UHGV virus genome: UHGV-0115279
Length of the DNA: 12,037 nucleotides
Strand: one strand, 5' to 3'
Source: a virus
Shown here: positions 1 through 12,037 of the stretch, piece after piece
How the letters are laid out: each line of letters starts with the position of its first letter
Position numbering within the stretch: the first letter of the stretch is position 1
The notes under the pieces: generated by a model
Databases searched by the model: none
Told to the model about the DNA's origin: nothing
What the model saw: the letters and a program-made list of their open reading frames with translations, nothing else
Position numbers and translations under genes: made by a program

Positions 1-113
1 GCACGTTAAATCATATCAGGCGTAATACCACAACCCTTAAGTTAGCGCTTATGGGAGAGATCCCCGCCACTCTTCGTGTGTCAGGTATCCTCAATGCACC
101 CTTTCCTCTCCAA

Positions 114-140
114 ATAAAAAAGCTCCCGAAGGGGCTTTAA
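114..140 (-). terminator. putative rho-independent terminator at the end of the late structural gene block
   Basis: GC stem-loop (+ strand agctccc-gaa-ggggct, 121..136) flanked by an A-run (116..120) and T-run. On the minus-strand RNA this reads AAAGCCCC-UUCG-GGGAGCUUU followed by UUUUUUAUUU, starting 17 nt past the stop of the 158..667 CDS. Confidence 0.5.
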
Positions 141-157
141 AATACAAGGGATGACTC

Positions 158-667
158 TTAATCCCACTCAATCCAGTTGTAGACGATACGAAGTGACGGG
201 CGCACAGCGGCAGTCACATCTTCGGTACTAAAGTCGATTGCATCACTGTAGATTTTGCAGTCCAACATTTCAATTGTTGTAGCAGCTTTTGTCACAGCGT
301 TAACCCCGGAAGATTTGGATTCAGGGGTAGCAGCCATCGTGATATCAACATAGTCCTTCGCCGCAATGCGATCCTTAATGAACTGAAGAATATCGCCTTC
401 GATAGTCTCCACGCACTGGACCTGGATTTCCCCAGAGTTTCGAATTGGTCCGTGCTGGTTGAACTTCACACCATTCGGACCATAGTCCTCCACATTCTCT
501 CGAGTCATTTCAGGGATTTGCGACGTGCGAACCAGTACGCTGATATCTTCATGGCCTGCAAAAGTGAGCTGGAATTCAGAAGATACCAGTCGTTCGCCTT
601 TGACCGCGTTGGCAGTATAGCGGCCCTTAATAAATTTACGGTTTCCCTTAGTGTTATTGTGCCCCAT
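158..667 (-). CDS. small virion structural protein, possibly tail tube-like (T4 gp19-like pattern)
   Basis: 169-aa ORF with ATG start at 667..665 and an AAGGA Shine-Dalgarno 7-8 nt upstream; start lies 12 nt after the stop of the upstream gene. Size and the C-terminal pattern (..RIVYNWIEWD) resemble myovirus tail tube proteins as I recall T4 gp19 (..LALDYWE). Function is inference only. Confidence 0.55.
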   Translation of the reverse strand: MGHNNTKGNRKFIKGRYTANAVKGERLVSSEFQLTFAGHEDISVLVRTSQIPEMTRENVEDYGPNGVKFNQHGPIRNSGEIQVQCVETIEGDILQFIKDRIAAKDYVDITMAATPESKSSGVNAVTKAATTIEMLDCKIYSDAIDFSTEDVTAAVRPSLRIVYNWIEWD

Positions 668-678
668 ATAAAATCCTT

Positions 679-1260
679 TTACTGGAACGCCCGAACAATA
701 TCGGAGCTGTTATATATCGAAGAACCGGTCAACTGGAGGTTGACGGTGTTTTTCAGGAAATATCCATTACTGTCCCTTGGCGCATCGAGATCAAAACTTA
801 AGTCCTGGATGGCGACATCGGTGATGTTGATCCGGCGACCAATGTTTAGCGTCACGCGCTCCGGGATTCGACCACCAACATTGGCCGCTTTTAGTTCCGG
901 GCTAATCATGGCTGTCAACGCGGCGATAGCGCCTGAAACTTCAATGAATGGATTGTTCAAAGCAATGAAAGTTACAGGCAGCGTGAACGTCGGCGGTGTT
1001 CCCCCTTCCCAAACCATTAAGCTGTTCCAACGGGTCACCGACGTTGTTTCAGTACCAACCTGCGCAAAACCACTGAAAGCACCAGCAACAGACCCCATGG
1101 ACATACCGGTAAACGGCGCTTCCCAATTCTGGGCCATGTTCATTGCTGCCCCCTGGCTGATATATCCGGTAACCTGATACTGAGAGTTCGTTAAAGTAAC
1201 TTTCAGATATGGCGATACACCGTCAGCCTGGCTGTAAACCCCATAAGCTATAGGAGCCAT
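679..1260 (-). CDS. hypothetical phage morphogenetic/structural protein
   Basis: 193-aa ORF with ATG start at 1260..1258 and protein-like composition, sitting in the late operon between the acidic protein gene and the tube-like gene. No recognisable motif. Confidence 0.5.
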   Translation of the reverse strand: MAPIAYGVYSQADGVSPYLKVTLTNSQYQVTGYISQGAAMNMAQNWEAPFTGMSMGSVAGAFSGFAQVGTETTSVTRWNSLMVWEGGTPPTFTLPVTFIALNNPFIEVSGAIAALTAMISPELKAANVGGRIPERVTLNIGRRINITDVAIQDLSFDLDAPRDSNGYFLKNTVNLQLTGSSIYNSSDIVRAFQ

Positions 1261-1295
1261 TCAAGTTAAAGGCCGGAGTTCTCCGGCCTCCTCCT
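1261..1295 (-). promoter_or_regulatory. intergenic stem-loop placing a distal AGGAGG next to the start codon (possible structured ribosome binding site)
   Basis: Minus-strand RNA after the stop of the 271-aa gene reads AGGAGGAGG - GGCCGGAG AA CUCCGGCC - UUUAACUUGA - AUG. A perfect 8-bp inverted repeat (+ strand 1271..1288) separates the only SD-like sequence from the ATG of the 193-aa gene. Confidence 0.35.
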
Positions 1296-2111
1296 TTAGC
1301 CAAGGCGCTTACGGCGCAGTTTCATTGACTTTTTGCGGGCAAGTTTTGCCGCGCCGGTCTGGGCTTTTCGACGCGCTTTTTTCAGCGCCGATTTTTGAGC
1401 CGCAGTCAGACGTTTTTTACGCAGGCGTTTACGGATGAGTTTGATCTCACCGTTACGAACAACCTTCTTAAATGATTCAGTCAGCATTTCATCAGAAGTG
1501 CCAGCAACAACAAACGCCGCTTCCAGTTCGTCGCGGTCGTCGCTATCTAAACCAGCGATAGAGGCACCAACATCAGCAGCTGCGTCGTCGTCTTCATCGT
1601 CAGCCAGTGCTTCGATCAGGTCATCATCTACACCGCATGCTGCGAGGAAGTCAGCAACATTTGCCCATGCTTCGTTATAGGCATCGTCCTGTTCTTCTGT
1701 AACTTCGGAGTCGTCGTCATCAGAGATACCAGCGATAGCCTGAACGAAACCATCAAGGGAGTCGAAAGTCAGATCACCGCTATCAGCCCAGGCGAAAACG
1801 GCGTCGGCCGCATCACTCAACGCATTCTGCATAGCACTTCGATTTGCAGCTTCCAGAATCATCTGGTGCGCCTGTTCGACGGTCCATTCTTTACCGTCTT
1901 TCCCTTCCAGGATTTGCTCAGGAGCCGTGGCAGATGGAGCGTTATCGTTAGTCTGTGCCGCCGGTTCCGGATTATTATTAATAACCGGATCTGTTGTCGG
2001 TTCGGCGCTTGCTCGGGCAGACTCCATCAACTGCACAGGATCAGAGTTCAAAGCGAAACGAGACAGTCCATTCCCCAAAAATGCCCCGGATTGAAAAAAG
2101 TTTTTGCTCAT
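1296..2111 (-). CDS. acidic protein with extremely basic C-terminal tail (phage virion-associated or DNA-binding protein, function unknown)
   Basis: 271-aa ORF with ATG at 2111..2109 and an AAGGAAA Shine-Dalgarno 5 nt upstream. N-terminal ~200 aa is strongly D/E-rich (e.g. DDDDSEVTEEQDD, ADDEDDDAAAD); the last ~55 aa is K/R-rich (KRLRKKRLTAAQKSALKKARRKAQ..RRKRLG). Position corresponds to the gene after the sheath gene in the P1 late operon as I recall the map. Confidence 0.6.
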   Translation of the reverse strand: MSKNFFQSGAFLGNGLSRFALNSDPVQLMESARASAEPTTDPVINNNPEPAAQTNDNAPSATAPEQILEGKDGKEWTVEQAHQMILEAANRSAMQNALSDAADAVFAWADSGDLTFDSLDGFVQAIAGISDDDDSEVTEEQDDAYNEAWANVADFLAACGVDDDLIEALADDEDDDAAADVGASIAGLDSDDRDELEAAFVVAGTSDEMLTESFKKVVRNGEIKLIRKRLRKKRLTAAQKSALKKARRKAQTGAAKLARKKSMKLRRKRLG

Positions 2112-2120
2112 TGTATTTCC

Positions 2121-3710
2121 TTACTTAATAAGCAGCGGTACGCCCTGGATACGACGGGCTACGCCAGTCGGGCAGCAGGCCCAGACTACTTCCCATTTAT
2201 CGAATTCCGCCTGCGTAACTTTCAGCACATACGGTTCTGTACCGTCAGCATCAGGATCACGAGGAGCCACCAGAGCGCCGGAGGCGACAAAGCGATCCAA
2301 AAGTTTGGTCATCCCTTTAGTCAGGCCAGACTCAGTAATGCCGTCCGGGTTATGCTTCATCTGTCGGGCTAACTGGACAAAGAAACGGCTGATTGCGTTC
2401 ATCAGGGATGGGACGTGCTGGAAATGCAGATAGTTGTCCTGCGTGCAGCAAGTTAAAGCATCATCGATGATCATCTGGCCCGAAGTACCTACAGATACTT
2501 TATTGAGTCGGCCCTTGACCATAGCTTCTTCGTCCGGGGTGTCTTCAGGATACAGCGGCTGAAGTGATGCACGAGCAATGACGGCACGTTCTTCACCAGC
2601 CGGTGAGTAATGCCAACCGCCGACATCGGAGTTTTTCTTGACGCCACGAGCTATCGCCGCATACGCCGCGCCAGACAGACCGAAGATCACGCGGGATTGG
2701 GTCCATTTGTCTTTGCAGGAGAACGGGAAATGATAGACAGCACAGCTTACATAATCGGTACCAAGTAAACCGGTATCTTCAACAGCAGAGATCGCTTCCG
2801 TGTACGTCAATGTCGGTTTGACATCAAAGAAGCCATCAATCAGGCGATCAGAACAGATATTACCTAACGCAGTGATCGCCGCATTGTCATAGCAACCCAG
2901 GCCGAGAACAGCGGTGTACATGTACGGCGCATTGTTCAGCACTTTCACCGCACGCAGGTAAGCAGCAGTGGAAATGTTCGACTGATCGCCGTTGGTACCG
3001 CCAGTGAACGCCAGCGATTTTTTATTTGTTACTTTCGCCGTCGAAATCAGCTCTTCATTAACAACCGCGCGCAGATATTTAGAACGGGCTTCCAGAGCCG
3101 TAGGCAGATAACACAAGCGGCCCATGTCATCTTTCGCTTCTTCCGCCAAAGACACAGTGTGTGTCTCCAGGGTCGTTACCACACCGAGCGAAGTCGTCTG
3201 GGTCAGTTTTAAGAGGAAGCGTTCATTACCCGCGCTGTCCGCTGTTGCCGTTTCGATGGTTAACTCACGGGTAGGAGAAATACACGGATCACCATCATCA
3301 ACGTAGATAGCAAAGGCTTCGCCGCTATCAAGTTCAATTTCAGAACCGTATGGCAACGCACTGTAAGCCGGTTCGCCTGATTCATCGAACATAATAATCG
3401 GGAACTTCGCATCATCCGGAACAGCACGGACAACATAACCAGACGTTTGCTGAATAGCTTCGTACACATGGCGAATTGGTTCGAACTGTGAGCCGGAGGA
3501 CGGCTTCAGCGGTTCGCCGAGAACATCTTCGTAATTGGACTCAGTAACCGCAAGAACAGTAAACGGCTTGCCACGCGCAAATACGCCAATACCAGCCCAC
3601 AAGCTGCTATTTAATACAACACCGGTAGATAACGTCGCATCGGCATTGATCGGGCTAACAGCGACACCGGATGCATTACCTAATGACTGTTGAATTGAAT
3701 ATTGAGACAT
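2121..3710 (-). CDS. putative contractile tail sheath protein
   Basis: 529-aa ORF (~58 kDa) with ATG at 3710..3708 and an AGGGAAA SD. It lies immediately downstream of the major head gene, matching the P1 late operon order (head gene 23, sheath gene 22) as I recall it. Assignment is by size and synteny, not a verified motif. Confidence 0.55.
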   Translation of the reverse strand: MSQYSIQQSLGNASGVAVSPINADATLSTGVVLNSSLWAGIGVFARGKPFTVLAVTESNYEDVLGEPLKPSSGSQFEPIRHVYEAIQQTSGYVVRAVPDDAKFPIIMFDESGEPAYSALPYGSEIELDSGEAFAIYVDDGDPCISPTRELTIETATADSAGNERFLLKLTQTTSLGVVTTLETHTVSLAEEAKDDMGRLCYLPTALEARSKYLRAVVNEELISTAKVTNKKSLAFTGGTNGDQSNISTAAYLRAVKVLNNAPYMYTAVLGLGCYDNAAITALGNICSDRLIDGFFDVKPTLTYTEAISAVEDTGLLGTDYVSCAVYHFPFSCKDKWTQSRVIFGLSGAAYAAIARGVKKNSDVGGWHYSPAGEERAVIARASLQPLYPEDTPDEEAMVKGRLNKVSVGTSGQMIIDDALTCCTQDNYLHFQHVPSLMNAISRFFVQLARQMKHNPDGITESGLTKGMTKLLDRFVASGALVAPRDPDADGTEPYVLKVTQAEFDKWEVVWACCPTGVARRIQGVPLLIK

Positions 3711-3725
3711 AACTTTCCCTGTTAT

Positions 3726-3743
3726 GCGCCCCGCACGGGGCGC
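3726..3743 (-). promoter_or_regulatory. strong GC stem-loop in the head-sheath intergenic region
   Basis: Perfect inverted repeat gcgccccg/cggggcgc (7-bp GC stem with a 4-nt loop) between the head gene stop (3770) and the sheath gene start (3710). No U-tract follows, so it is not a classical intrinsic terminator; it may affect mRNA stability or processing. Confidence 0.4.
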
Positions 3744-3769
3744 TATGTTAAACGGAGAACTTCCCCTGA

Positions 3770-4951
3770 TTACTCAGAGTCACCGGCATCAATCGTGTCG
3801 CCGCTTATAAAGTTAAGCCCGCCTTTTTTGGCCATTGTCAGCGTTACACGAGTGAAGTAATCAGCGCCGTTGCGTGGGTGCATATCGTTGATAGCCGAAC
3901 CCCACAGCGTGGTACGGTTGACCAGCGCCGGAGTGGTCGGATGCTGGAACGGGATGGCCGGGACAGCATCACCAGTCACGAAGCCTGCTTTACCCGGATT
4001 TTCATCACGGACGTAGCACAGCACATCCATCGAGCTGAACTGAATGTTCTCTGTCGTTAAGTTCTTACAAATACCAGCAGGTACTTCGTACACTTTCACG
4101 TTACCGAACAGGGTACCGATGTAGTGAACATACGGAGTCTGGATATAGTCTTCGGCTGACTGGAAGAAATCCTTCGGCAACTGTTTGAAGAAAGATGCTG
4201 CATCAGCACCAGCAAACATCCCCATCGCACCAGAAGATTTAACGCGCTCAATAATGTCGCGATATACAGTCTGGAATTTGCCACGAATGATGGTTGCCCA
4301 TACATCAAAGGACTGGTTAACCGGCAGAGCGATGTCAAAGGTGTCGGTCGCAAGAGTACGCCAGATCATGATGCGAAGACGCAGCATATCCTGTTCATGA
4401 GACAGGTATTCCTTCAGGGTGCGGAACTGTAGGGAACCCAGGTCCAGACCAAATTCACGCTGTGCTTCATACGCCGCCTGTACCGTGTGCTCAGCCGCGA
4501 TAACGAACTGACTTGGGAACAGGGTGTATTTCTTCATTTCGTGGTTGATCAGCGGGATCAGCTCAGGAGCGGCTTCAATATTGATTTCCGTCTCAATTGC
4601 GATCTCAGTGCCTTTATCCGGCGCTTTGGAGAACGACAGGGCAATCTGACCAATGTTGTAGTTCAGAGAGCAGGTAACAGTGATTTGCTCACCAGCAGCA
4701 TTAGTAAACGAGTGAAGTAGGCTGCCGGAACCGTTATCAACAACAGACTTAATACGGTTAACGTAGATGTTAGTGCGACCTTTTCGGATTGGTACATTCT
4801 GGCCTTCGAAGTCTTCCATCTTGAAGGTTGCGGTTTTGCTGGTGCCATCGGAGCTTGCCAGCAGCATAAGAACCAAAAGATGAACCTGCCACGTTAAAGA
4901 CTTCATAGATGTCGGACTGGTCACGCGTAACCGGAATGAAGGTACACGCAT
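3770..4951 (-). CDS. major head (capsid) protein, C-terminal ~365 codons; the upstream part appears to continue in another frame
   Basis: 393-aa ORF with no convincing RBS at its annotated ATG (4951) and a non-protein-like N-terminal ~30 aa, while the sequence from ..SSDGTSKTATFKMEDFEGQ onward looks like genuine protein. It overlaps the 4770..5432 ORF by 182 nt in a different frame. Confidence 0.6.
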   Translation of the reverse strand: MRVPSFRLRVTSPTSMKSLTWQVHLLVLMLLASSDGTSKTATFKMEDFEGQNVPIRKGRTNIYVNRIKSVVDNGSGSLLHSFTNAAGEQITVTCSLNYNIGQIALSFSKAPDKGTEIAIETEINIEAAPELIPLINHEMKKYTLFPSQFVIAAEHTVQAAYEAQREFGLDLGSLQFRTLKEYLSHEQDMLRLRIMIWRTLATDTFDIALPVNQSFDVWATIIRGKFQTVYRDIIERVKSSGAMGMFAGADAASFFKQLPKDFFQSAEDYIQTPYVHYIGTLFGNVKVYEVPAGICKNLTTENIQFSSMDVLCYVRDENPGKAGFVTGDAVPAIPFQHPTTPALVNRTTLWGSAINDMHPRNGADYFTRVTLTMAKKGGLNFISGDTIDAGDSE

Positions 4952-5432
4952 CAGCGGTAGCTGCCCCCAACTGAACAGGCAGGATCATCGCGAGGAATAA
5001 AGGCAGACGCATAACACCGTCAGAAACGCTCATCATCTCTGCTGCGACGGATTCCAGCATCGCTTTATTAGTGGCATCCATGCTATTGCGGGTGGACTCA
5101 ATCAGGCAGTTTTCCAGCGTCTGGTGGCAGGAGGCCAGAATTTCCGGACGCGGCATAGATTTATGTGCTGCGGCGTAGTCAGCCAGTGCACTTGCCCACG
5201 CTGTAGCGATTTGAGCGGTGGCATTATCAGAGATACCCGCAAAAACCGGGTCTTTACGTGCAGCTTCAAGGATAGATGCGGCACGCGCGGCATCATCTTT
5301 AATGAATTGGTTATCAGTACCGAACTGCGCAGTGCTTGCCCAGCCAAGCACAGCTTTAGAGCGTTTTGCGATATCTGCAATACGATTCTGGTATTCGCGT
5401 AAGTTACTCAATTTACTCTTCCTTAAACACAA
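4770..5432 (-). CDS. major head (capsid) protein, N-terminal portion (Ala-rich helical delta/scaffold-like domain), frame-shifted relative to 3770..4951
   Basis: The 220-aa ORF in the track begins at a TTG. The likely true start is the in-frame TTG at 5411..5409, preceded by AAGGAAG with 6-nt spacing. The N-terminal part is Ala-rich and protein-like; the last ~28 aa (KLRWHQQNRNLQDGRLRRPECTNPKRSH) look like out-of-frame read-through. Confidence 0.55.
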   Translation of the reverse strand: MCLRKSKLSNLREYQNRIADIAKRSKAVLGWASTAQFGTDNQFIKDDAARAASILEAARKDPVFAGISDNATAQIATAWASALADYAAAHKSMPRPEILASCHQTLENCLIESTRNSMDATNKAMLESVAAEMMSVSDGVMRLPLFLAMILPVQLGAATADACTFIPVTRDQSDIYEVFNVAGSSFGSYAAGKLRWHQQNRNLQDGRLRRPECTNPKRSH

Positions 5433-5454
5433 GGCACTTGTGTGAATCCCTTTT

Positions 5455-5495
5455 CGGAAGAGATTTTATTGAAAGTCACTTGTTGACTTTCTCGT
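5455..5495 (-). promoter_or_regulatory. putative phage late promoter for the head-sheath operon (palindromic activator site plus -10)
   Basis: A 21-bp palindrome with 8-bp arms, GAAAGTCA-ACAAG-TGACTTTC (5471..5491), is followed 2 nt downstream on the minus strand by TAAAAT (5468..5463). This puts the palindrome centre near -25, with no -35 hexamer, about 45 nt upstream of the head gene start. The architecture matches what I recall of P1 late promoters (Lpa-dependent). Confidence 0.4.
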
Positions 5496-5547
5496 GACAA
5501 GCAATTTTTTTATTTTTTTCGGGAGTAGGGGAGGAAGGTAAAATCCA

Positions 5548-5634
5548 AGGTGAAATCGTGGCGATTTCACCTTGAAATTTTAGAGGGATTTACTTTAAAA
5601 ACAGTAGGTTAATAGTGAAATTTGAATGGCGAAA
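5548..5634 (-). other. parS: parS partition site (plasmid centromere) with heptamer box A and hexamer box B motifs flanking an AT-rich IHF-type spacer
   Basis: Minus-strand reading directly after the parB stop: TTTAAACTTTCGCCATTCAAATTTCACTATTAACCTACTGTTTTTAAAGTAAATCCCTCTAAAATTTCAAGGTGAAATCGCCACGATTTCAC. It contains TCGCCA (box B) twice and ATTTCAC/GTGAAAT (box A) in both orientations, matching the phage P1 parS layout as I recall it. Confidence 0.85.
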
Positions 5635-5636
5635 GT

Positions 5637-6638
5637 TTAAGGCTTCGGCTTTTTATCGAGGCTCTTTCTAAGGATATGCCCAATCATCCTGTCGAGTTCT
5701 TCCTGTAGCTCTTTTGAAAGTCGATTAAACTCATAAGAAAATGCACGGCCTTTCACGCGCTTCCTTGCAAAGCGATCCTTGTCCTCAAATTTCCATAATT
5801 CAGTAACTACGGACTTATCTTTAGAACCTTTATCCGTGAGTAGTGAGGCTTCCTTTGTTATCAAGCGCAGGATTTTATTTTTAACTTCATCTTCGGCCAT
5901 TTCTTCAATGGATAAGATGTCGTTTATTTCCGGGGATATGTTTTGAATAAGCTGATCAAACTCTAAATTCTTGTTCCCCATTTCGTCGCCAACAGCACAA
6001 AGCGTTTTGTAGTCCGAAAAGGTTAATTCCGACTGCACAGGGAAAAGGGCGACTAATTCTTCCGGAGCACTCGCTGCCTGGAGAGCACGCGTGACCTTCG
6101 CCTGAGACAGCCCTTCTTTGGCTGCAATATCCTTCTGACTCATCCCATCATTTTTCATTCGCATCAAACGCAGACCTATTTCTCGAATGCTGTGCTGCAA
6201 TGCTGTCTGAACGTCTTTCGCTAAATTTTGCGCTTCCTGAACGCTGATCTCCTGGTCCGTGACTAAAACCCGCAACCCTACGTTCTCTAAGATGGCAGAA
6301 GCTCGACGCCGGGAACCATCCAAAATTTCAATTTTCCCTGTAGCCCGTCTAACACCTATTGCAGGGTAAAATTGCTGATGCTTAATAGTGCTTCGGATAC
6401 TTTTTAATGATTTTGGCGTAAGAGATGTCTGGTCACGCCCGTTGTTATGCTGATCAACAAAGGTATCGCTTTCTACCTGGTTCGGAGGTATTACCTCTTC
6501 AATAAATGTGGCCTGGCGACCAGTTGATAACTTGAATACCTGCTCGACTCGATCGCCAGAGGCTGAAGAACTATCAAATCCGCTTAATATTGAAGGATTA
6601 AGGGTTCGCCCAATTGTTGGTCTGTTTTTCTTTGACAT
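5637..6638 (-). CDS. parB: ParB partition protein (centromere-binding, P1 type)
   Basis: 333-aa ORF with ATG at 6638..6636 and a GAGGAG SD that overlaps the parA stop codon. N-terminus MSKKNRPTIGRTLNPSILSGFD.. and the arginine patch ..ILDGSRRRASAIL.. are typical of ParB, and it sits between parA and parS. Length and sequence match P1 ParB as far as I can recall. Confidence 0.9.
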   Translation of the reverse strand: MSKKNRPTIGRTLNPSILSGFDSSSASGDRVEQVFKLSTGRQATFIEEVIPPNQVESDTFVDQHNNGRDQTSLTPKSLKSIRSTIKHQQFYPAIGVRRATGKIEILDGSRRRASAILENVGLRVLVTDQEISVQEAQNLAKDVQTALQHSIREIGLRLMRMKNDGMSQKDIAAKEGLSQAKVTRALQAASAPEELVALFPVQSELTFSDYKTLCAVGDEMGNKNLEFDQLIQNISPEINDILSIEEMAEDEVKNKILRLITKEASLLTDKGSKDKSVVTELWKFEDKDRFARKRVKGRAFSYEFNRLSKELQEELDRMIGHILRKSLDKKPKP

Positions 6639-6654
6639 GGGGGTTTCTTACTCC

Positions 6655-7851
6655 TCAGTTAGATCTGATAAATTCAATACGGTCAAAAACTGCTTTAGCA
6701 AAATCTTCCGCAGCAATTCGCGCGTTCTTCAATGCATCAGCACTACCAACATACGTTGCCGGGTTAGCTGAAATAACAGTGTCAAAAGACTCGCCGCAGC
6801 GTTCAAAACCGTCAAGGCGAGGGAGGACAACATCAAGCATATCCCCACCGAACACTTCTTTAGCCAGGCTATGGCAATACTTATGGTCTGCCTTGTTACT
6901 CAACTTGGACATAAAACCAATGTTAGTTGCAAGCTGACACTCGCAGCCTTCATCCGAAATGAGTTTCACCAACTCAGGAAGGCGGGCAACGTATTTAAGC
7001 GATGAGTGGAAATCAACCGTTGCAGGCGGCAGAGGTGTAAACAGTATATTGGCCGAGGCCAAAGCATTTTTCAGGAAGGCGTCAAGGTGAGGACCACTAT
7101 CAACGAGGATAAAGTCATAATCGCTCTTCAGCTTATCAATCACATTTTCTTTCAGGACTGCATGGATGTTCTGACCCGGTAGATGCTCATTGCACAGCTC
7201 TCTCCAATCGGATGCAATAAAGGCATCGTCAATCGACGCAGGCATAACGTCAACCCCAGGTACAACAGAAGGAACAATAAACTCCTCTAACAGCTCTTCA
7301 CGGCTTACATTCTGCAACATAGCCTGTGCAGATGTTGCGTTTACGATACCAATAGAGTGTTTATGGCTTAAAAACATCGTTGCTGAAGATTGCGGATCAA
7401 GGTCAATAACCAGAATCCTTAAATCTTCCATCAGAAGATGAGGATGAGCACGCATTGCATGCGCCAGAGAAACCGTCGATACAGTTTTTGACACACCGCC
7501 TTTAAGATTGGAGATGAAAATCACATACGCTTCGCTGTAGCGATCCCGGTATTTTGGCACTCCGCGATGTTCATATATGTCAATGATGTTCTGAATTGAC
7601 ATCGCATATTTCATTGAAGAGCCAGCAGGGCGTTTATCGAAAACATAACCCTTTTCTTCCATTTCACTTACGGCATAGTCAACGTTCGCACGAGTCAGTA
7701 GAGGCAATTTTGCCAGTGCCGCTTTCGCATAGACCTGGTAAAACTCGTTCGCGTGTAGCTCATCCTTTTGCAACTGTACTTGTTCAGTCAGAACATTGAG
7801 CATTCTATTTGCTCTTTGAGCAACCTTGTGAAGCTGGCTGGAATCACTCAT
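6655..7851 (-). CDS. parA: ParA partition ATPase (type Ia, with N-terminal autoregulatory DNA-binding extension)
   Basis: 398-aa ORF with ATG at 7851..7849 and an AAGGA SD. It has the deviant Walker A motif NLKGGVSKTVSTV and a ~100-aa N-terminal extension, and lies immediately upstream of parB. Length and sequence match P1 ParA as I recall it. Confidence 0.9.
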   Translation of the reverse strand: MSDSSQLHKVAQRANRMLNVLTEQVQLQKDELHANEFYQVYAKAALAKLPLLTRANVDYAVSEMEEKGYVFDKRPAGSSMKYAMSIQNIIDIYEHRGVPKYRDRYSEAYVIFISNLKGGVSKTVSTVSLAHAMRAHPHLLMEDLRILVIDLDPQSSATMFLSHKHSIGIVNATSAQAMLQNVSREELLEEFIVPSVVPGVDVMPASIDDAFIASDWRELCNEHLPGQNIHAVLKENVIDKLKSDYDFILVDSGPHLDAFLKNALASANILFTPLPPATVDFHSSLKYVARLPELVKLISDEGCECQLATNIGFMSKLSNKADHKYCHSLAKEVFGGDMLDVVLPRLDGFERCGESFDTVISANPATYVGSADALKNARIAAEDFAKAVFDRIEFIRSN

Positions 7852-7990
7852 CGAAAGCCATCCTTTATGCTGTATTTTTGAATTTAATTAAAAATGCTGC
7901 ATAAAATAATAATGTATGCGTAGATGCTTGTACATAGCATTCTCTGCATGTTTGGTTCATTTTGCACGATTGAGAGTTACAAGGAGGGCA
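7852..7990 (-). promoter_or_regulatory. par operon promoter/operator region
   Basis: AT-rich 140-bp leader between the upstream terminator and the parA ATG, containing imperfect palindromes (e.g. ATGCTTGTACATAGCAT at 7924..7940; tgcata..tatgcg at 7879..7899). These are plausible sites for ParA autorepression; exact -35/-10 hexamers not assigned. Confidence 0.5.
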
Positions 7991-8014
7991 CAAAAAAGCC
8001 CCGTTCAGGGGCAT
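7991..8014 (-). terminator. rho-independent terminator of the 269-aa gene, insulating the par promoter
   Basis: Minus-strand RNA has GCCCC-UGAAC-GGGGC followed by UUUUUUGUG, beginning 6 nt after the TAA stop of the 8020..8829 CDS. Confidence 0.7.
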
Positions 8015-8019
8015 CAGTG

Positions 8020-8829
8020 TTATTTGCTAAGAGCAGCGAATAATCGTTCGAAATCGATAGTATCTATAGCACGCGTAAGCGCCGGAAGTTCAGCCTCAAA
8101 GTACCCGTGTCGATCGTAAAAGAAGGGACCGAAGAGCGAGGCATGTTGGATTCTACTTCGCCCCAGCCCGGACACACAGTTAAGCCCATTACCGGCTAAA
8201 AGGCTAAAAAACTTCTCTGGATTATCGTGGTAAAGCTGGGAATCAATGGTGGCGGTTAACTCTTCCATAGGGAAGCACACCCGCCCTGTATCCCAGGGAT
8301 ATTTAGTCCGAAGCATAAACATTGCTTTCAGCAATTCACATTGAGCGCGGATCGCGTCCGGTTCATAGCCAGATATGGAGACATAAGCCACGTCCCTCAT
8401 TCCTGCGTCATCTTTGAAAGTCACGATAGAAGTAACATCCAGCTCTTTTTCGAAAGAGCAAGCAGCATCTACTGGACGCTGAAGTAAATCATTCGACTTA
8501 ATGCGCTCGAGAATCCCTCCCCACATATCATTTAGATATTCGATATGAGCCAAAACCTTATCAAGACACTCTCGTGTAAACCATTCAGTATGCCCGCCAC
8601 CGACGCTTTTCTCCCACGGCGCATTCCAGGGGAAAAAGGTTGCGTGTAAAGCCCGCTCAAGATTAACCATTGCCAAACGCGTACCACGATAGACCCGTGA
8701 AAGCGCAAAATCGGGACTCACTTGTAGCCCTTTAAACCGTGCCAATGGACCACATGAAATGCCGATTTTAAAAGTATCTCCGTTCTCTGGCACCAGAACG
8801 TAGAGGTAGTGTTGTTTCTCTTCTTGCAT
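8020..8829 (-). CDS. GIY-YIG / T5orf172-like domain protein with uncharacterised C-terminal domain (candidate accessory, defence or anti-defence gene)
   Basis: 269-aa ORF with ATG at 8829..8827, weak SD, TAA stop and its own intrinsic terminator. The N-terminal ~90 aa (HYLYVLVPENGDTFKIGIS...R...LERALHATFF...GGGHTEWF) follows the Y-x-Y-[VI]-L ... KIG-x-[ST] ... R ... E..LH ... TEWF pattern of the GIY-YIG-related T5orf172 (MUG113-like) family. Residues ~100-269 have no motif I recognise. Confidence 0.75.
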   Translation of the reverse strand: MQEEKQHYLYVLVPENGDTFKIGISCGPLARFKGLQVSPDFALSRVYRGTRLAMVNLERALHATFFPWNAPWEKSVGGGHTEWFTRECLDKVLAHIEYLNDMWGGILERIKSNDLLQRPVDAACSFEKELDVTSIVTFKDDAGMRDVAYVSISGYEPDAIRAQCELLKAMFMLRTKYPWDTGRVCFPMEELTATIDSQLYHDNPEKFFSLLAGNGLNCVSGLGRSRIQHASLFGPFFYDRHGYFEAELPALTRAIDTIDFERLFAALSK

Positions 8830-8863
8830 ATCAATACCACTGCTTGATGAGAACCGCGCAAAT

Positions 8864-9120
8864 GTTGACTATGCGCGAAGGTTAATGTGAATAGTTGACT
8901 ATGCGCGATGTGACTACAGTCAAAAGTTGACTGTAGTCGATTTAACTCCACCAAAGATCGACTATGTAAGATATTGTCGGGAGAAACGTTGACTATACGC
9001 GATGAAATGCCCCTAAAAGCCATCTCAATAGCGACTTGCAGAATATTGACGCCAGCAAAAATCCACCAGCGTCAACGAATGTCGCCTATAGTCAACTTCT
9101 CGCTATCGCATATAGTCAAT
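8864..9120. repeat. incA: incA-like iteron array downstream of repA (copy-number control locus)
   Basis: Multiple copies of a ~14-bp core GTTGACTATGCGCG: direct at 8864..8877, 8894..8907 and 8988..9001; inverted at 9083..9096 and 9107..9120; degenerate copies at 8958..8966 and about 9046..9076. A head-to-head pair forms a perfect 12-bp inverted repeat (8912..8923 / 8927..8938). The last copy abuts the repA stop codon. Confidence 0.8.
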
Positions 9121-9121
9121 A

Positions 9122-10006
9122 TTATGGATTGCGCTTATGGATCTGGAAGCCGATTTTCCTGCCGTTTTTTATCTCTGAAAATTTAAGATATTCAATAGCT
9201 TCCAAATCTTTCATGGCTTTTCTGATAACGCTATTTTGCACGCTAACGGATGATTTGAGATTAAGCCTCGCTCTAAGGCGCTCAATGCTGACAGGTGCCG
9301 GGTTGGCGGGTAGAGCCTCAAAGAATGTATACAGTACCTTGGCCGTCTCTTTGCGCCCTAGTTTATCCAGCATCTTCAGCTTCAGGATTCGCTTATAGTC
9401 AACATAGTAAAGTTCAGATAGCTGTTTCTGCGGCTGGATCTCGATAACATCAAGCTCGGTATTCAGGCTGCTATATGCCAACAAGTTGACGTTAATGTTA
9501 TTGAGATGACCTTTTGCCGCCGGGAAGCGGAATTTGACAACTGTCTGCTGAATGCGTGTCAGAGAGTCATCAATACTTTTACGGAACGCCTTTGAAAGGC
9601 GCTTACGTGGATAGCCGCATCGATCGGCAAACTCGGAGAATGGCAGGGTGATTATGCCGTCATCATCAGGTGCGTAGTCAAACAACGCGGAGGTTATGCC
9701 CACCCACACCTTAAAATCAGTATCCATATCCAGGCGTGGACCATGAATTTCAATTCCCTCATAGCCTTCCTGCTCAACAATTTTGAGGCTTGATAGTTCT
9801 TCAGTTGCGTTCGTTGTGTTTGTTGTAACTGACGATCCGCGACGTAGCGCCACATTGGTAGATTTTAAGGTTGGCACAAACACACCTAAGCGCAACAAAG
9901 CGATGGGTTGTATAGTGCTGTTGTTATTGGGCTTCAGGCTGTGGATTTCTCCTGTATTTCCTGCAACTTCTTCAACGCTAAGGAAGCCTTTACTTTCTTC
10001 CGGCAT
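9122..10006 (-). CDS. repA: RepA iteron-binding replication initiator (RepA/RepE family)
   Basis: ORF 9122..10042 in the track starts at a TTG; the most plausible start is the ATG at 10006..10004 (MPEESKGF..), with GGAG 8-12 nt upstream, giving 295 aa. Blocks IQPIALLRLGVFVP, IHGPRLDMDTDFKVWVGI, FSEFADRCGYPRKRL and LYTFFEALPANPAPVSIERLRARL resemble the P1 RepA / F RepE initiator family, and the gene is flanked by iteron arrays on both sides. Confidence 0.85.
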   Translation of the reverse strand: MPEESKGFLSVEEVAGNTGEIHSLKPNNNSTIQPIALLRLGVFVPTLKSTNVALRRGSSVTTNTTNATEELSSLKIVEQEGYEGIEIHGPRLDMDTDFKVWVGITSALFDYAPDDDGIITLPFSEFADRCGYPRKRLSKAFRKSIDDSLTRIQQTVVKFRFPAAKGHLNNINVNLLAYSSLNTELDVIEIQPQKQLSELYYVDYKRILKLKMLDKLGRKETAKVLYTFFEALPANPAPVSIERLRARLNLKSSVSVQNSVIRKAMKDLEAIEYLKFSEIKNGRKIGFQIHKRNP

Positions 10007-10050
10007 CACGGTTTCTCCATGTGTGGCGCGGCCTGACGTCAATTTGGATG

Positions 10051-10300
10051 GCTGTTATCAACAGCTGTGAATATTCAGACTCTAAAATCGCTTACAGTCA
10101 ATGTTTCTGTCGCGTATAGTCAACAATAAATCGCGTGCAGTCAACAATAAATCGTGCACAGTCAACATAAAATCGCGTATAGTCAATGTTGATCCCATTT
10201 CAGGCCAGTAATGACGCGGCTTACAGCGATCCGGGATCTTCTTTGGATCTTCCTAGGTTCTCTTTAGGATCTGTTTATTGGATCTATGCTGTGGATAAGT
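10051..10300. other. oriR: oriR-like plasmid origin: DnaA boxes, clustered GATC sites and five iterons
   Basis: Five iterons at 21-bp spacing (about 10089, 10111, 10132, 10153, 10174; unit CGCGTATAGTCAACA + AT-rich spacer). Six GATC sites within 95 bp (10191, 10228, 10235, 10246, 10268, 10281; four as GGATCT). A perfect DnaA box TGTGGATAA sits at 10290..10298 and an 8/9 DnaA box TTATCAACA at 10055..10063, inside the palindrome GCTGTT-ATC-AACAGC (10051..10065). Located directly upstream of repA. Confidence 0.8.
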
Positions 10301-10304
10301 TGAA

Positions 10305-10330
10305 TAAACCGGCCAACAAAGCCGGTTGGA
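10305..10330 (-). terminator. putative terminator between the small-gene block and oriR
   Basis: Minus-strand RNA has AACCGGC-UUUGUUG-GCCGGUU followed by UAUUCAACUU, 12 nt after the stop of the 10342..10734 CDS. The U-tract is only moderate. Confidence 0.4.
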
Positions 10331-10341
10331 AGGAAGTCATA

Positions 10342-10734
10342 TTATTCTACGCTTTCGATAAGAAGACCATGTTCATAACATTTAAGCTCATCGCCTTCGT
10401 ACAGGAATTGGTATCCAATACCACCATTTTCATGGACATTAGGGAATAACTCATAACTCACTGAAGAGCAAATCACACCAATGCAGCGATCAACGCCTTC
10501 TCGTTCTTCAGTGCTGAAAAAATCCTCTTCGGTAAGGACATGAGTACATTGCTCATCAGCATAGGTCGGAAATACATGCTCGATGCAATCCGGGTGTTTT
10601 AAACCAAGCTGATCGGCAAGCTCGAAAGCATGACGGTATTGTTCAGATCCTGGCTTGCCAACAGTGATGTGCTCAATTTTGTAGATTGAAGTTGCTTTGT
10701 TGATAGTTTGCTTTACTGTTACTTTATCAGACAT
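10342..10734 (-). CDS. hypothetical Cys/His-containing small protein
   Basis: 130-aa ORF with ATG at 10734..10732 and an AAGGGA SD. Contains spaced Cys/His residues (HPDC, EQCTH, CIGVIC, KCYEH) that could bind metal. Position corresponds to the first gene after oriR in the P1 map (upfA) as I recall it. Confidence 0.6.
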   Translation of the reverse strand: MSDKVTVKQTINKATSIYKIEHITVGKPGSEQYRHAFELADQLGLKHPDCIEHVFPTYADEQCTHVLTEEDFFSTEEREGVDRCIGVICSSVSYELFPNVHENGGIGYQFLYEGDELKCYEHGLLIESVE

Positions 10735-10745
10735 AAAAATCCCTT

Positions 10746-11078
10746 TTAGTTACCTCTGATAGCGCGGTTGTAATCATTAACGTTGCGATTCTTCCTGTTA
10801 ATCCCCATCAGCATCGTTTCTGTATCGAGGATATACGCTGGCAGATCATCAAAATATTCACTGCTAAACTCTGGCATCCTGCACATAAATGCACTTTTGG
10901 GGGCAGGGTGGTTAACCTTTGTCGGCGTCGGCGTTAAATTCGCTGATCGACTGCCGGAGCAACCGCTGAGTGTCAGCAGGAATGCGCTGGCGAACATTAC
11001 CCGCCGCAACCAGTTGTTTCTGAACTTCAGCTTTTCGTTCCATTTGCCTGTCAGCATATTTGGCTTGTTCTGATTCAT
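10746..11078 (-). CDS. lipoprotein precursor; o-spanin-like (or exclusion lipoprotein)
   Basis: 110-aa ORF with ATG at 11078..11076 and an AGGAAG SD 8 nt upstream. It has a lipobox L-S-G-C preceded by the hydrophobic stretch VMFASAFLLT and K/R residues, and a Pro/Thr-rich mature region (TPTPTKVNHPAPK) with one Cys. Its start lies inside the 3' part of the upstream membrane-protein gene in another frame (167-nt overlap). The signal peptide is unusually long from this ATG, so the true start may be an internal Met. Confidence 0.6.
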   Translation of the reverse strand: MNQNKPNMLTGKWNEKLKFRNNWLRRVMFASAFLLTLSGCSGSRSANLTPTPTKVNHPAPKSAFMCRMPEFSSEYFDDLPAYILDTETMLMGINRKNRNVNDYNRAIRGN

Positions 11079-11334
11079 TTTTCACTTCCTGGCTGTGAAA
11101 ATGTTGCTCTGCTTTGTTCATCGTCTCAATGGTCTGGTTAAGATCCATTATTGACTTATCACGTTCCTTAACAGCCTGATCAAGACTGCCAATTTTCTCC
11201 ATGGCTTGCTTTAGCTGATGACGTTCCCATGCAAACCCAGCACCAACAAGTGCGCAAATCAGAACAAGAACACCAGTAGCAGCAAGTTTCTCCTTCAAAG
11301 ACAAAGCTGTTTTTAACGTAGAAAAGAATGACAT
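10912..11334 (-). CDS. membrane-anchored coiled-coil protein; i-spanin-like
   Basis: ORF 10912..11361 in the track starts at a TTG; the likely start is the ATG at 11334..11332, preceded by AGGAGG at 6-nt spacing, giving 140 aa. It has one N-terminal transmembrane segment (AATGVLVLICALVGAGFAW) followed by a charged, helical, coiled-coil-like region rich in Q/E/K/R. Confidence 0.6.
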   Translation of the reverse strand: MSFFSTLKTALSLKEKLAATGVLVLICALVGAGFAWERHQLKQAMEKIGSLDQAVKERDKSIMDLNQTIETMNKAEQHFHSQEVKNESEQAKYADRQMERKAEVQKQLVAAGNVRQRIPADTQRLLRQSISEFNADADKG

Positions 11335-11373
11335 GTCTTCCTCCTGAAGAAAAATTATCAATGAAGTCCTTTG

Positions 11374-11910
11374 TTACTGTGCCGCTTTGTTTAATTCATC
11401 AAGAACAGAATCAGGAACCAAAGCGGCAACTGCGCTGGCTGTGCTGACCTTATTTGCTGATGCTTCCGCAAGCGCGGTACCGATAGCATGGTTATAAGCA
11501 GTTATGGCTACGTTGGCGCTTTCATTCGCTCGTTCATACTGCTGTTGTAACGCAGTTGTGGGCGTTGTTGTCTGGTTGAAAACAACCCCAAACTGTTCAG
11601 TTGCTACTTTCAGAGATTCAATTTGCTCTTCTGTTAGTGCTGGTGGGGGAGTGGCAGTGCCGCCGCCTGAACCAGAGCCTGACGAGCTTCCTGAGCCAGT
11701 GTTAAGGGTCTGGTTAATCTCCCCCATAGCAGCGACTAAACTTGATGTATTAAGCGCGTTAACAGCGTCCTCAAGCGATTTAGTAATATTCACATCACCA
11801 ATGGCAATAGAGATCGGCAGTTCTGAAACTTCTCGCTCATTAGCACGGCAGTAAACATCCCAACCAATATCGAGTTGAAGCAGCATTGACAGATCTGCAT
11901 AACCAGCCAA
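11374..11910 (-). CDS. hypothetical two-domain protein with Gly/Ser-rich linker
   Basis: 178-aa ORF in the track starts at a TTG (11910); the first in-frame ATG is at 11886..11884 and neither has a strong SD, so the start is uncertain. It has a central flexible linker (TGSGSSSGSGSGGGTATPPP) between an N-terminal and an Ala-rich C-terminal region. Confidence 0.5.
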   Translation of the reverse strand: MAGYADLSMLLQLDIGWDVYCRANEREVSELPISIAIGDVNITKSLEDAVNALNTSSLVAAMGEINQTLNTGSGSSSGSGSGGGTATPPPALTEEQIESLKVATEQFGVVFNQTTTPTTALQQQYERANESANVAITAYNHAIGTALAEASANKVSTASAVAALVPDSVLDELNKAAQ

Positions 11911-12037
11911 CAGGTCCGCGTGCTTAGTTGCCAGTTCTCCAATGTTCGTTAAGTCGGTTGTGGTTGTTCTTATCGTTGAAACGGTGATGCTGCCAACTTA
12001 CTGATTTAGTGTATGATGGTGTTTTTGAGGTTCTCCA

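Follow-up and report, generated by a model that had tools for sequence, protein, structure and literature searches.

What does gene 21 of the P1-type phages do? P1 is a textbook phage, and the databases have spread the name 'tail tube protein' over about 600 clusters of the gp21 family. In GenBank, P1 gene 21 is annotated as 'baseplate or tail tube', and several records call its product 'tail tube protein Gp21'. The 'tail' label reportedly goes back to electron microscopy of amber mutants in 1983.

We analyzed gene 21 in a stretch of 12,037 nucleotides of the virus genome UHGV-0115279 (the window), which is 97-99% identical to the P1-type phage-plasmids phi456, P1, SJ46 and RCS47. Our analysis suggests that gp21 is probably a prohead scaffold or core protein cut by the T4-type protease Pro, and not a part of the tail. 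What is new here are the cut-site motifs of gp21 and their co-variation with the capsid maturation site. If gp21 is indeed a processed head core protein, then the family annotation is wrong, and the P1 assembly pathway and head-size control (large/small heads, DarA/Hdf) need revisiting.

The gene 21 locus

Gene 21 occupies positions 1296..2111 on the minus strand, with an ATG start and the stop codon within these coordinates. It encodes a protein of 271 aa (29.2 kDa, pI 4.5), the orthologue of P1 gp21 and P7 Upf54.2. The protein belongs to PHROG 1053, which is labelled 'unknown function'. The full-length HMM match to the PHROG 1053/P1 gp21 family has an E value of 2.3e-98 across residues 10-270, and the identity to gp21 of P1 and P1-like phage records is 95.7-99.2%.

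All neighboring genes are minus-strand genes as well: bplB (158-667), pmgG (679-1260), the sheath gene 22 (2121-3710) and gene 23 for the major capsid protein (3770-5432). The operon order in the window is 23-22-21-pmgG-bplB, and in relatives it is prt-pro-MCP-sheath-gp21 (MCP, major capsid protein). The sequence-only reading placed gp21 in the middle of a tail gene block. This is right for part of the operon, which also holds gene 23 and, in relatives, the prt-pro-MCP head genes. Since head and tail genes stand together, the operon is a mixed head/tail block.

Between the stop codon of gene 21 and the start of pmgG lies a gap of 35 nt. The gap contains a GC-rich hairpin of 10 bp (1268..1291, minus strand) with a dG of -24.2 kcal/mol (z = -4.06; 0 of 200 shuffles are equally stable). 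The Shine-Dalgarno sequence of pmgG, AGGAGG, is buried inside it. The hairpin may throttle PmgG, which each virion contains in only 6 copies (a hexamer), or link its translation to that of gene 21. It is an operon context relevant to coupling or polarity toward the downstream tail genes.

The window copy of gene 23 is broken. Compared to P1 it has a 65-bp deletion near 4861, flanked by short direct repeats (GCTGCTGGTG...), which leaves two overlapping ORFs (4770-5432 and 3770-4951). Either this is a capsid-incapable copy (a defective prophage-plasmid) or it is an assembly error. Beyond gene 23 the minus strand carries, in order, parB and parA, a T5orf172 ORF, a RepFIB-type repA, and upfA and mlp. 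The T5orf172/GIY-YIG-like ORF (269 aa) between parA and the RepFIB-type repA (8020-8829 and 9122-10042) sits where P1 itself has the incA iterons, an arrangement common to SJ46, RCS47 and Ro157c2YLVW.

Charge and predicted structure of gp21

The sequence-only reading described gp21 as an acidic body with a basic C-terminal tail, and this bipartite charge is real. Residues 1-215 contain 31 Asp, 18 Glu, 4 Lys and 4 Arg (net -41, pI 4.05), and residues 216-271 contain 14 Lys, 11 Arg, 8 Ala and one Glu (net +24, pI 12). The charge segregation is 65, far beyond chance: 100,000 shuffled versions of the sequence reach 41 at most. It is also conserved: in 34 aligned homologues (down to 32% identity) the acidic N-part always has a net charge of -27 to -41, and 34/34 carry a C-module of 56-57 aa with a net charge of +18 to +26. 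The details of the description hold less well. The Asp/Glu runs said to dominate the N-terminal ~200 aa occur in residues ~96-212, but the first ~70 residues are only mildly acidic and rich in Pro, Ala and Asn. Lys, Arg and Ala make up 59% of the tail, which is thus not 'almost entirely' composed of them.

Structure prediction had been proposed as a check. We modeled gp21 with AlphaFold2, using the family alignment (mean pLDDT 69), and the model is helical plus disordered. Residues 1-74 are mostly disordered, with a pLDDT below 50 up to residue 70. Within them, the N-terminal segment (residues 1-30; 2022..2111, minus strand) is predicted to be disordered and ends with the family-wide N-site L-M-E30|S31. 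It is a candidate propeptide or capsid-targeting segment, a concept established for the T4 internal proteins. The alignment and the structure model then delimit a disordered Pro/Ala/Asn-rich linker of variable length (residues 31-74; 1890..2021, minus strand), which contains the lineage-specific motif I-L-E69|G70 (codons 1902-1907, minus strand).

Residues 75-212 (1476..1889, minus strand) are predicted to form an acidic all-helical domain with six helices between residues 78 and 205. Here the pLDDT rises from about 71 to 92, and it is lower past residue 200. Two motifs lie inside this domain, I-L-E87|A88 (1848-1853, minus strand) and L-I-E167|A168 (1608-1613, minus strand). The nearly invariant C-site L-T-E212|S213 (1473-1478, minus strand) follows in the low-confidence linker 210-224. 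At the N-site, the E69 site and the C-site alike, the pLDDT is below 50.

The remaining residues, 213-271 (1299..1475, minus strand), make up a polybasic module of 59 aa (6.86 kDa, net +25). It is the best-conserved stretch of the family, in sequence as well as in composition, with the consensus KVVRNGK.KLIRKR...SAQK.ALKKARRKA...AKLARKKSMKLR.KR.G. The module is predicted to consist of a beta-hairpin (VVRNGEIKL) and then two basic helices (237-250 and 253-269). Every tryptic peptide of the module is <=7 aa long.

Homologues and database searches

The gp21 family comprises 600 representative clusters at E <= 1e-3 and is unnamed. Among isolated phages, tblastn finds gp21 matches only in punaviruses, D6 and JK004. 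Sequence and profile searches of Pfam, NCBIfam and the PDB with gp21 return nothing but chance matches to streptavidin and uL23, and a Foldseek search of the AlphaFold2 model against the PDB and BFVD returns none below E = 0.08. Known DNA mimics are not among the Foldseek matches in the PDB at E <2, nor do they appear in BFVD, Pfam, NCBIfam or the PDB sequence search. While BplB matches phrog_1120, gp21 has no PHROG or Pfam tube match. We dropped the idea that the basic tail is akin to the ribosomal proteins S21/S20, for which there is no profile match.

Some family members (among P0185, P0187, P0212 and P0216) have a duplicated basic module, and in others the N-region is expanded to seven repeats of a 'VLDNAEE'-type motif. 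P0212 has an extra zinc-ribbon-like N-terminus. For this phage group PHROG labels are misleading, as the matches of the window ORFs 3770-5432 and 679-1260 and of L032 pro show: phrog_1801, the protease Pro, is labelled 'tail fiber protein', and the major capsid protein (phrog_1014) has the label 'unknown function'. 'Head morphogenesis' is the PHROG label of PmgG, PmgC and PmgB, which are in fact tail or connector parts or tail factors.

Virion content and mutant phenotype

Mass spectrometry of virions, another check proposed by the sequence-only reading, has been published for P1. In these LC-MS/MS data gp21 is not among the 23 virion proteins, although its four neighbors are. Four tryptic peptides of 15-22 aa are available from residues 1-215 of gp21. 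The P1 tail and whole-virion cryo-EM papers do not mention gp21, and it is absent from the PDB, which has its neighbors PmgG and BplB. Solved structures of the P1 tail show a tube made of BplB, with Tub as its initiator and PmgG as the linker. Mature virions lack prohead core proteins or contain only pieces of them, and gp21 is likewise not found in the virion. This absence fits a degraded scaffold and a chaperone alike.

A CRISPRi screen scores gene 21 as essential, but its authors caution that a knock-down has polar effects on essential genes further downstream. Here these genes are pmgG and bplB. In the P1 literature that we searched, no clean deletion of gene 21 is reported, and a search for its phenotype gave no result. 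The tail phenotype classically ascribed to am21 could reflect a genuine tail role, amber polarity on pmgG/bplB, or a merely positional assignment of 'gene 21' to this ORF.

Two recent papers, from structural and proteomic work, describe P1 as having no separate scaffolding protein and give this role to the 120-residue N-terminal propeptide of gp23 (the delta domain). Hence, in the published view of P1, the position of a separate scaffold is vacant.

Cut-site motifs of the prohead protease

The distant homologues of gp21 were where we first saw a family motif, hydrophobic-[L/M/F]-[E or D]-[S/A/G]. It has two fixed places in the family, one about 30 residues into the protein and the other precisely where the acidic domain meets the basic module. 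Distant homologues carry extra copies, up to seven, in the disordered N-region. In the window, gp21 has exactly five L/I-x-E-[SAG] sites, at E30, E69, E87, E167 and E212. If all five were cut, the predicted fragments would be 30, 39, 18, 80, 45 and 59 aa long, and the last would be a basic peptide of 6,856 Da with a charge of +25.

These sites match the maturation motif of the P1 capsid protein, MLE120|S. Edman sequencing has placed the mature N-terminus of gp23 at S121; therefore the cut is AMLE|SVAAEM (MLE120|S121). We used this experimentally determined site as the reference motif; in the window its codons E120|S121 lie at 5049..5054 on the minus strand. All three motifs of gp23 lie within the delta domain, the propeptide that is cleaved off and removed.

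The candidate enzyme is Pro, a prohead protease of the T4 gp21 type (HHpred 99.4% in a published supplement). Pfam does not recognize Pro, so its identity as a protease rests on the published HHpred match. [quoted passage not shown] In its family, specificity drifts between relatives.

A scan of the P1 proteome (84 proteins) ranks gp21 first in motif density, with 1.48 motifs per 100 aa, and Pro second with 1.47; the proteome mean is 0.16. P1 gp21 contains 4 strict motifs, with 0.39 expected from shuffles. The same scan finds zero motifs in Sit, Tub, BplB, PmgG, PmgB, gp24, gp6 and BplA.

Co-variation with the capsid maturation site

A protease whose specificity drifts offers a comparative view of its substrates. 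We collected 27 genome loci and 80 diverse viral contigs, the latter from a scan with a D-variant alignment, and 76 of these loci contain a capsid gene and a gp21 homologue. The gene order (prt-pro-)MCP-sheath-gp21-PmgG is invariant in all 76.

The residue before the cut agrees between the capsid site and the gp21 C-site. Among non-redundant loci it is D/D in 49 and E/E in 15; L020 has A/A and L028 has A/S. None of the 76 loci is truly discordant, and three apparent exceptions in the automated table are regex artefacts, as judged from the sequences. An aromatic residue at P2 also tracks between the two sites. The number of phylogenetically independent switches is at least three, but only about 3-4. 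One of them is seen in L022, whose capsid protein shares 47.6% identity with an E-type member, compared to 23% with the D-clade, which indicates that its D arose independently of the large D-clade.

The switch extends to the motif content of the whole proteins. From the E-clade to the D-clade, the E-/D-motif values change from 3.41/1.12 to 0.35/4.59 in the major capsid protein and from 3.35/0.76 to 0.40/2.34 in gp21; Pro has 0.42/2.96 in the D-clade. The control proteins sheath, BplB, Tub, PmgC and Sit (the tape measure) show no E->D motif switch. Composition bias as the cause of the switch is rejected by shuffles. In E-clade gp21, D outnumbers E, yet E-motifs occur at 7.5x and D-motifs at 1.2x expectation, and in D-clade gp21 the values are 1.0x for E-motifs and 3.3x for D-motifs. 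P1 gp21 itself is D-rich and yet uses E-motifs.

Sites for the phage's own protease that match the capsid maturation site characterize the prohead core class, and gp21 has motifs of this kind. To judge from its motifs, gp21 behaves like a substrate of the prohead protease, an enzyme active only inside proheads. Because these motifs follow the changes of the capsid maturation site, gp21 is most likely a head-assembly (scaffold/core) protein. The sequence-only reading had listed a scaffolding or internal head protein among its options, and this option gains strong new comparative support.

A distant relative, the Mailhella metagenome contig L003 (6304-15459), carries both P1 tail modules contiguously, in the order MCP, a 103-aa ORF, sheath, gp21, PmgG, BplB, PmgC, Tub, PmgB and a long ORF, probably for the tape measure protein. 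The scattered arrangement of tail genes in P1 thus appears to be derived.

A proposed model for gp21 in head assembly

The most economical model is that of a scaffold or core protein. In this model, gp21 would be built into the P1 procapsid. The 59-aa polybasic helical hairpin would attach gp21 electrostatically to the inner shell or the delta-domain layer, later possibly to DNA, and the acidic helical domain would fill the core. Pro would then cut after Glu at the L/I-x-E|S/A/G sites E30, E69, E87, E167 and E212. The cut at E212 would free the acidic domain from its basic anchor, and small acidic fragments would exit before or during DNA packaging. We infer the cutting by Pro, the prohead location and the binding partner of the basic module. 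As the sequence-only reading had proposed, the basic tail may plausibly bind nucleic acid or the inside of the capsid.

The acidic part of gp21 recalls the T4 core proteins. T4 gp22 is acidic, helical and about 270 aa long. Like gp22, gp67 and gp68, gp21 is acidic and helical, has multiple x-x-E| sites for a T4-type protease and is absent from mature virions. Furthermore, in both phages the protease itself carries the same motifs (T4 gp21, P1 Pro). The core proteins of T4 have multiple protease sites, and therefore their fragments can leave the head. The differences are equally clear. There is no detectable sequence or fold relationship between P1 gp21 and T4 gp22/67/68, and gp22 lacks the conserved polybasic C-terminal module. 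In P1-type phages gene 21 follows the sheath gene, whereas the T4 core case precedes the capsid gene, and the cleavage of P1 gp21 is predicted from motifs.

For the basic module the closer parallels lie elsewhere. In the herpesvirus scaffold (pre-VP22a/UL26.5) a short module at the C-terminus probably tethers the protein to the shell, and a cut just upstream, at the M-site, frees the scaffold. The herpesvirus assemblin-fold protease is of the same fold class as T4 gp21. In phage P22 the C-terminal basic helix-turn-helix of gp8 binds the coat by charge. By analogy, a cut at E212 would have a function like that of M-site cleavage in herpesviruses or of freeing the gp8 helix-turn-helix in P22. 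Compared to these modules, that of gp21 is longer (59 aa), far more basic (+25) and has a beta-hairpin before the helices.

Several points stand against a scaffold. The 'baseplate or tail tube' label of am21 does not fit, as a true scaffold mutant should show aberrant heads and normal tails. Gene 21 always lies between the sheath gene and pmgG. The field regards the 120-aa delta domain of gp23 as sufficient. Finally, we found no fold or sequence similarity to any known scaffold. It is the conflict with the classical am21 tail phenotype that keeps our confidence in a scaffold at probable and no higher.

Alternatively, gp21 could be a non-virion assembly chaperone for the baseplate, tube or sheath that is released before the tail is finished. 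The tape measure protein or a tail subunit would be bound by its acidic domain, and its basic tail would bind the negative tube lumen or acidic tail subunits. We consider such a chaperone unlikely but worth keeping in mind. Tail chaperones are often small, acidic and helical. Like lambda gpG/gpGT and P2 gpE/E+E', gp21 is acidic, helical, needed for the tail according to its annotation and absent from virions. The classical amber annotation, the invariant position between the sheath gene and pmgG/bplB in 76 loci, the negatively charged tube lumen and the acidic neighboring proteins all agree with such a role. However, unlike those chaperones, gp21 is not encoded between the tube and tape-measure genes, has no frameshift extension and carries head-protease motifs. 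In P1 and in the contiguous Mailhella module the position between tube and tape measure is held by PmgB (Tub-PmgB-Sit), and for this reason we dropped a tape-measure chaperone. No minus-strand ORF of >=50 aa overlaps gene 21 and extends past its stop codon, as a frameshift product would. The sequence-only reading had stated that identification as a conventional tail assembly chaperone would count against it, and by position and lack of a frameshift extension gp21 does not look like one. Furthermore, the amber phenotype could stem from polarity on pmgG/bplB or from positional gene assignment, and the CRISPRi call is confounded by polarity. A cytoplasmic protein would have no use for motifs that follow the capsid site and the protease in their changes, and none of the real tail proteins shows this pattern. 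Hence, a chaperone explains the synteny and the old label, but not the behavior of the motifs. A structural tail tube or baseplate protein is supported by the database names. BplB, Tub and PmgG already fill the places of tube, initiator and linker in solved structures, and gp21 appears in no P1 structure nor in the virion proteome. Its predicted fold is helical and not the beta-sandwich of tubes such as T4 gp19 or BplB. We give this reading the lowest probability of all and regard it as effectively excluded.

The protease sites would equally suit a packaged internal or ejection protein, trimmed by Pro, whose 59-aa polybasic peptide stays on the DNA, as T4 internal proteins or the core peptides of adenovirus do, and is injected. 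The acidic part would then be only a delivery or neutralizing pro-domain. The C-module is strongly basic (net +25) and strongly conserved, trypsin cuts it into peptides of <=7 aa that LC-MS/MS could not show, and the Dar proteins of P1 are a known case of packaging and injection. T4 IPI-III are likewise basic polypeptides that are delivered into the prohead, trimmed after Glu by the prohead protease and kept with the DNA; they differ in that the basic part of gp21 is C-terminal and small and the larger part is acidic. However, a near-universal core gene in fixed synteny is easier to understand as an assembly gene than as one for an accessory protein that is injected. We judge a purely internal protein to be improbable, and it overlaps with the scaffold reading rather than excluding it. 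A dual role, which we consider unlikely, would combine the two: the removable acidic core would be the 'missing' scaffold of P1-type myoviruses, and the +25 peptide of 59 aa would stay in the head, condense DNA and be co-injected. Because the basic peptide yields only tryptic fragments of <=7 aa, proteomics could not have seen it, and with a dual role cryo-EM would also have missed the retained peptide. The sequence-only reading also proposed that the acidic domain mimics DNA, as an anti-restriction or anti-nucleoid protein of the Ocr/ArdA kind would. Only the strong negative charge of residues 96-212 and the investment of P1 in anti-restriction speak for it. The domain has no structural or sequence match to any mimic, contains cut motifs itself and is absent from virions, and the gene is a conserved, syntenic member of a late morphogenetic operon in about 600 family clusters, not an accessory. 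A DNA mimic is thus unsupported, very improbable and effectively excluded.

Possible uses of the motifs and other predicted substrates

If gp21 is a processed scaffold, then its clipped basic module and its N-terminal segment are candidate handles for cargo of the P1 capsid, beside the known DarB signal. Co-variation of the pre-cut residue between the capsid site and other proteins is a cheap and maybe reusable way of listing prohead-protease substrates in uncultured phages.

P1 Pro (L032, 13015-14034) has five cut motifs of its own, MLES36, MIES120, MFES168, LLES222 and LFES293. Its C-terminal half has a weak coiled-coil-type Pfam match only. Together these features suggest that Pro processes itself and may carry a C-terminal extension resembling a scaffold.

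DarA (P1 darA; L032, 21905-23824) has a single strict motif, LLE68|A69, one residue before the first residue modeled by cryo-EM (70). N-terminal sequencing of DarA had failed, and hence the motif serves as a prediction of where the protein is matured. Upstream of it there is another site, LMTE42|S43, of the T4 type.

Follow-up and report, generated by a model that had tools for sequence, protein, structure and literature searches.

Gene 23 of phage P1, the gene of the major capsid protein, was found in broken form on the minus strand of the window, by which we mean the whole 12,037-nucleotide stretch analysed here (UHGV virus genome UHGV-0115279). Very probably, a 65-bp deletion bounded by a short direct repeat turned the gene into a pseudogene that is inherited in a set of decayed P1-derived plasmids, and its loss is a case of passive decay. 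A preliminary description had reported a major head gene split across two overlapping reading frames and had placed two explanations side by side, an indel error in the assembly and a genuine inactivating mutation.

The split gene and its identity as P1 gene 23

The open-reading-frame listing of the window contained exactly the two minus-strand ORFs that the preliminary description had named, lying in different frames with a 182-nt overlap. The features of the locus are given below, with coordinates in the window.

3770..5411, minus strand: pseudogene of P1 gene 23 (major capsid protein), 1642 nt compared with 1707 nt in P1
4770..5432, minus strand: ORF, 220 aa from its first TTG
3770..4951, minus strand: ORF, 393 aa, with its mechanical start at the ATG at 4951
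4770..5411, minus strand: frame A, translated as 213 aa, of which the first 185 are gp23 residues 1-185 and the last 28 (KLRWHQQNRNLQDGRLRRPECTNPKRSH) are read out of frame up to a TAA stop
3770..4858, minus strand: frame B, gp23 residues 207-568 and the stop, +1 relative to frame A
4770..4951, minus strand: overlap of the two ORFs, 182 nt, a by-product of the frameshift
4858..4865, minus strand: deletion junction, the surviving repeat copy GCTGCTGG, with a breakpoint that is ambiguous within TGG (4858-4860)
5463..5481, minus strand: predicted late promoter LP23, intact, coordinates carried over from the P1 annotation

When the window was compared with phage records by megablast, positions 3700-5500 matched P1, P7, RCS47, SJ46 and others at 99-99.8% identity, and the phage annotation beneath the match read '23: major head protein Gp23' and then '22: tail sheath'. 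The nucleotide identity to P1 gene 23 (NC_005856, P1_gp058) was 99.6%, in two pieces and with a 65-nt gap set aside. A MAFFT alignment revealed only 6 substitutions relative to P1; against plasmid NZ_CP061751, whose allele is intact, there were 0. Similarly, P1 gp23 used as a tblastn query against the plasmid of isolate CB6886, to which the window is identical (record positions 84846-96882, 0 mismatches over 10,920 compared bases), returned two pieces, residues 1-187 and 204-568, at 98-99% identity. In P1, gene 23 is a single 1707-nt ORF downstream of parS and the predicted late promoter LP23, and the same order, parB-parS-23-22-21 with LP23 upstream, is present in the window, where the neighbours of the split gene are parA (6655-7851), parB (5637-6638) and a 529-aa ORF (2121-3710). 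The view that the split gene is the P1 major head gene is thus borne out by nucleotide identity and synteny alike. The P1 protein (568 aa; structures PDB 9ukm and 9vl4) is a major capsid protein of the HK97 fold that has an additional I-domain, as seen by cryo-EM, and its residues 1-124, for which a scaffold role has been proposed, are cleaved and missing from the mature capsid (PMC12810830). A Pfam scan assigned no family to intact gp23 or to either ORF product, and the identity of the split gene rests on the matches to P1 and to the PDB.

The beginning of the gene has been preserved. The TTG at window 5411 corresponds to the annotated start of gene 23 in P1, is preceded by AAGGAAGAG and gives a product of 213 aa. 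The promoter region (window 5412-5500) has zero differences from P1, and the sigma-70 promoter P1 23 overlaps the predicted LP23. A single uninterrupted 568-codon ORF is absent from the window, which has the 213-aa product and a +1-frame remainder instead. Gene callers start the downstream ORF at an ATG at 4819 (349 aa). The ATG at 4951, with which the 393-aa ORF begins, is out-of-frame read-through, and the 393-aa protein had no match on record when looked up.

The deletion and its junction

Aligning the window with P1 gene 23 and NZ_CP061751 (MAFFT) placed the lesion in a single 65-column gap at window 4857-4861. Consistently, the region measures 1801 bp in the window where P1 and the listed full-length P1-like relatives span 1866-1867 bp, always as two BLAST pieces. 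The two span lengths among the relatives result from one extra C that P1 has, relative to the window and NZ_CP061751, in the 23-22 intergenic hairpin GCGCCCCGTGCGGGGCGC at window ~3741. P1 gene 23 contains an imperfect 8-bp direct repeat, GCTGCTGG at nt 547-554 and GCTGGTGG at nt 612-619, with the copies 65 nt apart. The window gene was reproduced by deleting nt 552-616 of the P1 gene, or any register up to 555-619. The repeat spacing and the length of the deletion thus coincide, and the junction keeps one of the two copies. The repeat copies match at 7/8 positions overall, and the perfect homology at the breakpoint is 3 bp only. The deleted segment has no notable hairpin, its DNA folding being no better than that of shuffles (z = -0.5).

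The lost part of the protein comprises gp23 residues 186-206 (DVLDMQSVGVYSQLRRRYVLV), that is, 21 codons plus 2 nt. Since 65 = 3 x 22 - 1, the downstream frame is +1, or equivalently -2, relative to the upstream one, as can also be read from the codon starts on the minus strand (4877 for frame A, 4876 for frame B). These results alter several details of the preliminary description: the offset given there as -1/+2 was inverted; the frame change, which had been estimated at 4860-4885, was found at the edge of that range; the protein-like sequence, described as continuous across the frame switch, lacks residues 186-206 relative to P1 and the aligned intact relatives; and the lesion is a repeat-bounded 65-bp deletion rather than an indel of 1-2 nt.

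The geometry of the repeat suggests how the allele may have arisen. A deletion between the GCTGCTGG and GCTGGTGG copies would have removed one repeat period, most likely through slipped-strand mispairing in replication or through another form of short-homology illegitimate recombination. With residues 186-206 lost and the frame shifted by +1, translation from the normal TTG would end after 213 aa, and the remaining 362 capsid-protein codons would lie in another frame, devoid of a proper start. Because the pseudogene has gained no further substitution (none relative to NZ_CP061751), the deletion is recent relative to the divergence of the gene.

A separate observation concerns the second repeat copy, GCTGGTGG, which is the E. 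coli Chi octamer. It lies on the coding strand of gene 23 (positions 2201-2208 of the P1 locus as extracted for comparison), is the sole Chi in the 4.9-kb P1 stretch examined and is removed by the deletion, which leaves the Chi-like GCTGCTGG at window 4858-4865.

Distribution of the deletion allele

Two RefSeq records, NZ_JBVDMN010000004.1 and NZ_OZ392450.1, carry the gene 23 span with the PGAP label 'frameshifted'. Both represent the 97,572-bp plasmid of isolate CB6886 and are not independent, being from the same isolate and identical over the compared 12.1-kb stretches. CB6886 is an E. coli ST69 O77g:H18 human isolate from Germany (1997), with a nanopore-only assembly (PMC13248637). A 121-nt query across the junction was searched against 5,426 complete E. 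coli genomes and matched 608 records, 576 of them at >=80% coverage. Among the matches listed, the two CB6886 records ranked top and were the sole uninterrupted single-piece matches at 100%; the other 38 listed matches were in two pieces spanning 186 bp, i.e. with the extra 65 bp. The junction was found in none of the PLSDB plasmids among the matches listed.

Wider searches of NCBI, Logan and ENA data detected the exact 213-aa frameshift product on 37 contigs and the 349-aa downstream gene call on 36. An identical 45-mer junction was present in all seven loci that were fetched (GCA_965650485.1, GCA_016860245.1, GCA_002536635.1, SRR33783050, SRR22135803, SRR27876898 and ERZ27294133), whose identity to the window was 99.6-100%. 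The otherwise identical intact 568-aa allele occurs on 480 contigs and belongs to a 90%-identity cluster of 3,029 members. The contigs of SRR33783050 and GCA_016860245.1 differ from the window only by 43 differences, clustered at 10399-11971 in upfA-mlp-ppfA-upfB, in what looks like a within-lineage recombination patch.

Because the exact product occurs on 37 contigs and the junction in seven fetched loci, the deletion is best read as a real, inherited allele. The supposition that the 65 bp exist in the DNA and were dropped by a nanopore-only assembly could draw on the facts that CB6886 was assembled from ONT reads only (Autocycler and Medaka) and that the two junction-bearing RefSeq records stem from that one isolate. 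However, the junction and the exact product also occur where other groups did the assembly and where Logan re-assembled different SRA runs, the seven loci were confirmed base by base, and a 65-bp loss is untypical of basecalling error; we give such an artefact almost no credence. Of the two explanations in the preliminary description, the assembly error therefore fails against separate NCBI, Logan and ENA assemblies that share one junction, and the genuine inactivating mutation holds. It is just as improbable that the locus still yields a functional capsid protein, whether by programmed +1 ribosomal frameshifting or as a true two-gene architecture. The 182-nt overlap and the intact upstream promoter, Shine-Dalgarno sequence and start would accord with either device, but the overlap is confined to the deletion lineage: in P1, in the intact relatives that were aligned and on the 480 contigs with the intact allele, the gene is one 568-codon ORF rather than two separate genes with the same boundaries, an arrangement in homologs that the preliminary description had considered. 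As had also been noted there, no X XXY YYZ slippery heptamer occurs in the overlap, a result that now covers its whole length in every frame, and programmed frameshifting, already judged unlikely, is made more so by the intact single-ORF alleles on hundreds of other contigs. Frame A stops in the context CAC TAA C, unlike a +1 site of the prfB type. A shift of perfect efficiency would still yield a protein minus 21 residues, and the portal and protease required to use such a capsid protein are absent from the plasmid.

Decay of the plasmid and the order of events

The extent of P1 sequence in the CB6886 plasmid was determined by megablast with the whole P1 genome, of which 23.2 of 92.8 kb of non-IS sequence (~25%) is kept. 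When 25 P1 proteins were compared with the plasmid by tblastn, bplB, pmgG, 21, 22, 23 (in two pieces), lpa and pacA were found, and no match was obtained for prt (portal), pro, lyz, S, 16, bplA, sit, tub, repL, 5, 6, 24, 7, 25, 26, pmgS, darA or ban. The plasmid thus lacks the portal, prohead protease, tail tube, tail fibre, most baseplate and lysis genes and the lytic replicon repL; its annotation shows a split ref, a truncated pacB and no more than fragments of darB. The plasmid maintenance functions, rep with iterons, parAB/parS, phd-doc, c1 and cre, are kept. The annotation is dominated by IS1, IS3, IS66, IS421 and Tn3-family elements, and also aboard are a polysaccharide biosynthesis cluster, tet(A), an autotransporter and toxin-antitoxin pairs. 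Judged from this gene content, the element would be unable to make particles even with a working gene 23. The proposal in the preliminary description that, with this gene inactivated, the element could not form capsids and would persist only as a plasmid is incomplete as to the cause, since other virion genes are missing as well.

Several further features of the plasmid were noted. Its replicon is unlike that of P1: in place of P1 61313-62814, with the incA iterons, repA and a portion of oriR, there are ~2.26 kb (window 7951-10211) with genes for a 269-aa GIY-YIG/T5orf172 protein (8020-8829) and for a different Rep, of 294 aa (within ORF 9122-10042), the latter flanked by its own TCGCGTATAGTCAA-type iterons at 21-bp spacing (10088-10207) and by inverted copies (8859-9004). 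This replaced-replicon arrangement is seen in many P1-like plasmids. At one end, the last base of an IS421 transposase gene lies 2 bp ahead of the window, adjoining bplB (158-667), with the consequence that P1 sequence from pmgF onward is lost; the opposite boundary has a truncated upfB (11374-11982, 'missing N-terminus') next to IS1. Short-read assemblies of the lineage break at the same IS boundaries, giving contigs of ~12.3 kb. An intact 193-aa ORF at window 679-1260 (minus strand) is 96.9% identical to residues 1-193 of P1 PmgG; it is not so annotated in the RefSeq records, which list a 240- or 231-nt ORF and an opposite-strand 213-nt ORF, and this looks like an annotation inconsistency. 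Outside the window, the CB6886 plasmid carries an IS1-flanked capsule/polysaccharide cluster of ~18 kb (rfbBDAC and glycosyltransferases), the closest plasmid matches of which are in Leclercia and Enterobacter.

A sister plasmid, pPSJ-07_1 (NZ_AP027620.1), was found by searching with the hokD-IS421-bplB junction, which it shares over 1,800 bp at 99.94% identity. A search via the polysaccharide cluster had given partial matches only, in Enterobacter, Leclercia and E. coli plasmids that are unrelated. The alignment to pPSJ-07_1 covers about half of the CB6886 plasmid, and the breakpoints of the P1 remnant at P1 53412, 9754-14437, 87970 and 93232 are common to both, as is a 1165-aa autotransporter. 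The sister plasmid is without the same morphogenesis, lysis and lytic-replication genes, save pmgS, which it retains, and its gene 23 is intact, with 568 codons. By parsimony, and from this single sister plasmid, the bulk loss of phage genes is most simply read as having preceded the 65-bp deletion. Since a sister with the same remnant structure keeps gene 23 intact, the deletion most likely arose in an element already unable to form particles.

The reverse order, in which the deletion came first and locked an intact P1-like prophage into plasmid life, with the large losses following, would fit the fact that every deletion-bearing contig seen is already an IS-bounded remnant from which the order is not directly readable. 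The intact gene 23 of pPSJ-07_1, next to the same IS421 junction and P1 breakpoints, argues against it, as the shared losses most simply predate the deletion. Moreover, no otherwise intact P1-like element with the deletion was seen among the matches listed from PLSDB and the complete E. coli genomes, and the only complete-genome carrier among them is the decayed CB6886 plasmid. We regard this order as improbable. Still less probable is that the 213-aa N-terminal fragment has been retained as useful, an expressed product (the scaffold-like delta domain and part of the N-arm) being kept as a dominant-negative decoy that would poison capsid assembly of superinfecting, incoming P1-like phages; if so, a decayed capsid gene would have become a superinfection-exclusion factor. 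The promoter, the start and the scaffold-like domain (residues 1-124) are intact and the allele persists in at least 37 sampled contigs, but its persistence is explained by hitch-hiking on a plasmid with partition and addiction systems, zero substitutions since the deletion mean that there is no dN/dS signal, and LP23 requires Lpa, which the P1 annotation places under C1 repression.

Passive decay accounts for the locus more simply than a regulatory device would. The plasmids would already have lost about three quarters of the phage while keeping their maintenance functions when the deletion occurred, and the capsid gene, because most phage genes were gone, was probably no longer under selection.

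What happened to gene 23 is ordinary gene decay. RefSeq already flags the pseudogene, correctly, and both the gene and its product have been characterised in detail. The finding has little importance beyond annotation hygiene. It is of use in showing that the split reflects neither recoding nor an artefact of assembly. The exact 65-bp junction would serve as a clean marker for a lineage of IS-eroded P1-derived E. coli plasmids (37 contigs, including that of ST69 isolate CB6886). Together with the sister plasmid, it provides a small, well-ordered example of a phage-plasmid decaying to a pure plasmid, in which bulk IS-mediated loss would have been followed by erosion of the leftover structural genes.

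Compared with P1 gene 23, the window copy is alike in its TTG start, LP23, the order parB-parS-23-22-21 and nucleotide identity (~99.6%), and differs in lacking 65 bp (gene nt 552-616); its frame is broken after residue 185, so the full-length capsid protein cannot be made. Relative to the intact allele of NZ_CP061751 (WP_000067711.1), which is one 568-codon ORF, there are zero substitutions outside the deletion. The allele of the sister plasmid pPSJ-07_1 (WP_000067710.1) is likewise one 568-codon ORF, whereas the window gene is split. The lesion resembles known deletions between short direct repeats in having lost exactly one repeat spacing and kept a single copy; in contrast to these, the repeat here is imperfect (7/8, with 3 bp perfect at the breakpoint) and one of its copies is Chi. 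For the plasmid as a whole, a close parallel is offered by defective P1-related plasmids such as p15B of E. coli 15T-; homologies to p15B are cited in the notes of the P1 record. Like p15B, the CB6886 plasmid is a P1-derived replicon kept as a plasmid without being a viable phage, but it is far more eroded, with ~25% of P1 left, and is loaded with IS elements, the polysaccharide cluster, tet(A) and the autotransporter.

Follow-up and report, generated by a model that had tools for sequence, protein, structure and literature searches.

The DNA analysed here, a stretch of 12,037 nt that we call the window, is 100% identical, in a single piece, to positions 84846..96882 of plasmid unnamed2 of E. 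coli CB6886, a circular plasmid of 97.6 kb. Around parS and LP23, the identity of the window to phage P1 (AF234172 / NC_005856) is 99.5%, and several P1-like phage-plasmids show identities of 99.7-99.8% in the same region. Features of the P1 record were placed on the window by coordinate transfer (AF234172 position = window + 53362). The genes parA, parB, 23, 22 and 21 are all located on the minus strand. The assignment of parA (6655..7851) is based on the ORF list, the P1 record and the plasmid annotation; parB (5637..6638), encoding a centromere-binding partition protein of 333 aa, is an ORF whose product is named ParB in P1 and “ParB family protein” in the plasmid. Gene 23, encoding the major capsid protein, occupies positions 3770..5411, with a TTG start at 5411, and genes 22 and 21 are present downstream of it, according to both the ORFs of the window and the P1 record. 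In P1, the late operon read from LP23 consists of 23 (capsid), 22 (sheath), 21, pmgG and bplB. Alignment with P1 and the PGAP annotation identify gene 23 of the window as a pseudogene. It contains a 65-bp deletion between 9-bp direct repeats (junction 4866/4867) that shifts the reading frame; the missing 65 bp are present in 17 of 17 full-length phage matches, and PGAP labels the plasmid gene as “frameshifted”. The upstream replicon region is unlike that of the P1 reference, and a GIY-YIG nuclease gene is present.

The centromere directly follows the P1-type parA-parB operon, of which the parB stop is at 5637. Mapping of the AF234172 features, combined with the repeats and a P1/P7 alignment, shows a minus-strand parS of the P1 species type that spans 5550..5632 and deviates by no more than 2 bp from the limits (5548..5634) given in an earlier note on this DNA. 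According to the AF234172 mapping, its elements, all on the minus strand, are box B1 (5627..5632), box A1 (5615..5621), the IHF site (5599..5611), box A2 (5572..5578), box A3 (5564..5570), box B2 (5559..5564) and box A4 (5550..5556). The region thus contains the four box A heptamers (ATTTCAC/ATTTCAA) and the two box B hexamers (TCGCCA) that characterise a P1-type parS, and all six boxes are identical to those of P1 and equally spaced. There are four differences from P1 within parS, all outside the ParB boxes. Two of them are in the IHF site between the parS arms, at positions that belong to the degenerate middle (NNNN) of the IHF consensus. An Rfam search of the region 5300..5750 returned only sub-threshold chance matches, on the parS hairpin. 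P1-type parS sites function in ParA/ParB-dependent partition and determine incB incompatibility.

The other side of parS is occupied by a promoter that has already been annotated at this site, as “predicted late promoter LP23”, in the records of P1 (AF234172) and P7 (AF503408). Its elements are on the minus strand. The “-22 region”, a 9-bp inverted repeat AAGTGACTT that is a putative Lpa site, is located at 5473..5481 on the basis of AF234172, AF503408 and the consensus of 11 promoters described below. The -10 hexamer TAAAAT (5463..5468) was assigned from the sequence, the P1 record and the promoter alignment, and is separated from the Lpa box by 4 bp, TCAA. The position of the -10 predicts a transcription start at 5455..5457, 6-8 nt past the hexamer. 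When the -10 is taken as -12..-7, the centre of the Lpa box (5477) is at about -21/-22. LP23 points away from parS, with about 70 bp of DNA separating the two, and 52 bp lie between it and the start codon of gene 23 downstream; its predicted start and the closest ParB box are about 94 bp apart. A -35 hexamer was not recognisable, and a sigma-70 scan of the minus strand from 5400 to 5640 gave no promoter. The P1 record also predicts two overlapping sigma-70 promoters, P1 23 and P2 23, both of which are missed by our scan; the spacer of the former is 21 bp.

The Lpa-dependent late promoters of P1 need Lpa, and also the host protein SspA, and start about 7 nt after the -10. We extracted the 11 annotated P1 late promoters (LP23, LPs, LPdar, LPsit, LPpro, LPlyz, LPmat, LP26, LPpmgL, LPhot and LPpac) and set them in register, which resulted in the consensus (A/G)AC-AAGTNACTT-N4-TANNNT. 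The corresponding sequence in the window, tcAAC-AAGTGACTT-tcaa-TAAAAT, conforms perfectly to this consensus, with AAGTGACTT at 5481..5473 matching 8 of 8 specified positions of AAGTNACTT. The pattern AAGTNACTT-N4-TANNNT has a single exact match in the window, at LP23, where 0.14 matches are expected even with one mismatch allowed. The other P1 late promoters resemble LP23 in having AAGTNACTT near -22, a TANNNT -10, no -35 and usually AC before the box, and in 9 of these 10 the gap between box and -10 is also 4 bp (LPhot has 9 bp). They differ from LP23 in that only the latter adjoins a centromere. The conserved 9-bp inverted repeat of all 11 P1 late promoters is stated to be the Lpa-binding site (PMC10695390).

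Three further candidates near LP23 were rejected. A further sequence resembling a late promoter, at 5401..5419 on the plus strand, was considered to be due to chance: its last box position is mismatched, it overlaps codons 2-4 of gene 23 and it is not conserved in Cronobacter phage JK004. The same holds for a leader sequence that nearly repeats the box, AAGTGCCTT (5439..5431), which is mismatched where 11 of 11 promoters have an A and shows no conservation in JK004. Finally, a C1 operator at the site was dismissed, as only 7 of 17 positions match, by eye, the operator consensus, and no C1 operator is annotated there.

Published data fit the position of LP23. In a genome-wide CRISPRi study of P1, dCas12a roadblocks were strongly polar; roadblocks in parB and parA left the plating of P1 unchanged (EOP 1.3 and 1.6, respectively), and knockdowns of 23, 22, 21, pmgG and bplB were lethal for the phage (PMC10695390). 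Since P1 tolerates the roadblocks in parA and parB but not the knockdowns of 23, 22 and 21, the origin of the essential gene 23 transcript must be downstream of the parB target, in agreement with LP23. A limited literature search did not find a mapped 5' end or an Lpa-dependence test specific to LP23. The P1 record annotates a C1 operator, Olpa, at lpa. Because LP23 has no -35 and needs Lpa, and lpa is annotated as being under the control of Olpa, LP23 should be off in the plasmid state. The start point of LP23, its dependence on Lpa and its silence in the lysogen are inferred, while the sequence identities, the match to the consensus, the pattern of conservation and the annotation are shown directly.

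The earlier note had described the site as a 21-bp palindrome with a TAAAAT -10 just downstream, a layout like that of the activator-dependent late promoters of P1. The palindrome, found by an inverted-repeat search at 5471..5491, is real. In minus-strand writing it reads GAAAGTCA-ACAAG-TGACTTTC, with perfect 8-bp arms GAAAGTCA/TGACTTTC at 5471..5478 and 5484..5491 and a 5-nt spacer. The TAAAAT hexamer is where it was said to be, on the minus strand at 5468..5463, two bases past the palindrome, and the distance of about 55 bp given between parS and palindrome agrees with the 58 bp that we count from box A4 (5550) to the palindrome edge (5491). An Lpa-type promoter for the gene 23 operon is likewise supported by the LP23 annotation and the consensus match, but the activator site is the 9-bp repeat and not the 21-bp palindrome. 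The promoter-proximal arm of the palindrome overlaps the Lpa box, and the distal arm corresponds to 5484..5491. The centre of the palindrome is at 5481, about -25, compared with 5477 for the box, so the palindrome consists of the Lpa box (about -21/-22) plus an extra upstream arm. That the late-promoter signal is the 9-bp box rather than the larger palindrome matters for the design of reporter constructs; for a box mutant, we designed AACTGAGTT as the mutated form of AAGTGACTT.

The spacer between parS and LP23 contains two tracts, both considered on the minus strand. A CT-rich tract, ACCTTCCTCCCCTACTCCCG (5520..5539), falls within the “CT/AT-rich region” annotated in K02380; it is rich in pyrimidines, with no conservation of the actual sequence in P7 or JK004. 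An A-rich tract, AAAAAAATAAAAAAATT (5503..5519), covers roughly positions -47 to -63 of LP23. Degenerate in JK004, it is conserved in P1-type and P7-type elements, in pHum4b and in the viral contig L097. Judging from its sequence, the A-rich tract may be UP-element-like.

We aligned the region with P1-type and P7-type plasmids, the IncHI plasmid pHum4b, which contains a P7-like par fragment, phage JK004 and contig L097; the viral-contig scan left out 47 more distant capsid-gene relatives. The capsid proteins of JK004 and L097 are 77.5% and 80% identical, respectively. The Lpa box AAGTGACTT is invariant in 11 of 11 aligned relatives, and no relative that still has the promoter has lost the AC before the box, the 4-bp gap or a TANNNT hexamer. 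Between L097 and the window, the promoter block 5463..5496 is 94% identical, whereas identity is 58% in parS, 65% in the spacer and 57% in the leader, which makes LP23 a conserved island. The gene order parB-parS-LP23-gene 23 is kept in P1, P7, JK004 and L097, with JK004 having the complete arrangement parA-parB-parS-spacer-LP23-gene 23. By contrast, the capsid gene of phage D6 has no adjoining par locus, and no recognisable P1-type box was found upstream of it.

Among known systems, the closest is P1 itself, which has the same elements in the same order, spacing and strand. The corresponding 281-bp region is 98.2% identical, and the ParB boxes, Lpa box, 4-bp gap and -10 are identical to those of the window. 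The window differs from P1 by five substitutions in parS plus spacer, all outside the ParB boxes, as well as by the frameshifting deletion in gene 23 and by its replicon region. P7 (AF503408) has the same layout, a nearly identical promoter and leader and LP23 at the equivalent position, but its parS and spacer are of the P7 specificity type and an additional GC-rich hairpin separates its parB from parS. When the P1 and P7 types are compared, parS plus spacer are 57-59% identical and promoter plus leader 94-98%. The centromere and the promoter thus behave as separable modules, joined in an A/T-rich stretch, and not as one co-evolved unit.

Taken together, the region is very probably an ordinary junction of two well-known modules of phage P1, par/parS and the Lpa-dependent promoter LP23. 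According to this explanation, the parA-parB operon ends at 5637 and ParB and IHF would build the partition complex on the adjoining parS. Beyond the CT-rich and A-rich spacer, LP23 would be made up of AAGTGACTT near -22, the 4-bp gap and TAAAAT, with no -35. In the plasmid state LP23 would be silent, lpa being under C1 control, and after induction transcription would be initiated near 5456 by Lpa acting together with the RNA polymerase of the host. The 21-bp palindrome would then be the Lpa box with an upstream arm specific to LP23. Both parS and LP23 were already known, being annotated in the GenBank records of P1 and P7; finding them side by side in the window is a rediscovery of annotated features and carries little weight.

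The earlier statement that there is no terminator between parB and the promoter is essentially right. Between parB and LP23, the sole site on the minus strand that resembles a terminator is the parS palindrome (5576..5544, -21.7 kcal/mol), which is followed by TTTTACCTTC. Its U tract is poor, the four U's being paired with a run of A's upstream, and JK004 and some P7-type plasmids show no conservation of the tail after the hairpin. In view of this poor and unconserved tail, the parS hairpin is a weak possibility as a terminator of the par operon.

A different kind of element was observed between the -10 and the start of LP23. The sequence CUCUUCC (minus strand, 5462..5456) is the exact complement of the gene 23 Shine-Dalgarno (SD) sequence GGAAGAG (5422..5416, minus strand), which ends 4 nt before the TTG start. 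This anti-SD, which we delimited at 5456..5462 from the inverted repeat, folds and compensatory changes, is present only in transcripts begun upstream of LP23. The leader also contains a hairpin, ACACAAG-UGC-CUUGUGU (5427..5443, minus strand), supported by the inverted repeat and by minimum-energy folds. The anti-SD arrangement is possibly a new observation.

Since there is no good terminator between par and gene 23, read-through RNAs from upstream carry the anti-SD. This raises a further explanation, which would complement the junction of two P1 modules rather than replace it: the anti-SD, together with the CT-rich tract, would hide the ribosome-binding site of gene 23 on read-through RNA and leave RNA started at LP23 translatable. 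We consider this a credible proposal whose chances are somewhat below even. RNA folding predicts a sharp switch between 5' ends 5459 and 5462: the SD is free of pairing with a probability of 0.73-0.76 when the RNA begins at 5454-5459, and of 0.00-0.15 when it begins at 5462 or further upstream. In long read-through RNAs, the CT-rich tract is predicted to take over the pairing with the SD (fold of a 166-nt RNA). When the upstream extensions were shuffled, however, 11% sequestered the SD as well as the real sequence, and the LP23 start on which the switch depends is itself a predicted one.

The comparison with relatives points the same way, with similar reservations. In JK004 and L097, (U/C)CGUCCU pairs with AGGACAA, so that the 7-bp helix is kept with 4 of 7 pairs changed on both sides, compared with 0-1 in slid controls; these compensatory changes are limited to one lineage split, JK004/L097 versus the rest. 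The minimum-energy fold of JK004 contains the SD helix only when the anti-SD is included, but the predicted effect on SD accessibility in this phage is modest (from 0.60 to 0.39-0.52). Among the late promoters tested, the layout of LP23 recurs at LPdar, located before the holin gene lydA, and in weaker form at LPsit, whereas 4 of 7 (LPmat, LPpro, LPlyz and LPs) show no such effect.

There is a precedent for such a mechanism in phage T4, where the ribosome-binding site of genes e, soc, 49 and I-TevI is hidden on read-through RNAs and transcription from the late promoters begins inside the helix (PMC3014915). The layout at gene 23 is alike in that the 5' strand of the helix is upstream of the late start and that read-through RNAs alone would be blocked. 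It differs in that the T4 genes have a gp55 late promoter and the P1 gene has an Lpa box, and in that the blocked RNAs of P1, where the case is a predicted one, would come from the plasmid partition operon and not from early phage promoters. We tentatively suggest that the junction between parS and gene 23 might act as a transcript-origin filter made up of the anti-SD and the CT-rich tract and, given LPdar/lydA, possibly a general P1 device, although we regard the opposite as likelier. If true, the filter would explain how P1 can do without a terminator separating the partition operon from the capsid gene, and its apparent presence at LPdar/lydA too would make it perhaps a general means by which P1 keeps plasmid-state transcription from yielding late proteins.

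Another explanation treats the whole 21-bp palindrome as the functional unit, either as a symmetric protein site extending beyond the Lpa box or as a hairpin acting as terminator or insulator. We consider this unlikely. Its 8-bp arms are perfect, the corresponding RNA hairpin has a predicted energy of -9.1 kcal/mol (z = -3.75), and the stretch GAGAAAGTCAACAAGTGACTTT is invariant in the P1 type, the P7 type and pHum4b, the latter being one rearranged record. P1-type and P7-type elements, pHum4b and L097 all share a conserved distal arm, which in L097 persists although the flanks have diverged. Against this, the distal arm is absent from all ten other annotated P1 late promoters, LP23 being the only one in which it completes a 21-bp palindrome. 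Moreover, the distal arm has three mismatches in JK004 and, in L097, where the distal arm is retained, the proximal arm has one; neither is accompanied by compensating changes, which indicates that the symmetry of the 21-bp element is not what is conserved. An 8-bp perfect palindrome is by itself unremarkable: the window contains five sites (10 nested hits) with perfect 8-bp arms and a short spacer, compared with 1.8 hits in simulated sequences, and about 1-2 palindromes of such size are expected per window by chance. A scan for the exact 21-mer, using one genome per species, found P1/P7-like contigs only, plus an unrelated coding-region match in a Bacteroidota MAG.

A role of the palindrome as a terminator was rejected, because the minus strand has no U tract after the hairpin, which our terminator scan did not flag, and on the plus strand the T run begins 14 nt past the hairpin stem, with an unexceptional fold (z = -1.84). 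We also gave no weight to the idea that the palindrome travels with par and not with gene 23: it arose from the observation that homology to pHum4b ends just after the palindrome, in that single rearranged record. The conservation of the distal arm is, however, a point against LP23 being an entirely ordinary Lpa-dependent promoter: the arm may have a role of its own, for example as a third AAGT half-site or as an upstream polymerase contact.

The earlier note had further proposed that ParB loaded at parS spreads over LP23 and dampens head and sheath expression in the plasmid state, the juxtaposition being a regulatory design. LP23 is indeed within 70-100 bp of the ParB boxes, a short distance compared with the kilobase-scale spreading that has been reported for ParB proteins (PMC5002424), there is no convincing terminator or other barrier between parS and LP23, and the order of the elements is kept in P1, P7, JK004 and L097. 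In these respects, the site resembles the known cases of silencing by spreading, P1 ParB-parS and F SopB-sopC, in which a centromere has a promoter inside the expected spreading zone. The published silencing is linked to overexpressed protein, however, and according to a review it is likely to be a result of ParB overexpression and is dispensable for partition (PMC5002424). LP23, in addition, needs an activator that is expected to be absent in the plasmid state, so that a promoter without a -35 and without Lpa should be off already, and little is left to dampen. It is also directed away from parS, and transcription would begin about 94 bp beyond the closest ParB box. The contrast in identity between the P1 and P7 types indicates module exchange and not co-adaptation, the D6 capsid gene has no par locus alongside, and in the CB6886 plasmid gene 23 is dead. 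A literature search on ParB and late promoters found nothing specific. The proposed dampening thus runs against both the Lpa dependence of the promoter and the link of silencing to excess ParB; with the two modules being separable, we consider it very improbable, unsupported rather than disproved.

In the CB6886 plasmid, the arrangement is partly vestigial: parS is a working centromere, and LP23 is intact in front of a dead capsid gene. Besides the block present in the window, which is flanked by IS421 and IS1, the plasmid retains phd/doc, lpa, pacA, a pacB stub, c1, cre and a split ref, with lpa and c1 both intact. Most late genes are gone, and no portal, tail, baseplate or lysis genes were recognisable in the plasmid. 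It also carries capsule-synthesis genes, tet(A), an autotransporter gene and many IS elements, and is a decayed, P1-derived resistance and capsule plasmid of E. coli. The window is thus a record of a P1-derived plasmid that keeps its maintenance modules while its virion genes decay.

An anti-Shine-Dalgarno sequence at 5456..5462 (minus strand) fills exactly the gap between the -10 element and the predicted +1 of LP23, the predicted P1-type late promoter that heads the major capsid gene, gene 23. Its pairing with the ribosome-binding site of gene 23 (5416..5422, minus strand) is predicted for read-through RNAs only, that is, for transcripts started upstream of LP23. The helix formed by these two sequences shows compensatory changes at four of its seven pairs in two diverged relatives, Cronobacter phage JK004 and viral contig L097. 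The same design is seen in phage P1 at LPdar, the holin operon's late promoter (lydA; P1 sequence L002, 31183..31217), which reads TACCAT-taCCTCCT-gacaacgt-AGGAGG, and the predicted accessibility of the Shine-Dalgarno sequence at LPdar/lydA falls from 0.46 to 0.14 on the read-through RNA.

A second late-promoter-like motif close to the consensus, AAGTTACTC-aatt-TACTCT, is located at 5401..5419 on the plus strand, opposite to that of LP23; it overlaps codons 2-4 of gene 23 and is oriented toward parS. This motif is not kept in JK004, and it is probably due to chance. In addition, the sequence ACAAGTGCCTT in the leader hairpin (5431..5441) matches 10 of the 11 positions of ACAAGTGACTT (5473..5483), which consists of AC plus the Lpa box, the inverted repeat said to bind the late promoter activator; the single mismatch in the leader copy falls where all 11 late promoters annotated in P1 have an A in the box.

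In the conjugative IncHI plasmid pHum4b (NZ_OR724977.1; L006, 1501..1720), the end of parB, parS and the spacer are P7-like, with about 80% identity. This P7-like segment breaks off precisely behind the LP23 box (GTGACTTT|G) and is followed by unrelated, partly IS-related DNA, an arrangement that is a singleton. In P7-type elements (L004, 650..700; alignment A1, P7-type rows), a GC-rich hairpin, GGGAGGCGGCTTTAGCCCCCTCCC, sits between the stop codon of parB and parS; it is absent from the P1 type and from the window.

Gene 23 itself (3770..5411, minus strand), flagged as frameshifted by PGAP, has lost 65 bp between 9-bp direct repeats (window 4858..4875, junction 4866/4867), resulting in a frameshift. 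These 65 bp are present in all 17 full-length phage matches and also in a near-identical plasmid of strain PCP06101. The interval from the stop codon of gene 23 to the start of gene 22 contains a perfect GC-rich hairpin, GCGCCCCG-tg-CGGGGCGC (3726..3743, minus strand), with no U tract 3' of it. This hairpin might stabilise an RNA 3' end or act as an attenuator setting the capsid-to-sheath ratio.

The source plasmid, NZ_JBVDMN010000004.1 (the window being its positions 84846..96882), is a decayed P1 derivative. It retains rep, par, phd/doc, cre, c1, lpa and pacA; portal, tail, baseplate and lysis genes are not recognisable on it. Also present are capsule-synthesis genes, tet(A), an autotransporter, a group II intron and many IS copies, and IS421 and IS1 flank the P1 block within the window. 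The match to the P1 reference ends just upstream of Ppar, and the region 7950..9120, which includes ORF 8020..8829 (minus strand), differs: in the window, as in many P1-like plasmids, a GIY-YIG nuclease gene and a different, RepFIB/RepB-type replication region replace P1 incA/repA. The stretch that separates the GIY-YIG gene from the gene for the replication initiator contains a perfect palindrome of 8-10 bp, CTACAGTCAAAAGTTGACTGTAG, at 8914..8936.

Follow-up and report, generated by a model that had tools for sequence, protein, structure and literature searches.

In the T4 homing endonuclease I-TevI and the T4 Seg proteins, an N-terminal GIY-YIG catalytic domain is followed by a C-terminal targeting region, and the Seg genes are free-standing, occupy gaps between conserved genes, and co-convert flanking markers. 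Among phage homing endonucleases, T5orf172 proteins form a major class, and their genes sit next to essential genes and at genetic-exchange boundaries (PMC10448857); free-standing T5orf172 homing genes of ICP1, T5-like, and other phages were described by Barth et al. 2023 (PMC10448857). ICP1 also encodes Odn (Gp88), an origin-directed nuclease (Barth et al. 2021, PMC8263062). Here, we compare these systems with a gene on a 12,037-nucleotide stretch of virus genome UHGV-0115279 (the window), which belongs to a p0111-type P1-like phage-plasmid of the RCS47/SJ46/JL22/phi456/pO111_2 kind (Table 1).

The gene shares with the T5orf172 homing genes the PF10544 catalytic family, a stand-alone, intergenic position by essential conserved genes at a genetic-exchange boundary, presence/absence between relatives, and a modular build of nuclease plus variable second domain. 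In contrast to those genes, its product is arranged nuclease first, has no CapR, DUF723, or DUF4397 zinc-finger repeats, and ends in an acidic domain unique to P1-like plasmids; it is also present in a single copy per genome and sits in the maintenance region of a temperate phage-plasmid, whereas T5orf172 homing genes occupy structural and replisome operons of lytic phages. The order of an N-terminal GIY-YIG domain and a C-terminal region is that of the T4 enzymes, but sequence similarity to them does not extend past superfamily motifs, neither NUMOD nor helix-turn-helix DNA-binding modules were detected in the protein, and the protein is acidic overall (pI 5.5). ICP1 Odn shares with it a T5orf172 nuclease and a genetic link to modular RepA-iteron replicons swapped among relatives, and may also resemble it in the second domain, which in the protein studied here only weakly recalls, by predicted fold, an initiator DNA-binding/dimerization domain. 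SLX1 and UPF0213 (URI-type) are only 11 to 18% identical, have a different C-terminal domain (a RING/PHD finger in SLX1), and belong to eukaryotic and bacterial housekeeping contexts, unlike the gene studied here.

Table 1. Positions of features in the window and of distant N-domain relatives on their own loci
Feature	Position	Strand	Remark
T5orf172/GIY-YIG-family nuclease gene, 269 aa	8020..8829	-	Stop codon 8020-8022; PHROG 2876, unknown function
N-terminal catalytic domain, residues 1 to ~104	8518..8829	-	Predicted GIY-YIG fold; catalytic-type residues invariant
C-terminal family-specific domain, residues 105-269	8023..8517	-	Acidic; winged-helix-like predicted fold
Intrinsic-terminator-like hairpin and U-run	7988..8012	-	Directly past the nuclease stop codon; L007 has a similar terminator and 3' flank
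p0111-type replicon module	7954..10203		In place of P1 incA-repA-incC (blastn against P1)
incA-like iteron array	8864..9120		Four in one orientation (8864-9003), two opposite (9081-9120)
repA, p0111-type iteron initiator, 294 aa	9122..10006	-	42% identical to P1 RepA, 84% to L004 RepA
Five origin iterons	10087..10187	+	21-bp spacing; incC equivalent
oriR part common to P1	10204..10305		Five GATC sites and DnaA box TGTGGATAA (about 10290-10298)
Ppar promoter	7906..7934	-	-10 and -35 as in P1; within P1-homologous flank
parA, right-hand conserved flank	6655..7851	-	99.7% aa identity to P1 ParA
P0020	L026 5001-5981		Between terS and terL of a prophage, a classic free-standing homing-gene position
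P0019	L024 1931-2758		Directly after a TrfA-type initiator gene, 230 bp
P0023	L025 3431-5813		Accompanied by a further T5orf172 gene, an HTH_36 Rep-like gene, and ParA
P0021			Accompanied by a ParB_N gene
P0016			On a conjugative plasmid
P0013			Island with Mrr-type and WYL genes
P0024, P0014, P0018			Context uninformative

Pfam T5orf172 (PF10544) matched residues 8 to 85 with a score of 26.9 bits (gathering threshold, 20) and is also precomputed on cluster representatives of the family; MUG113 and Tox-URI2 gave sub-threshold matches. The predicted alpha/beta fold of the N-terminal domain is that of GIY-YIG enzymes, so the T5orf172/GIY-YIG call made for this open reading frame in a preliminary description is upheld. 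Y8, Y10, K21, G23, R31, E58, H62, and E82 do not vary among four lineages that are 25 to 44% identical, which argues for a nuclease site under selection; the catalytic roles (a Tyr pair, Arg, and a metal-binding Glu) were assigned by motif rather than by structure superposition. The protein is thus predicted to have DNA nuclease activity. PADLOC-DB v2 defense-protein HMMs retrieved no families at E values up to 1, and an NCBIfam search returned no matches. PHROGs placed the protein in phrog_2876, with one further weak endonuclease match.

The C-terminal region had been described as lacking any recognized motif, and indeed a local HMM found it no relatives among the ~150 N-domain homologues. 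Each of the four lineages has an acidic version of this domain (pI ~5.1, net charge -4 to -9), in which the putative recognition helix lacks basic character and no known DNA-binding Pfam domain or zinc finger was seen. Only one cysteine is invariant across the four lineages, so the domain lacks zinc-finger modules. DNA binding by this domain is doubtful. The charge of the C-terminal region is mixed among relatives and hence not discriminating. Its predicted structure matched RepE (4.7), pPS10 RepA (4.5), and RctB (4.5), followed by other winged-helix proteins; Foldseek, as an independent comparison, placed the same Rep WH1 domains at the top, without significance (E values of 0.047 to 1, TM scores of 0.35 to 0.44). 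We treat this faint likeness to the WH1 domains of iteron initiators as a lead and not as a finding. Derivation of the domain from RepA, as in Odn, was rejected after hhalign against a RepA profile (probability 0.2%, E value of 0.35).

By blastn, homology to P1 ended at window position 7953, just upstream of Ppar, and returned at position 10204 inside oriR, just ahead of the GATC cluster and DnaA box. Between these points, a 2,250-bp module stands in place of the 1,491-bp incA-repA-incC segment of P1 and contains the nuclease gene, incA-like iterons, a p0111-type RepA, and five origin iterons. ParA and ParB are each 99.7% identical to their P1 counterparts. The neighboring replicon, which the preliminary description had taken for that of P1, is a different one, as its RepA is only 42% identical and P1 homology is interrupted from one module boundary to the other. 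The expectation that P1 lacks such a gene was correct: the P1 annotation runs from incA to Ppar with no CDS between, and no homologue was found in P1 or P7 records. A sensitive tblastn search of the 170-bp incA-Ppar spacer of P1 with all four family members yielded only noise and no remnant of the gene.

The nuclease gene forms the par-proximal edge of the module, 66 bp from the breakpoint with P1. Because the whole 2,250-bp module differs, the gene is the end of a swapped replicon module and not a lone insertion into the P1 replicon. Such boundaries just outside the iterons are also expected from functional constraint alone, since RepA must travel with its iterons. Composition gave no signal of recent foreign origin (GC content of 47.4% for the gene and 47.2% for the window). 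We also note a 65-bp deletion in gene 23 (major head protein) at ~4858 to 4866, scored relative to P1, P7, RCS47, SJ46, phi456, and all 21 matching phage records. As 65 is not a multiple of 3, the gene is split into open reading frames 3770..4951 and 4770..5432, and either the prophage-plasmid is defective or the assembly is in error.

The iteron consensus ATCGCGYATAGTCAAC had 12 matches in the window, against 0.18 expected. Five lie at the origin and six between the repA stop codon and the nuclease ATG, bearing out the statement that the 5' end of the gene abuts the incA iterons. The remaining copy, TTCGCTTATAGTCAAC (9388 to 9403, two mismatches), is inside the repA coding sequence. A motif at ~7957 to 7972, considered as an iteron copy 3' of the gene that would indicate insertion into incA, was rejected for exceeding three mismatches to the consensus. 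The intrinsic terminator reported just ahead of the par promoter was recovered as a GCCCC-loop-GGGGC hairpin followed by a U-run at 7998 to 8012 (dG of -11.9 kcal/mol, z of -2.6). In all lineages the nuclease ATG is at most 35 bp past the last iteron. No convincing sigma-70 promoter was seen in that interval; the only minus-strand match was inside the nuclease open reading frame, and the number of sites equaled shuffle expectation. Read-through from repA across incA thus appears the likeliest mode of expression, and with no promoter of its own identified in that interval, an influence of RepA on the gene is plausible. The terminator and ~40 bp beyond it (TGCC[C/T]TCCT...TCAA.CGTGCAA) are kept between window positions 7954 to 8019 and positions 5993 to 6060 of L007, although the two nuclease proteins are only 29% identical and the rep and par types differ. 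This conservation hints at mosaicism around the 3' end of the gene.

A family search, k-mer-seeded over 5.8 billion proteins and exhaustive with HMMER over 1.84 billion representatives, found only four full-length lineages, namely the window cluster, P0004 (44% identity), P0009 (27%), and P0011 (29%); ~150 further matches were restricted to the N-terminal ~100 residues. All four full-length lineages occur in P1-like elements in the order repA, iterons, gene, and parA, and they accompany three RepA types. The p0111 type is found in the window and L004 (84% identical to each other), L005 has an IncY-like RepA (83% identical to P1 RepA), and L007 has a third type, 43 to 48% identical to the others. 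L004 and L005 represent a second backbone clade, in which DNA is 94 to 98.6% identical outside a swapped module of iterons, repA, iterons, and the gene, with boundaries as in the comparison of the window with P1.

A gene-sized difference was found between L005, which has the gene, and the Salmonella plasmid L020, which does not, in a pair whose RepA and ParA proteins are 90% and 97% identical, respectively. The indel of ~945 bp comprises the open reading frame, 23 bp upstream, and 40 bp downstream, and is bounded by the last incA iteron on one side and by the sequence upstream of Ppar on the other. The earlier proposal of a single-gene cargo insertion in a conserved backbone thus has a counterpart in the presence/absence difference of this pair but does not hold as stated for the window, where the gene is part of the swapped module. 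The incA-Ppar joint is also a site of par-module exchange, since IncY replicons (L018 and L019) occur with a P1-type or P7-type par; L007 is a further case. The P7-type par encodes a ParA of 401 residues and a ParB of 321 residues. IncY and p0111 plasmids share identical flanking proteins (for example, WP_001281116.1 UpfA and WP_000067710.1 gp23).

For context, we compared distant relatives of similar length that share the N-terminal domain (Table 1). The recurring theme among them is a stand-alone cassette between conserved core genes of mobile elements.

Within E. coli, the nuclease gene was present in 412 of 5,426 complete genomes (~1 in 13), in single copy and almost always plasmid-borne, and a p0111-type repA (at least 90% identity) was present in 409 of the same 5,426. 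The two are linked ~1:1, and the gene is an essentially fixed part of that module. IncY (P1/P7) repA/incA was found in 359/5,426 genomes, and the inspected IncY examples had no gene in the incA-parA interval, in combination with a P1-type par as well as with a P7-type par. The comparison with P1, P7, and their relatives that the preliminary description had proposed thus separates P1/P7-type IncY plasmids, which lack the gene, from p0111-type plasmids, which carry it. Across about 770 E. coli P1-like plasmids the site holds this nuclease family or nothing and is therefore no mixed-cargo hotspot. PLSDB contained about 400 plasmids with the gene, all with at least 90% amino acid identity; in a phage collection, homologues occurred solely in 12 p0111-type records, and a GTDB genome scan added a single locus of identical allele type.

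In the literature we found nothing on the function of the gene, the sole mention being in the JL22 paper, where it is the "unknown gene gp57" accompanying repA' (PMC9603915). The phi456 record (OR339795.1) calls the underlying feature "terminase small subunit," and in several records no CDS is annotated at this place. In PLSDB/MOB-suite, these p0111 plasmids are typed as "IncHI1B." A p0111-type RepA (85% amino acid identity) without the nuclease gene is encoded at 5063 to 5947 of L003 (CP042620.1), a 93.6-kb plasmid with a tail gene ~570 bp past repA and a backbone only distantly related to P1 (sheath 48% identical). Because this RepA resides in a different backbone, the p0111 replicon type also occurs outside P1-like backbones.

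Between the window and L004, protein identity is 82% for sheath, 84% for RepA, 89% for ParA, and 67% for ParB, compared with 44% for the nuclease (63% in the N-terminal and 33% in the C-terminal domain). Among nine E. coli-clade alleles, pN/pS was 0.28 for the nuclease gene, 0.03 for repA, 0.00 for parA, 0.07 for parB, and 0.11 for upfA. The gene is faster evolving than its neighbors and weakly constrained. L005 and L007 are 43% identical in RepA and 40% identical in the nuclease protein, and the N-terminal domain is the sole part of their modules still aligning at the DNA level. Since it has not diverged in proportion to repA, the gene may have moved or recombined relative to repA, a suggestion drawn from only four lineages and a saturated C-terminal domain.

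Independent inactivated alleles were found, with nonsense, IS1, and frameshift mutations. The p0111 reference plasmid pO111_2 (L014, NC_013370.1, 3501 to 4310) has a nonsense codon at position 112, and L013 (NZ_CP062884.1, 3501 to 4310) has two, at 93 and 103; other alleles have an IS1 insertion (H162) or a frameshift (H134). Truncated forms also make up separate protein clusters. Nevertheless, the open reading frame is intact in most of the ~400 plasmids. The gene is dispensable for plasmid maintenance, yet it is retained. A nuclease with invariant catalytic-type residues is kept across lineages whose backbones are only ~72% identical.

We tentatively favor the reading, to which we assign somewhat less than an even chance, that the gene encodes a selfish or competition nuclease, free-standing and homing-endonuclease-like, which travels in the replicon module. 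An active-type GIY-YIG (T5orf172) DNA nuclease fused to a lineage-specific targeting domain would occupy, as a cassette, the gap between two core functions, the repA/incA replicon and the par operon. When the carrier plasmid met a P1-like relative without the gene or with a rival replicon, the nuclease would cut the rival inside a segment differing from its own plasmid (for P1, the spacer-incA-repA-incC stretch), and recombinational repair from the carrier would copy the nuclease gene. The nearest shared homology is Ppar to one side of the module and, to the other, the GATC/DnaA part of oriR, so co-conversion would take in the entire linked repA-iteron module. The above-threshold PF10544 match, the GIY-YIG fold, and the invariant catalytic-type residues agree with this reading, as do the position of the gene at the edge of the swap, the equivalent swap between L004 and L005, the one site used by all four full-length lineages in P1-like elements, and the presence/absence polymorphism of L005 and L020 together with the lack of a remnant in P1. 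The history of the gene is partly decoupled from that of repA, its constraint is weak with recurrent decay, and its site in E. coli P1-like plasmids holds this family or nothing. N-domain relatives between terS and terL, after a TrfA initiator gene, or with ParA or ParB genes point the same way, and T5orf172 homing endonucleases offer the precedent at boundaries of genetic exchange (PMC10448857). However, an acidic C-terminal domain with a non-basic putative recognition helix is atypical of a homing endonuclease DNA-binding domain, and the CapR-type zinc-finger modules usual in T5orf172 homing genes (PMC10448857) are absent. The family is also single-copy, single-site, and restricted to P1-like elements, with copies that are deeply diverged rather than recently spread. 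Near fixation in the p0111 lineage (412 versus 409) and a pN/pS of 0.28 would also fit a gene useful to the plasmid, and the module boundaries are explicable by RepA-iteron functional constraint alone.

The fast-evolving, acidic C-terminal domain, which does not look like a DNA-binding domain, would suit an exclusion or defense nuclease in which it senses an invader protein or DNA and releases the N-terminal nuclease (abortive infection or exclusion). The gene is carried by a prophage-plasmid in a maintenance region expressed in lysogeny, its sporadic loss and pseudogenization are typical of costly defense genes, and one distant relative lies beside Mrr-type and WYL genes. We nonetheless consider such a role unlikely on balance, as no PADLOC model matched, no partner gene is present, alternative defense cargo never occupies the site, and members of the family are found only at a single syntenic position, in elements of a single kind. 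If the WH1-like C-terminal domain instead bound iterons or paired with the WH1 domain of RepA, the protein could be a replicon accessory, exerting copy-number or handcuffing control through its own iteron-RepA complexes, or an Odn-like nuclease that destroys the origin through the complexes of a rival, by analogy with the action of ICP1 Odn on PLE. Natural nuclease knockouts argue against an essential replication role, and the C-terminal domain has no sequence homology to RepA by hhalign; we regard this explanation as improbable. Less probable again is a replicon-linked "drive" nuclease, in which the Rep-WH1-like domain would target rival iterons or iteron-bound RepA, with cutting that eliminates the rival or converts it to the repA-iteron module of the carrier. 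Finally, constraint that is relaxed compared with the neighbors and recurring inactivating mutations might mark a decaying passenger with no present function, left over from an old insertion and tied to an essential replicon by linkage alone. A pN/pS well below 1, the intact open reading frame of most plasmids, and catalytic-type residues that are invariant across lineages with diverged backbones make that very improbable.

Databases already annotate the product of the nuclease gene as GIY-YIG or T5orf172, and one paper lists the gene as unknown. What is new here is the strict synteny of the family across three replicon types, the location of the gene inside a swapped module, the gene-sized indel, the fast and weakly constrained evolution, and the unusual C-terminal domain. 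These results are relevant to annotation, as labels for the gene are inconsistent across records (hypothetical, GIY-YIG nuclease, and "terminase small subunit"). ESBL and other resistance genes are commonly carried by P1-like phage-plasmids. If the gene serves in defense or exclusion, current defense catalogues would be missing a widespread single-gene system. A "drive" nuclease would give plasmids a counterpart of ICP1 Odn and account for the IncY/p0111 swaps among near-identical P1-like backbones. If the gene encodes a homing or competition nuclease, as we tentatively favor, it would provide a mechanism for repeated replicon-module exchange among such backbones and for competition between IncY and p0111 plasmids, and T5orf172 homing-type nucleases would extend from lytic phages to plasmid replicons.

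Follow-up and report, generated by a model that had tools for sequence, protein, structure and literature searches.

Across this locus, a partition system resembling that of phage P1 stands beside an initiator gene and iterons that differ from those of P1. The question is which plasmid replicon maintains the element, and how this replicon came to be combined with a P1-type backbone. The window, that is, the whole stretch of 12,037 nucleotides analysed from the virus genome UHGV-0115279, is colinear with the phage P1 region from bplB to upfB, and all genes are on the minus strand. Its genes are arranged as bplB, pmgG, 21, 22, 23, parS-parB-parA, a gene for a 269-aa protein, an iteron array, repA, further iterons, a GATC/DnaA segment, upfA, mlp, ppfA and upfB. 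With high confidence, the window represents the part of a P1-like phage-plasmid that ensures its maintenance as a plasmid; the replicon is of the p0111 type, and its cassette stands in place of the IncY cassette of P1. A p0111 cassette on a P1 backbone is already known and not a new mosaic; it has been described from 2014-2022 on.

Module-wise identity to P1 and P7

Identities of the modules were determined by sensitive blastn against P1 (NC_005856) and P7. The window divides as follows.

116-4866: structural genes; 97.4% identical to P1 (blastn)
4858-7953: 5' end of gene 23, parS, parB, parA and Ppar; 99.2% identical to P1 (blastn), P7 parA aligning at 64.6% only
7954-10203: exchanged cassette with the GIY-YIG gene (269 aa), incA-like array, repA and origin iterons; blastn alignment to P1 or P7 limited to 59 nt within repA (76%)
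10204-11982: GATC/DnaA segment, upfA, mlp, ppfA and upfB; 93.5% identical to P1 overall (blastn)
10313..10329, minus strand: hairpin at the upfA end, where 94-100% identity to P1 and P7 resumes

The first-pass annotation had predicted that identity to P1 would differ between the replication and partition modules. This pattern was found, and a uniformly high identity to P1 was not seen. On the left, the loss of P1 homology takes only a few bases (7951-7953) and lies about 17-20 bp upstream of the Ppar -35 hexamer. On the right, a column-by-column alignment showed about 75-77% identity to P1 and P7 at 10204-10310 and 94-100% from about 10311. The left edge of the cassette is sharp and the right edge, near 10310, is softer. 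The replication module had been placed at 8864-10300; this interval covers only part of the exchanged block, which comprises 7954-10203 and includes the 269-aa gene. The P1 counterpart of the cassette (L001, 9405-10895) contains incA, repA and the incC iterons.

Partition system

The partition module consists of the following features.

5550..5632, minus strand: parS centromere (incB), P1 type; 4 mismatches in 83 nt to P1, none in ParB box A or B, and 34 to P7
5637..6638, minus strand: parB, 333 aa; ParB 99.7% identical to P1 and 43% to P7
6655..7851, minus strand: parA, 398 aa; ParA 99.7% identical to P1 and 58% to P7
7906..7934, minus strand: Ppar, the par operon promoter, kept from the P1-type backbone; found by a consensus scan and colinear with the annotated P1 Ppar

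The nucleotide identity of the par region to P1 is 99.0-99.2%. Together with the two proteins at 99.7% and the identical parS boxes, this bears out the close match of parA, parB and parS to P1 that had been noted at first pass. All ParB boxes of parS are identical to those of P1, and the ParABS system is of the P1 type, not the P7 type. With a centromere of this type, partition-mediated (incB) incompatibility with P1 should persist.

Replicon type and distribution

The first-pass annotation had pointed to replicon typing, and this assigns the cassette to p0111, not to IncY. The repA gene shares 98.6% of its nucleotides with repA of pO111_2 (NC_013370.1) over 885/885 nt, and the block 7955-10310 is 98.3% identical to this plasmid. 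We take pO111_2 (AP010962 = NC_013370.1) to be the PlasmidFinder reference for p0111, with a usual threshold of about 95%. On the side of IncY, P1-type iterons are absent, RepA identity is 42% and the nucleotide alignment is the 59 nt at 76%. The rep region is 98.3-100% identical to those of JL22, SJ46, RCS47 and phi456, with JL22 at 98.3%; JL22 was typed as p0111 by its authors. These p0111-type elements, including pO111_2, share the order parB-parA-GIY-YIG-incA-repA-oriR-upfA and the same iterons with the window. Differences are limited to copy-specific damage; the GIY-YIG gene is split in pO111_2 and intact here.

Published work describes the replacement of repA (IncY) by repA' (p0111) and an unknown gene (PMC9603915), and the RepA of SJ46 as 42% identical to P1 RepA (PMC5241659). 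Among 119 P1-like phage-plasmids, Pfeifer and Rocha assigned 63 to p0111 and 52 to IncY (10.1101/2023.08.08.552325, preprint). In PLSDB, the p0111 block was present in 404 plasmids, nearly full length in 391 of them; these plasmids are mostly about 90-100 kb and non-mobilizable. The IncY block was present in 375 records. By genus, PLSDB records with the p0111 block are from Escherichia (375), Salmonella (23), Shigella (4) and Klebsiella (2). Those with the IncY block are from Escherichia (324), Salmonella (29), Klebsiella (10), Shigella (6), Enterobacter (4), Citrobacter (1) and Cronobacter (1). The swap had been expected to change the host range; no such shift is visible in the PLSDB genera, where both replicons occur mostly in Escherichia.

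The name p0111 comes from typing and does not stand for a classical Inc group. We found no published experiments on the p0111 replicon, incompatibility data included; among the papers searched, a survey was the only one to mention both p0111 and iterons. A MOB-suite label 'IncHI1B' in PLSDB was rejected as evidence of membership. It is a nearest-cluster label, and initiators from outside the phage-plasmids are at most 53% identical.

The split into IncY and p0111 is routinely used to detect and type P1-like phage-plasmids carrying ESBL, mcr-1 and toxin genes. It also shows that phage-plasmids swap maintenance modules, probably avoiding incompatibility with resident relatives. The window itself adds nothing new to this picture. 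Modest additions are the exact cassette boundaries, with a break just upstream of Ppar and a host-factor half of oriR that is diverged yet homologous, the presence of a p0111-related cassette in D6-like phage-plasmids, and a GIY-YIG orphan confined to p0111-type P1-like elements.

The initiator RepA

The initiator gene was located as follows.

9122-10006, minus strand: repA, p0111-type initiator of the Rep_3 family, 294 aa; ATG start behind a GGAGAA ribosome-binding site

The list of open reading frames gives repA as 9122-10042, from an upstream TTG. The protein has the winged-helix domains of Rep_3 initiators (WH1 and WH2): the Pfam domain Rep3_C was detected with 27.3 bits (cutoff 21.1). Rep3_N reached 22.0 bits, marginally below its cutoff of 22.4, and the score of P1 RepA for this domain is likewise marginal. 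The homology to P1 RepA is full-length, with 42% identity over 272 aa (E = 9e-71), and not restricted to blocks of similarity as the first-pass annotation had stated. P1 and P7 RepA are 100% identical to each other. The inducible phage-plasmid RCS47 has a RepA 100% identical to the one in the window.

A search of 5.8 billion proteins revealed an isolated p0111 RepA clade. It has members at 99, 94, 90 and 85% identity, followed by a gap without intermediates down to a Proteus protein at 53%. The next relatives are RepFIB-type initiators with at most 49% identity (44-49%), and P1 RepA is more distant at 42%. The RepFIB-type replicons (IncFIB and relatives on large enterobacterial plasmids) have Rep_3/RepB-family initiators of similar length, whereas the p0111 clade was seen here only on P1-like and D6-like phage-plasmids. 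A scan of GTDB species representatives with RepA yielded one Escherichia contig and no donor outside the phage-plasmids. Neither the protein nor the GTDB searches provided an ordinary plasmid as donor of the cassette. A PDB sequence search with RepA gave nothing significant.

Iterons and origin

When up to 3 mismatches are allowed, the core GTTGACTATGCGCG is present 11 times in the window. In shuffled sequences, matches averaged 1.02 and never exceeded 5; 0 of 200 shuffles reached 11. With the same tolerance, the iteron of P1, the 19-mer GATGTGTGCTGGAGGGAAA, had 0 hits on both strands of the window, in line with the earlier statement that the P1 iteron is a different 19-bp sequence. The following features surround and include repA.

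8864..9120: incA-like array downstream of repA; iterons on the plus strand at 8864, 8894, 8926 and 8988 and on the minus strand at 9083 and 9107
9390..9403, minus strand: iteron-like site GTTGACTATAAGCG inside repA; identical at the equivalent position in L005, L007 and L009
10055..10063, plus strand: DnaA-box-like 9-mer TTATCAACA with 1 mismatch, between the iterons and the repA start
10089..10187, minus strand: five direct origin iterons (incC equivalent) starting at 10089, 10111, 10132, 10153 and 10174; spacing 22/21/21/21 bp
10191..10310: host-factor part of oriR with six GATC sites and a perfect DnaA box; aligns to the Dam-site/DnaA-box region of the P1/P7 oriR at about 75-77%

The initiator is flanked by iterons as described at first pass, five in the origin with a spacing close to 21 bp and six in mixed orientation in the incA-like array. 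The layout of the latter is also present in the comparison loci L005, L007 and L009. The site inside repA may simply reflect conserved coding sequence. The GATC sites are at 10191, 10228, 10235, 10246, 10268 and 10281. The perfect DnaA box TTATCCACA occupies 10290-10298 on the minus strand.

The architecture is that of the IncY replicons of P1 and P7. The initiators belong to the same family, and both types have five origin iterons at 22/21/21/21 bp, the spacing of the annotated P1 incC iterons 10-14. In both, the second array abuts the repA stop codon; the last incA-like iteron of the window (9107) ends 1 nt from it, and in P1 it is iteron 9. The GATC cluster and the DnaA box are distal to repA in both, and both replicons occupy the same genome position, from parA to upfA. 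The sequences and the numbers of sites differ. RepA is 42% identical, the iteron core is GTTGACTATGCGCG here and GATGTGTGCTGGAGGGAAA in P1 and P7, and the downstream iterons number 6 here and 9 in P1. The window has one distal DnaA box, whereas P1 has two in tandem at this place. The GIY-YIG gene between incA and Ppar is an extra gene in comparison to IncY.

A block with these features could also be a non-functional or accessory remnant of a second replicon, the element being kept by another origin. Decay elsewhere in this copy, namely a capsid gene frameshift and an IS1 insertion, would fit such a remnant. However, repA is intact and its product is 100% identical to RCS47 RepA. All iterons, GATC sites and the DnaA box are present, and the window has no other plasmid replicon. 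Hundreds of plasmids of about 95 kb also have the block where P1 has its plasmid replicon. A remnant is thus extremely improbable.

Replication control and incompatibility

The window has the features of Rep_3 iteron replicons of the P1 and RepFIB-like kind: the initiator domains, direct iterons together with a second array, DnaA boxes and a GATC cluster. From homology and the identical architecture, an iteron-controlled theta replication of the P1 kind is most likely. RepA monomers would bind to the five origin iterons spaced by 21 bp. DnaA, acting at the flanking box, and the Dam-methylated GATC repeats would join RepA in opening the origin for theta replication. The downstream array of mixed orientation may limit the copy number by titrating RepA and by pairing with the origin (handcuffing). 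In a consensus scan, the coding strand of the origin iterons showed no sigma-70 promoter that could serve repA, and none was convincing by eye; each iteron, though, contains TTGACT, a 5/6 match to the -35 hexamer. Because the scan gave no repA promoter, autoregulation of repA as in P1 is an analogy only.

Judged by their sequences, RepA and the iterons have co-diverged from those of P1. The two replicons should then not cross-react and would represent separate replication-incompatibility types. A changed replication incompatibility, with compatibility towards IncY P1, is a sound expectation from the sequences.

Exchange of the cassette

The first-pass annotation had proposed that the replication module was replaced on a P1 backbone. 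The exchange of a cassette is well founded on the sharp module boundaries, but the data do not give the direction that the word replacement implies. Among P1-like elements, the p0111 replicon is at least as common as IncY (404 versus 375 PLSDB records), and a divergent lineage carries the p0111-type pair. The cassette was very probably exchanged by homologous recombination in the flanks. The left flank is just upstream of Ppar; on the right, recombination would fall within the host-factor half of oriR and upfA or beside them.

The divergent lineage is represented by a P1-like contig (L005) with ParA 89%, ParB 67% and gp22 82% identical to the window. Its RepA is of the p0111 type (84%), its iterons are those of the window, and the corresponding place is occupied by a GIY-YIG homolog with 44% identity. 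The pair of RepA and GIY-YIG protein is therefore old within the P1-like group.

A related replicon is present in D6-like phage-plasmids (NZ_CP085065.1, MOB-suite rep_cluster_2164) from E. coli and E. marmotae. Its RepA is 85% identical, and it shares the iteron core, a 5 + (2 + 4) layout and the intragenic site. It is located between pmgB and tub, on elements with a tail sheath 79.5% identical to that of D6 and 41.5% to that of P1. These elements have ParM, not an adjacent ParAB, and are without the GIY-YIG gene. Phage D6 itself has an unrelated Rep between pmgB and tub. The unit of iterons, repA and iterons, with RepA at 84-85%, is found on L005 and, elsewhere in the genome, on D6-like phage-plasmids; it therefore moves as a unit.

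The alternative to an exchange is the gradual divergence of one ancestral replicon in place. The RepA proteins (42% identical amino acids), the iteron layout and the GATC/DnaA segment (about 75% identical nucleotides) are homologous to those of P1 and agree with such a divergence; they indicate that the p0111 and P1 replicons share an ancestor. The boundaries speak against it. At 7951-7953, only a few bases separate 99% identity from sequence that cannot be aligned; by about 10311 identity is back at 94-100%, and flanks of such similarity cannot share a divergence time with a protein of 42% identity. The same cassette is also present on other backbones. Divergence in place has next to no probability and is effectively refuted by the sharp boundaries.

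The GIY-YIG gene

Cassette exchange brings up the role of the one gene in the block that has no counterpart in IncY. Two features belong to it.

7998..8012, minus strand: hairpin resembling a terminator, with a T run behind it, directly downstream of the GIY-YIG gene and inside the non-homologous block
8020..8829, minus strand: 269-aa protein of the T5orf172/GIY-YIG superfamily whose C-terminal half is specific to its lineage; Pfam domain T5orf172 (GIY-YIG clan) at residues 8-85, E = 6.9e-6

The gene lies within the non-homologous block, between the incA-like array and Ppar. The protein corresponds to phrog_2876, and its RefSeq name is 'GIY-YIG nuclease family protein'. In plasmids, the gene is always found with this replicon: a coverage of 80% or more is reached by the block in 391 records and by the gene in 391 as well. 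Its plasmid copies occur only at identities of at least 90%. The protein has one distant full-length homolog with 44% identical amino acids, and Y8, Y10, G23, R31 and E82 are invariant between both. Word-indexed searches retrieved an identical set of 5 proteins whether the single sequence or a profile was used. An exhaustive HMMER search added only relatives of the N-terminal domain, matching approximately residues 1-120, and the C-terminal half had no relatives outside its clade among 1.84 billion representatives. Sequence searches in PADLOC, NCBIfam and PDB gave no match. An AlphaFold2 model, based on a 3-sequence alignment, had a mean pLDDT of 50 and a pTM of 0.43 and was too poor to judge the fold.

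The gene may be a passenger of the cassette or, improbably, encode a free-standing homing-type endonuclease that drives the exchange of the replicon. Such an enzyme would cut near the par-incA junction of P1-like genomes lacking the gene, and recombinational repair would drag in the linked p0111 replicon; this course of events is equally improbable. Several observations point in this direction. The N-terminal GIY-YIG-superfamily domain is conserved, with the five residues invariant at 44% identity, and the C-terminal half is confined to the lineage, a feature shared with modular homing enzymes. With conserved modules on either side, the gene is free-standing and has its own terminator. In P1-like elements, the divergent lineage included, it is strictly linked to the p0111 replicon. 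The neighbouring par flank is unusually P1-like, with 99.2% identity compared to 97.4% further left. Against homing, pO111_2 and several clusters have a frameshifted or split version of the gene, although it is intact here, and its splitting in pO111_2 shows that it is dispensable. The related replicon of the D6-like elements moved without it. Moreover, T5orf172 proteins are not established homing enzymes, and neither the model (pLDDT of 50) nor PADLOC and PDB lent support. That the gene encodes an active homing-type (marker-exclusion) nuclease against IncY-type P1, spreading p0111 through the P1-like population, is speculation and slightly less probable still. If true, a homing nuclease would explain two very different replicons circulating on near-identical backbones.

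Copy-specific changes

The left end of the window (1-55) was considered as the end of an insertion sequence and rejected. It is the known variable region beside hokD, also present in pEC1515-2 and pO111_2. In comparison to its p0111 relatives, this copy lacks 65 bp of gene 23, and an IS1 end is located at 11983. It carries a frameshifted capsid gene and an IS1 insertion.

Replication region

A replicon related to p0111 is also present in D6-like phage-plasmids of E. coli and E. marmotae, with RepA at 85% identity and with the same iteron core and layout as p0111. It is located between pmgB and tub:

L007, D6-like phage-plasmid: 4710-6112
L012, D6-like phage-plasmid (NZ_CP085065.1): ~77.4-78.9 kb

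Phage D6 itself differs, carrying an unrelated Rep at this position. The D6-like elements and the P1-like elements of the p0111 type may be incompatible in replication.

An iteron-like 14-mer, GTTGACTATAAGCG, lies within repA, where it falls in the codons for YVDYKR:

Window: 9390-9403
L005, divergent P1-like contig: 7612-7625
L007: 5604-5617
L009, comparison sequence: 1137-1150

It is free of differences among the four lineages, although their RepA proteins share only 84-90% identity. Either RepA acts at the 14-mer or the site is just conserved coding sequence; both are possible.

Gene inactivation

The GIY-YIG gene, which encodes 269 amino acids, is split into two ORFs in pO111_2 (L016 8497-9306), and the sizeable protein clusters P0002 and P0003 consist of shortened products of this gene. 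The gene is therefore frequently inactivated.

The major capsid gene, gene 23, lacks 65 bp in comparison to P1, RCS47, pO111_2 and the comparison sequence L004. CCAGCA microhomologies are located on either side of the deletion, which causes a frameshift in the gene:

3770-4951: one ORF of the gene
4770-5432: the other ORF
4850-4866: deletion site

The element is probably a defective prophage that persists solely as a plasmid.

Partition proteins of RCS47

The partition proteins of RCS47 (NC_042128.1 64083-66297) share 99.7% (ParA) and 100% (ParB) identical amino acids with P1, and only 58% and 43% with P7. This is the reverse of a statement quoted in PMC5241659, according to which both proteins are identical to those of P7 and distant from P1.

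Window ends

At the right end, upfB is broken by an IS1 terminal sequence starting at 11983 (11983-12037). In pEC1515-2, upfB is about 180 bp longer than the window copy and the IS1 is located elsewhere. Within upfB, the 100 bp of 11547-11646 share 76% identity with P1 and P7, versus 90-100% on either side; their product is a Gly/Ser/Pro-rich, linker-like segment. At the left end, no alignment to P1 is seen for positions 1-115; P1 has pmgF at that place. They match a variable region that P1-like plasmids such as pEC1515-2 and pO111_2 have beside hokD, known as variable 'region 5' (PMC9603915).

Follow-up and report, generated by a model that had tools for sequence, protein, structure and literature searches.

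The origins of replication of P1 and P7 (oriR, IncY) are the closest described counterparts of the locus analysed here. The P7 and P1 records annotate five incC iterons, followed by Dam methylation sites 1–5 and then by a DnaA site, and the P1 origin is described as flanked by an array of DnaA boxes on either side. P1 depends on methylated DNA for its replication (Abeles & Austin 1987), methylation acts at two levels of control at oriR (Abeles et al. 1993), and one DnaA box suffices (Abeles et al. 1990). SeqA binds both Escherichia coli oriC and the P1 origin core, and was identified and purified through its binding to the latter (Brendler et al. 1995). Dam control is likewise described for REPI/RepFIB (Gammie & Crosa 1991). 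RepFIB (REPI of pColV-K30, P307 and F), IncFIB(K) and RepHI2 encode initiators of the same RepA family as p0111 (45–49% identity) and carry the same conserved core upstream of rep, but differ from p0111 in their iterons and incompatibility groups. As for p0111 itself, the JL22 paper reports that IncY repA was replaced by repA' and one unknown gene, and p0111 is typed apart from IncY. A search of the literature for experiments on the p0111 origin found none, the JL22 and Venturini papers describing the repA swap only; so far, the origin has been used purely as a typing marker. P1-like phage-plasmids of the p0111 type are common carriers of mcr-1 and ESBLs in E. coli and Salmonella. In these plasmids p0111 is the only plasmid replicon recognized by typing, and as the sole replicon it must be functional. 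Based on the comparisons presented below, the segment 10055–10298 is very probably the oriR of a P1-like phage-plasmid with a p0111 replicon, its part at 10195–10298 representing a host-factor core homologous to that of P1.

The window, i.e. the whole 12,037-bp stretch of DNA subjected to analysis, contains a replicon region (8700–10400) that matches many plasmids of ~80–150 kb from E. coli, Klebsiella and Salmonella with 100% identity, and the P1-like phages phi456, SJ46, JL22 and RCS47 with 98–100%. Encoded on the minus strand are parB (5637–6638) and parA (6655–7851), both 99–100% identical to P1, a 269-aa T5orf172/GIY-YIG-like gene identified by domain match (8020–8829, ‘gp57’ of JL22), repA (9122–10006) and upfA (10342–10734, from open reading frame and annotation). 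In a sliding comparison the identity to P1 amounts to 97–100% from 5650 to ~7950. From 10340 onwards it is again 96–100% to P7 (through ~11540), and mostly likewise to P1 (to ~11390). The intervening stretch, ~7960–10300, is foreign to P1 and corresponds to the p0111 replicon. Judged by these alignments, the window is best described as a P1-like phage-plasmid in which the IncY replicon has been replaced by a p0111 module at ~7960–10300. Because the identity to P1 ends at ~7960, the T5orf172 gene belongs to the foreign module. The presence of such a gene between the replicon and parA sets the p0111 module apart from P1, and, being nuclease-like and located at the module edge, it might be connected with module movement.

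The p0111-type initiator RepA (294 aa, Pfam Rep3_N and Rep3_C) starts at the ATG at 10006, immediately preceded by a GGAG Shine–Dalgarno sequence, and phage RCS47 is annotated with the same start. As in P1/P7, the initiator has the Rep_3 fold and its gene is transcribed away from the origin. Still, RepA shares 42% identity with P1 RepA over 272 aa (E = 9e-71), as compared to the >~90% by which an IncY member is recognized, and its iterons are unrelated to those of P1 (see below). The next-nearest Rep proteins, those of IncFIB and IncFIB(K), show 44–49% identity to p0111 RepA. A PLSDB search with the repA DNA returned ~400 records, 396 of 400 with at least 95% nucleotide identity. No close non-P1 relatives of p0111 repA were found among these 400 matches, and the sole divergent match among those listed was a partial one (70.6%) on a Mixta plasmid. 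The public records are not uniform in their treatment of this replicon: the RCS47 record (FO818745.1) labels repA ‘experimentally demonstrated’ with P1 citations despite the 42% identity to P1 RepA, MOB-suite types the p0111 replicon as IncHI1B (p0111 being the name used in the literature), and the origin is unannotated in the full feature tables of three p0111-type records (RCS47, SJ46-like and pMCR-like).

GATC occurs at 10191, 10228, 10235, 10246, 10268 and 10281, i.e. six times within 94 bp (10191–10284). The initial annotation had reported six sites in 95 bp with about 0.4 expected by chance, and the count reproduces this with an expectation of 0.43 per 95 bp. The corresponding Poisson probability of at least six sites is 5.8e-6 per 95-bp span. 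Over the whole window, GATC is not above chance (54 copies vs. a shuffle mean of 48.6), and all remaining 95-bp spans hold three copies at most. In a first-order Markov simulation of 2000 whole windows, at least six GATC per 95 bp were reached in one (0.05%); the window-wide P for the cluster is ~5e-4. Four of the sites (10235, 10246, 10268 and 10281) were indeed found in the GGATCT context that had been ascribed to them, the remaining two reading TGATCC and CGATCC. In fact, every coordinate and count given in the initial annotation agreed with the recount.

The sites from 10228 onwards are part of a plus-strand array of heptamers (GGATCT) at 10228–10287, a presumed DNA-unwinding region delimited from the GATC sites, the slot alignment with P1/P7 and the AT skew. 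It comprises six slots, at 10228, 10235, 10246, 10257, 10268 and 10281, of which five contain GATC and the one at 10257 is degenerate (GGTTCT). The AT skew of the array is −0.52 to −0.55, reflecting a T-rich top strand, and with a GC content of 37–45% its A+T-richness is only moderate. The heptamer GATCs are spaced by 7, 11, 22 and 13 bp, the last three intervals corresponding to one or two helical turns. In composition and layout, as far as can be judged from the sequence, the array resembles a DUE. In the DUE of E. coli oriC, GATC-initiated T-rich repeats (13-mers, GATCTnTTnTTTT) similarly lie beside a DnaA box, R1. Conversely, oriC is devoid of plasmid initiator and iterons and is built on 13-mers as opposed to a 7-mer in an 11-bp register; its likeness to the p0111 core would be one of analogy only. 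A plus-strand ATG reading frame of 87 aa (10186–10449), probably spurious, extends across the origin core and, in antisense, into upfA. An Rfam scan of 8700–10800 gave zero matches.

The 104-bp core at 10195–10298 can be aligned with the annotated oriR core of P1/P7 over 104–105 bp, with an identity of ~74%. In this alignment, P1 sites 1, 2 and 3 correspond to 10228, 10235 and 10246, site 4 to the degenerate GGTTCT at ~10257 and site 5 to 10281, and the GGACCT slot of P1/P7 is occupied by the GGATCT at 10268. Hence, both origins possess six heptamer slots, five of which are methylatable, and it is the identity of the decayed slot that differs. The first DnaA box of P1/P7 aligns with 10290–10298 and the second with a decayed sequence, GTTGAATAA, from which 7 nt are deleted. 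A further difference from P1 is the extra GATC of p0111 (10191), located in the spacer at the iteron boundary. An organization like that of P1 oriR but with different iterons had been proposed in the initial annotation, and the proposal is supported, as the core is alignable to Dam sites 1–5 and the DnaA site of P1/P7. On the strength of this alignment, the likeness of the GATC/DnaA segment to P1 oriR is one of homology, beyond analogy. Pairwise alignments of the core gave 74% identity with P1/P7, 75% with IncHI2, 76% with IncFIB(K), 74% with E. coli IncFIB and 80% with rep_cluster_488 (SSU5-like); the pairwise values are used throughout, a seven-sequence MAFFT alignment having misaligned P1/P7 by 3 nt.

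Like P1/P7 oriR, the p0111 origin has DnaA boxes on its outer and on its repA side. The outer box is situated at 10290–10298 on the minus strand, where it forms a perfect match (TTATCCACA; the plus strand reads TGTGGATAA) and corresponds in the alignment to the DnaA protein_bind feature annotated in P1/P7. It adjoins the GATC cluster as originally described and is the sole perfect DnaA box in the window, with ~0.09 expected. The repA-proximal box, TTATCAACA, is an 8/9 match at 10055–10063 on the plus strand. It was located where it had been reported, between repA and the iteron array, so that the iterons separate the two boxes. As ~2.6 boxes of this quality are expected per window, a lone 8/9 match at 10055 is not significant. 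A second copy of TTATCAACA, at 4734–4742, far from the origin and inside a 393-aa reading frame (3770–4951), is consistent with this chance expectation. The box at 10055–10063 is invariant in six p0111 variants, the flanking bases of which vary. Across the origin family, the position of the rep-side DnaA box is conserved: boxes with at most one mismatch are found beyond the iteron array in 30 of 45 loci, mostly 165–191 bp from the first invariant heptamer (GGGATCT), with the box of the window at −178, and their density is 3.5 per kb in the rep-side region vs. 0.31 per kb in the background.

The box at 10055 was further said to be embedded in a 6-3-6 palindrome, and GCTGTT-ATC-AACAGC can be read directly at 10051–10065. 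The palindrome is probably incidental, since its arms change without compensation among the p0111 variants and the box itself is invariant, a reading based on three haplotypes. The possibility that it serves as a RepA operator was considered and rejected on the same uncompensated variation (three haplotypes only) and because TCAAC is all it has in common with the iteron. At the opposite end of the origin, many family cores in a 49-sequence alignment carry a tandem GTGGATAA-GTGGATAA. Here, P1/P7 and many relatives have a second box, TGTGGATAA, where p0111 has the decayed GTTGAATAA at 10299–10307, with 7 nt deleted, leaving p0111 with one intact outer box. The decayed sequence is identical in every p0111 variant examined.

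Repeat-family analysis and sequence reading identified five origin (incC-like) iterons, TCGYnnnnAGTCAAY, on the plus strand at 10088–10187. They start at 10088, 10110, 10131, 10152 and 10173, and their spacing of 22-21-21-21 bp, close to two turns of the helix, is shared with P1/P7. A phasing of 22/23-21-21-21 bp is in fact common to P1 and many family members, the iteron sequences themselves being unrelated; thus, the p0111 iteron TCGCGTATAGTCAAC bears no relation to the CAGCACACAT-type repeat of P1. With at most one mismatch, TAGTCAAC was matched 20 times vs. 8.4 expected, a number reached in 0 of 200 shuffles. An iteron-like sequence within the repA coding sequence, TCGCTTATAGTCAAC at 9389–9403, is identical to the origin iterons at 14 of 15 positions. 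The last iteron is separated from the heptamers by a G+C-rich spacer of ~40 bp (10188–10227; GC 0.525 vs. 0.33–0.45 on both sides), the equivalent distance in P1, from iteron 14 to Dam site 1, being 39 bp. In the 49-sequence family alignment this spacer is almost free of indels yet variable in sequence. A promoter scan of the minus strand between 9950 and 10400 found none for repA (PrepA), and TTGACT within the iterons, inspected by eye for PrepA, lacked a convincing −10 element.

Downstream of repA, and again in common with P1/P7, lies an incA-like cluster of control iterons (8864–9120), which was delineated from direct and inverted repeat families and from the P1/P7 incA layout. Five copies share a first orientation (8864–8878, 8894–8908, 8926–8940, 8956–8970 and 8988–9002, at a spacing of 30–32 bp) and two are oriented as the origin iterons (9082–9096 and 9106–9120), which gives 5+2 copies in p0111 as compared to nine in P1. 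The copy at 8956–8970 is degenerate in that GTTGAC is changed to GATCGAC, hence a Dam site is present in an incA-like iteron.

The constraint acting on the individual elements was assessed in six p0111-type origins that differ from the window by up to ~5%. Neither the six GATCs nor the two DnaA boxes nor the iteron cores vary in this set, and substitutions in the core are confined to the G+C spacer (10203–10210) and to positions between the heptamers. In P1, the heptamers are reportedly critical, and the spacer is said to be free in sequence and fixed in length; the variant pattern of p0111 matches this picture.

The variant data also bear on the provenance of the core, together with the position of the right-hand module junction. 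Sliding identity to P7/P1 over 10190–10289 is 70–74%, and near-identity to the P1/P7 backbone resumes at a hairpin resembling a terminator, CCGGCnnnnnnGCCGG with a T-run behind it, which the promoter/terminator scan placed on the minus strand at 10309–10329, at the 3′ end of upfA. With the core at ~74% and the backbone at 96–100% identity to P1/P7, the core therefore arrived with the p0111 module. The comparison places the right-hand junction at ~10290–10310, in or just past the DnaA boxes. Alternatively, the GATC/DnaA segment could be a relic of the P1 (IncY) oriR, left behind after the swap of repA and iterons and unused by the new RepA, as might be read from a single 82% megablast match to P7 that runs from the core into the backbone. 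We consider this highly improbable. Besides the gap between 70–74% identity in the core and 96–100% in the adjoining backbone, the core is no nearer to P1 than to IncHI2, IncFIB or rep_cluster_488, the last being closest at 80%. Moreover, its distance to the new iterons (~40 bp) is in the register of the family, its functional motifs are all invariant across the p0111 variants, and the identity step at ~10290–10310 falls outside the heptamers. The same megablast match had prompted a related model, a mosaic junction at which the P1 core was kept and foreign iterons were imported. It was rejected in view of the family-level identity of the core (~74%) and the step at ~10290–10310. Arrival of the core as part of the p0111 module is thus the reading retained here. 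The decayed DnaA box at 10299–10307 coincides with the step from ~74% to >96% identity to P1/P7 and therefore may represent a crossover scar.

A BLAST search with 8830–10345 returned 2678 PLSDB records, and the sampled non-p0111 rows matched the core segment only. The core also adjoins the rep genes of RepHI2, IncFIB(K), IncFIB and rep_cluster_488, with 74–80% identity. For a census, the motif GGGATCT-N24-44-TTAYT-N0-1-GGATC-N-A-N6-GGAWAW was searched in one genome per GTDB species, a pattern that would miss GATC-less homologous cores in Dam-lacking clades. This yielded 48 loci, almost all from Enterobacterales (Pantoea, Erwinia, Rahnella, Enterobacter, Klebsiella, Kluyvera, Xenorhabdus, Providencia and others). 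A RepA homologue is encoded on the opposite strand, 186–873 bp to the iteron side, for 47 of the 51 motif copies. These homologues show 36–57% identity, apart from one that is identical. Of the other copies, two have no flank sequence, and the remaining two, in a Leptospirales MAG and in a MAG without classification, are not accompanied by rep; the two rep-less copies fit the ~1.4 chance matches estimated. In IMG/VR, the motif was present in at least 120 contigs, with a RepA-family gene in the available flank in 114 of 120 (36 P1-type, 23 p0111-type and 55 others). The repeats adjoining the cores differ wholly between members and include CAGCACACAT, AGCTTAT, ACAGTGG and CAGTAGAC, among others. 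Family cores hold between three and seven GATCs; the IncHI2 core, for instance, has three, fewer than p0111, and in RepHI2-type loci rep and the core lie farther apart (873 bp). Given this range of GATC numbers, members may vary in how strongly they depend on Dam, in a way that is unreadable from sequence.

The linkage to RepA-family genes is also relevant to explanations of the GATC cluster that do not involve an origin, i.e. chance or base composition, or some further Dam-dependent role, for example in packaging (a pac-like site) or as a Dam-regulated upfA promoter. The P1 pac site uses GATC clusters, and the plus-strand 87-aa reading frame at 10186–10449 overlaps the region. Chance is opposed by the window-wide P of ~5e-4, and a promoter function by the location of the cluster downstream of the 3′ end and terminator of upfA, not upstream. 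Taken together with the slot-by-slot homology to an annotated origin core, the RepA-family gene in 47 of 51 genomic occurrences and the zero Rfam family matches, this leaves a non-origin explanation with a next to negligible probability, and assignment of the cluster to an origin core is preferred.

In the alignment of 49 cores, the heptamers are conserved also in slots that the census pattern does not force, and the fifth slot reads GGATC in at least 90%. Three GATCs as well as TTAYT and GGAWAW are forced by the pattern, and the conservation of these columns is partly by construction; the BLAST-derived alignment is unbiased in this respect. Even decayed slots are still heptamer-like (GGTTCT, GGAACT and GGACCT), and the G preceding and the T following GATC are conserved. 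Something must therefore read the sequence beyond GATC.

By extension from P1 and RepFIB, we infer each of the protein–DNA interactions at the p0111 origin, along with its dependence on Dam, SeqA and DnaA. In the proposed sequence of events, RepA monomers would fill the five phased iterons, and DnaA would bind the outer box at 10290–10298, the box at 10055–10063 serving as an auxiliary or alternative site. The heptamer array, which is T-rich and moderately A+T-rich, would then be opened by RepA and DnaA together, and DnaB would be loaded there, with the ~40-bp G+C-rich spacer fixing the distance of the array from the iterons. Efficient firing would need the heptamer GATCs to be fully methylated by Dam. 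Once the origin has fired, these sites, now hemimethylated, would be bound cooperatively by SeqA, so that immediate re-initiation is blocked. Copy number would be set by the incA-like cluster downstream of repA, via RepA titration and handcuffing. SeqA favours GATC sites that lie on a single face of the helix, an arrangement provided by the spacing of 11/22/13 bp.

The same core could also operate with a different emphasis, GATC methylation being mainly positive (through easier melting or factor binding) and SeqA playing a minor part, as it commonly does in plasmids whose replication is timed at random within the cell cycle. The family-wide conservation of the GATC-flanking G and T and of the non-GATC heptamers (GGTTCT, GGAACT, GGACCT) would be in keeping with this reading, as would the statement by Demarre & Chattoraj that cell-cycle-specific methylation control is untypical of plasmids and the phrase ‘two levels of control’ in the title of Abeles et al. 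1993. On the other hand, SeqA was purified as a protein that binds the core of the P1 origin (Brendler et al. 1995), and intervals of 11/22/13 bp suit cooperative SeqA binding on one face of the helix. Mainly positive methylation is regarded as possible yet rather unlikely.

The recurrence of the same ~100-bp core beside RepAs of only 36–57% identity suggests that, at the level of sequence and across Enterobacterales, these origins are far more tightly constrained in their host-factor half than in the half specific to the plasmid. A tentative extension, to which we attach a good deal of doubt, is that the core acts as a host-interface cassette, constant beside freely diverging initiators and iterons, and, being conserved, at the same time as a recombination hinge at which entire replicon modules could be exchanged. 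The right crossover from IncY to p0111 would then fall in TTATTGGATCTAT..GTGGATAA (~10276–10307), the part of the core with the highest conservation, with the decayed box as its scar. If so, cores should be interchangeable between family replicons provided that the spacer length is kept, and the reader of the full heptamer GGATCT would be a host factor, not Rep.

The type of origin to which p0111 belongs is well studied and very widespread, and p0111 adds an uncharacterised member to it, not a new kind of element; its description extends decades-old P1 biology and overturns nothing. Identity as a P1-type oriR predicts dependence on Dam, SeqA and DnaA as well as a minimal replicon of ~8830–10340. 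As iterons determine incompatibility, p0111 should be compatible with IncY P1.

Two observations from the searches concern the genomic setting of the core in other hosts. In three contigs of Rahnella spp., two complete core motifs on one strand are separated by ~400 bp and adjoin a single RepA-family gene, an arrangement that looks like a duplicated origin core. In addition, an IncHI2-type core, at 873 bp from a RepHI2-like gene, is present in the 5.2-Mb ‘chromosome’ of Enterobacter hormaechei CP169086.1; either integration of an IncHI2 plasmid or a join made in assembly could account for it.

Follow-up and report, generated by a model that had tools for sequence, protein, structure and literature searches.

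The two-component spanins closest to the locus studied here are the Rz/Rz1 pair of phage lambda, the LysB/LysC pair of phage P2, described by Kongari et al. (2018) as the overlapped spanin tested by experiment, and the predicted spanin of phage P1. For the last of these, SpaninDB (Kongari 2018, PMC6139136, supplement) lists gp064/gp063 as an overlapped ('ovl') OIS/OOS i-spanin/o-spanin pair forming the family 'P1'. The P1 spanin genes have been reported to sit in an operon unlinked to the remaining lysis genes, the spreading of lysis genes over several operons being a known peculiarity of this phage (Bednarek 2022, PMC9025707). As a side remark, the i- and o-spanin labels of the P1 pair are interchanged in two recent papers. 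The spanin criteria applied below are those of Summer 2007 and Kongari 2018; a position beside a holin-endolysin cassette and late expression are usual, and not obligatory, for spanins.

The window, that is the whole stretch of 12,037 nucleotides analysed here (UHGV virus genome UHGV-0115279), comes from a P1-like phage-plasmid. Its positions 10300-11982 are 95-99% identical at the nucleotide level to P1, P7, SJ46, RCS47 and other punaviruses. All coordinates given below refer to the window, and ppfA, mlp, their neighbours upfA and upfB and the sites within or between these genes lie on its minus strand. The two overlapped genes that a first-pass annotation of this DNA had read as an i-spanin/o-spanin (Rz/Rz1-like) pair encode proteins sharing 98.6% amino acid identity with P1 PpfA (gp064) and 97% with P1 Mlp (gp063), and the gene order upfB-ppfA-mlp-upfA of P1 is kept. 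In punaviruses, the counterparts of both genes are annotated ppfA/mlp, 'Rz/Rz1' or 'Rz-like spanin', the latter being the RefSeq name for P1 mlp. We identify the two genes as the ppfA and mlp of a P1-like phage-plasmid (Punavirus); very probably, their products form the two-component spanin predicted for P1. SpaninDB, RefSeq, PHROG and Bednarek 2022 all agree with the spanin reading, and the comparison with a curated spanin database that had been advised led directly to P1 gp064/gp063, already entered there as an overlapped pair. The literature and the curated database already document the overlapped architecture, the spanin assignment and the separation from the remaining lysis genes of P1. 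The finding is thus genuine but ordinary, being a rediscovery of P1 ppfA/mlp, since the first-pass annotation had not identified the DNA as that of phage P1. Its discovery value is small, while a correct call is useful for annotation: hundreds of P1-like plasmids carry a standard annotation in which ppfA is still 'hypothetical' and mlp is shortened or missing.

The first gene of the pair, ppfA (10912..11334), is preceded by a Shine-Dalgarno sequence AGGAGG (11339..11344, 5' of the ATG), which is also the one given in SpaninDB. It encodes the orthologue of P1 gp064, a 140-aa predicted i-spanin of type II inner-membrane topology, as judged from the ORF, sequence identity, the match to phrog_89, the SpaninDB label 'OIS' and an AlphaFold2 model. 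The hydrophobicity profile (Kyte-Doolittle, 19-mer) peaks at residues 17-35 (LAATGVLVLICALVGAGFA; codons at 11230..11286) with a mean of 2.35 and displays no second hydrophobic segment, in agreement with the single N-terminal transmembrane helix first proposed for this 140-aa protein. AlphaFold2 places this segment in a helix, and SpaninDB has the periplasmic domain begin at residue 37 (Kongari 2018, PMC6139136). The rest of the protein (104-106 residues) is devoid of periplasmic cysteines, rich in Q/A/E/K and 34% charged. In the model (pLDDT 69.5), a long helix (residues 13-110) is followed by an interruption (111-119) and a further helix (120-137). Within residues 37-75, hydrophobic side chains occupy 9 of the 11 a/d heptad positions versus 4 of the 28 others, a score matched by about 1 in 1,000 shuffles (2,000 shuffles performed); for the distal helix (76-110) the heptad pattern was not significant in this crude shuffle test. 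Altogether, the charge content, the modelled helices and the heptad pattern at 37-75 bear out the earlier description of a long charged, coiled-coil-like domain.

The second gene, mlp (10746..11078), lies in the +1 frame of ppfA. It encodes the orthologue of P1 gp063, a 110-aa lipoprotein precursor and predicted o-spanin, on the basis of the ORF, sequence identity, PHROG matches, similarity to LysC and the SpaninDB label 'OOS'. Its Shine-Dalgarno sequence, AGGAAG (11085..11090), is located inside ppfA and reads GGAGG in diverged relatives. We set the start of mlp at Met1 because this sequence and the ATG are conserved there in the relatives of about 60% identity (JK004, L007, L008 and L010). 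Starts at Met8 and Met28 were rejected: only Met1 has a good Shine-Dalgarno sequence, Met28 is replaced by Leu in relatives, and Met1 is also the choice made in SpaninDB.

The regular-expression search and the alignment locate a lipobox L-S-G-C at residues 37-40 (10959..10970), with Cys40 as the predicted lipidated N-terminus. In E. coli, an Asp at position +2 after the lipidated cysteine is the Lol-avoidance rule; the +2 residue of Mlp is a Ser. Mature Mlp would comprise 71 residues beginning with C-S-G, six of which are Pro, together with one further cysteine, Cys66 (codon at 10881..10883), so that the lipobox and the Pro- and Cys-containing mature part described at first are recovered. This mature part is mostly disordered and Pro-containing, and the AlphaFold2 model of Mlp (pLDDT 51.7) was too poor for fold searches. 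Alignments identify Cys66 as the sole periplasmic cysteine of the pair; it is invariant in all relatives and aligns with a cysteine of P2 LysC. SpaninDB likewise counts one periplasmic cysteine in the P1 o-spanin and none in the i-spanin (Kongari 2018, PMC6139136), and at least one, for covalent homodimers, is found in 507 of 528 spanin systems (Kongari 2018).

The Mlp signal peptide is atypical, with 39 residues and a long basic n-region, and is conserved in relatives. SpaninDB records a LipoP cleavage at 39, the comment 'Too long signal sequence' and no Prosite hit (PMC6139136). Among o-spanins, this conserved long basic n-region is a minor oddity. As for the size of the protein, the first-pass annotation had found it longer than typical o-spanins. 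This is correct with respect to lambda Rz1 (60-aa precursor), but Mlp (110 aa as precursor, 71 aa mature) is similar in length to P2 LysC (96 aa) and to other SpaninDB entries, with mature lengths of 64-89 aa.

The two genes have 167 nt in common and mlp runs 166 nt past the end of ppfA, exactly as had been noted for the lipoprotein gene in the other frame. The two-frame region (10912..11078), defined by these coordinates and by a reduced dS, encodes PpfA residues 86-140 and Mlp residues 1-56, i.e. the signal peptide, the lipobox and the start of the mature part. This layout is kept in JK004, L007, L008 and L010 (about 60% amino acid identity) as well as in the more distant L012 and L015, and the Shine-Dalgarno sequence and ATG of mlp are conserved in the first four. 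All relatives retain the lipobox (LSAC, LNGC, LNAC or LSSC in the diverged ones, with a mature start C-S in all), the second cysteine and the C-terminal motifs of Mlp. Nei-Gojobori estimates of dN/dS are 0.16-0.27 for the part coding for PpfA only and about 0.07, with a saturated dS, for the part coding for Mlp only. The dS of ppfA drops from 1.5-2.2 outside the overlap to 0.65-0.93 inside, as expected if the second frame is constrained. These values indicate that purifying selection acts on both frames, in relatives as distant as about 35-60% identity.

One could assume that only ppfA is a real gene and that the +1 ORF with its lipobox is a chance product of ppfA and of a non-coding spacer before upfA. 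Indeed, PGAP and metagenome gene calls give only a truncated ORF of 43-52 aa 3' of ppfA. However, overlapped o-spanin genes are systematically missed by gene callers (Kongari et al. 2018), and the full ORF is present in all relatives examined, down to PpfA profile matches with E-values of 1e-21 to 3e-8. The low dN/dS of the non-overlapped half and the significant similarity of Mlp to P2 LysC also speak against an accident. We thus rejected this explanation, which is extremely unlikely: conservation and dN/dS in relatives of 35-60% identity effectively refute it.

BLASTP aligns Mlp with P2 LysC with an E-value of 4e-8 (37% identity over 68 aa), the match spanning the signal peptide, the lipobox, a Pro/Thr stretch and a C-MP motif that contains the aligned periplasmic cysteine; hhalign gives a probability of 89.7% and an E-value of 1.9e-6. 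Mlp matches phrog_30284 (E 1.4e-76) and phrog_456 (E 4.2e-5), both 'Rz-like spanin', and LysC in turn matches phrog_456 and, weakly, phrog_30284. Mlp and the o-spanin LysC of P2 are remotely homologous at the level of sequence. Mlp and five orthologues gave no match to Pfam PF23793 (LysC) even at E <= 10, a model against which P2 LysC itself scores 64.9 bits. For PpfA, the 'Rz-like spanin' family phrog_89 is matched over the full length by both PpfA (E 1.1e-25) and P2 LysB (E 5.8e-61). The pairwise comparison of PpfA with LysB was not significant (BLASTP E 61; hhalign probability 1.2%). Against NCBIfam TIGR03495 (phage_LysB), PpfA obtained 19.5 bits (E 9e-4) and its distant relative P0102 21.3 bits, below the curated cut-off of 92.75 bits, whereas the LysB control reached 174.5 bits. 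Direct homology between PpfA and LysB was set aside, the link consisting of the shared PHROG and this sub-threshold match alone. Otherwise, searches of PpfA and Mlp against Pfam, NCBIfam, PDB sequences and PADLOC returned nothing above threshold.

Word-indexed searches and an exhaustive profile search indicate that the PpfA/Mlp family is narrow: about 20 representatives, many of them fragments, were found at E <= 1e-10 among 1.8 billion. Long unrelated coiled-coil proteins that appeared in the profile search were treated as noise. Every full-length relative with an examinable context resides on a P1-like replicon with the same synteny, so that guilt by association is of no help within the family. 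No holin or endolysin neighbour was found in P1 or in the relatives examined, nor is there one in the window, as the first-pass annotation had stated, and the P1-type pair lies outside the usual spanin position in or beside a holin-endolysin cassette. It is found instead close to the replicon, from which a single gene separates it, upfA (10342..10734; ORF matching phrog_1453, of unknown function). In P1, the string upfC-upfB-ppfA-mlp-upfA runs towards oriR. In this copy, the adjoining replicon is not the P1 IncY repA/incA but consists of a Rep3-family initiator and a T5orf172/GIY-YIG gene.

By comparison with P1, only the 3' two-thirds of the upstream gene upfB are present (11374..11982), the gene being cut by IS1 at about residue 80. 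A sequence identical to the predicted sigma-70 promoter 'P1ppfA' of the P1 GenBank annotation lies at 11376..11402, without any mismatch in the window; a consensus scan did not recover it. A generic sigma-70 promoter and terminator scan of 10200-12037 gave no excess over shuffles and nothing 5' of ppfA on the minus strand. The P1 record contains only predicted sigma-70 promoters in this region and no annotated Lpa-type late promoter. The late-promoter motif of LP23 (AAGTGACTT-N4-TANNNT, with up to 2 mismatches) was absent upstream of ppfA, upfB and upfC, in P1 and in the window, a weak negative since the motif is drawn from one example. The first gene of the P1 string, upfC, encodes a PAAR/T4 gp5.4-like protein, which would be part of the virion tail tip and therefore a late product. 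In P1vir RNA-seq data (preprint 10.64898/2025.12.28.696737, Table S1), the log2FC of ppfA, mlp and upfB is 0 at 10 min and 3.1, 1.5 and 4.0, respectively, at 20 min, with very low counts that are not significant. For comparison, lyz goes from 0 to 3.2 and lydA/lydD from 0 to 1.5 over the same interval, and early P1 genes have reached 5-7 by 10 min (10.64898/2025.12.28.696737). The timing of ppfA/mlp is thus late-like in a sparse data set, where its counts are very low and not significant.

These observations bear on the alternative that the pair would be an envelope module expressed in lysogeny from sigma-70 promoters by the replicon, and acting in superinfection exclusion, receptor masking or envelope modification. 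The promoters predicted 5' of the pair in the P1 record, all of the sigma-70 type with no recognisable late promoter among them, would fit such a role, and so would the constant location near the maintenance region, never beside a holin or endolysin gene in the relatives examined. CRISPRi knock-down of mlp gave EOP values of 0.24 and 0.19 and that of ppfA 1.3 and 1.2, both genes being scored non-essential, as was upfB. This dispensability for plaque formation is compatible with a lysogenic function, but spanins are dispensable under many laboratory conditions (Bednarek 2022, PMC9025707). One may add that the unusual long basic N-terminus of the Mlp signal is conserved and that the best-conserved part of Mlp is its C-terminal region (dN/dS ~0.07), which is absent from lambda Rz1. 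On the other hand, the RNA-seq data, sparse as they are, display a late-like rise without early expression. All functionally annotated profile matches are to spanin families, and Mlp is homologous to P2 LysC. An exclusion lipoprotein would moreover have no need for a co-translated type II coiled-coil partner in a +1 overlap of the P2 lysB/lysC type. The superinfection exclusion or envelope modification initially envisaged as a substitute for lysis received no positive support: no Pfam match reached the curated cut-off, and PADLOC gave no match for PpfA, Mlp, UpfA or UpfB, although the latter negative is weak because its models do not cover all superinfection-exclusion lipoproteins. We consider a lysogenic envelope module improbable. 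It is likewise quite improbable that PpfA and Mlp are not simply a lysis spanin but a complex that spans the envelope, derives from a spanin and has taken on another or a further task, an idea that could follow from the narrow family, the constant upf string by the maintenance region, the lack of a recognisable late promoter and the 39-residue basic signal. If it were true, the complex could act in the lysogen (exclusion or remodelling of the envelope), or the disruption of the outer membrane could be timed by an export step that is delayed and regulated.

Another matter is whether the predicted spanin serves in this particular element, which is apparently damaged. Its spanin genes might be intact yet functionally idle, carried by a decaying P1-like plasmid unable to finish a lytic cycle. 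Supporting this idea, capsid gene 23 bears, near window position 4862, a 65-nt frameshifting deletion that was not found among the best-matching records listed of 625 PLSDB matches, and IS1 truncates upfB 609 nt before its stop codon, separating ppfA/mlp from the upstream P1 DNA. The deletion could however have arisen as an artefact of sequencing or assembly, P1-like plasmids commonly carry IS insertions near upfB, a non-essential gene, and ppfA and mlp are themselves intact and 97-99% identical to those of functional P1. Idleness is a possibility that we hold to be rather doubtful, and it would say something about the condition of the host element and nothing about the nature of the pair.

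Returning to a spanin involved in lysis, a mechanism can be proposed, whose steps of membrane insertion and lipoprotein maturation are inferred from the sequence features described above. PpfA would be anchored in the inner membrane by its N-terminal helix, with its helical, partly coiled-coil domain reaching into the periplasm. After export, Mlp would receive its lipid at Cys40 and lose its signal peptide to signal peptidase II; it would then probably be sorted to the outer membrane because its +2 residue is Ser, and it would probably dimerize via Cys66. The following steps are proposed by analogy with lambda Rz/Rz1 and P2 LysB/LysC. The C-terminal parts of PpfA and Mlp could bind each other, yielding a complex that reaches across the periplasm by passing through the meshwork of the peptidoglycan. 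The LydA/LydD holins, whose genes lie in another part of the genome, would release the SAR-endolysin Lyz, and the complex would remain inactive until Lyz has destroyed the murein. The complexes could then draw the inner and outer membranes together and fuse them, so that the last barrier to phage release would be gone. The dispersal of P1 lysis functions would explain why ppfA and mlp lie apart from the remaining lysis genes.

A parallel can finally be drawn with each of the known systems. The two proteins are as long as P1 gp064 and gp063 (140 and 110 aa), and their genes have the same 167-nt +1 overlap, the same two Shine-Dalgarno sequences and the same flanking genes, upfB and upfA. The differences are limited to substitutions I45M and E127Q in PpfA and S7N, V32A and S108R in Mlp, to the interruption of upfB by IS1 and to the different adjoining replicon. 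P2 LysB and LysC are similar in size to PpfA and Mlp (141 and 96 aa), and their genes display the same +1 overlapped layout, with 146 nt shared and a lysC start at about 0.66 of lysB versus about 0.61 of ppfA for mlp. In contrast, the P2 pair ends a classical cassette, Y (holin)-K (endolysin)-lysA-lysB-lysC, whereas the P1-type pair is unlinked to lysis genes, and Mlp differs from LysC by its signal peptide, which has 39 residues and a long basic n-region. Like lambda Rz/Rz1, the P1-type pair would associate a type II helical inner-membrane protein with an outer-membrane lipoprotein encoded in its +1 frame, and in both pairs the o-spanin cysteine is about equally far from the lipidated one (C29 in lambda Rz1 (Kongari 2018), position 27 in mature Mlp). 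By analogy, the two pairs presumably act through the same mechanism. They differ in that the 60-aa Rz1 is fully embedded in Rz while mlp runs beyond ppfA, in their PHROGs (phrog_13 for Rz and phrog_3198 for Rz1), in the periplasmic cysteines of the inner-membrane partner (two in Rz, none in PpfA) and in the location of the lambda genes directly 3' of S and R.

Sequence comparison identifies the overlapped pair as P1 ppfA (gp064; 10912-11334, minus strand) and mlp (gp063; 10746-11078, minus strand), with amino-acid identities to the P1 proteins of 98.6% for PpfA and 97% for Mlp. The features that the first-pass annotation had described for them, a transmembrane, coiled-coil-like protein overlapped by a lipoprotein gene, were all recovered in place when the sequence was checked. 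Translation of ppfA starts at an ATG at 11334, seven bases after AGGAGG, and yields 140 residues. The only hydrophobic segment spans residues 17-35 (Kyte-Doolittle 2.35), and the rest of the protein is 34% charged and rich in Q, A, E and K. Using a 19-sequence alignment as input, AlphaFold2 predicted one long helix over residues 13-110 and a second over 120-137, separated by a break at 111-119 (AAGNVRQRIP), with a mean pLDDT of 69.5. Residues 37-75 display a strong a/d heptad pattern, matched by about 1 in 1,000 of 2,000 shuffles; this crude shuffle test detected no such pattern in the distal helix.

The mlp gene starts in the +1 frame relative to ppfA, with an ATG at 11078 preceded by AGGAAG. 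It shares 167 nt with ppfA and continues 166 nt past it, giving a product of 110 residues. The lipobox L-S-G-C places the cysteine predicted to be lipidated at position 40, followed by Ser at +2, and the mature protein of 71 residues begins with a Pro/Thr-rich stretch and contains a single additional cysteine, Cys66. Its AlphaFold2 model is poor and largely coil (pLDDT 51.7); poor, coil-like predictions are usual for o-spanins, and the model is otherwise uninformative. The signal peptide (10962-11078, residues 1-39) is 39 residues long, of which 27 form a K/R-rich n-region. Since the basic character of this region is kept in all relatives, despite a variable sequence, and the start codon and Shine-Dalgarno sequence are conserved at about 60% identity, the comparison suggests that so long an n-region is genuine and may have a function. 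Gene callers report for mlp just an ORF of 43-52 codons 3' of ppfA, both in the window and at the equivalent positions of compared loci (L002, L006-L011, L014). In MH422554 this truncated call is named 'Rz1' (46 aa) and forms a PHROG of its own (15803, 'lipoprotein'), and PGAP names both genes 'hypothetical protein'. The mis-annotation of mlp is systematic.

We compared the pair with a diverged set whose PpfA is about 60% identical to that of the window (Cronobacter phage JK004, a Salmonella plasmid contig, a Klebsiella-aerogenes-type contig and a metagenomic contig) and with two more distant relatives retrieved by an exhaustive profile search (PpfA profile E 1e-21 and 3e-8). All of them encode a TM/coiled-coil protein of 140-151 residues at the ppfA position and, in the +1 frame, a lipoprotein ORF of about 108-110 codons with a long basic n-region ahead of the signal-peptide core. 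Those with about 60% identity also conserve the GGAGG and ATG of mlp. In all relatives, a lipobox is present that reads LSAC, LNGC, LNAC or LSSC and has Ser as its next residue, the second cysteine lies within a (F/S)MC(R/T)(M/L)P motif and the C-terminal motif DL.(A/G)YI.D...L..(I/V)N.KN..VN.YN is conserved. Nei-Gojobori estimates, with the window copy as reference, gave dN/dS values of 0.16-0.27 for the ppfA-only part and of about 0.07, with saturated dS, for the mlp-only part. Within the overlap, dS of ppfA drops to 0.65-0.93, compared with 1.5-2.2 outside, as is characteristic of a sequence that is also constrained in a second frame. For the overlapping portion of mlp, dN/dS seemingly exceeds 1, an expected artefact, because mlp synonymous sites are first codon positions of ppfA. 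Altogether, these comparisons indicate that the second frame is real, and a chance ORF is excluded by its conservation in the diverged relatives. The downstream neighbourhood varies. In L008 and L009, two Klebsiella-aerogenes-type contigs, the 555 nt from ppfA to rep (6424-6977) contain no called gene, so that upfA seems to be missing there. On the downstream side of the pair, the most distant lineage (L012-L014) has additional genes (5608-7182 in L012) and no recognisable rep or par gene. The pair is therefore not invariably next to the replicon.

The window is part of a P1-like phage-plasmid (genus Punavirus) of an enterobacterium, and all its tabulated genes lie on the minus strand. Three genes upstream of gene 22 (158-2111), one called 'baseplate protein' in the annotation of a related plasmid, are followed by sheath gene 22 (2121-3710), capsid gene 23 (about 3770-5440), parB (5637-6638) and parA (6655-7851). 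A T5orf172/GIY-YIG-type ORF (8020-8829) separates parA from a Rep3-family initiator gene (9122-10042), which exceeds the Pfam cut-off for Rep3_C, falls just short of it for Rep3_N and is annotated as RepB/RepFIB in related plasmids. Beyond it lie upfA (10342-10734), the pair itself and the 3' part of upfB (11374-11982). Between 10300 and 11982 the sequence has 95-99% identity to P1, P7, SJ46, RCS47 and others, and over 500 PLSDB plasmids carry this stretch. The replicon (7951-10211) shows no similarity to P1 repA/incA; since the flanking par and upfA-side genes are P1-like, this looks like a replicon swap.

The element that carries this copy of the pair looks damaged. Compared with P1, the major capsid gene 23 lacks 65 nt (1255-1310 of the P1 locus plus a 9-nt microhomology; junction 4858-4866). 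The deletion is bounded by 9-nt microhomologies and shifts the frame, leaving two out-of-frame ORFs (3770-4951 and 4770-5432). Of 625 PLSDB plasmid records that matched, all the best ones listed retain these 65 nt, and the deletion means either that the prophage is defective or that the assembly is in error. In addition, an IS1 terminal inverted repeat (GGTGATGCTGCCAACTTACTGAT...) closes the window (11983-12037). The insertion truncates upfB at about residue 80, with loss of its first ~79 codons, and removes upfC together with the entire upstream control region that P1 has. LP23, the predicted P1 late promoter 5' of gene 23, is fully conserved (5463-5481, minus strand, AAGTGACTT-N4-TAAAAT), and the parS/ParB-box region, which the P1 annotation places next to LP23, falls in a stretch 99% identical to P1. 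The damage bears on whether ppfA and mlp serve here, not on what they are.

In the P1 record, the promoters predicted for the string containing ppfA and mlp are all of the sigma-70 type (P1ppfA and P2ppfA, within upfB); none is a late promoter dependent on Lpa. P1ppfA (11376-11402) is identical in the window and is the sole predicted promoter left upstream of ppfA after the IS1 insertion; P2ppfA has 6 mismatches. A scan with the LP23 motif recovered LP23 itself and nothing 5' of ppfA, upfB or upfC, and a generic promoter scan stayed at background level. Wild-type log2 fold changes from a P1vir RNA-seq preprint (10.64898/2025.12.28.696737, Table S1) were 0 at 10 min for ppfA, mlp, upfB, lyz, lydA and lydD. 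At 20 min they reached 3.1, 1.5, 4.0, 3.2, 1.5 and 1.5, respectively, all from very few reads and not significant; early genes (for example cre, ref and c8) stood at 5-7 at 10 min. The first gene of the P1 string, upfC, encodes a PAAR/T4 gp5.4-like protein, which we take to be a tail-tip component and therefore a late product. In genome-wide CRISPRi, both genes were non-essential for plaques (EOP 0.24 and 0.19 for mlp, 1.3 and 1.2 for ppfA). This is compatible with a spanin role because spanins are dispensable in shaken laboratory culture (Bednarek et al., PMC9025707).

The reading as an i-spanin/o-spanin pair, proposed in the first-pass annotation, is supported by a curated database, RefSeq and the literature, where it is already known, as well as by the PHROG matches and the Mlp-LysC similarity given below. 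In SpaninDB (supplementary tables of Kongari et al. 2018, PMC6139136), P1 gp064/gp063 appear as an i-spanin/o-spanin pair of the overlapped class ('ovl') that makes up a family of its own, 'P1'. The Shine-Dalgarno sequences and start codons given there are those seen here; LipoP places the cleavage at residue 39, the count of periplasmic cysteines is one and Mlp carries the remark 'Too long signal sequence'. In the GenBank entry for P1, the mlp product is a membrane lipoprotein precursor 'possibly involved in regulation of lysis (by homology)'; its current RefSeq name is 'Rz-like spanin', and in several further records the two genes go by the names Rz and Rz1. According to Bednarek et al. 2022 (PMC9025707), the overlapping spanin genes lie in an operon apart from lyz-lydD-lydE, lydA-lydB and lydC, and it was Summer et al. 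2007 who recognised the pair from its predicted features. Both Bednarek et al. and a 2025 preprint label PpfA as o-spanin and Mlp as i-spanin; the labels are reversed, the sequences identifying PpfA as the inner-membrane and Mlp as the outer-membrane subunit. What interest remains lies in the predicted function of the pair, its promoter and the conserved over-long Mlp signal peptide.

Against PHROG, PpfA matched phrog_89 (1.1e-25, full length), phrog_739 and phrog_214, and Mlp matched phrog_30284 (its own family) and phrog_456 (4.2e-5), all 'Rz-like spanin'. The pair had also been considered as an exclusion or envelope module expressed in lysogeny. This is improbable: PADLOC gave no match, Pfam none above curated cut-off, and spanin families account for every functionally annotated match.

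As a spanin, by analogy with lambda and P2, PpfA would sit in the inner membrane and the lipoprotein Mlp in the outer one, anchored in its inner leaflet, their C-terminal periplasmic parts binding each other and Mlp dimerising via Cys66. The complex would pass through the murein, which would keep it inactive until, upon triggering by the LydA/LydD holins, the SAR-endolysin Lyz degrades the murein and the complexes fuse both membranes. What the analysis itself provides is sequence features, conservation and remote homology. The cysteine distribution and the proposed Cys66 dimer fit a common spanin pattern, with a cysteine in the o-spanin and none in the i-spanin (Kongari et al., PMC6139136).

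P2 lysB/lysC and lambda Rz/Rz1 served as comparison genes. PpfA showed no detectable similarity to LysB, either pairwise or by hhalign against the single LysB sequence, and scored 19.5 bits against TIGR03495 (phage_LysB), under the cut-off of 92.75; Mlp and its orthologues did not match Pfam PF23793 (LysC) at all. By sequence, the pair thus falls outside the curated LysB and LysC families, in a separate narrow family restricted to P1-like elements. P2 LysB is a strong member of phrog_89 (5.8e-61), and LysC is a strong member of phrog_456 (1.7e-31) that also touches phrog_30284. BLASTP aligned Mlp with LysC (E 4e-8, 37% identity over 68 residues) from the h-region through the lipobox and the Pro/Thr stretch, with one cysteine in register, and hhalign with the Mlp profile gave a probability of 89.7% (E 1.9e-6). 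The geometry is also nearly the same: lysB and lysC encode 141 and 96 residues and share 146 nt, lysC beginning in the +1 frame two-thirds into lysB, at the end of the classical lysis cassette Y-K-lysA-lysB-lysC. The ppfA/mlp pair thus probably acts like, and is probably a distant relative of, the P2 spanin, which Kongari et al. (PMC6139136) identify as the overlapped spanin that has been tested by experiment.
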